The notes: generated by a model from the sequence alone, not told the origin. Shown: positions 1 through 64,000, counted from the stretch's first letter. The stretch is 64,000 bases of DNA from Owenia fusiformis (GCA_903813345.2 CAIIXF020000001.1:3720001-3784000); one strand, 5' to 3'. Translations and numbers: made by a program.

Positions 1-286
1 AAATGACTAAGTCAGAGAATGGCCTCTTAATGGCATGTCCCCTTTGCTTGTTTGCGTGAAGTACTTCAGGGTGTTTGACTGAGTGGTCCGCAACTCGTAC
101 AAAAAGGCTGTGGTGTGTACTTATATGTCTATGTATAAGTGCACATAAAAGAAAACAGGGCTCCTTCAAGGAGGGGTTTCTGGGTCTATCTTCCATGTTA
201 ATTACGTAAATTACGACCGTATATAAACGGGACATACCCAAGAGGTATTGCTCACCTTCATTGGTGGTAAACAAACTACAATACAA
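1..286 (+). mobile_element. SINE remnant with Meta/MESC-like central domain, in a TSEN34 intron
   Basis: AAAGGCTGTGGTGTGTACTTATATGTCTATGTATAAGTGCACATAAAAGA (about 103-152) resembles the MetaSINE core as recalled; A/C-rich tail near 268-286. Boundaries approximate. Confidence 0.5.
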
Positions 287-307
287 ATTATATTACATTA
301 TTTTTAC

Positions 308-3300
308 CTGACTTTAGTTTTTTCATACGCTTTGCTTTCTTCCCCTCTATGATTTCCCATTTCCTATTCTGAATTTCCATCTTTCTATTTTCTAATTGAA
401 GCTCTTTCTATAAAGTAAATTGATTGCAAAAATTAATTATATCACTGATACAGGACCTAGTATAGTTTAAGTAAATAAAATTATCATAAATAATATGCAG
501 TAGTAATACAGTGAACAAGCCTTATTCTGACATTTCCTAATGAAAATACATGTTTAGTACAAATTCCACAGTGTTTCAATAATGTACTTTAATTCAAAAT
601 GTAAAATTCCTTTCATGTACCTGTGCTTCATAACTTCTCTTCCTGGATTCATGGAATTTCTGCACATCTTCCTCAATAGGTGGCAGCATTGGTTTGTCAT
701 CATTGAAAAGTATGGCGACACCTATCACAATAGAACTTAATTGATTAACATATACTGCATTAAAATATATTTGTCAAAGAATAAACATTTCTGTATCAAA
801 GCCATATTGAAGTTGTAATAAAGAAAATTAAGCTAAAATTTGAAGCCTTGAAAACAGGCCTGTAGCCAGGGGCAGTGGCCAGAAATTCTTTCACAATCAT
901 GCAGTTTTCACCATTCTGAGCACTTTTGCATGATTTTTAAGCTAAAACAGTCAATAAAGCTCCCCCTTGGCAAAAGCCTTCCCCCTTGATGAAACCGCTC
1001 CCTCTTGGTAAAAGCTGGCTACAGGCCTGGAACACAGATGCATTATGTATCATATGTACGATATATATGTAGAGAGTTAGCTTCACAGAAAAAGATCTGG
1101 GGCTAAATATTGGAAAACCAGTCTTTTTATAAAAAACTGAATCATTAATTAATTTCTCAGACTATTTAAAACAATAAATCATTTAATAATACATCAGACT
1201 ATTTAGAAAAGTGAACTGATGAGATAATAGTTCAGACTATTTTTGATTTAGCAATCACTATAGATGATGAGACAATTTATAAAAATGAATCATCATATAG
1301 TATATCAGATAACAGTGAATCATTACATAATAGATCAGGCAGATGGACAGAATCATGCTAAATGACAAACTGAGACTTAAGATAACAGAAACTATAAGAC
1401 ATGGAATTTCTGTATTCATAGTTGTGACCAAAAACTCAATATTACTATCTTGATCATAGTGATGTTTTCCAGGAGATATACAAATATTTTAGGCTAAGAC
1501 CAGACATCAGAATATATCATGTAAATACTGTGTGATTAATGATACCTTTTTCTACAAGTAGTGTTGTCTCCTCTGGTAGTAGCTGTAAAGGCAGGTGAAG
1601 CTGGTAGTTCTGTCTTGGGGCTTTAGGATGTGAACCTACTAGGTTACCTATGATGCGATACTCCTCCCTAATTGTGCATGCATCTGAAAAGCAAGATACA
1701 ATATACTGAGATAGATAATTTCATACCAACAGCATAACTATAGCCAGGGTGACTGTCAACAGTGAACACTTCTATTAGAGTAGCTCAAAATAATATTTTT
1801 TAAAAGTCATGCTCCAGGCATAAGCTTCCTTTTTGGGTAACTGATGTGTGATTTTGACAAATTGTTTTGTCATCTCTTACCTATCACAGCCCTTCAAGGC
1901 TTGAAGTTGCCCCGTAGGATAAAAAGTTAGTGGGTATCACCCATGTTTCATTTAATGTATCATTTTGGGTGCTTTATTTGAATTTCTTGTGATAACATTT
2001 ATTTTTGTCCATATATTATGGTGATGTTAAGATTACAAAATAAACTGCCATTTTTTCGCTTCAGCTTGAATAGCCAGTTTTGGTCTTATATCATCATGAT
2101 ATACCATGACATCTCATTTCTTCTCAGCCCTGAAACAGAAAGATGCTATGAGTATCAGAATGGTCTTATATGGGTATAAATCTTTTGATTTCTGATTATG
2201 AATGTATAGCCAGTTGTTATATCAGTAAATAATGACATTTTCAATGATGAAAAAGAGTGATTTACATCAGGGGATCCTAAGTATTTTGAGGTATGAGGTT
2301 TGAGTCAAATGCACTAAGTAAAGAGATCTCTTTACTTGGTGTATTTGACTCGATTTTTTTTATACATGTTCCTGGGCCACAGTAATTGGAAGTTCAATAC
2401 AATAAGTAATAAATATCAGGTTAGGAAAGGTAGAATTTCATTTCTACATGGATTTTGCGCATGCGTCCCACAATGTGATTGGTCATAAGGAGGAGCGCAG
2501 ATCATTTTACGAATTTTGCAGTGCTTACATTCGCATTATTATCTTGCCATACTAGCAAGATTGAAGTATGGAATATGTTTTCTAGATCCTTTAGGGTGTT
2601 ATCTTGGGCCTGTATGACTGCTAAATCTCAAAAATCATGATAAAATATGTATAATCATTTGAAAAACATCAATATTTTTGACAAAGGATTCCACACTTGT
2701 AGTTTTAAATGATAATAGGAAGAAGGAAATTCTGTTCACTGTGTCCAGTCACTGTGTCCCTATAGTAACATAAATGTTGCGCTCGACATATAGCATACTA
2801 TTGTAATGACCTGAGGGCGCCCCAGGGGAATGACTAACTAACAAGCATAGTGTAACAAGCCAGATAAAGAAATTGAAAGAAAGTGTGCTAAATTCAATGC
2901 CCCATGTGGGAATCGAACCTAGGACCCTTTGATCCAAAGACTGATGCTCTACCGACTGAGCTATAAAGGCTTAAGCCACTACAGAGGTACAGCTGGACTG
3001 TAGTAGCAACTTGCTATCAAGGGTCGTTACACTTTATCTAGTAGAGGTGTAACTCGCCAGAAAAATCCAACTCGAGTTCAACTTGCCAAATATTTCCAAA
3101 GCTCGAGTTAATTAATTTTGTTTAGTACATATTGTTAACCCGGGTACACAAAATTACTGTAACTTCTAGCGGCAAGTTTCTCTGGTTAAAGGAATATTCC
3201 TTGCCAAACCATCTCTCTCCTCATATGGCAGCTATAACCATATATATGCTTGCCATGTTTAGCAAAACACGCAAAAATGTTTTGATATGGTCAAATTTGA

Positions 3301-4784
3301 TCACTTAGAAATGTGATGCTCAATTCCAGTAAGCTGCCATCTTTAAAAGTTTCACACAGGAAGTGATGTCATCAACTCTCAACTTTGCATATAGCATTAG
3401 GTGAGGAGCTATTAAGAATTACAAAACCAGCTAAATATTCTTTTTCAACTTTGTATCTTATTTAATCCTTCTGAAAATCTCGTCTTTTATTCTAAGTTGA
3501 CAAGCCCTAAAAATATTTTTGCACAGAAAGTAATGATCACTTGTCTAGAAGTGATTTTGTGCTACTTTCCTATACTGTTATGGGCAAGGTTATAGTAGTT
3601 GAGAGTTGATGACATCACTTCCTGCAAGAAATCTTAAAAGATGGCAGCTCACTGGAAATAAGCACTCGATTTTTAAATGATCAATATTGACCATATTAAA
3701 ACATTTTCCCATGTTTTGCTAAATATGGAATCTATATATATGATTATAGCTACCATATCAAGAGAGAAAGGGTCTGGCAAGGAATATTCCTTTAAGTCGC
3801 TTCTAAAAGCTGTTTTACACGTTGGGGCCATAAGAAAGTGTGGTATTCATTGCAGTTATCTCATATTTCAATCAAAAACGATCTGGTATAGACGTTGCCG
3901 CATACGGTAAGGACTAGAGATCGCTAAAATGAACCAAGAATCTAAACAAACAATATTTTGGAAAACCTGGAAGGGCCCCTCAAATAATGAATGGTTTTCC
4001 CGGATTATCTTCATTATTTCTACTAAAGACTGCTGGATATCGATCTAAAGTTATGACTTATGATCTTAATTTAATGATAGATCATCTTTTTTATGTAAAA
4101 GTCATGTAAACGACGTGAGAATAAGGGGACCATTTTTATTCAATTTTAGTGACTACTCTTTTATCGCCCGCTTGAGTTCCTTCGATAGTAATTTTTCTGA
4201 ATTCTTGGTGTAACTTGTCATTCCTCGATATTTGTTGAACTTTGTGAAGCTTTGAGAGTGTTTTCCACGTGACGGGTGCTAAATATGGCGATCATTGGTA
4301 TATTTATTCTCTAGTGGTAGTGTTGCACGATCTCTGGGACCCGAATTCATTTTACATGCAAGAGAGTTTAACTCGAGTTATAACTAGCTCACGAGTTGAA
4401 ATAGATTGCGAGTTTCTAGAGGACAACTCGAGGTAATGTATAGGCAGATCTGACGAGCTGTACTCTAGTTACAGACTAGGGAGTTACACCTCTAATATCT
4501 AGTAATTATGTGCATGTGGTTATATCAAAATATAATTTCCCTATTTTTCAACTTCAACGTCACTGTAAGCATGCAGTTATGATTGGGGCAAGCCGAAATC
4601 ATGATCTTTACCTTGATGTTATTACCCGGGTGTTATTATGATTTTGGCTTGCCTTGATTTTGACTGTTGTCGAGTGGGCGATAATATATGTAAAATTAAG
4701 TATTCCATCAAATTATGACACATGAGACTTACCTTTGGAATTCCAAATATATGCCTTCTTGTTCTTTATATGTATTTCTATCAT
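308..4784 (-). CDS. TSEN34: tRNA-splicing endonuclease subunit Sen34, 5' part (gene continues beyond left edge)
   Basis: Exons 4784-4733, 1683-1546, 721-621 and 407-308 with GT-AG junctions and matching phases give MIEIHIKNKKAYIWNSKDACTIREEYRIIGNLVGSHPKAPRQNYQLHLPLQLLPEETTLLVEKG..., matching the Sen34 N-terminal motif (G.LP..PRQN..L.LPL.L.PEE..LL.E.G). Confidence 0.88.
855..1029. mobile_element. Small MITE with 15-bp TIRs
   Basis: CAGGCCTGTAGCCAG ... CTGGCTACAGGCCTG perfect inverted ends, internal CCCCTTG repeats; no clean TSD. Confidence 0.7.
2302..2351. repeat. 50-bp near-perfect palindrome
   Basis: GAGTCAAATGCACTAAGTAAAGAGA|TCTCTTTACTTGGTGTATTTGACTC, 23 of 25 pairs, no spacer. Confidence 0.85.
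2764..3031 (-). mobile_element. Candidate solo LTR containing a tRNA-derived sequence (Helenus-type TRIM-like)
   Basis: Minus strand reads TGTAAC...GTTACT (268 bp); flanks CTAT/CTTT (3 of 4 match); the tRNA-like segment is internal, not at the 5' end. Confidence 0.45.
2899..2970 (-). pseudogene. tRNA-Lys(UUU)-derived sequence, non-canonical cloverleaf
   Basis: GCCTTTATAGCTCAGTCGGTAGAGCATCAGTCTTTGGATCAAAGGGTCCTAGGTTCGATTCCCACATGGGGC: D arm and A/B boxes intact and tRNA-Lys-like; anticodon, T and acceptor stems mispaired. Confidence 0.75.
3042..4494. mobile_element. Non-autonomous hAT element
   Basis: TIR TAGAGGTGTAACTC / GAGTTACACCTCTA; 8-bp TSD TTATCTAG/ATATCTAG (7/8); subterminal AACTCGAG repeats. 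Confidence 0.85.
3190..3791. mobile_element. Kolobok/T2-type MITE nested in the hAT element
   Basis: TTAA|AGGAATATTCCTTGCCA ... TGGCAAGGAATATTCCT|TTAA; imperfect inverted arms of about 195 bp. Confidence 0.85.
4574..4666. repeat. Imperfect hairpin in TSEN34 intron 1
   Basis: GGCAAGCCGAAATCATGA versus TTATGATTTTGGCTTGCC, with CAGT/ACTG ends. Confidence 0.55.
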
Positions 4785-4799
4785 ATTGGTGGCTACTGA

Positions 4800-5130
4800 A
4801 GCAGTAACATCCCAGTAATATTGTGTCGTGTGCTATTTGATGACCGACACATTCGCTTTTGGTACTGTCTCGGAGCAGTTCGTTCAGTGCTATCGTGCCT
4901 CAATATGAATAATAGTGGACAATCTGCGCAAGGTTCGCTTTTTTCTAGTTCCCGTTTAGGAGCATGCGCTACAATGAATCAACTTCCTATGAATTTTATC
5001 GACCAATCAGCAATGATGCTGTACTCAGAGTAATGAAAATACAGACCAATCAAATTTAAGAAGCGCTAAAATTGTGCGCATAGAATCAAACAAAAACAAC
5101 GAGCCAGCTGCAGCATGCCCTTAGCAAGTC
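4800..5130. promoter_or_regulatory. Probable TSEN34 promoter region, possibly shared with the divergent PI3K gene
   Basis: Relatively CpG-rich stretch just upstream of the TSEN34 ATG with two CCAAT boxes (5003, 5046) 43 bp apart. Confidence 0.4.
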
Positions 5131-5704
5131 GGTTAAAAAGTTTATAACATTTAAAATGGATTAAAAGTAGAAGAACGGATGCAGTTCATGAAAACTAATG
5201 GTACGTATAGAAATATCAGGTCTTTGAATAAGTGCTTCAAAATTATTGAGATCGTATGCTCAGAGGTAGTACACTTTTTTCATGATTCTATTTTGATTTT
5301 TGAATATTTTTTTCCTGGTCAGCTTCTCATCTCTGCTCTGTTTTTTGAATATTTTTTCCTGGTTAGACTTTTAACTAAATTCTGTATCTCCGTAATCACT
5401 AACAAAGGTTATTCAAACATTCCTACATTATAAGAGTAAAAAATAAAGTAATTTCGTCCTCCAGGACTGAATGCTCCAAATATGAAGATTCTTGCATTGT
5501 TTTGAGGGGGCTTTTGATCAGTTTAGTGAATTGACCTTTGCGATCACAATTCAGGTATTTTGTTTATGGATACTGTTGTCATGTATTTCGTCTTATTGGT
5601 GTGACATCATATAGAAACGATATCAGACATGATGGAGTGACGAAATGGCGGACACGTGGCAATTTTGAGCTAAAAATGTTATTGTTTCTTTTTTGAAATG
5701 TAAA

Positions 5705-7205
5705 GGCTAGAGTGCCGACAATTGTCGGTACTCTAGACTTTGATGTAGTGGCACGCTAGAGGACCGACAAATAAATTGTCGGTACGGGAGATATGCTGTG
5801 TTTACACGCTAGAGGACCGACAAATATTGATTTTCGAATTTTCTGGCGCATGCGCAATGCGCGGGGGGATATTTCAGATATCATACGGATATTTTGGGAA
5901 CAAGTGCAAAACCCGGGGAGGGCATTAGCCCCGGTTACCCGGGGATTACCAAACCCAGTCAAAAAATGGTACCCCGGGAACAGGGAATGGTAGTAAACGT
6001 TGAAAACCCAATAAAAAGGAAGGGGCGTTTGCTACCCATTAGATAGAAGAAAATAGCTAGAATGTTTTTTAGAGCTTATCGTATGGTATGAGGTTCCATA
6101 TCCATCCGCCAAAAGGTATGACCCCTATATAGTCCATTTAAAAACCTGTGGTATCGTTCTAAATAACCCATAGTTGGCTTCTAGGGTACCTAGTATGCCA
6201 CTATTTGGTATCAAAATAAAGAGGAGTTCAACTTTTATTTGAATTACGAAAATAGCGATGTAGGTCAAAATAGCTCTGAATGTGAGCATGTTTACTACGC
6301 GTTTGCCTGTCATATCAGAATTGAGGAAGTGGTAGCAAACGCGAGTTACAATAAACGGACGCTGATATCTCAAAAAGTAACCTGACTCACTATAATTTGA
6401 TGTAGGTCAATCGAACCCCTATATGGACAGGTGCATTTTGATATATAACACTATGGGGGTAAGCGTTTCATAGTTGGTCACGAACGCCATATGTGCAAAG
6501 TATTGTTATGAATTTTCGAATTTGGTGTTGGATTACGGTACTCATACCTTATAGCACAATTTTTGATGGAAGTTGCATTTGGCTCCCTTAGTTAATAATG
6601 GCCACGATTCCATCTCGCATGAGAGAGCTACCAAACGCAAAGTAAACAGTGATATATTCCAAATGAGATATTTCTCCTGTGCTATGGTGTAGTAAGGGTA
6701 GAGGTCGACGGGGGCGAAAGCATCCCCTCCTAATTGTATATATCGACCCATTTATAGATAGAACAAGAAAAGAGCTTTAAAATGTTTTTTAATTGAAGCT
6801 TGTAGGACAATTTTGATGGAAGTTGAATCAATTTTTGTCGAAATAAATTATAGCTCACTACAAGTTAATGCCTGTACGATTCCATACTACAAAAGAAGCA
6901 CTACCCCCCCCTCAAAAGAAAAAAGTAGGTCCTGCCGGGATTCGAACTCGGGACCGAGTGTGTTTGAATCGTGCTCGCTAACCACTAGACTACCAGTGAT
7001 GAGGTTATTTCTAAAATAAAAGTAGTGAATTTATTTATGAAATTGTCGGCTCTCTAGCAAAAACACGTAGCAGCCACTTGCGTACCGACAATTGTCGGTT
7101 CTCTATCTGACACTACTAGGTGACGATAGAGTGCCGACAATTGTCGGTACCCCAGCAAATACCCCTGGACAGTCTCCAGTACCGACAATTGTTGGTCCTG
7201 GAGCC
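5705..7205. mobile_element. Non-autonomous DNA transposon with modular TIRs built from the palindrome CCGACAATTGTCGG (MuDR/foldback-like)
   Basis: GGCT..CCGACAATTGTCGGTAC modules at 5705-5825 are mirrored at 7040-7205; no TSD recovered, and the left end may be truncated. Confidence 0.65.
6919..6999 (-). pseudogene. tRNA-Glu-derived Pol III cassette (A box, B box, T6 run) inside the transposon
   Basis: TCACTGGTAGTCTAGTGGTTAG...CCCGAGTTCGAATCCCGGCAGGACCTACTTTTTT; both ends resemble tRNA-Glu, the anticodon arm is unrecognisable. Confidence 0.6.
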
Positions 7206-7699
7206 ACTCCGTTTTTGAAAACCAGGGGTCAGATATTTACCAGCTATGCCTATTTGACATGATCTTGATAGTTTCTTTGTGTGAAGTTTCGGTGATATCC
7301 ATACCGTAAACATTGATGCCTATAAATGCCCCCTGTTTTTTCAAAATCGGGGGGCGCTTAACCGCTATTTATATCATGTCAGTAAGATCTTAGACTTGGC
7401 ATGTGCTTAGAATGAATGTTGATCTAGTCAAATCGAACATTTTTGTGAAAAATAAATCAATAAAGTACGGAATACAGAAGATAATCTCTCAAAATCAAAA
7501 ATCTATAGCAATGTGGCCTGATTGTGACGTCATTACAAGATAGAATTCATCCAGTGATCGCAAATCATTGATTGTGATGTCAGCCAGAGGAACAGAGATT
7601 TGTGAGATATTTTGTGTATTCAATCCCAGAGCAGGCAAAAAGTACATTTGCCACCGCACCCAATTTTACCTCATCAGGAGGAGGCAGTGTCATCCATAC

Positions 7700-8035
7700 A
7701 GTACTGTCAACCCCCAAAGATTTTCTCGCGGGACAGATTTTTTAGACCCAGTGCCAAAAATTCGCGGGATTTTGTGGGATATCCACCCAAATTCACGTGA
7801 TTTTGTGGGACATTTAGGGATTTGCGTGATTGCACTACTTGGCCAAATTTTGACCAAATTCGCGGGACTATTCGAGGGATAAACACGCTAATTGCGGGAG
7901 AGTTCACAGGGTAACCACCAAAGACTTCATAGAAGGACAGATTTTTTAGAGAGACTGCCCAAAATTCGCGGGACATCCACCTAAATTTGCGGGATGTCCC
8001 GGGACAATCAAGGGACATTTGCGTGATTGGGACTT
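7700..8035. repeat. Degenerate tandem repeat: two about 205-bp units rich in AAATTCGCGGGA
   Basis: CCAAAGA..GGACAGATTTTTTAGA..AAAATTCGCGGGA recurs at about 7713 and 7918; an AACTTC-type microrepeat follows at about 8094-8146. Confidence 0.7.
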
Positions 8036-10248
8036 AATGTAAAAGTACTCAAATCAAACTCTCAGATACTGATTAATCAAATATAATGCACTTAACTTCA
8101 ACTTCAATAACTTCAATTAAACTTCGTTAACTTCAATAAACGTCAACACGATTTCACACAATACGCATAGGAATATTATTACATATTTTCTTACTTAGGT
8201 CCAAAGCCTTCTCTATATTCCGGCTTTAAGTGATTGTTACAGATTACATAATCCAATATTTGTATATCATGGTGACACACGCACAATTGTTACAGTATAA
8301 TTATATGAAACATTTCTTTATGCATACATTTGCACAATATCAGCTCACGTTTTTGACTTAATCGATTGTTATATATATTTTAATTTAGCTAAGTGGAGTT
8401 TCATTTAAAAATGGCCTCCATTTTTCTTCGAGTGAGCTGTATAAATGGCAGATCCTTGAGTTTGAGGTTCTTTCCAGAAAGAAATTTTGAAATATCTTGA
8501 TCCAGACAAGCAATGCTTCAGCTTAAATATGATTGATACTCTTATAAATATTTATATATATATGTAGCTTTTCAATTTCACCTGTATTCATGTTCGAAAT
8601 ATAGGCAAAAGATTTGTTACATTATTTTTCATGAGCATTAAAACCATCAAAATTAACTTTGAAGGAGATCGTTAGCTGTTGGGGGATGAAAATAACAGAA
8701 ATGCAAGAAAACATGAATAATTCGAAGAGATAATGTCATGAGGATTATTTGTTATTTCACAAACACCCTAGATATATTTAAGTGTGCAATTGGTCTTATT
8801 CAATTCTTATATTTAAGATGGAGTAAACAACATTTAGTTTTGCAATATTTTATAATATTTATTAAATGAAAGTATTGAGTGTCATGATTTGACTTTTATT
8901 GCTCATCAAAATTATGGATGCAGATGTTTCCTACAAACCTTTTTTTGTTGATAATTAGAAAAAAATATTTTGAAATATACCATATTTTGGATTAGAACCA
9001 TATACAAAGTAAGGTAATAAAGATATAGCTTGCCAATAAGTTCATTTAGGTAAATTTGCATTGATTAAAAATAGAAACAAGAAGGTTCACGAAACCAAAA
9101 CCTGATCCCAAACACATGTTAATAACTCAACATGGGTTTATTATGGTCACTGGTTATGGTCTCAAGCTTTTTTGTGAACTGTGTTTAGCAATTGGTTTAT
9201 GGCGTTCAACATCTGTAACAATTGGTAGGTGGTGACATTTTGCATGTTAATGCATGTTATCATATTTGGCACAATAATATCACATTCAATGCTCTTTTGT
9301 TCTTCCAATGGTTTATTTGGTCACGATTTTATGGCCATTATATAAAACATGCTGTAAAATACTAGCATTGTGAACTTGAACTTAGGGGGCATAGCCATAG
9401 CTGTTCAATATATGAGCACAGACATCTTTGTTTAGTGGTTGTCATCTTCCTTCTTATCTCTTGTTCAATGTTTCAAGGGTTGTTAATGTAGATATAAGCT
9501 CCAAAGATAAAAATCTGGTGGGATTTTGCATGTTTTGGCTCCAAGGTTTCGGCATTTGGAGCATGATTTGTAGATAGTTATACAATTGTGACCATTGGAG
9601 ACCAATGGAACTTTAAGGAAAGAACATTAAACAATTTTTAATTATGCCACATATGATTTGAAATCCATGCTGAATGAATGAGCTAGTAACATGCATTTGT
9701 TTGCTAATATTTTTTGAGTAAAACTTCTGAAATATTACCAAAATTCAATATGAATAGTGATGATTTATTTACAAATATAATTCAAGTGATAATGTTGTCA
9801 TACAACATATTTTATAGTTTGTATACCTCATTTAACAATTTTTTAGAATAGTCAACATATTCTGTGTAGGGCACTTTAGAATATTTGTCTCGTTTCCAAT
9901 ATGCATGTGAAATCTTGTACATGTGTATTTCTCTGTAGATATTGACGTAGTTGTGACTAATGGAGTCATGTTGTGATACACTATGTCAGTAAAAGTGATA
10001 AATACCATCTCAATTATATTACAAAATTCTCATCTTGGCAATCCAGGAGAAAATGAATGAACCCCTGCATAATATAGAAATACTTTTTAAATGCTAGTAT
10101 TTTCTCAAATTCACAAAATTTGAAAGATATTTTTCATCCATATCTCTGAAATTGCCCAGATGAGACGAGGCAAGAATTCACAAAATTGCTTGAGATAACA
10201 GTGTTTGAAACTTTTCTTATACTAATGTACTTTCAGGTATAACAAAAG

Positions 10249-28753
<18,505 letters not shown>

Positions 28754-28985
28754 TCAAAGGGATGATTGATATTTACCTGAAAGTAACCTGAAAAATGGAT
28801 ACTAATTAATAAAGCCTAATTTGCTGGTATACCTCTGTAAGATCTAAAGATAATCTTAAAATTGAGGTGCAAATTATGCTTACCTTATTCTTATGTGCCA
28901 AGGATGGGGATTGGTGGGATGGTCCAATTAAACTTCTCTTTCTCTAAGAGATGAATTGTAATATCAACGTAACCAATGTATAATA

Positions 28986-29044
28986 AGCGCATAACATGTA
29001 ACTACAATGCACATAGCGCATAACATGTAACTACAATGCACATA
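28986..29044. repeat. 29-bp tandem duplication in the presumed PI3K 3' UTR
   Basis: AGCGCATAACATGTAACTACAATGCACAT occurs twice in tandem. Confidence 0.9.
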
Positions 29045-29911
29045 CAGAATATATGTTTTTACTTCGTATGCCTACTTGTATATATGTACATAATATTTAT
29101 ACACAGAATCAAAAGATTGGAGATTATCTATATCAGAATACTCTACCATTTTGATTCATCACAGCTCACAAATGGATATTTTTAACTCACATTGTGAAGT
29201 TAAACATGAAACACAATTTGGAGAAGGGACCTTGCACAAATAATTTGCTCAAATACTGTGCCTAAAAGTATGAATGGATGTTAGAATATGATGTAATTAT
29301 CATGCAACTTTGAATAAGTTGCATACTCGTACTATGCAATCTTGTATTACTTACTGTTGTGGCATATTTAGATTATAAGTCCAGTGCATGAATGCAATGT
29401 AATTGATCAATGTAATGTGAAATGTGAAAAAATGAAATTGTCACCTGGCTGTCTGATAAATTAACAAAAGAGTTTGTAAAGACATAAATGCTTACTATGA
29501 GTTGATTTTCATGGTTACAAAAAATGAATTACAATAATGAATTTTTATAAATAGTTTGCCTCTGTTTTAGTAAACATAGTCTGGCCATGTTATGGAATGC
29601 ATTTGCTCATCGATCATGCTCATATAAACACATCATCACACTATCACACATATATATTATATACAGATGAAGTGCGATGGAACAGCTGTAAATGGAGGCA
29701 CATAAAATATATATTTTGAGGCTGATTGCTGTATGATAATTCATCTTAGGAACCACAGCAATTGCCGTATATCAGTAAATTACTAAATTGTATTGTATAA
29801 AGCTATTATTTTTCGAATAAAATATATGGCAAAACAGACATGTGCTTAGTTTGTTTAATCTTTGACCAAATGTTTTTGTATAATCATTTATTTATATAAT
29901 TTGACATTTAA

Positions 29912-31670
29912 CCCTTTAACGGTTGGGGGAAGGGGGCAGATATTTTCGTAGTTTGTCTTTTGCTCTGAAACTTCATGACTTATCTTAAAATTGAACTAGA
30001 AAATGGCAACTCCACGGAGTAGCAAATCCCAACAAATAATATATAAATCATGAATCTGTAGTCACAATGAAATATTTACCATCTTCTCTTCCCTCCAATA
30101 AATATTTGAGATCATTGTAGTATCATGTAACCATACTTTAAAGACCTTCAAGATTTTTGAATTTTCTGAGGCTCAAATCAGAAAAACAATACTATATTTT
30201 GATCTACTCAGGAATTCCTTCAATTTGAGTATAATATAGCCATACTTTTGAGACATGAGAAAATAATTGCGAAATACCACATAAGGCAGCCATTTTGAAT
30301 GTTACGAGTCCAGAATCAGAAAAATGATACAATATTTGCAATCTTCTCTAAATTGCCTTTCATTTGAGTATAATAAAGCTATACTTCAAAAAGGTTTCTA
30401 GACAACTCATCCCAAGAGAAGTCATCCCAAGAAATCTCATCCCAAGACAACTCATCCCAAGACATCTCATCCCAAGACAACTCATCCCACTAGTATAATT
30501 TATAAATTATTTAATTAGTCCATTATATAATATATAATCCTTTTTCATTTTTGCGATTACAAAGTGACATTTGATTATACACTCAATCTTAATATTGATA
30601 ATTTTTAGCATTTTGAAATGGCACTTGAAAGTTATGTTCTACTTTTACGAACCGGTATTTTTTATTAATTCTGGGTTATTCTCAAATTCTCAATATATTT
30701 GAGAATATAGAATTGAAGATAAAAGTCAAATACATAATTTCCAAATTCAGTCATCATGATTCTGAAAGTTTAAAATTGGAAATCTTATTTAAGAATAAGC
30801 CAAATATGACATATTGGAATTAAGCAAAATATTTTAAAACAAAGACTGAATTAATCTGGGAGAATTATTCTGATAGTACCCCGGATAATACATTCTTATT
30901 GCATTAATCCTAATCTGACACCCTTGATGATATTTGATTTAATAATCAAAGTATATATCAATTTGAACACGTTTATCTTTATCCCAATCAATCAAAAAAC
31001 ATTAACTGAAACTAGAGTAAACTAACTACAAAATACAAAAGATATTCCATGGCCAAACACAGTGTGCTTACTGCTAAAATCTCTAAATATGTTTCAAATA
31101 TTCTTTCAAAAGTTGAAATTAATTGTATAAAATCATGTTATATTGCAAGTTGGGAAGAGTTGTCTTGGGGATGAGTTGTCTTGGGATGAGATGTCTTGGG
31201 ATGAGTTGTCTTGGGATGAGATGTCTTGGGATGAGATGTCTTGGGGATGACTTGTCTTGGGATGAGTTGTCTTAGGGATGATCGAGTTGTCCTGTTACCC
31301 TTCAAAAACATCTCAAAATGAACACGAATTCCTGTTTTCTCAACCCCCCATTCACGGCCCCTGGGGGTCAGGGTGAAAAACATGGGATTTATGTGAAATA
31401 GATAGATGTTTTGGCAAAAACATTGTGATTAATCCCCTTGGAGGAATGTTAGAGCTGATCAAAGTTACCGAAATACCCAAAGGGTCAGTAATTTTGACTT
31501 GAAACGATAAACCCCTATGTTCTTAGAAAATGAATTTCTTCATCAATATTGGCTCGATATAGTGATAAGTAAGCTCAAAATACTGGGAATTTAATAACCT
31601 TTCCAATGATACCTAATACAACCTCCTATAATTGTTCATTTCTGAGATCATAGGGGGCAGTGTTTAAGGA
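29912..31670. mobile_element. Possible piggyBac-type non-autonomous element hosting the MuDR-like insertion
   Basis: TTAA|CCCTTTAAC ... GTTTAAGGA|TTAA short imperfect ends; internal repeats of CCTTCA..TTGAGTATAATA..GC.ATACTT. Pairing of the two ends is uncertain. Confidence 0.35.
30393..31299. mobile_element. MuDR/foldback-like element with TIRs made of 15-bp tandem repeats
   Basis: (GACAACTCATCCCAA)n at 30401-30489, inverted at about 31150-31292; perfect 9-bp TSD CTTCAAAAA. Confidence 0.88.
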
Positions 31671-34242
31671 TTAACTTACGCTTGTACAAGCACTGTAGAT
31701 TGCTAATCTGGGTTATCTTGAAAACTTGAGGAAATCAAAATTTTTCTTTATCTTTGTATCATTTCTTCATACCACTCAGTGCTGCCATCTTTATATCAGT
31801 TTTCATAACTATAATACTTCAACAATAACCAACAAAAACATGAAATACCATAATATAATATCATTGTATTTATATGCAGTCTCAAATGAATGAATAAGTG
31901 GGTGAAGTTCAATCCAACTTTCACTTAATGAGCTATTTAAATACTTGACTGTAATGAAGTAAAACCATCAGAACCCATGTTTAATATAGATATATTGTTA
32001 TTGTACTCATATTGTCTTATATTTTAATCCAGTAACAGATCCTAAAAGTCACTTCCAATTTTATAGAGTAATCTATGCTATGTACTTTACACTCTAAAGC
32101 TATGAAATAAGCATACAAACATACATCATTTTGAAAAATAAATATTTTGCGTACAACTACGTACAATGGAGACTTTAAGCTAGCAATGTGTTTCACAATG
32201 TAACAGTGAATGCATAGTCAATAAATCAATAAAGTAATGTGTATAGCGCGCAAACACAACAAGCGCTACTTAGTCTACTTCAGATACCCGACCAGCTTTA
32301 TGTTTAGAATTGGAGATTTGCAATTTTATGTTTGTGTCAACGGGAATTATTATACTCATGTCTATTGAATACTATGCTGGAAATTTTGATTTAATAATGC
32401 TTTCTGAAGAAAATGTTGTATGTCATACATGTTTTAGCTCCAAATATCTTAAGAAACGAGCTTATTTAAAATATGTATCATAGAAAACCAGCTGTATAAC
32501 CATTATTGGCATATTACATGATGATGTGTAAGTCTAAGTAACGGAATAAGTAAACAGTGTAACTGAACAATTATTTATGTGAGAAAACTACATGCTTTTG
32601 TATAAGGCAATTTATACGTACAGGTTGACGTTTCGACTTTATATGCCTTGCTTAAAGTCTCCTGTTATACATCTTTCCACCAAATATGAATAATTAGTAC
32701 ATTTATTTGAGTTATGCTCTGTATGAACAAATGGACAGACTGACAGATGGATGGACTAAGGCTTCACTATATCCCTATTTTATTTGTTGATTGCACAATA
32801 CCCTGAAACTAAACGTAGTAAACCCAATGGAATGTTTAGAGAATATTAAGCATTTATCTCTTCATCTACAGTTGGCATTTCTCTGTATTGCATTATATTG
32901 CATTATATTGCCTTCACCTTAATTCTCTAAGATATTGCCAAATTGACTATCCTTCACTCTTTACAAAATTGTATATTAAAAGCTGAGCACTTCACTAGCA
33001 CATTTGGCATATTTGAATCTAGTCTAATCCCATAACCGAGTAAAAAATGTCTAAAGGTATATACTACTTGTTACATTTAGAAAAATACAAACATACTGGA
33101 TTCTCTACATAATGTCTGTACAAAATTATTTAGCCTCTGTACTCCAATAAGGCATAAAATTGTAAACTGCATACATAATTCACCAAATGGACATTGTACA
33201 ACAAATGTGGCTTTCTCCATTGGTGGAATCTTTGATAAAATATACATGTAGTGTTTAATATCATTATCAATTTGAGATATTTCTGAATTTCTGTCAGTGA
33301 TACAATTTAATAATGGATTTTAATTCTCCATTTAGTGGTTCGCTCTTGAATCTAGAATGTACGAAAATATGAACTTAAAAAGGCCTCCAAAAAGGACAAA
33401 ATTTGATTGGTCGATATTGTCTCATGATGCATTTTTGCGTAGCTATTTGCGTGACCCGAAAGTACAATCAATAAAAGGTTGTATACAGTAATGATGAACA
33501 CTATTCTGGAAAGAGTGCTCTAGATTTGCTTGCGGATATTGCACCAATTGACCTATATAATAGCAACACGTCTTCTTTGGTCAACTGCTCAGTCGTTTGT
33601 TGGTTTTCAAAGTAACTCTATAATGTAATTTGAAGATGAGTACTATTATTCAATTGTTGCATTGATATTGCGGTTTGTAGTGTGTATAGGATGGAATGAA
33701 AGGGTGGAAAGTCGAACGAAATTATTTTTTCCAATATGGCGACTAGTCAACCGATCACATGAGCTTCTCTATCAGAAAATATTCCCTCTCTTCACACATA
33801 GTTTCCTCAACGATGTGAAACCTCATGTAATAGTTTGTCCATATAAGGGAAAACTTCTGTGTCTCCTCGATTGAAGAGCAAATCGCGAATGGGAGAATTG
33901 TGAATTAAGACATACTGTAGGTAGATAGCAAGAATTTAGAAAGATTGCACCTAAAGAACTTTTTTTGTAATCTAGAGCTTGCATTTCTAGTCACTCTGGA
34001 TATTTCAATATTTTCAAAAAGGTTCATATTTATCTTTGTGAATAAAGGGCTATCCAACTGGGGCTATCACTAAACTTTTAATCTTGCAAATGTCACTCAG
34101 TTCATTCGTAGAAATCATAATTTTAATTTAGAGAAACTGGGAGGAGTGGACATTGTATTTGTCTATAAACTGACAAGTCCATAACCATCCTAGTCTGAAG
34201 TATGCAGTAAAGGTATTATTCCCAATCAATAGGTTTGTTTCC

Positions 34243-37200
34243 TCAACTGTCTTTGTATTCATCACTACGGCAACAGTATAGCACCATCTGTCCAATGGCA
34301 ATCATCATCAGAAGACAAGTTCCTGGAATGAATCATTTAATCCATATGTACATTTGCGAACAGTATAAGCTATTCAATACTTTAGATAAATTACAAAAAA
34401 ATAATGAGCTCAAGAAAGGTTGTTCATCTTTCGAGAGCATATAACATGTTCTGTGTTTTATGAGACATCATTGAATAATGTTATCTATTCAATGATATTT
34501 GGGATATATGGTATTTAAAAAATGATTATTCTGGGGTAGTCACTAAAATTTCCCACTAATTGCTCAGTATTATACTAATGCTAACAACTTCCAGGATCGA
34601 TCATATACTAGCTTACCCAAACACAGCCACCAGGACCAACTCAAAGGGAATGACAGCATTACTAAAATAAAACAACAGCAATGATATTTCTTTGATAATA
34701 AACTAAATCCTTGGGTTTGGGGGAAAAGGGGCTTGAACAGGGTGCACCCCAGTTGTCCGAAACCCAGTTGTCCGAAACCCAGTTGTCCGAAACCCAGTTG
34801 TCCGAAACCCAGTTGTCCGAAACCCAATTGTCCGAAACCCATTACTCCGAAAAATATAGTCATAATTTACTAGAGAAAGGGGAGACGTACTTAAGGCCAG
34901 TTTCATGCCATGTATTTGGCCAAATTAATGGCATAGACGCATTCTGATGTTCATAGATGTCTCTCTCTCACTTTGAATTGCATCCATTGCACGCATTACC
35001 AGACTGGCAGGAACGGGGGATTTATTTTACATTGTGATTCTAAAAAAAAGGTTATCAAAATACAATATATATTAAGGAACAGTTTATCTTATCTTCTTCA
35101 ATCTCTTTTATATAGGCAAAATAAAATGAATCATTTTGAAACAGATAAAATAAGTTTACGCATATAGTACTTTAAGAATAAAACAGTATACATATTACGT
35201 TGTCAAAATATTTCGTCGCATTTAATTTCTTAGTCTCTGTATTTTATCAAATCGTAAAAGAACAAAACATTCTTAACTTAATCACTTGGGATCAACTGGA
35301 AACTAAGGCAGGCTGTCCTCGTATCAAAATGGATGTTCTCCCATTCGCAAGAAGTTTCATTTTCGCCATGTACTCACTTCATCCTTTTAATTTAATCTCT
35401 ATTTCTCGAACAGAGTACATGAGTGAAGAATAAGTTTTGGTTTCAAAATATGTACATGTCAACTCTACTAAATAAATGCGCACTGGTTCGGGAAAGCTAT
35501 TTTTCCTTTCATGAACGCCCATCACCCATTGGAAAATGTTGTTCCCTCTCAAAAAAGGCCCATGGGCCATAAAGATAATTGGTTTAAAAATTGTAGACCC
35601 CTATTGTATGTTGTGTAAACGCCATTTTACAATGGGAATAACATAATTTAACTTTGTTTGTTTGAACATCTATATCACCTGTATATGAACTTTCGTAGGC
35701 TAAACATTAAACAATTAACGTCTTGACTTAGCATATTTAGCCTAATTTTGCAATGATGTCAACGTTATTCCAATGTTATGTTGTGATTCGCAGAGGTTGC
35801 GACAACGAGATTCGTTTAAAAAAATTGTATTTTTCAAATAAGATCCCCCTAATTTTCAGAGAACTGGGTTTCGGACAACTGGGTTTCGGAAAACTGGGTT
35901 TCGGACAACTGGGTTTCGGACAACTGGGTTGACCCCCTTGAACAATATGTTAGTACCTTCCATTCAGAGCTAAATATACAGTATATCATTGAAATTTTTA
36001 GGTTTCAAAGTTTACATTTCCAAATATATGTTTCAAAATCCATTAAAATTCATTTGTCTATTTCTTGACTTTCTTAAACTTACCTTAAATATTTCAGTAT
36101 TCCTGTCTAGATAGTAGTATGCAATTATGTGATGGATACAATGTCTTGCCCTCCCCAAAACAATTTACTATGGTAATTATAAGTTTGAATCAATCAAATG
36201 AGATAAACAAAAAATTTCTGGAATAATGCTGAGATTCTTAAAAATTCAAGAGATATTAAAACCTATTTGCACCTGGATACATGAGTATTGCATCCACTAG
36301 GAAAATCATGGGGAGAACACTGGTTATATATAAATAGAAGTGATGACATAACTTACCCAGGCAAGATGCAATGATATGGAAGAAAGTAACTGTGATGGCA
36401 TAGTCCCAGAGCCTGCTGGGGAGGAACACCACATAGAACAGGGTTGAGAAGAAATAGGCACTAAACATGGAGATGAGATTAGCTGAAACATACAAAATAA
36501 CATTTCATGACTGTGATGTAAAAAATTTGACATGCAAATTCTCTGATTAATTTTATCTCTGAATGATCTAATCTTTCACAAGCATTCCTGAGTCTTAAAG
36601 GGTTTAAACCCAGAATATTTTTCTAACCCAAACATTGACTCAGCTAATAAGAATTAAACATGTGAGTAGACTCAAAACTTGACAAGTTACCCCACCCAGT
36701 AATCAAAAAGTAGATATATTGTAATTAAATACATACCTAACTGCTGGGAAGAGTAGCTTGTACAACATAATGTAAAATCTATCCATGATTTAAAGTCAAA
36801 TGGAATTTTTCCATCAAAAATCTCCAATCTGAAAAGATAACATACATAATCACACCTGTAAAAATGACAAAATGCATGGAGGACCATAACAATTTTTTGA
36901 GAAAGTTAAAGAAATCTATAAGATTTTTCTTCATGAGAAAGTTTACAACCAATCACTAATGAATAAGTCCTAGGTTTGGTAAAATATGTGAGTGTTTGAA
37001 CCATGATGATGATCTGGTTATTCATGATATATACCAACCTGAAGGCACCAAAACATATACTTCCAGCTATGTAGTAGATACAGTAGAATGTGAAGAGGCA
37101 CTTTAATAAATTCACCACAATGTCCTGCAATGTAAAGTAAAATGTGAACAGATAAAAGCGAAGAATATAAATTTAGATAAAAGTCATTACAAAGGTTGTT

Positions 37201-37371
37201 TGTCTTAGCAGTTTTTCTAGTTCCTTAATCAGACAACACCTATTCCAAAATATTACTACCAGATTGTTATTTTTGCTAATTTTTATTTGTAAATGTTCTA
37301 TATACTGTACATGTATAATTGACATTTATTTAAAAAGTGACAGAGTGTTTGACACATACCAAATGTAGCAT
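34243..37371 (-). CDS. TMEM244: TMEM244-like (Sys1-related) small multi-pass membrane protein, 146 aa
   Basis: Exons 37371-37360, 37124-37039, 36828-36737, 36482-36357, 34661-34617 and 34322-34243 (441 nt) give MLHLDIVVNLLKCLFTFYCIYY...FDGKIPFDFK...LWDYAITVTFFHI...VMLSFPLSWSWWLCLG...EYKDS*. PFDFK, WDYA.T...H and FP...WW match TMEM244 as recalled. The start codon is the least certain part. Confidence 0.8.
34740..35935. mobile_element. MuDR/foldback-like element with 15-bp tandem-repeat TIRs in a TMEM244 intron
   Basis: (CCAGTTGTCCGAAAC)n at about 34749-34850, inverted at about 35862-35930; TSD GCTTGAACA/CCTTGAACA (8/9). Confidence 0.88.
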
Positions 37372-37979
37372 TCATTTGATATATGGTCTGCTGATGGTGA
37401 TATTGGGTGAACATTCTGGAATATTTTGAATGTAAAATCAAAGAGATTTACATCAGATCTATGTTCCTTATTTTCAAAGGTTACATTGTAAGTAGTAAGC
37501 TTCTATATAAAGTCGTTATTATATATACATAATCTTACTATTACATTGTACTTTTCCTAGGCCTATAGTACCTGTACATTGTATAACTGAATAGACACAA
37601 TTTCTCTCAAATGGTATTTCATGTTCTTCCTGATATAGCCCATGATTAGATCTACTTACAAGAGAAGTGATGTCTTTCATTGTTCATCATTCTTTCATTT
37701 TAGTTGTTTAGCTCAATTACATCATTCGTATTATTTATGTATTACAGCCGGGTAGCAGTAGTCAGGTTCACTAGACGGAAGGTCAGGAATGTAAAATCTT
37801 CACTCATCAAATCTATTTGATGTGGACTTCCGGATCTTTTCAATCTAAAGATATTTTATGTTTTCTCTAATAACTACTGCATTATTCCATCGTGTAACCT
37901 GAAACAAAGCAATATGGAACAAAACTTGTTTTGAATATGTAATATAAATCATGTATATATTTCATACAGCTGCACCTAT

Positions 37980-38257
37980 GGCCACATTATGTTGATTTTA
38001 CCATTTTGAAATGTATTCCCGCCATCTTGGTGACCTAGTTCTAAATAGTGCGAAAAAGATTAATCCGCCTATGCATGTACCATGATTTTAAATGCAGCTG
38101 GACGAGCGTCATTTAATTTTTTCAGTGAAATCTTCATTTCATACCTTTGTTTGTCTTATACCATGAAACAATTCATCAGAAAAATATAAATATTGCCGTT
38201 GTTTGCCTCAATTTTTCACGTCGCCAACTTTTGTAAATTTTTTTTAACAAAGTCAAA
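37980..38257. promoter_or_regulatory. Probable bidirectional promoter TMEM244/ATAD2
   Basis: Divergent start codons 887 bp apart; YY1-like CCGCCATCTTGG at 38019-38030; local CpG enrichment. Confidence 0.55.
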
Positions 38258-41200
38258 ATGGTCAAAACGCGGCACAGTATAGGCATAGACGAGGAAGCGG
38301 TTTCTGCTTTTGACACAATTGGTAGTCGGAGTAGTCGTAGAAGGGCCAAAACTGACCGAGACATCAATGTAAGTATTGAAATAACCACTCAAACTGAAAA
38401 TTTTCATTGTGTAAATTGGCGCCCATTTTTATTTTTCAAAACAATTACCCGAGGACCGCTTTTAACTCCACCGTAGCACATGAAACAGCATTAGCATCTA
38501 ATATTCTTGTACGAGCTCCAAGTGATATTACATTTTCAATATTCTGGGACACCCCTTTTCCTTATATGGTGCCAACATAATTAGCCAATCGACAAGGCCA
38601 ACAAATCTCTGTCATTGAGTAAACATGTATTTCAAGTACATGTATTTAGACTATCAAACGTTGTCTCACCACTAGTTTAATAACATGAGTTGATTTTAGA
38701 AATCGAATCCAAGAAGCCTGTATTTCTTGGTGATAAATTTCAAGTACATGTTATTATTTAGGAGTATGTAAGTGATGCAAGTGGGCCGATTGAAGAAAAT
38801 CCACCCTTGAGGTCCATGCGGAGGAGAGCCCAACAGTCACATGTGAAGGAAGAACATGTGCATAATGCGAGTCCTGGCAGTGTCAAAGTCGAAACAAGGA
38901 GGATAACCAGGTAGGAATATCAACTGCTCTCATTGAAGAATGGAGATTCAAGACTTTTAAATGGTGAACTAAGTTGGTAAAACTGCTGAATCAGCAAAAT
39001 CATTTCCTAAACAGTGGATGAAATTTAGAATTATACCATAATTATGGATCTTTGAGTAAAAATAAAAGCCTGTATTATACTCTCTGTGCCCGTTTAAAAA
39101 AAATCTGCTGAGTAATTAATCATATTTATACCATAGATATTACATGTATGTCAAAAATGGTTAATTTGATCTGTGACCTCAATATGTGCCATTATGCAGT
39201 TGTTGTTAGGTTTATGCAACCTCACATGCAGGTACTTTATTCATTCTTATAGGAGATCAAAGGGAGTTGAGGAGCCTGTGTGTTTGGATGACGCTGAAGA
39301 ATATGTAGATGGTAAGTCAGTTACACAACTAAAGGTTTATTCCTAGTAAAGTTATCTAGGAGTCCTAGGGTTATTTTTACATTTTACACTCACAGTTTTC
39401 ATTTTGAATTATTTGGTTTGAATTTGCCAATTTGTCTTGCAATAATTTCAAATTCCCTCTATATTACTCAAAATATATTGTAGAAAATTGAAATATCATG
39501 CCTCTGTAATTTCTAAATCTAGTGAGTAATGGCCAAAATAGTGGTAGATAGCACATTGCAATTTTATCTAAATTCCTGTAAAAAGATTTTTACTGATTTT
39601 TTTTAAAAATTATGTTATTCAGAGGAGGTTGTCCTATCTCCACAAAGAAAACGAGTCAAGAGACGACGTTCCTCCAACGAACGTCACGATTCATACATCC
39701 GGCGTAGTGGGAGGCAAAGGAAGCTCCAGTATGAATCATTCAACACCACATTGATAGAACATCAGCAGATGGTAACTGGTATAAATTCAAGAACAGACTC
39801 CCCAAGGAAACTTAAGAGACGTTTAGAAGATGAAGCTGAACAAGGTGAAGGAGAGGAGGAAGAAGAAGAGGTAAAAACATATTCTTAAGTATTAAGGGTT
39901 GATCTTTAGTTACATTTCTTTGTACATGAAGTATGAGTCACATATATGATTTGTATAGCTGGGAATTATGTGAACTTAGCAATGTTTATGTGTATGAAAT
40001 AATTTTATACAAGATTCTGAACTGATTTTAGTTGTCTGGGTTCTTTGTAGTTTTGTATCTTCTGAGGGATTATTTTTCCTCCGAAAAAATCTGAAAATAC
40101 AAGTACATTGCTGTCAAGGAAACACTTTGTAAATACTTTTCAGAAACAATTTTGAAAAACTTAACACCTATAAATCACCTTTAATAAGTTCATACAACAC
40201 CTATAAATCACCTTTAATAAGTTCATACTCCTGCTTTTAACAAACAAAAAAATAAAGTATTTAAAAGTACATGTTTTGAAAACACATATTCCATAAATGG
40301 TCCTTTTTCTACTCAAATGTTGCACTTTCACAAAAGTCATGGTTGGTTGGTCTCCATTTTATTTTACCTCCAATGTTTGATTTTGCAGAAAGAGCCATCT
40401 ATGTACACAAGGGTAAAGAGAGTCAGGAAGCAAGTGAAGCGAGACATGTATGGTGTGCCTATAACTGAGAACTCCACAGAGGAAGATAGTGATGACAGTG
40501 AAACAGAAGGTAAATCTTCAACTGTATTATTACATTTTTAGTACATTTTTCAAAAAATGATAAGTAGAAATTAGATGATACGTATGCATTCAAAGCTACA
40601 TTGCCAGATTAAAATCATATTTTGGAATTAAAAATAAAAGATATTGTAATTTTTGAGACTGTTTACATTTTTATAGCACAATTGAGCTATATTGTAATCA
40701 GTTTATTCCTTTATTTAACGAATGAACAAATCCAAATGCTACTATTTGGAATGTGTATTATATTTCAGAGTCAAGCTCTTCAAGTGAGGAGGAAGAAGAA
40801 CAAGACCAAGGCAAGAAATACAACTTGCGGGAAAGTAGACAAAAAACACAACATTTTGAAATACCAATAGGTGAGTCTCTTATCTTGAAAGTAAAAACAG
40901 TACTGAAATGAACTTAGTCCAAACATAATGTTGACCTTTGTATTGTAAATGTATTTTTTAATTATCCCACAAAATGAAGTTTGGGAGGGATTAGAGGAGC
41001 TGTCGAGTGGTTTGCCTGTCCATCTGTTCTTTCATCTCTCTTGGGTTCAAATTTCATGTATTAATACCTTGGGAACAGAGGACTTTCAAGAAATTTTTTT
41101 CAAGGCAGCCTCAGATTTATAGGCTAATGTGTTATCGCAATAAAACTTCTACTTAAGATTGAATTTCCAATATGGCTGCTCATTCCAAAATGGCTGTCAT

Positions 41201-44200
41201 TTTTGTAATAAAATATAATGTTTGGTAAATCAAGTACCTGCTGTCAGATTTGATTAGATTTTACGTGCTGATGCCTTTTGGACAAAGGGCTAAGAAGGAT
41301 TTTTCAAGGTGGCTTTTAAATAGGGGTGAGACGACAACCCGATGAGTCGAGGACTCGCGGGTTTGGGGCTTCGAGTCGAGTCGAATCGAGTCGAAGTTGA
41401 TGAATCGAATCATTTTCGAGTTGAGAAAAAAATTCGAAAAAATAAAAAATTCAGAAAAATACTGTCAATATGCATGTTTTTACTCGATATTGCGTTGAAT
41501 ATATAAGTTTCAATGACTTGGATATGCTTGTATTAAATTATTATATTATATGTACACATAAATGAAAGAATATATGTAATAAAATCAGAATAAACTTACG
41601 ACAAATTGTGTTTGTTTATATTTCCGGCTTTCCACCATTGACGCATTAAAAATACGAACGGTCAAAAGCGATGTTGTTCGCACTTCGCGCGACTCGAAAC
41701 GGATTCGAAACTCGAATCGTCATTTTCTGACTCGAATCGGATTCGACTCGAATCGGATTTTTTCGACTCGTCTCACCCCTACTTTTAAATAAGTAATGGT
41801 CACATTTTTTAGAATGAATATAATTTCTGATTATTCTAAGTATTGATTTTGGTCCAAAACTGATGCCTTATGGGCATAGGAGCTCTCCCCTAGAACGTAT
41901 TTGTAATATTGTCAAATCACTTCATGGATGTAGATTTTGCCAAAAGGAGACAATACTTTTGTCTGGATATTTCTATCATAATGTTCAAAATGACTAGTGA
42001 TTTGAATAAAATGTTTCATCAGGTGGGATTTGCTACTCACTGGTGTTACTACAAGTATTTTTATTCTAGTTAATGTTTCTTCTTTGTGTAGAACCCCAAA
42101 GGCCAAGGATGCGTTCCAACACAATATTTGGTAGGTCCTCCACACCCCCACTGAGGAGACGCAGAACACAGCAGATAGCTCACCAGTCTCCCGCTCTCAG
42201 GAGCCCTTTCAAAAGAAGGTATTTCTTTTACTCTTTTTCCAGAAATGTCACAAGAGATAACCTATACCATTGACTATGGAACATTGTGAAGGATTTATCT
42301 AAGGATAAATGCTGTTTTGGTGGGAATTTTTATAAAATCACTGGAACTCTAGACAGCCACAAGTTACCTTTTGTATGGATGTATGTATCATTTATTTGCA
42401 TCTAAAATAAGACAGTTACAACAGTTTGCTTCACTTATCAAAGGGATATATAATAATATAATTAGGGAACAAGATCAAGATCCAAACATTGACCACCTAT
42501 TATATGCTATCCAATTAAAACTGCTGGTTGCCAAACTTATGGAGGAGAGTGGATTATTATATATTCAAGGTTAAGTAAATTAATTTAAAAATTGATTTCT
42601 ATATAGGAAGAAGAAACGTACAACATTCCACTCTCATGGCAGTGATTCTACTAGCAGTTCAAGCTCCAGTTCTAGCCCAGGAAATTCCAGTGATGATGAG
42701 AGGCGATTTGAGAAGAGAAAATCCAAGAGTATGGCAAAATCTAGACAGAGGTGAGCATGGTTAAATATTCAGACTTTGCCTGTTTTATCTGAGAGCCTGG
42801 TTATAAAGTTTTACCCATTTAAAGAAATATTTTGAACATTTATTTTGATTGAAATTTGAAACTGTGTAATGGAATATTTGTAGGTGCTTGCCTATGAACT
42901 TTGACAAAGATGACCTGACGCAGACAACACTAAGAGACAGAGCAAAGATTGGGGCCAGTATGGCGGACATTGACCCAATGAACGTAGATAGATCAGTAAG
43001 TAAAACATTGGTTATGGGTTAATATCACATGTTATTGTCCAAACAAAAAAGTTCAGTAGGTATAGTAAAGCCCTCCATTCATCCCTCAGTCTTCCCATCT
43101 GTATATATCACAAGATGCCCAGAAAATAAAATTCAAATACTCAAGACAAATTTTTCATCATATATATGATGGAGTGATGTTTGTTGATTAAAAGTTTTAC
43201 CCTTTTATTCCCTATCATGGGGGATGAAAATATTTTCTAACATTAAGTGATTTTTAGGCTTTTATGCATAACTATCTGAGCCACAGAAAAGTGTATTTGA
43301 TATATAAAACATTTAGTGTATTCATTGGTCATTTGATGTAATATACTTCATATTAAAATTTCTTTTTCCAGGTTGATTTTGCTTCAGTTGGTGGATTAGG
43401 GAAGCACATCAGATCATTGAAGGAGATGATAGTCTTCCCCCTGCTTTACCCTGAGGTGTTTGAGAGATTCAAGATTGCCCCTCCCAGAGGAGTTCTCTTT
43501 TATGGCCCTCCAGGTGAGAAATAATAAGACTTATAAATTATACAATAATGAGACCTTATTAATCATACAATAATCAGATCCCCTTCTACAATTATGCCAT
43601 AAAATTGAACTAACTGATGGAATTTTGATTTAGGTACTGGTAAAACTTTGGTGGCCCGAGCATTGGCCAATGAATGTAGCACTGGAAATCGTAAAGTTGC
43701 ATTCTTCATGCGTAAGGGAGCTGATTGCCTCAGTAAATGGGTCGGAGAATCTGAACGCCAGCTGAGACTGCTTTTTGACCAGGTATTTTTTCTTGAAGCT
43801 GTTTTTATCAAATCTTTTGTTCTACAGAAACATTTATCAAGAGATGTTTTTGTTATTCAAACAAACATCAAATTATTTGATTATGAAACCAACTTTTATT
43901 CAATTATCAACCATCAAATATTTTGGCCTGATTCCTGAGCTAGGATAATATTTTTGATAATATTAAATTTTAATTAATTTTGGTACATCTCTTACCTAAC
44001 TACATGTATTCTTCAATTTATAGTAATTAGAATATAATTAAAATACAGAATGTTTACATCAAAATTAATTTTTGGTTTAGATTAAAAATTGATTTATTTA
44101 CTTTTGGCAACTCATTTAATGGCACACCCTGTTCTTCAGTCCCACAGAATCTATCATAGAATAAAGTTTATTCAATTTTATTCAATAAACCCAAAATTCA

Positions 44201-47200
44201 ATTCCTCTGCTCGAAACATTGAAAACAAGTAATTCTGGCAAATTCTTCTTTGTAGGCCTATCAAGTTCGTCCATCCATAATCTTCTTTGATGAGATAGAT
44301 GGCCTTGCCCCTGTGAGATCCAGCAGACAGGACCAGATACACAGCTCAATCGTGTCCACTCTCCTTGCCCTCATGGATGGCCTGGACAGTCGTGGAGAAA
44401 TAGTTGTCATAGGAGCAACCAATAGAATTGATTCCATAGATCCTGCTCTCAGAAGGCCAGGAAGATTTGATCGAGAATTCTTATTCCCTTTGCCATCTTT
44501 AGAGGTAAGTTTGTTTTGAACTGGAAATACATGTATCTTAAAGGACACACTCAGTGTATGCTCTTGGTAAATCTTAATAGAGTTAATGTGATTTTAAGTG
44601 TTATTCTATTTTATTGTATGTATTCTTATAAACTGTTGAATTCTCTTAATTTTCAAGGCAAGAAAGCAGATCCTACAGATTCATACCAAAGAATGGAACC
44701 CAAAACTGTCTGATTGCTTTTTGAGTGAAGTTGCTGAGAGGACAGTAGGTAAGTAAATATGTCTTGCATTCTTGTTGTTACGCCTTGACAGTGCCTCAAT
44801 CTAGTTAATGATATTTCACTAAGCATACTTTTTGATTTAGTAGTTTCACTTATATCCTTCATATGTTTCTCATTACAGGTTATTGTGGAGCAGACATTAA
44901 ATCCTTATGCACAGAATCAGCCTTGCATGCTCTCAGGAGACGCTACCCTCAGATATATACCTCAAATGAGAAGCTCCAACTAGATGTTACCTCCATAGAT
45001 CTAACTGCCAAAGACTTCCATACATCTATGCTAAACATTGTACCCACAGCCCAGCGCTCTGTTACCTCTCCTGCCAGGGCCCTGTCCGTTACCATTGAAC
45101 CATTGCTCAGGGTTACATTTAATAAGACAATGGAGTCTCTCAGAAGGATGTTTCCACCAGCTCTTGCTAAACTTGCCAGTTTAGACACACCGGGTATGTA
45201 GCTTAGATGCAATCTCTATAAACTAGAAGTTAAATGTGAAAACAGCTTCTTAAGTGAAAGATTTGTACATGAAATTAAGACATTGATGATAACATCTGCT
45301 TCTCACATACATGACTACTCATCTTTTATAGCACCTAGTGGTTCAAAGGATGGAGAAGGGGATGCTGCTAATAACAGCAGTTCGGGCAGTGAAGATGATG
45401 AAGATGCGCCATCTATCTATGACGCATCCACCCAGGGAAAAGGACGTAAAAGACGCATTACTAATGAACTCACAGCTGGTCCATTTTTGGATTTCACAAA
45501 GTAAGTATTTAAAGTATATTGTATGTAACAAAATCATATACAAGTTATTGTATTGATCAATTCTATTATATTTTGAGATCTATGTAAGACGCAATAAATA
45601 GTTTAACTCCCAATTTGCAATGAGTGGTTATCTGCTTCCAGAGCTGCGTACAGCACTCCTACAACATACAGACCTCGGCTCTTGTGTACTGGCCTTCCAG
45701 GTCAAGGTCAGAGCAGCCATCTTGCCCCTGCCATCTTACATCAGTTTGAGAGACTTCCTGTCCATATCTTAGATCTGCCCTCTCTATATGCCAACAGTGC
45801 AAAGACACCAGAGGAGGCTTGTGCTCACGTATGTACTGTATTTATTATTTATTCAGTAGGAAGCTTGTGCTCACGTATGTACTGTATTTATTATTAATTT
45901 GGTAGGAGGCTTGTGCTCACATATGTACTGTATTTTTTTTTCTCATATGACTAACCAAGATACAGCCATCTTTACCCCATGCAAGATATTGCCATCTTTC
46001 ATCTTAAAAAGTCACACGTGTAAGATGAGATTTACTTGTGACATCACCGGTCTATAAACATCAACAACATAGCAACAAATACACCGTTGCTACTAGTATC
46101 CATGCTCATTCTACAAAACTAAGCTGTGACGTCATAACGATGGAGCTTTGTTGCCTCGTGTATCCATGTATTTTCTACAATATTGTTATGACGTCATAAC
46201 AATTGAAAGATGAAGTTCCATTAATCTGAAGCTATTTTGCACCCAGTTTTGTCATGAAGACGTGAAAATAAAGCATAATACAGAGTCATATGAGAAAAAC
46301 TTTCTTGTACTCGTACCTGTGCAATATCGTCCATTCTTGACTCGCTTTGATAATGTTTCTTTATCTCGTCTGCGACTCGATAAAGAAGAATTATCAAAGC
46401 TCATCAAGAATGGACGATCTTGCACAAGTACTCATATAAGAACCTCTATTTATTAATTTGGTAGGTTATGTATTGCCATTGCCATTAGGAAAGGATGTTT
46501 CAGAACAAAAATGTTGGCACATTTTGAGCCAAAATGTGAATTGTGTATGAATAGAATAGTATAGATGTTCAGTTTATAAGCAGACTTACCAAATAGCTAA
46601 AATATTAGTTGTTGGTTTTCAGATTTTTCAAGAAGCAAAGAGGACATCGCCAAGCATTATCTACCTACCTCATGTCAACCAGTGGTGGGATATAATACCA
46701 GAGACACTAAAGGCCACATTCTTGGCTCTCCTGCAGGACCTCAACCCTTCCTGCCCCATTCTACTACTGGCCACCAGCGAGGAACTCTTCCAACATCTAC
46801 CTCATCAAGTAAGATCATTTTTCAGGTTGTAAATTATCAGTAGCAAAAATTGCTTCAATAACCACAACTGGTTTAATGTGGCGTAAATAAAACTATAACT
46901 TGTACTTGAATATTACATACTCTTTGGGATATATGCTACGTCATGGGTGTAGATTTTGCAAAAACAATACTACTGCATAGTTATATCTATCACCAATTCA
47001 TGAGTTAATATGTTTTGTTTGCGGTTGGTTGGGATTGCAACCTTGAGCAGTTGCTGTTTCTCTAGAATAAAAATGACCACTTAAATATGTCGAGAAATTA
47101 TGAAAGTAAAAATTAAAAGTATCTGTTTATTCATACCAAAATGTTTTAAAAAATGTGCACTCTTGTGAAGTGAGACTCGTGTCACATAAGATTTATTATT

Positions 47201-50200
47201 TACTCATGCTTCAGATTCAACTGCTGTTCAGTGTTAACTCAGGGGAGGTCATTCACATGTACAATCCCAATGCTGATGAGAGAAGAGCATTCTTCCAGGA
47301 CCTATTGCTCAATCAGGCTTGCAAAACACCAAAACGAAAACTAAGAAAAAGTAAGTATTATCACAAATTAAGTTTGAAACACTACCGTACACATACATGG
47401 TCTTTCATGTCTCACTATTTTAATTATCAGGAATTTTTTTATAATCACAAATTGAAATTTGTGCAAATAAGTATGATAATATAGAACTGATTTGCACCTC
47501 TTGCCCAGGTTACCAAAATATTGAAATGTTTCTTCCAGCTAGTAGCCTAGAGGTCCTTCCCTTAGCTCCACCCCCTGAACCAAGGAAACTTTCCGAAAGA
47601 GAAATGAAACGCCTCCATAACCAAGAAGAGGCTACACTCCGTGAATTACGGCTCTTTATTCGTGACGTCATTAACAAGTTGGCCCGAGACAGAAGGTTTA
47701 ATATCTTTGCAAAACCTGTGGATCCAGAAGAAGTATGTTTTAGCACTTTCCATGAATTAAAGCTACACTGGTGTTATATTTATTGTTGCCTCTTCTTTTG
47801 CTAGTATTTTGGGGAGGCTGGGTACATTTTTGATTTTCTGACCTATAACCTTGTGTGTTAAGTCTTGTTCAAGCATTTTCAGCTCTACCGTTTTGCTCTT
47901 TAAAGTGCAATATTTATCATGGTGTGCTCTGTAATATATGTAAGGTTTCATTATGATATGAAACCACTCAAAACAACACAGACACCGTTTATTTGCTGAT
48001 TGATTCTCTAACTTTCCAGGTAGATGACTATTATGATGTGATCAAAACACCAATGGATTTATCCACGATGATGTCAAAGATTGACTTACACAAGTACCAA
48101 ACTGTCAAAGATTTCCTAGATGATATAGATCTGATCCGCAGCAATGCTTTAGAATACAACCCAGATAGACATCCTGAAGGTAAGTGAAATATGTAGTATT
48201 TAGTAATATTTTAGAGTACAACCTGGACAGACACAACTTACACAAGTGGGTGAAATATCCAGCATGCCCATTGCCCTAATTTAGCTATGGAAAATTTAAG
48301 GGAAGAACCATGTCTCTAAAAGTAAAGCATTTTAATTGAGAATTGGTTCCATTTCTTCCTATGAAAACCTAAAGCTGAATAGCTATTGTGGGGAGTTGCT
48401 GTTGTTCTAATTTCTGACTCTGACACAGTTGATTTTAAATTCAAATAGGCAAAACAAGCATTTGTTTGATTCTACAGTACTTGAGATTTATGTAAAAAGT
48501 GAAACAAACTAAACGACAGCAAAATGTTACCATATTTGATCTGTTTATTGCAGATAAGGCTGTGCGCCACAGGGCATGTGCACTCAGGGACCTTGCACAC
48601 TCCATAGTTGATGCAGATCTAGACAGGGACTTTGAACGACAATGTGAGGAGATCGCTGAATCAAGGGAAAAACGAGGTGTGCAGCCACTGTTTTTTCGTT
48701 TTTGTCATTATTACACATGTATTTACACATCACCTAAACGAATCATTTATTAGCTAACAAACAGAAATCTAAATCGTCAAGTTACAGATAATTATATTCA
48801 TAAAAAATTTGTCATGTATTAAATTCAGGTACATTTGTGAATTGATAAATTCAAAGTAATTGCTATTTTTTTTATAATGCATCCATTTAGGAATTGCCCC
48901 GAACCTAGTTAACTACATTGACTTAGTCTTCTCTTTACCCATAAATATATTTCTCTATTGTTTTCATGTAATACAACTTTCGAATGTACCAAAGGAATAA
49001 GATTTAATAAACCATGAAAACATTTCAGGTCCTTCTCTTCCTGAGACTGCCCCTGCTTTCTACCATGTAAAACCAATACAGAACCCCCAGGCCTCACAAG
49101 CCCCTAAACCACCCCCAACTATACCCCAGCCAGACAGATTCTCTCGTCGAACCCGGGGGTTGAACGCTATTCAGGAAGCCCAGGAAACCACTCCATCTAC
49201 CTCAACAGGTGGCGCTACTACTTCACATCAACGCTCACACCCAGCATCTGCCCCTGTAATACGATCTCGCATACATACCCCCGGTAAAACCCCACTGACT
49301 ATTCCAAAACCTAAAAAGCAAAAGAAATGCATATGGGCATCATCGAGTAGAAGAAATAAAAGGAGAACTCACTGGGCTAGTCGTTTTTGGGCAAAAAGAC
49401 GTGCAGAAATGGCTGAGAATGAACCAGAAGTAGACCAGGGTATAGAAATTGATGATGGCATGGATATTGATGAACAGGATGAAACCAAAGATTTGAACAC
49501 AACTGAAGAAATAGTCATTCTTGACAATGATCTCAATGAAACCATAAAGACTGCAGGTACATCTGAAACCACTGCTGATGTATTAAAACCATTACAAATA
49601 GACACCTCAAATAAAGCAACTGACATTAAAGAATCAGCATTAAATTCGCCAAGTACTCGATCTAAGGGACTATCCCCAGTAGCTCTTTCCCCAAATACAC
49701 GTTCCAGAGCTAAGTCCCCGATTGCTCAATCTCAAGGTTGTAAATCACCAGGAGGCCATTCTCCAATAACAAAGTCTCCCCGATCTCTGCGAGCCAAGTC
49801 ACCAATTGGGTCACAGAGAGTACAGACAATTATAGAGAGTGATCTATTAATAAAAGACTCTGAAGATTCCAATGATACCAAAGCAAGCTCAGGGACCACA
49901 ATTTCCAGGGATGACAGCGGTATTTGTAGTGCACAAGAGAGTAATGGAGAAGTCCTAGAAAAACCAAATGAACCACAGGTAGGTTGATGCATGCTTGACA
50001 TTTTTGCATATTCCCATGAACTGCTTCACTCCAGTAATTATAATAGCTGGCAACGAGTCATCTTTTCTAGATGTTGTGTTTCAGAATCAAAAGTATATTA
50101 AATAGAGATTTTCATTATAAAGACCATGGTCCTTTGATTGGATATTGTTTAGGTTTAATTCACAAAAAGTGATTTTGACTGAAGGTTATCAATCATCCTA

Positions 50201-51198
50201 TATTCCAGGAAGAAGTCAAGCAAAAGGAAGCTGAGGTGGACGTTGTCATGGCAACACCACAGACACATGAGACACCCAAGAAAAATAATGAAGTGACTGA
50301 AGTTTCATCTGAATCTAAAGGTAGTGTCTAAAGAACATGATTTGGGGAAAACTCCAAAATTTCTACTCACCAAAATATAATCTCTAACTTCTAACTTTTT
50401 CTTGCCACTTGATCAATTACCAAAAAACAATGTGTCGTGGATACACATACTTAATATGCAGAAGTAGCTTTAGTGCTTGTCTGTAACAGTAGATGTCAAA
50501 TGTTATTTGCAATATTATACAACAAATTGTACAGCCTTAAAATCAAGACCAACATTGAAACAAAGCAAAATACTGATTAGTTGAACAAAGGCCTGTAGAC
50601 ATTTGGGATTAACAGTTATATGTATACTCTTTATATTTCGAAACTTAGAAAAGCCAATTGTTAAAACTGAAATTGAATGTGATTATTGCTCTTTCTCAGA
50701 GTCCACACCAGCAATGAGGATGACACGAGGACGCCTGCACCAAAAGGAAGTTGAGAAGGCACATGAGCGGTTATACCTTCCTGCTCAACCTTTTGTCATT
50801 GATCGAGACAGACTGAGGTACATACTAGAGCAGACTGTACATATCACCAAGGACTTCATCATTGAAGACCTAGAGAGGGTTCACAGTAAATATAGCCAGT
50901 GTATATATCAACATAGGAAGGCTCATGATAGGACCCAGCTGTTAGTGGTAAGTAAATTGTAAACGTCGATGTTAAGGTCGTTTTGCACTTCCAGAAAATT
51001 GAAAAAAAAATTGGAGGAAATGTCAGTAACCAACACCAGAGTATAACAGCTAAATGTTGAATTCTCAAATGCTAAACTGACTTATCTGAATAAATATCTC
51101 TGTAATTTCATTTATTTATTATATGCAACACTAGATATGTCATTCTTGATTTTCTCTTCCAGGATCTGGAAGAAGCAATGAATATGTTTGCAAAATGA
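38258..51198 (+). CDS. ATAD2: ATPase family AAA domain-containing protein 2 (AAA+ ATPase plus bromodomain), about 1539 aa
   Basis: 25 coding exons from 38258-38368 to 51163-51198 (incl. 42884-42995, 43372-43513, 43634-43782, 44256-44504, 44879-45193, 47539-47732, 48020-48179, 49029-49978); total 4620 nt with consistent phases. Walker [31 protein letters not shown], Walker [27 protein letters not shown], bromodomain FAKPVD...PMDL...NALEYN. Confidence 0.96.
40163..40228. repeat. 33-bp tandem duplication in an ATAD2 intron
   Basis: AACACCTATAAATCACCTTTAATAAGTTCATAC occurs twice in tandem. Confidence 0.9.
40955..42071 (+). mobile_element. Helentron/HINE-like element interrupted by a hAT MITE
   Basis: T-rich start, TTATCCCAC...GGGAGGGATT, degenerate CTGTCCATCTGT microsatellite, internal core repeats and terminal GGTGGGATT...ATTCTAGTT. 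Boundaries approximate. Confidence 0.5.
41321..41781. mobile_element. Non-autonomous hAT MITE
   Basis: TIR TAGGGGTGAGACGA / TCGTCTCACCCCTA; perfect 8-bp TSD CTTTTAAA; subterminal GAGTCGA/GAATCG arrays. Confidence 0.92.
45812..45935 (+). repeat. 46-bp tandem triplication spanning an ATAD2 exon-intron junction
   Basis: AGG(A/G)AGCTTGTGCTCAC(G/A)TATGTACTGTATTT-type unit repeated with donor positions 45829 (GT), 45875 (GT) and 45921 (AT). Confidence 0.9.
45936..46450. mobile_element. Crypton-like non-autonomous element with a terminal long hairpin
   Basis: About 135-bp imperfect palindrome at 46303-46440 centred on CTCGTCTGCGACTCG; repeated CTCATATGA/TCATATGAGAA motifs; interrupts the third 46-bp unit. 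Family label from memory. Confidence 0.55.
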
Positions 51199-53711
51199 GA
51201 CAACAACATCCAGGGATATCCTGATGGCATTTAAAGTTATTCTATGCAGGGATATTCATATAATATATTGCCTCAGAGAATCCTAAAATGCATTTACATG
51301 TAATCAACCATGACAATTGTAAATACTCAATGTTATCTTGTGATTCCTGTTTTTGTAAACCTGGTGTTATGAAATTTTAAACCATGATATGTGTGAAATG
51401 TGATCACTTTTCTAATATGTTCAGGGATTTTAACCAGTTACTGAGCATTACTGTACTTTTAATACAATTTTATAAGCTGCTTATTTTAAGCAGGAATTTG
51501 TTTTACAAATTACTGAATTTTAAAACAATTAATTACGATAATTATCTAATCTCGGAACAATCTTCAGGGAGATATAGAGAATGCCTTTGTTAGGCCTAAT
51601 CCATCTGGGCAATAACTCAAATACCTCTGGTCTGATTTTGTTAATATTTTATAGTGTATGGCCGATGTGATTTCATGTTCTGTTCCAAAGCTGATTTTGA
51701 AATTGGCTCCTTGTTTCAACATTTTAGTGCCAATTTTACAATATTTCATTATATTTCATCCTGCTCATTAACTTATATAATTATAATTTGAAATGATTTA
51801 TGGTGTTGATTTAGTCCGAAATCAAGTTTTTCCAAAAAGTGTCAGGTGGCCGGCCATCTTGGAAAATGTTGTTGATAAGATGTTAAATGGGATTTGCTAC
51901 ACCTTGGCATTGCTGTCATACAGTTTTTTTGATGTTTTATTTCTAGTGTGCAGTACCGTATTATGGATGCTGTGTGCTAAGATTAATTCTTGTTTGATGT
52001 TTTTGTAATCAAATTGTTTAGACATCAGGGATTTGATACAAATAGTCACGTCCATAGTCCCATCATGGGGATACACTCAACAGTATTGCATTTAAGAGTG
52101 TATAAAGAAAATGTGAGTCCTGATTCTGAACATGTATATTGTCGCTTGCAATGTCTTGTCTGTACACGTCAAAAGCAAATATACATGATATATCAGTCTG
52201 CATGCTTAATTCTTGTAGTTTCCATACATGCCTAGAAAAATACATTTTGTGAATCATTTAAAATGCAACAGGTATTAAACTAATGAAACATGTATTCCAT
52301 TACTCACTGCCATGTTCTCCACTCACTGAGCAAGTCTATGAGAAATTTTATTTAAGGTTTTGAGTAGAATTCACATATTTTCATGAGTTCCCATCTCTAT
52401 GTTGTCAAGTTTTCATGTATCAAATGTTCTAAATGTTTTGAAGTGAAGTGATATTTTGTATGTAAATAACTCAAATAAGTTCTTGCTCAATAAGACTTCA
52501 ATTTTAAAAAACAATAAAATCTTTTATCTATTATTTACTTTTTTGAGTGATTTTTTTATACTTCTATATGTGCAAATGACACATTGTTTTTGGTAAATCA
52601 TTGGCAAGTTTGAGAAATAATGACGTGCATTTTGTCTGATATTTACAATTTTCTTATTCGTAATAAACTATGTACATTTGATGAGTTGGAATCTCATTTT
52701 AAAGTGATTAAAACATGTGCATAAATTATCATTATGTTAAACTGTTAAAGGGGGAACTCAATACAGAAGAATGTAAACCGGTTTAAAATAAACATGTAAT
52801 TCTTACTATGTATATATTTGTGTGAATATTGTAATGTAAATATTGGTGATGTACAGTTTATATGTTATATTTATCATACTTGGATGTATTGAATCAACAA
52901 TTTGAGAATTCAAAATAAAGGTTATATATTGGTATTTATGTGAGATTTGACTTTTTATACTGATGTTTCAAAGAAGTACGCTGTTCATGTTTGTAAAATG
53001 ATATCAACAAGTGCTTCAAACTGCCTCAAACAATCTGGTTGAAATAGGGGAGCATTTCAATAGTTCAATGTAGGATTAATAATTAATAACTCTTTTTCAG
53101 AGTTAATCTGTGTCCCCCTCCCCTGATAAATCTTTGAGAAATGTTGATAGTCACACTATATTTAACATAACATTAATATGGTAATATCTATTAACTAAAT
53201 GGAAATTGTGATATTGCTTCTAGAGTTGAATCTTAGTACACAAGGCTAGTGTTTAACAATGCAGATATCTGTTCCATGCTGCTGAATTTGCAGCTTTCCA
53301 ATGGTACCTCCATATCCAGAATGTGATTACTTTCTCTGCCTCTTGACGTACCTTCCCTGCGTTTGATCATGTGTTATAATTTAGCAACACCCAAGTGGCC
53401 CAATCTCTGGTAAAAGATTTTCTAAATAGAAATCATAAAATTATGACAAATGGATTAACAGAATATCCTTACTCTCGATAAATGTAGATTTACTTTTCAT
53501 AGACCAAACATATGACAAAGCATAATCAAATCTTGTATTAAAAATATTAAAATGTTGCATTTAGGGTTTAAATTTAAATTCATTAAAATCATTTAAATTA
53601 AATTTAAATCTCCATGAATTCATGTTTCAATAAATTATGTCTCAAAAGTGTAATTGAATTCAAATCATGGTTATATTTTGGGTGAAAACTGGGTGAACAC
53701 TTTCATGTATA

Positions 53712-54709
53712 CAGGATGAGCCAAAAAACAAATGTTAAAAACTCAGCAATCCAGTATGAGTTCAAGGCCATGTTTTGCAGGATTGAACCTTGTTCAATGT
53801 TCTTCCATTCTGTAAAGTGTCTGTTTCATGCTTCAAATGCCAAAATCGCCCAATATGACCAGAAGAATTTCATCTTTGTGGCTATTTCAAAGATAATGGA
53901 GAGTTTAAGCTAGTATATAAAATCGAAATGGCGACATATACAGTCATATAAATTGCCCATATACATATAGCTTCCTCACCTAAATAGCTGTCGGGCTTCA
54001 GTGTTTGTTTAGACGACACCGCAGTGTCTGCTATGCATCATGTAATACACCATTGGTAGTTCTATAGCTGGTTTTCTGATACATCGAGCTCGTTTGGTAA
54101 GATAGTCCGAGCTAAAACATGCATGACATCATCTTCAGAAAGAATTCTACTTTGTATCGAAATCAAAATTACCAGCCAAGTATGGCAATAGACACCAGTG
54201 TAATGATTCCCGTTGAGACCAACGTGAAATTTGGAATCTCACGTTCTGAACACGAAACTCTGAAGCTGAACAGGTATCTGTAGTAGACTAATTAGCCCTT
54301 GTTTTGTATGTGCGCTATACATTGCTATATTGATTCATGTACTTTCCGTTCACTGTTGCGTTGTGAAAAACATTGCTTAAACTCTCCAGCATCTATATAA
54401 ACAACCCTAGAAGCATCTGAGAGTTGAAACAAGAGGTAAGAAGGAAAATGAGAGCTATTATGAAGATATCTGTGACCATATAGTCAAAACAACTTCACCT
54501 GACACGTTCAAGTTTGCCTCCAGAGATGAGACCAGCATTTTGAGCATGTTTTGTAAAATGGCCATGGAATCGTGACCATTTGAAGCAGACCAATGAAACT
54601 TGGTTGAATGAAAGAACATTGAACAAGGTTGTACTAAATATGACTTAAAACCCACAGTGGACAACTGATTTATTAACATTTATTGGGTTACCTTTTTTGG
54701 CTAACCGTG
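53712..54709 (+). mobile_element. Tc1/mariner deletion derivative with a decayed transposase C-terminus
   Basis: TA|CAGGATGAGCCAAAAAA ... TTTTTTGGCTAACCGTG|TA, imperfect arms of about 130 bp; 54391-54556 reads with stops and frameshifts IYINNPRSI*ELKQEVRRKMRAI..EDICDHIV..NFT*HVQVCLQR*DQHFEHVL*. Confidence 0.8.
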
Positions 54710-55199
54710 TATAACAACCCCTAACATGCATGTTCGCATTCCCATTACACATCTAATAATAAACAAAAATACATTTTGTTTTTTAATTAAAATTCTTTAT
54801 TCACAGGTACTATAGTTTACTATTACATAGTTTAGAAATCTAGATTCTATATATTGTTAAATAGTTCACAGTGTCTAAGACATTAGTTAGCTAAATGCAA
54901 AGCGTATTAAAATATACATCACTTCAACACAACCAATCTTCTTCATTAATGCACAGAGACATGAAAAATGCACCAAAAATAGATATTTACTGCTATAATG
55001 TTTCTCATTCTCTAACCAGGGAAAAGGGTATTTAAAAACTGTAAAAAATATTTGATCTTCATAACAAGGAACATATATGGTCTTCATTCTGGAGGAGGGA
55101 TATAAAATATGGAGTATTGGAAAATATTCATTTTTCAAATTGAGGCTCATGTATCTACCAATTAACAGTATGCATCACAGGGAAATATTACAGGATATA

Positions 55200-55540
55200 T
55201 TATGTATTCGAACATGACTGTATTCACGCTTTCTATAAACTGTGATCTAAGTCAATATTTCAACCAGGTTATATTCGCGAACAATAACCCTGGTAATACG
55301 AGTAATGTGTGATGTCATAACGACGGCCCGTAGTTATGGCAGACTATGATGAATATTCGAAACATTTTGGTGAGTTTTCATGTTCGCATCGTAATATAGA
55401 CCTCAGAGCAGGTGTCATATTGTCGAATATACCCCTTAGGGCTTTGGTCATTCGGGGAACATAAAACATTTGTGCCTAGCCCTGGGGTGCGTATTCGACA
55501 ATATTACCCCTACTCTTCAGTCTATTTTTCTTAACTATTA
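55200..55540. mobile_element. Second palindrome-ended (Crypton-like) element
   Basis: Hairpin ATAGAC..AGAGCAGGTGTCATATTGTCGAATA.ACCCC ... GGGGT.CGTATTCGACAATATTACCCCTACTCT..AGTCTAT at about 55396-55525. Left boundary uncertain. Confidence 0.45.
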
Positions 55541-56621
55541 TGTTATGTAATATCATGTCATGTGATGCCTGTTCAACCAATCACAGAATGAGAACCATGA
55601 TAGTGAGATAATAATACATAATATCATATGAAATTTCTCCAAAAATTGAGAAATACCTTCATGGTTGCGTTTATAGTATGCCTGATAACCTTATTGGACG
55701 TAGAACTGCACACTTAAGCATGCACTGCATTGTAATTGGAATGTTTTACACAAACTATACTAATATATAATAATATATTTGGAATCTTGTATAGCCTATA
55801 TGGATCTGGTATAATAAATAAGAAAATAAATACACACAATGGTCCCTTGGACAGTTAGTGTTATGGACATATCCTATACTTGATAAGAAATCTGAAAGTT
55901 AAAGTTTTGGTGATGCACCAAATCCACCAATAGAGTTTGCTGTCTCATCATATGCTCTATCCAGCTATAGAAAGGATGATAGATGACATTTTATACACAG
56001 ATAGATAGTCTAATAGTATCACCATCTTCCTAAAAGACATACAGCTTGTCATTTTGTCATTCTATGATAGCCTTACATCAATCAATGGGTGGTTACACTC
56101 CATACCTCTAACTTCAAACAATTTAACATTTTACCCTCTCTCATACAAGTACCACACATGGTACATGTGGTAAAATAGACTAATATAATACCAGCAGCAT
56201 GTTTTTACAGATTTTACTATGAAAACCTGCTGACTAGCTTGGCAATAGTGTTAGATTTTGCCAGAAAATTTAGCAAACCTACCTCATTTCAATAAAAATA
56301 GTTTAAACAATACTGTCATATGGCAGTTCTATAATATGACCAATTGTAAAATGGCAACTCCACAGTGACAAATCCAAATGAAATAAATACTTGTTTGTTT
56401 TCCATAATTGCTGAATCCTGTTGAGTCGCCCCTTTAAACTTGGACTAAATATATATGCCACTTGTATTATGACATCAACATTCAGAGTCATCAGTTCTTC
56501 AGTGATATAACATTACATTTCCAAAGTATACATGTACAGGAGTGTATATACTATATTTCCATCAAGTTTGATGACATGACTCCAAATATAGACCCATTGC
56601 TTAATTTATTAATCACCCTAA

Positions 56622-56755
56622 TGTATCTCCATTCCACCAGAGTATTGTACACACTGTATCTCCATTCCACCAGAGTATTGTACACACTGTATCTCCATTC
56701 TACTAGAGTATTGTACACACTGTATCTCCACTCCACTAGAGTATTGTACACACTG
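56622..56755. repeat. 33-bp minisatellite, 4 copies, overlapping the stop codon of the TIR gene
   Basis: Unit TGTATCTCCA(T/C)TC(C/T)AC(C/T)AGAGTATTGTACACAC. Confidence 0.95.
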
Positions 56756-59700
56756 CACATTTCTGAACATGCACCTGTTGTACACCAGTCTGCCTGCTTC
56801 CCATACTCCCATGTGACATATTTCGATTTGTGGGATTAGTTCGTTGATCACGTCCAACGGCATAATCTGGTATAACTAGTGGTTCACTGTTTGAACTGTA
56901 TCTATCACCACTTGATAAAGTCGATTGAGAATGGTTGGAATTTTTAGCATTAAGTTGTGTAATCTGGGGAGTCATTTCAACAGATTTGCGAGGTGAAGGG
57001 ATAGCATATCGTGATAAGCGCTGGATAATCTCAGCATAACGCGATTCAAGATCTGCATGAATACCTGATCCTCCATGACCCCCTATACCTGCAAATATAA
57101 TCAATTATTGTGTTCAGAATATGTTAGTGTGTGTCTACAGAAAAACAGAAAATCGAGTAAAACCAGTGGATACTGAATATCCTTTGTGGAAATACTAAAT
57201 GAAAACACATTGCTCACATTCACTGAATAAATCAGACATAATTTTATTCCATTCGTATTTATTATTCAAAGTCACACATAACAAAATGTCAGCATAATAG
57301 GATGATGACATCACTCATATTGGCATTCATGCTAGTCAAACCCCAATTATCCATGTGTGTATGTGCAAAGTGATTCTTTAAGGAAGAAATTAGTTAAATA
57401 TGACACATTAACTCCACATATTTGGACATCCATTCCCAAACAAGGCATGAACATGACAAAATATCACCACCTAATTGGTCACAATATTGTGAGTTCAAAT
57501 CTGAAGTCAGATTTGAACATCTGAGAACTTTTAGATGAAGCAAGTCATTTTGAAGCAAGTTGAAAAACACTTTTTGACGTTTCTTTACCTTGGGAAGGTC
57601 ATCGAAGGTCATATTTGAATTTTTGAGAACTTGAAGATAATTTTGAAAAACATTGGTCAATTTTAAGCAAATTGAACAGAGACCTCTTTGACATTGAGAA
57701 GGTCATTGAAGGTCAAATCTGAAATCAATCTGACTTGTAGATGATTTTGAAAAAACAATTGGTCAAATTGAAGCAAGTTGAAGACCTTTTTTGACCTTGA
57801 GAAGGTCATTGAAGGTAAAATCTCAGATGTAAAGGCAGATTTGAACTTCTGAAAATTTGTGAATGATTTTGAAAAACACTGAATCAGTTAAACAGAGCTT
57901 GTTAAGTTATTGGAAGTTGTACGAATTTGTGACAGAAGCAAGATACCAGACGCCACCCAACGTCACAAAAAATGGAGACCATAACAATATGTCACCACTT
58001 TTGGTGCTGATATAAAAATGTAAAGTCATTTGCACAAATAGGTCAAATAATATCAAACTAACTGTATACTTCTAAAAATTACTCTTATTCACTCATTATG
58101 CACCTCATATATCTCCTTAGATCTTCTTATATACATGTATCTTTAACTATTGAGACCTTATACTATTGTCAGTGGTAGAATCAGACTAAATATAAAGTAG
58201 TATAGTGCATGTAACTTGGCCTACCTTTCATATCTACATAGACCAGCTGAGAAAAGACAAGGGACATGCCACCTGGTGGGGGCCAGGGGACTCTGTCAAA
58301 CATCACTGGAATGATAGCTTTATGTAGTAGATCTGCGAGACTCAGCTCTCTGTTGCAGTGATGGGACACTATGTACTTGGGGCTAACACATGCTATAACA
58401 ACCTAAAATAAAGTATAGAAAAATATTATTCAAAAGTTCCTCACAAAGAATTGCTAAAAAATGTTCTTGATTCGAAAAAATAGTAGTGTTTATAGACACT
58501 CTTATTCCTTAGAAATATTCTACCTTGTATGAATAAATATAACATTTTCAAATAAGAATATATGCATACATATAACGAAAATAGACATTTAATCAAGCAA
58601 CTGAAAAAAGTGATGCAAAATTAGTTCAACTTGTTTTGTGAGAGCAATTTTTTTATTTGCCAAGTGCACCAATAATTCATTATTTCAAATAAAAATCCTT
58701 GACTTCAATTAAAGACACATTTTACATGTAATCTACCTTTGCATTTCTTATGCCCTCATCAATTTTAGCGTTAAGTTGGTCTCCACCTCCCATTTGTCCA
58801 ATATCCATCCAGCAATTGTAGCCACTTTTCTCCAGTCGATCTCGCAATCCCGTCACCTCATCTTGGATGTCCCATTGGTAGCTGATAAACACCTGAGGGG
58901 GCTCAAGCTCTGCTTCTGCAACAAACCCAATGTTATTAGGGTATACAGTAAAACATATTATATCTGAACACCACTGGTGCCGGCAAAGAGTGTTCTGATT
59001 TTGATCCACACTACATTTAGTGCGAATAGTTTACACTTCCAATGAAAGTGGTTCTATACTTCTGGCTATTAAGGGACATAACCAATATAACACAATTATT
59101 AATAAAAAAAAAAAGTATATTTTATAAGTATATTTAGAAGAAAATCAGGAAATCAAATCTTCATTTACCTATTTTTGGGGATACTTTTAGGTTGTTAATG
59201 TTTCAAGAAATGTTGAATGTCTTACAATTGGTTAGGTTTGGGGCACAAATTAATAAAATCTCCTTAGAAACATATTGGACAAAATGAAAACTGGAATGAG
59301 AATAATGGGCCTAACCAACGTCAAAATGACTGTGATAACGTCAAAGCAATAATGACTGTCGTCAGAACAGTTCACAGTGTAATTTCAGGTCATTATCTCC
59401 AGAAATGAAAAGTTATATCTTATCCCCATTAACCAAAAGTTTTCAAAAGTTGATTGTATAATTTGTATATATTCATTGATTTCTTGAAATTGTCTTTTTA
59501 TTGTGTGTGTAGTTTTCTTCTTTACCAAACAGAGGAATGAGTGGGGGGTAATTGGAGACACATTAGATAAAACACATTTGAATTTTTAAACAACAAAATT
59601 TGGACTTTTTTATTTACTTTTAAATATATTCAGACTTTGTAGAGCTCAGAAAATGAGCCTTGTCTGTAAATTTCCTGAACTACTCTATTAGTAACTTATA

Positions 59701-62700
59701 AAAAAATTATACATATACAAATGTATTACAAATATTTTCTTAAAATCTAATTACCTCTTCCTTTTTGAATAATCTCCACGATGTCATCGCGAAACATTTG
59801 CTCCAAGTAGGAAACCATCATATCAATGGAAAGTGATGTGTTTCCACTAGTTATTATCCAATCAGCAAGCAGCATTAGACCAGGGTTGAGATCATCGTTA
59901 AACTTGTCGATTTTGAACTTTTTATATCCTAAAAAATAACATTCTTTTTAAACTGTATTTTAAAGACACCTTCTTGAGTGAACTCATTAATAATAGAAAA
60001 GAAGATCAAGTGGACAGTTTTATACAAAATTATGACTTATGAAAGTGACTAATTAGTTAAACACATGCACATGTATAATTATGAGGTACAGGGGATAGTT
60101 GACGTATAATCCTTATAAGGTAAAATTCATTAATTTGATTATATTGAACAGAACGTAAACCCGCCATGTCATCTATAACAATTAATATTTATGTGTCACA
60201 TATACAAGATGTCCATAAAAAATCACACTGGTCCAGTTTCATACTTTTACATCTATCTACCAATTATCCTCATATTTGCAAACAACACATGATAGAGTCA
60301 TTATATTAGAATCTGCCACCAGAGATGATTGCTCAAGTATACATATACAATTTAATAAGGACTTCATTCATAAATCTTATATGGTCATTTTGATTTTGAT
60401 TTTGAATTTCTATCAGATTTGATCATACAGATAACATAATATATCAACTTTCCCAGACCCTTGTAATCTGATGGTTTAAGTGACTTTCTGTGAAAATGGC
60501 AATACAGAACTTGATATATTTAGGTTCTGGGAATTTCCAAGGACCAGGTATGAGGAAAACAATTAAGAAACCATCAAGTTACTTTATAAATATAAAACAA
60601 CATCTGACAACCCATTATTGAATAAATGGAAAAAAAATCATAATACTTTGCATTTAATGAAATTGATTCCTAAAGTAGAAATTAAGTAACTCATCTTTCT
60701 AAACAATACCTAGAAACATCATTTCGGTTTTGGAGGTAATACTAAGTTAATTGTAGACAGTAGAGAGTTCTTGAACACTCTGTACTTGAACATCAATGCA
60801 ATCATAATCCTAATTTGGCTGTAATCACGACGAGAAAATGTACGCTATTGATGCTATTGATGACGGTTGATAAATCAACTATTAACAACCTCAAACTAAT
60901 CTGCGTAATTATCTATCACAACCTGTCATTCATAATCATATGCAGTTTATTTAAAGCGAAAGAATTTATATATAGACCAAGGAACTAAAAATAATATTTC
61001 TCCATTTCAAGCGAGTTATTAGTATATGCGATGGTTGAAGACATGACTCACTTACAATAAATCATCTAATAATTGGGAACATAGCATACAATAATTAGGA
61101 CTCTTAAAAATGGTACTGAAGTAAGCAAGTCAACCTCCACATTGGAAAGTTGATTTTAAACTCCAGATATTTTAGGCTTAAGAAACTGAGATTTTATCTA
61201 AGTGTTGATCTATAACATTGAATTTCTCAAACTAACCTTCATATTATTAGTTATTATTATATCAAATTATTTAGGTCAACTAAAACAGCTTTAATTCAAA
61301 CTTGATTAAAAAGGATTGGAAAAACTCTTTTTTCTAATTGAAGGTCAACTGCAAGTTAAAATTAGAAGAAATATGATAACTTTATTTAGTGGGATAACTA
61401 ACAGACAGATGGCCTCTTATACAGAGACATAAAGATTAAATCAACAATGAAAATGCTCAATTTAACATGGACTTTAAATGTACATTGTAGTATAATCCCC
61501 CTTCTTCTCTTTTTTAATACATTTGTGGGGCTATTATGACCCTTGGTGACTCATGAATAGGTGACCTGAGGTCAAGGTCATTCCTAGGTCAAAAGTTAAT
61601 ATTTAGGTATTTGGTGATTTAAGGACTTTGGGGCTGCAGAGAAGCTTGGCTACACATGATTAGGTGACCTGAGGTCAAGGTCAATGTTCATGGTCAAGGT
61701 CATCTCAAGATCAAAGGTCAATATCTAAGTATTTGGCTTTTTAACGACCTTGAGGGCTGCTGTGACCCTTGGCGACCAATGATTTGGTGACCTGGGGTAA
61801 AGGTCTTTCCAAGGTCAAACGTCAATATCTAGATATTTGGCATTTGAAGACCCTTGAGACTTATGTGACCTTGAAGACCAATGATTGGGTGACCTGCGGT
61901 CAAGGTCATTCCAAGGTCAAAGGTCAATATCTAGGTATTTGGCATTTGAAGACACTGGAGGCTGCTGTGTCCTTGGTGACCCATGATTAGATGACCTGAG
62001 ATCAAGGGCGATGTTTATGGGTCTAGGTCATCTCAAGGTCAAAGATCAATATCTAAATATTTGGCGTTTTAACGACTTTAGGGGCTGATGCGACCCTTAG
62101 TGACCCATGATTGGGTCACCTAAGGACAAGGTCATTCCAAGGACAAACGTCAATATTTAGGTTTTTTGGCATTTGAAGACCCTGGGGCTGCAACCCTTGG
62201 AAACGCATGATTTGGTGACCTGAAGTCAAGATCAAGGTCTATGGGTCAAGGTCATCTCAAGGTCAAAGGTCAGTATCTATGTATTTGGTGTTTCAAGGAC
62301 CTTGAAGGATACTGTGACCCTTGTCATCTCAAGGTCAAGGGTAAATATCTAGATATTTGGCCTTTCAAGGCCTTTGGATAAGTTCACCTCAATACAAGAA
62401 TCAGTCTAGGTCAAACACTCAATAAACAGGTATTTAGCATTTTATGGGGGCTGTTGCCATGTGGGGCTGTTGTGACCCTTGGTGACTTGGATGGGTAGAT
62501 TGCTAGAAACCCTTTGCATTCGTTTGACTTCGCTTCTCAAAAGAGAGCTTCGTCTTTACTCTTTCAGTTTCCAATAAATCTTTGAACTCAAACAGCGAAT
62601 CAGAGATCGTTGTCAGATACAGAGAACTTTCTATATATGGTCATTTTCTCTGACATAATCGCATATTTATTGTGCACGCATTAAGCACTTGTTCTTCAAG

Positions 62701-63915
62701 CTCGCTGATTGGTTGAGAATAGGTTAGTGTGGTAGGTGTGAAATGATTTAAGACCAGTGCTATCACATGCATCAATCGTGGGGGCTGCTAAACTGTAATA
62801 TAGTCTATACTAGACAGAGGGTAGTTTTTAACTAGACTCTGCGTGCAGGGTAATTGCTTGTGTATATTAAAATGGAATTACTGCCTTCCTCATTAACGAG
62901 GGGTCAGAAAAAACTCCTTTGATCAGCAACAGAAATATCTGTAACCATGCCATTACCTAATTTCTTTGCCAATGCAGTCCAATCCTGGCCCTCAGATCCA
63001 CCATTTAACATCTTAGCAGCTCCTTTCACCCATGATGGCAGTTCAGGTCCTTTCGCTTCAATGTTCCCATCAGCCTCCTTTATAACTGTGTCGGGAATAA
63101 TTGGTCCTTCAGTCACTGAAATACATATGAAAGAAATATGTATAGACATATGATGTTATTAATCAGTTTCAAGTAATCAGGCAGTAGAAGTGGAATCTAT
63201 AATCAAGACACATAATCATAACCAGTTCATAAATCACACATTTCAATATCATTGTGAAGATAAATATGAGCTGCATCAATATTTCACTCCTTTCTGCCTA
63301 GTTTGAGATTGCATTTCTAAAGACTCAAGGTTTAATTACTGATAACATGTGGTTTTGAAAGATAATGGGACGTTGTTGAAGTAAACAATTATCTTGTTTA
63401 ATAGACCATCCATTTCAAATCAATCCATCAAGTAGTTGGATTGGAAGACAAGACAAAGCAGACAAGAATTTGGGAAGAAAAATCCAAAATGGCCACTTTA
63501 AAATCCACGCAACATACCAGTTTGCCCGGAAATACATTGTTAAATTATTACTTCCCTGTGTTAATGACCTCCAATCATAAGGTTCTATCTTCTATACTCT
63601 GTGTATGGACAGGCAAAGGAATAATCATCATTTTATAGCAACCAAAGAATCCTTAAACTTACCAATCGGAGAAGGTTCTGGAAACAATTTTCTATATGGT
63701 GCCGTCTTGATTCGCTTGTAATCGCAACATACAATCTTGTTTGCCAAACATTCATCCAGGTCCAAGAAATGTATACAGGAGATATCAGAGCATGAAATGC
63801 GTTTATGTTTGGTGCACTTCTTGTCACAGGTGCATTCTATGCAGGCTTTGTAAGATATCCTCCTCATCCACATTTCTTTCAGCTCAAAGAGAACACTATC
63901 TAGGAAATTTCGCAC
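56736..63915 (-). CDS. 3' part of a multidomain protein: Cys-rich COR-like region, Death domain, TIR domain, CaaX (CTIL); gene continues beyond right edge
   Basis: Exons 63915-63663, 63115-62957, 59928-59755, 58915-58737, 58402-58225 and 57088-56736 with consistent phases. Death-like DWTALAKKLGY...LLADW...YLEQMFRDDIVEII; TIR VFISYQWD...CWMDIGQMGGGDQL..KIDEGIR...VIACVSPKY..SHHCNRELSLA...IIPVMF; ends CAVCTIL*. The COR assignment is tentative. Confidence 0.85.
57275..58018 (-). mobile_element. Helentron/HINE-like element with GAAGGTCA-rich core repeats
   Basis: Tandem core repeats (TTGAGAAGGTCATTGAAGGTCAAATCT) at about 57540-57880; the end near 57930-58018 is shared with the 25478 copy. Confidence 0.55.
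61528..62490. repeat. Satellite-like tandem array of about 100- and 123-bp monomers rich in AGGTCA
   Basis: Roughly 8-9 copies of GGGCTG..GTGACCCTTGGTGACCCATGATT.GGTGACCTGAGGTCAAGGTCA..CAAGGTCAAAGGTCAATATCTAG.TATTTGGC; the long monomers carry an extra GGTCAAGGTCA block. Confidence 0.85.
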
Positions 63916-64000
63916 CTGTAAAATTCACCCAGAGGTCAATTACTCTAAAAATCATAAAGGTATGGATCCATCAAAAGTCAATTATTTTATTTTATTTAAA

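Follow-up and report, generated by a model that had tools for sequence, protein, structure and literature searches.

The window analysed here is a 64,000-nucleotide stretch of the Owenia fusiformis genome (GCA_903813345.2 CAIIXF020000001.1:3720001-3784000), near the right-hand end of which six exons, all bordered by GT..AG, lie on the minus strand between positions 63915 and 56736. Their spliced translation corresponds to residues 848-1278 of an annotated O. fusiformis protein of 1278 amino acids (P0002; record title 'unnamed protein product [Owenia fusiformis]'), which matched the window with 100% identity by tblastn. For the N-terminal 847 residues of P0002, which are encoded to the right of the window, the annotated protein is the sole source. 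The interval is the 3' half of an expressed, spliced gene for a 1278-residue ROCO protein.

Exon A (63663-63915), defined by its borders and translation and by the 100% tblastn match, encodes residues 848-931, which comprise the last helix of a probable COR-B followed by a Cys/His cluster. Exon B (62957-63115, residues 932-984; placed by tblastn, helices from the AF2 model) encodes a linker and the opening helices of the Death domain, which exon C (59755-59928, residues 985-1042; Pfam Death match and AF2 six-helix bundle) completes. The TIR_2 domain is divided between exon D (58737-58915, residues 1043-1102; Pfam), with betaA (FISYQW) and the BB loop (WMDIGQMGGGD), and exon E (58225-58402, residues 1103-1161; Pfam and contigs), with the alphaC helix (SHHCNRELSLA) and WPPPG. 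Exon F (57088-56736; coding part 56739-57088, residues 1162-1278; tblastn and contigs) encodes a conserved GGHGGSG loop and alphaE, then about 90 poorly conserved linker residues and the C-terminal KCAVCTIL. The codons for C1272-A-V-C1275-T-I-L occupy 56739-56759 on the minus strand and are followed by the stop codon TAG (56736-56738). A 33-bp tandem repeat of 4.1 copies (56622-56755; Tandem Repeats Finder, 96% matches, no strand assigned) has the final six codons and the stop in its first copy, the rest being 3' UTR, and is traversed by transcript-like contigs.

The spliced reading frame and the peptides quoted by an earlier, sequence-only reading of the window were recovered in minus-strand open frames, including the terminal CTIL box with a second cysteine three residues upstream. 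The linker that it had called Ser-rich is present and, with 14 serines in 91 residues, is only moderately so.

Contigs from four public sequencing runs (three studies) bridge exons F, E, D and C at the predicted borders; the join 57085>58222 was found in all four runs, and the joins 58400>58735 and 58915>59755 in three of the four each. A loose contig end at 59932 runs on into the end of exon B. The types of the sequencing runs (14 runs) are guesses, and only contig bridging was used as evidence. All nine exonic variants were synonymous.

Domain architecture and distribution

Pfam searches with the whole of P0002 identified a Neuralized NHR domain (89.2 bits), a Roc domain (57.1 bits, cut-off 27) and a COR-A domain (70.8 bits, cut-off 35.3), all encoded right of the window and ahead of the part encoded within it. 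A profile search against the PDB matched Neuralized NHR1 (1.8e-45), C. tepidum Roco (2.1e-23) and LRRK2 (1e-20). Roc is followed directly by COR, the arrangement by which ROCO proteins are recognised. An upstream Roc/COR GTPase had been guessed from the window alone, and the position of Roc and COR-A therefore shows that guess to be correct. The full architecture is Neuralized-NHR, Roc, COR-A, a probable COR-B with a Cys/His end, Death, TIR_2, a linker of about 90 residues and CxxCaaL. The Roc GTPase is interrupted by an insert of about 150 residues; the motifs GQDRVGKTS and WDFAGQ are both present, and the P-loop GxxxxGKT and DxxG are kept in most orthologues. For the G4 motif, Owenia and roughly half of the orthologues have THRN and the remaining ones THRD; because THRN replaces THRD, the nucleotide specificity of Roc is uncertain. 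No Pkinase or Ank family was matched at E <= 0.01 in P0002-P0005 (Pfam).

The codons of the Cys/His cluster (63718-63834, minus strand) specify C875, C877, C881, H884, C889, C894, H896, C903, C911 and Y/H913, which in alignments of 21 and of 70 sequences are either invariant or conserved at 90% or more. This insert at the COR-B end is a candidate zinc-binding site. Exon A folded alone (AF2) gave a pLDDT of 86.8, and only two of 48,161 chains were neighbours at Z >= 2, both being the C. tepidum Roco COR (881-940), at its C-terminal end and with weak scores (Z 2.6 and 2.4). This agrees, at that weak level, with the proposal of the sequence-only reading that the segment resembles the C-terminal COR region of ROCO proteins. 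The AF2 model of the COR-B-like part, Death and TIR (mean pLDDT 81.6) also matched the Roco COR (3dpt_A) in Foldseek (E 6.8e-5, 205 columns, TMt 0.43), and Pfam COR-B was found below its cut-off (19.5-23.1 versus 27 bits) in 4 of 25 relatives and in P0132. Exon A itself matched no Pfam family above cut-off and gave no usable match in the ESM Atlas; the VWC model (15.2 bits, cut-off 27.6) was rejected as a chance match to the Cys pattern. A predicted complex of two COR-B and Cys/His copies with four Zn scored 0.04 and 0.02 against a mark of 0.32, which is uninformative either way.

The Death domain was matched by Pfam at residues 968-1040 of P0002 (29.9 bits, cut-off 22.6), while exon C alone scored 18.5 bits and stayed below the cut-off. 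The AF2 model places a six-helix bundle at model residues 232-318, and this fold together with the Pfam match assigns the domain to the Death superfamily. The nearest solved Death domains in a PDB profile search were those of NRADD (E 2.3e-13) and p75NTR, with MyD88 at 2.3e-6.

Pfam TIR_2 (cut-off 28) scored 44.8 bits on exon D alone, 35.4 bits on exon E alone and 88 bits on the whole of P0002. The modelled domain has the flavodoxin-like TIR fold and superimposes on solved TIRs with Z 15-17.6 and rmsd 2.2-2.9 over 123-138 residues (AF2 model); on the basis of the Pfam match and the fold, the domain is a TIR of the bacterial/SARM1-like TIR_2 type.

Judged by sequence, the NHR-Roc-COR-Death-TIR family is widespread in invertebrates. 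Full-length orthologues with 40-66% identity were found in many invertebrate phyla, and the same five-domain set was present in 11 of the 25 long relatives scanned (of 70 found). Paralogous Death-TIR_2-TIR_2 proteins occur in echinoderms, hemichordates, amphioxus, molluscs and annelids, and 57 of 63 end in CaaX.

Proposed lipid anchor, GTPase switch and TIR output

The best explanation for the whole protein, to which we give a probability of about 0.5, is a lipid-anchored ROCO switch with an adaptor-type Death-TIR output at the membrane. GGTase-I would geranylgeranylate Cys1275 and, after removal of -TIL and methylation, Cys1272 would be palmitoylated, so that lipidation would tether the Death-TIR end to the cytosolic membrane face. 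The NHR domain may bind a protein ligand. Depending on the nucleotide, Roc-COR may switch between monomer and dimer or between conformations, as other ROCO proteins do. This switch would then unite Death and TIR domains in a higher-order signalling assembly through Death-Death and TIR-TIR interactions. We consider adaptor-type membrane signalling the most likely output, with NAD+ cleavage by the TIR a serious second possibility. Recruitment of an IRAK-like kinase is conjecture, because MyD88 is a more distant match to the Death domain than NRADD/p75NTR.

In the second possibility, which we rate at somewhat below even odds, the anchor and the switch would be the same, and the TIR would be an effector enzyme that cleaves NAD+ or a related nucleotide upon GTPase-driven clustering. 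The protein would then be a membrane-localised executioner or second-messenger generator in the manner of SARM1 and the bacterial TIRs, and not an adaptor. In HMMER alignments E1121 (codon 58346-58348, minus strand) falls exactly on E208, the catalytic residue of AbTir; this bears out the claim, made from the window alone, that a catalytic-type glutamate is kept at this codon. Its equivalence to SARM1 E642 holds by transitivity through AbTir E208 and not by a direct residue-level alignment. E1121 sits in model helix 389-400, which is alphaC (AF2), and S1054 and D1080 are the equivalents of AbTir S140 and D167; all three residues are at least 90% conserved. According to the accessible part of PMC11374754, alanine changes at AbTir S140, D167 and E208 block NADase activity. 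The closest sequence relatives of the TIR in the PDB are all NAD-cleaving (AbTir, PdTIR, Cat1, TcpB and SARM1; E 1e-7 to 4e-4), with SARM1 matched at E 8.1e-5 and 3.7e-4 in two sequence searches, and the MyD88 TIR was absent among the PDB sequence matches at E <= 1. Retention of the S140, D167 and E208 equivalents and the NAD-cleaving nearest relatives thus favour an enzymatic TIR. Also on this side are the top Foldseek rank of TIR-1/SARM1, the very strong conservation of the TIR across phyla and in the paralogous families, and the BB loop, which is Gly-rich (GQMGGGD) as in the bacterial/SARM1 type. The BB loop of the TLR/MyD88 type contains Pro.

Against an enzymatic TIR stands the WxxxE motif, in which the Trp position is H1117 in Owenia; the residue at -4 was Trp in none of 82 ROCO-type motif matches and Asn in all 66 paralogue matches. 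The accessible part of PMC11374754 reports that AbTir loses its activity with W204A, whereas TcpC tolerates the corresponding change, and that the WxxxE Trp is weaker in TIRs that are non-catalytic or non-cyclising. Nor is AbTir R151 matched by a conserved residue in the family. Many scaffold TIRs of TLRs also retain the alphaC Glu, which counts against the enzymatic reading. By fold, the scaffold TIRs of Hydra TRR-2 (Z 17.2) and MyD88 (15.7) are nearly equal to SARM1 (16.7) and SPARTA (17.6). Fold ranking was rejected as a test of enzyme versus scaffold, as SPARTA, Hydra TRR-2, SARM1, RUN1 and MyD88 fall within about 2 Z units. Since the WxxxE Trp is absent and the fold scores do not separate the two classes, the presence of the Glu is not by itself proof of NADase activity.

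The anchored switch with an adaptor-type output and the enzymatic reading have the lipid anchor in common. The end of P0002 has Cys at -4, an aliphatic a2 and a terminal Leu, the features of a GGTase-I substrate. The check proposed in the sequence-only reading, CaaX conservation in orthologues, gave a positive outcome: 17 of 21, 31 of 36 and 41 of 44 family sequences in three sequence pools end in CaaX, counts that are not independent events because the pools include isoforms and close species. The exceptions are mostly records marked partial, together with one alternative isoform and one fused model, and CxxCaaL is conserved in at least eight phyla. Among 80 CaaX ends, an upstream Cys was present in 79. 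Human OAS1 p46, a prenylated innate immune sensor, carries the identical tetrapeptide CTIL, and the accessible part of PMC8357416 describes it as geranylgeranylated, with CTIL necessary and sufficient, and required for endomembrane targeting. OAS1 p46 is an unrelated protein and a precedent for the anchor only.

An improbable alternative is that the protein is soluble and that its C-terminal CxxC binds metal or is redox-active, for instance as a pair completing the Cys/His cluster. It would suit the odd number of conserved ligands (nine) in the cluster and the conservation of about ten end residues, beyond CaaX alone. It is opposed by the position of the Cys, fixed exactly four residues from the C-terminus although the preceding linker (82-135 residues) is poorly conserved, and by the nature of the following residues, a2 being I, L, V or M in 80 of 80 ends and X being Leu in 71 of 80. 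Moreover, the paralogues have at -4 a lone Cys that is preceded by a Lys-rich stretch, without CxxC, and oyster-type orthologues move the upstream Cys (SCVCTIL) and retain the CaaX box. That the spliced frame is an annotation artefact or a decaying pseudogene, as the automatic record title and the overlap of the tandem repeat with the final codons might suggest, has a negligible probability in view of the contigs that join exons at canonical borders in four runs from three studies, the exclusively synonymous variants (9/9), the reading frame free of stop codons and the full-length orthologues.

Relation to known systems

DAPK1 is a metazoan ROCO protein in which a Ser/Thr kinase and ankyrin repeats precede Roc-COR and a Death domain is C-terminal. 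P0002 shares with it the Roc-COR tandem and the Death domain, and the Pfam Roc model is named after DAP kinase; P0002 differs in having no kinase or ankyrin Pfam match and in adding an N-terminal NHR domain, a TIR after Death, the Cys/His cluster at the COR-B end and CaaX. With MyD88 it shares Death and TIR in the same order. However, its Death domain is closer to that of NRADD/p75NTR, its TIR_2-type TIR has a Gly-rich BB loop, and it has about 930 extra N-terminal residues with a GTPase as well as a lipid-anchor motif. MyD88 membership implies a short adaptor with Death/TIR orthology, which the 1278-aa NHR/Roc/COR protein is not.

The likeness to SARM1/TIR-1, AbTir, PdTIR, Cat1 and the TIR-APAZ of SPARTA lies in the TIR_2 type and fold and in the retained equivalents of the catalytic Glu, the betaA Ser and the betaB Asp. 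P0002 lacks the WxxxE Trp and the ARM and SAM domains of SARM1. SARM1 is regulated by an ARM-domain NMN/NAD sensor, whereas regulation of P0002 would be by Roc-COR. The module is distinct from both MyD88 and SARM1, as the sequence-only reading had suggested, in its additional NHR, Roc and COR domains, its lack of ARM/SAM and its NRADD/p75NTR-like Death domain.

The same reading knew of no characterised protein with this architecture. No functional study and no report of a lipid anchor or prenylation was found in the literature accessible to the search, and no paper combined Roc-COR, a TIR domain and NADase; the architecture itself had already been listed in two in-silico surveys. One lists NHR-Roc-COR-Death-TIR proteins for Strigamia and Crassostrea gigas (PMC5094078), and the other lists Aplysia LOC101861518, binned as 'MyD88-like with ROCO' (PMC9334734); the accessible parts of both give domain cartoons only, and the terms 'CaaX' and 'NADase' are absent from PMC9334734. 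These proteins and a Saccoglossus relative, whose record is named 'neuralized PATS1', belong to the same family as P0002 and have the same architecture. The TIR proteins of bivalves have reportedly been classified by Gerdol et al. in 2017, including 'ecTIR-DC' families.

The Death-TIR_2-TIR_2 paralogues share about 40% identity with P0002 over the Death-TIR cassette and have the same TIR subtype (FISYQW, MDIGQMGGGD, NCxxE). They differ in lacking NHR, Roc and COR, in having two TIRs and in a polybasic signal that replaces the upstream Cys, with a mean of 3.26 Lys/Arg in the eight residues before CaaX compared with 1.09 in the ROCO type. Prenylated proteins classically carry either a polybasic stretch or an upstream Cys as their second signal. 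The recurrence of the anchor in Death-TIR paralogues with a polybasic second signal suggests a general rule, so far overlooked, by which prenylation tethers a large group of invertebrate TIR proteins to membranes.

ROCO GTPases (LRRK2, DAPK1) and TIR proteins (MyD88, SARM1) are each central to disease and immunity, and the P0002 family has the two fused in one conserved protein with a putative lipid anchor. Should both anchor and switch work as proposed, the family would provide a natural example of direct control of a Death/TIR output by a Roc-COR GTPase at a membrane. A broader and rather unlikely proposal is that invertebrates from annelids to amphioxus keep an ancient geranylgeranylated Death-TIR class, seemingly absent from vertebrates, that comprises the NHR-ROCO and the polybasic-CaaL double-TIR families. 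Its 'NCxxE' TIR would be an enzyme at the membrane that cleaves nucleotides or generates a signal, and in the ROCO branch the Roc GTPase would switch it on after ligand sensing by NHR. Were this enzymatic reading true, the class would join TLR/MyD88 and SARM1 as a third TIR effector system of animals.

As a minor observation on nomenclature, a Death-TIR_2-TIR_2 protein of S. purpuratus is named 'MyD88-like protein L1'.

Gene model and domain architecture of P0002

The window is AT-rich (GC 0.30-0.40), and the interval 56736..63915 contains six minus-strand open pieces. In a word-indexed protein search (4 hits from 9 candidates), the first piece was 100% identical to P0002, an annotated protein of 1278 residues ('unnamed protein product [Owenia fusiformis]', 62-Mb contig), and three mollusc relatives were matched beside it. 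Using tblastn, residues 847-1278 of P0002 were mapped to six window exons at 98.8-100% identity, and the exon borders were set by a script demanding GT..AG. The exons, all on the minus strand, are A (63915-63663), B (63115-62957), C (59928-59755), D (58915-58737), E (58402-58225) and F (57088-56736). Their spliced translation equals P0002 848-1278 and terminates in ...QKCAVCTIL followed by a stop, confirming the spliced ORF proposed in the sequence-only reading along with the peptides quoted there.

Fourteen public Owenia fusiformis runs contain 18-23% of sampled words from 56760-60000; the kinds of these runs are guesses, none being recorded as RNA. Splice joins were read from contigs of four runs from three studies, again of guessed kind and none recorded as RNA. 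The interval 57085>58222 was skipped in 4/4 runs, and 58400>58735 and 58915>59755 in three of the four each; all three skips are bordered by CT..AC when read on the plus strand, and so by GT..AG on the gene strand. A single 1076-base contig spans exons F, E, D and C, and a contig loose end at 59932 runs on into the end of exon B. Since contigs are joined at the exon borders and all exonic variants (9/9) are synonymous, a pseudogene or spurious gene model is very unlikely.

Pfam assigned to P0002 a Neuralized NHR domain (residues 46-145, 89.2 bits), Roc (two stretches, 57.1 bits), COR-A (566-709, 70.8 bits), Death (968-1040, 29.9 bits) and TIR_2 (1051-1161, 88 bits). Roc is split because an insert of ~150 residues parts the P-loop (~residue 190) from DxxG (396). 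A profile built from 21 family members and compared with all PDB sequences matched Drosophila Neuralized NHR1 (E 1.8e-45), C. tepidum Roco (2.1e-23), LRRK2 (1e-20), the Death domains of NRADD (2.3e-13), p75NTR (1.3e-12) and MyD88 (2.3e-6), and the TIRs of Cat1, AbTir, PdTIR and SARM1 (1e-6 to 8e-5). The Pfam and PDB matches therefore show that the Roc/COR GTPase guessed to lie upstream is present; the N-terminal NHR domain, encoded right of the window, was additional to that prediction.

The Roc G4 motif (P0002 489-494, right of the window) is THRN in Owenia and in about one half of its orthologues (Tubulanus, Octopus, Asterias, Branchiostoma and others); the rest, among them Dreissena, Lottia, Liolophura, Physella and Ornithodoros, have THRD. 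Nucleotide preference may be altered where Asn replaces the Asp that specifies guanine. A MetaClust relative of 1874 residues (P0095), with 63% identity across the window-encoded part, matches COR-A twice and Death twice ahead of a single TIR; a tandem duplication could account for this, as could fusion in the gene model.

The Cys/His segment and the C-terminal motif

Exon A was compared with 1.84 billion representatives by exhaustive phmmer, which yielded 70 hits (49 with E <= 1e-10), and the 25 long ones were scanned with Pfam. COR, Death and/or TIR_2 were found in 22/25, and the complete NHR-Roc-COR-A-Death-TIR_2 set in 11/25; of the remaining three, one is a repeat protein rich in Cys, one is fused to a retrotransposon and one matched no family. 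Judged by this Pfam content, the Cys/His module appears exclusive to the NHR-ROCO-Death-TIR family. Its conserved ligand-like residues are C875, C877, C881, H884, C889, C894, H896, C903 and C911. The AF2 model covering residues 728-1200 (mean pLDDT 81.6) places the segment after a long helix in the COR-B-like region and shows it as short strands and helices (pLDDT 84-91); the segment from the window's own exon A, folded by itself, gave pLDDT 86.8. Among 48,161 representative chains this lone segment had only two neighbours at Z >= 2, both C. tepidum Roco COR, namely 3dpt_B residues 881-940 (Z 2.6, rmsd 2.9, 52 aligned) and 3dpu_B (Z 2.4). The scores are weak and the location is the same in both, and we take the modelled segment to be the C-terminal end of COR-B, decorated with Cys and His, in keeping with the resemblance to C-terminal COR noted earlier. 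It probably binds zinc.

C-termini were counted in three pools, the last of them drawn from a search with the window-encoded part (183 hits at E <= 1e-10, 120 matches listed). A C-a-a-X terminus was found in 17 of 21 aligned family members, in 31/36 of a larger pool with the GGHG motif (CxxCaaX in 30/36) and in 41 of the 44 Cys/His-cluster proteins among the matches listed, counts that overstate independence because the pools hold isoforms and close species. Of the four aligned members without it, one is an alternative isoform and the other three are flagged as partial records. Across 80 CaaX ends, X is Leu in 71, a2 is I/L/V/M in all 80 and an extra Cys lies just upstream in 79. The motif is conserved in orthologues, the check proposed in the sequence-only reading, and was seen in annelids, nemerteans, molluscs, rotifers, a priapulid, myriapods and chelicerates, and also in echinoderms, hemichordates and amphioxus. 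The linker ahead of it, in the 36-sequence pool, is of 82-135 residues and low conservation. According to the available text of PMC8357416, human OAS1 p46 requires the identical tetrapeptide, CTIL, to be geranylgeranylated, and CTIL is also sufficient for this.

A 33-bp tandem repeat at 56622-56755 (4.1 copies, 96% matches) begins within the coding region: the first copy comprises the AVCTIL codons and stop, and the others lie in the 3' UTR, so the CaaX-coding end seems to have been duplicated downstream.

The same search also returned a second set of proteins (800-1500 residues) with an unknown N-terminus followed by Death, TIR_2 and TIR_2, whose Death-TIR cassette is ~40% identical to that of the ROCO type. 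Among the matches listed, 57/63 of these paralogues have Cys at -4; Lys/Arg in the eight residues before CaaX average 3.26, versus 1.09 in the ROCO type, and an upstream Cys occurs in only 5/47. In Ras/Rho proteins, membrane targeting uses a prenyl group with either a nearby palmitoylatable Cys or a polybasic stretch, the two textbook signals. The occurrence of both types of second signal in sister families lends strong comparative support to real prenylation of these proteins. The paralogues (P0141-P0201) form a large set among the matches listed, from echinoderms, hemichordates, amphioxus, molluscs and the annelid Dimorphilus, and in most of them the C-terminus is a Lys-rich stretch with CaaL after it, e.g. 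of the KKKSK-C-a-a-L type.

The TIR domain and the proposed output

By sequence, the nearest solved TIRs were AbTir and a related bacterial TIR (E ~1e-7), followed by Cat1, PdTIR, Hydra TRR-2, TcpB and SARM1 (3.7e-4). Fold matches were similar for SPARTA TIR-APAZ (Z 17.6), Hydra TRR-2 (17.2), SARM1 (16.7), RUN1 (15.9) and MyD88 (15.7), and the fold therefore does not separate enzyme from scaffold. In the printed alignment, S140, D167 and E208 of AbTir correspond to S1054, D1080 and E1121 in Owenia, each at >= 90% family conservation, whereas R151 and W204 are replaced by T1064 and H1117, both variable in the family. The Glu codon identified previously (58348-58346) encodes E1121, which lies within the alphaC helix of the AF2 model. 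The claim that the TIR keeps the equivalent of the catalytic Glu thus stands, but the Trp of the WxxxE motif of NADase TIRs is missing. Trp at -4 to the Glu was found in 0/82 motif matches in the NHR-ROCO family, and Asn in 66/66 in the paralogous families among the matches listed. In the part of PMC11374754 available, Ala at S140, D167, W204 or E208 blocked AbTir NADase activity, whereas changing the matching Trp in TcpC made no difference; the paper also describes weaker conservation of the Trp among TIRs that are non-catalytic or non-cyclising.

For P0002, gene expression, domain order, conservation and the fixed CaaX are shown. In the mechanism we propose, geranylgeranylation of C1275 and palmitoylation of C1272 would tether the Death-TIR end to a membrane via the flexible linker of ~90 residues, the NHR domain would bind a protein ligand, Roc-COR would act as a nucleotide-dependent switch, and activation would cluster Death and TIR for signalling. 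An adaptor-type output is given a probability of about 0.5; output through NAD cleavage by the TIR, with the Glu kept and the Trp lost, is a serious, less probable alternative. The GTPase-gated, membrane-anchored Death+TIR module of the sequence-only reading is supported as an interpretation, with the caveats that the Trp is absent and that the architecture had been listed before.

Two family-specific motifs, WPPPG (P0002 1142-1146, exon E, after betaD) and GGHGGSG (1164-1170, exon F, before alphaE), are nearly invariant across phyla, and WPPP occurs in 28/63 paralogues among the matches listed. We know of no feature of solved TIRs that explains either.

Previous descriptions and other features of the window

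The Saccoglossus orthologue is named 'neuralized PATS1' at NCBI. Gerdol et al. 2017 reportedly surveyed bivalve TIR proteins and may classify this family. In the text available of a sea-anemone immunome study (PMC5094078), Strigamia and Crassostrea gigas are mentioned in passing as combining Roc/COR, Death and TIR with 'neuralized' instead of kinase and SH3, and an Aplysia protein is drawn as 'MyD88-like' with ROCO domains in PMC9334734, the available text of which lacks the terms CaaX and NADase. In full-text literature searches, neither functional work on the NHR-ROCO-Death-TIR family nor a report of its prenylation came up, and the family is thus catalogued but uncharacterised; as far as these searches go, the earlier statement that no protein of such architecture had been characterised holds for function, the architecture itself having been listed before. 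New, as far as searches show, are the putative conserved two-signal lipid anchor in the NHR-ROCO family, the reappearance of the anchor motif among double-TIR paralogues, the Cys/His cluster with which COR-B ends, and the TIR state 'Glu kept, Trp lost'.

In the left part of the window, an exon-like open frame at 15289-15681 (+) matches Pfam PI3K_C2 (39.3 bits), and a phosphoinositide 3-kinase gene is probably located there. An open frame at 44836-45201 (+) matches an AAA+ lid domain (37.2 bits). Frames at 47445-50962 (+), which had no Pfam match at E <= 0.01, presumably resemble the part of an ATAD2-like gene that encodes the bromodomain and the acidic tail. Introns of the P0002 gene contain tandem arrays at 61539-62322 (periods 102/224/328 bp) and 57576-57823 (104 bp). 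At 57670-58020 the summed contig depth exceeds the exon depth by orders of magnitude, and the region therefore looks like an abundant dispersed repeat transcribed elsewhere.
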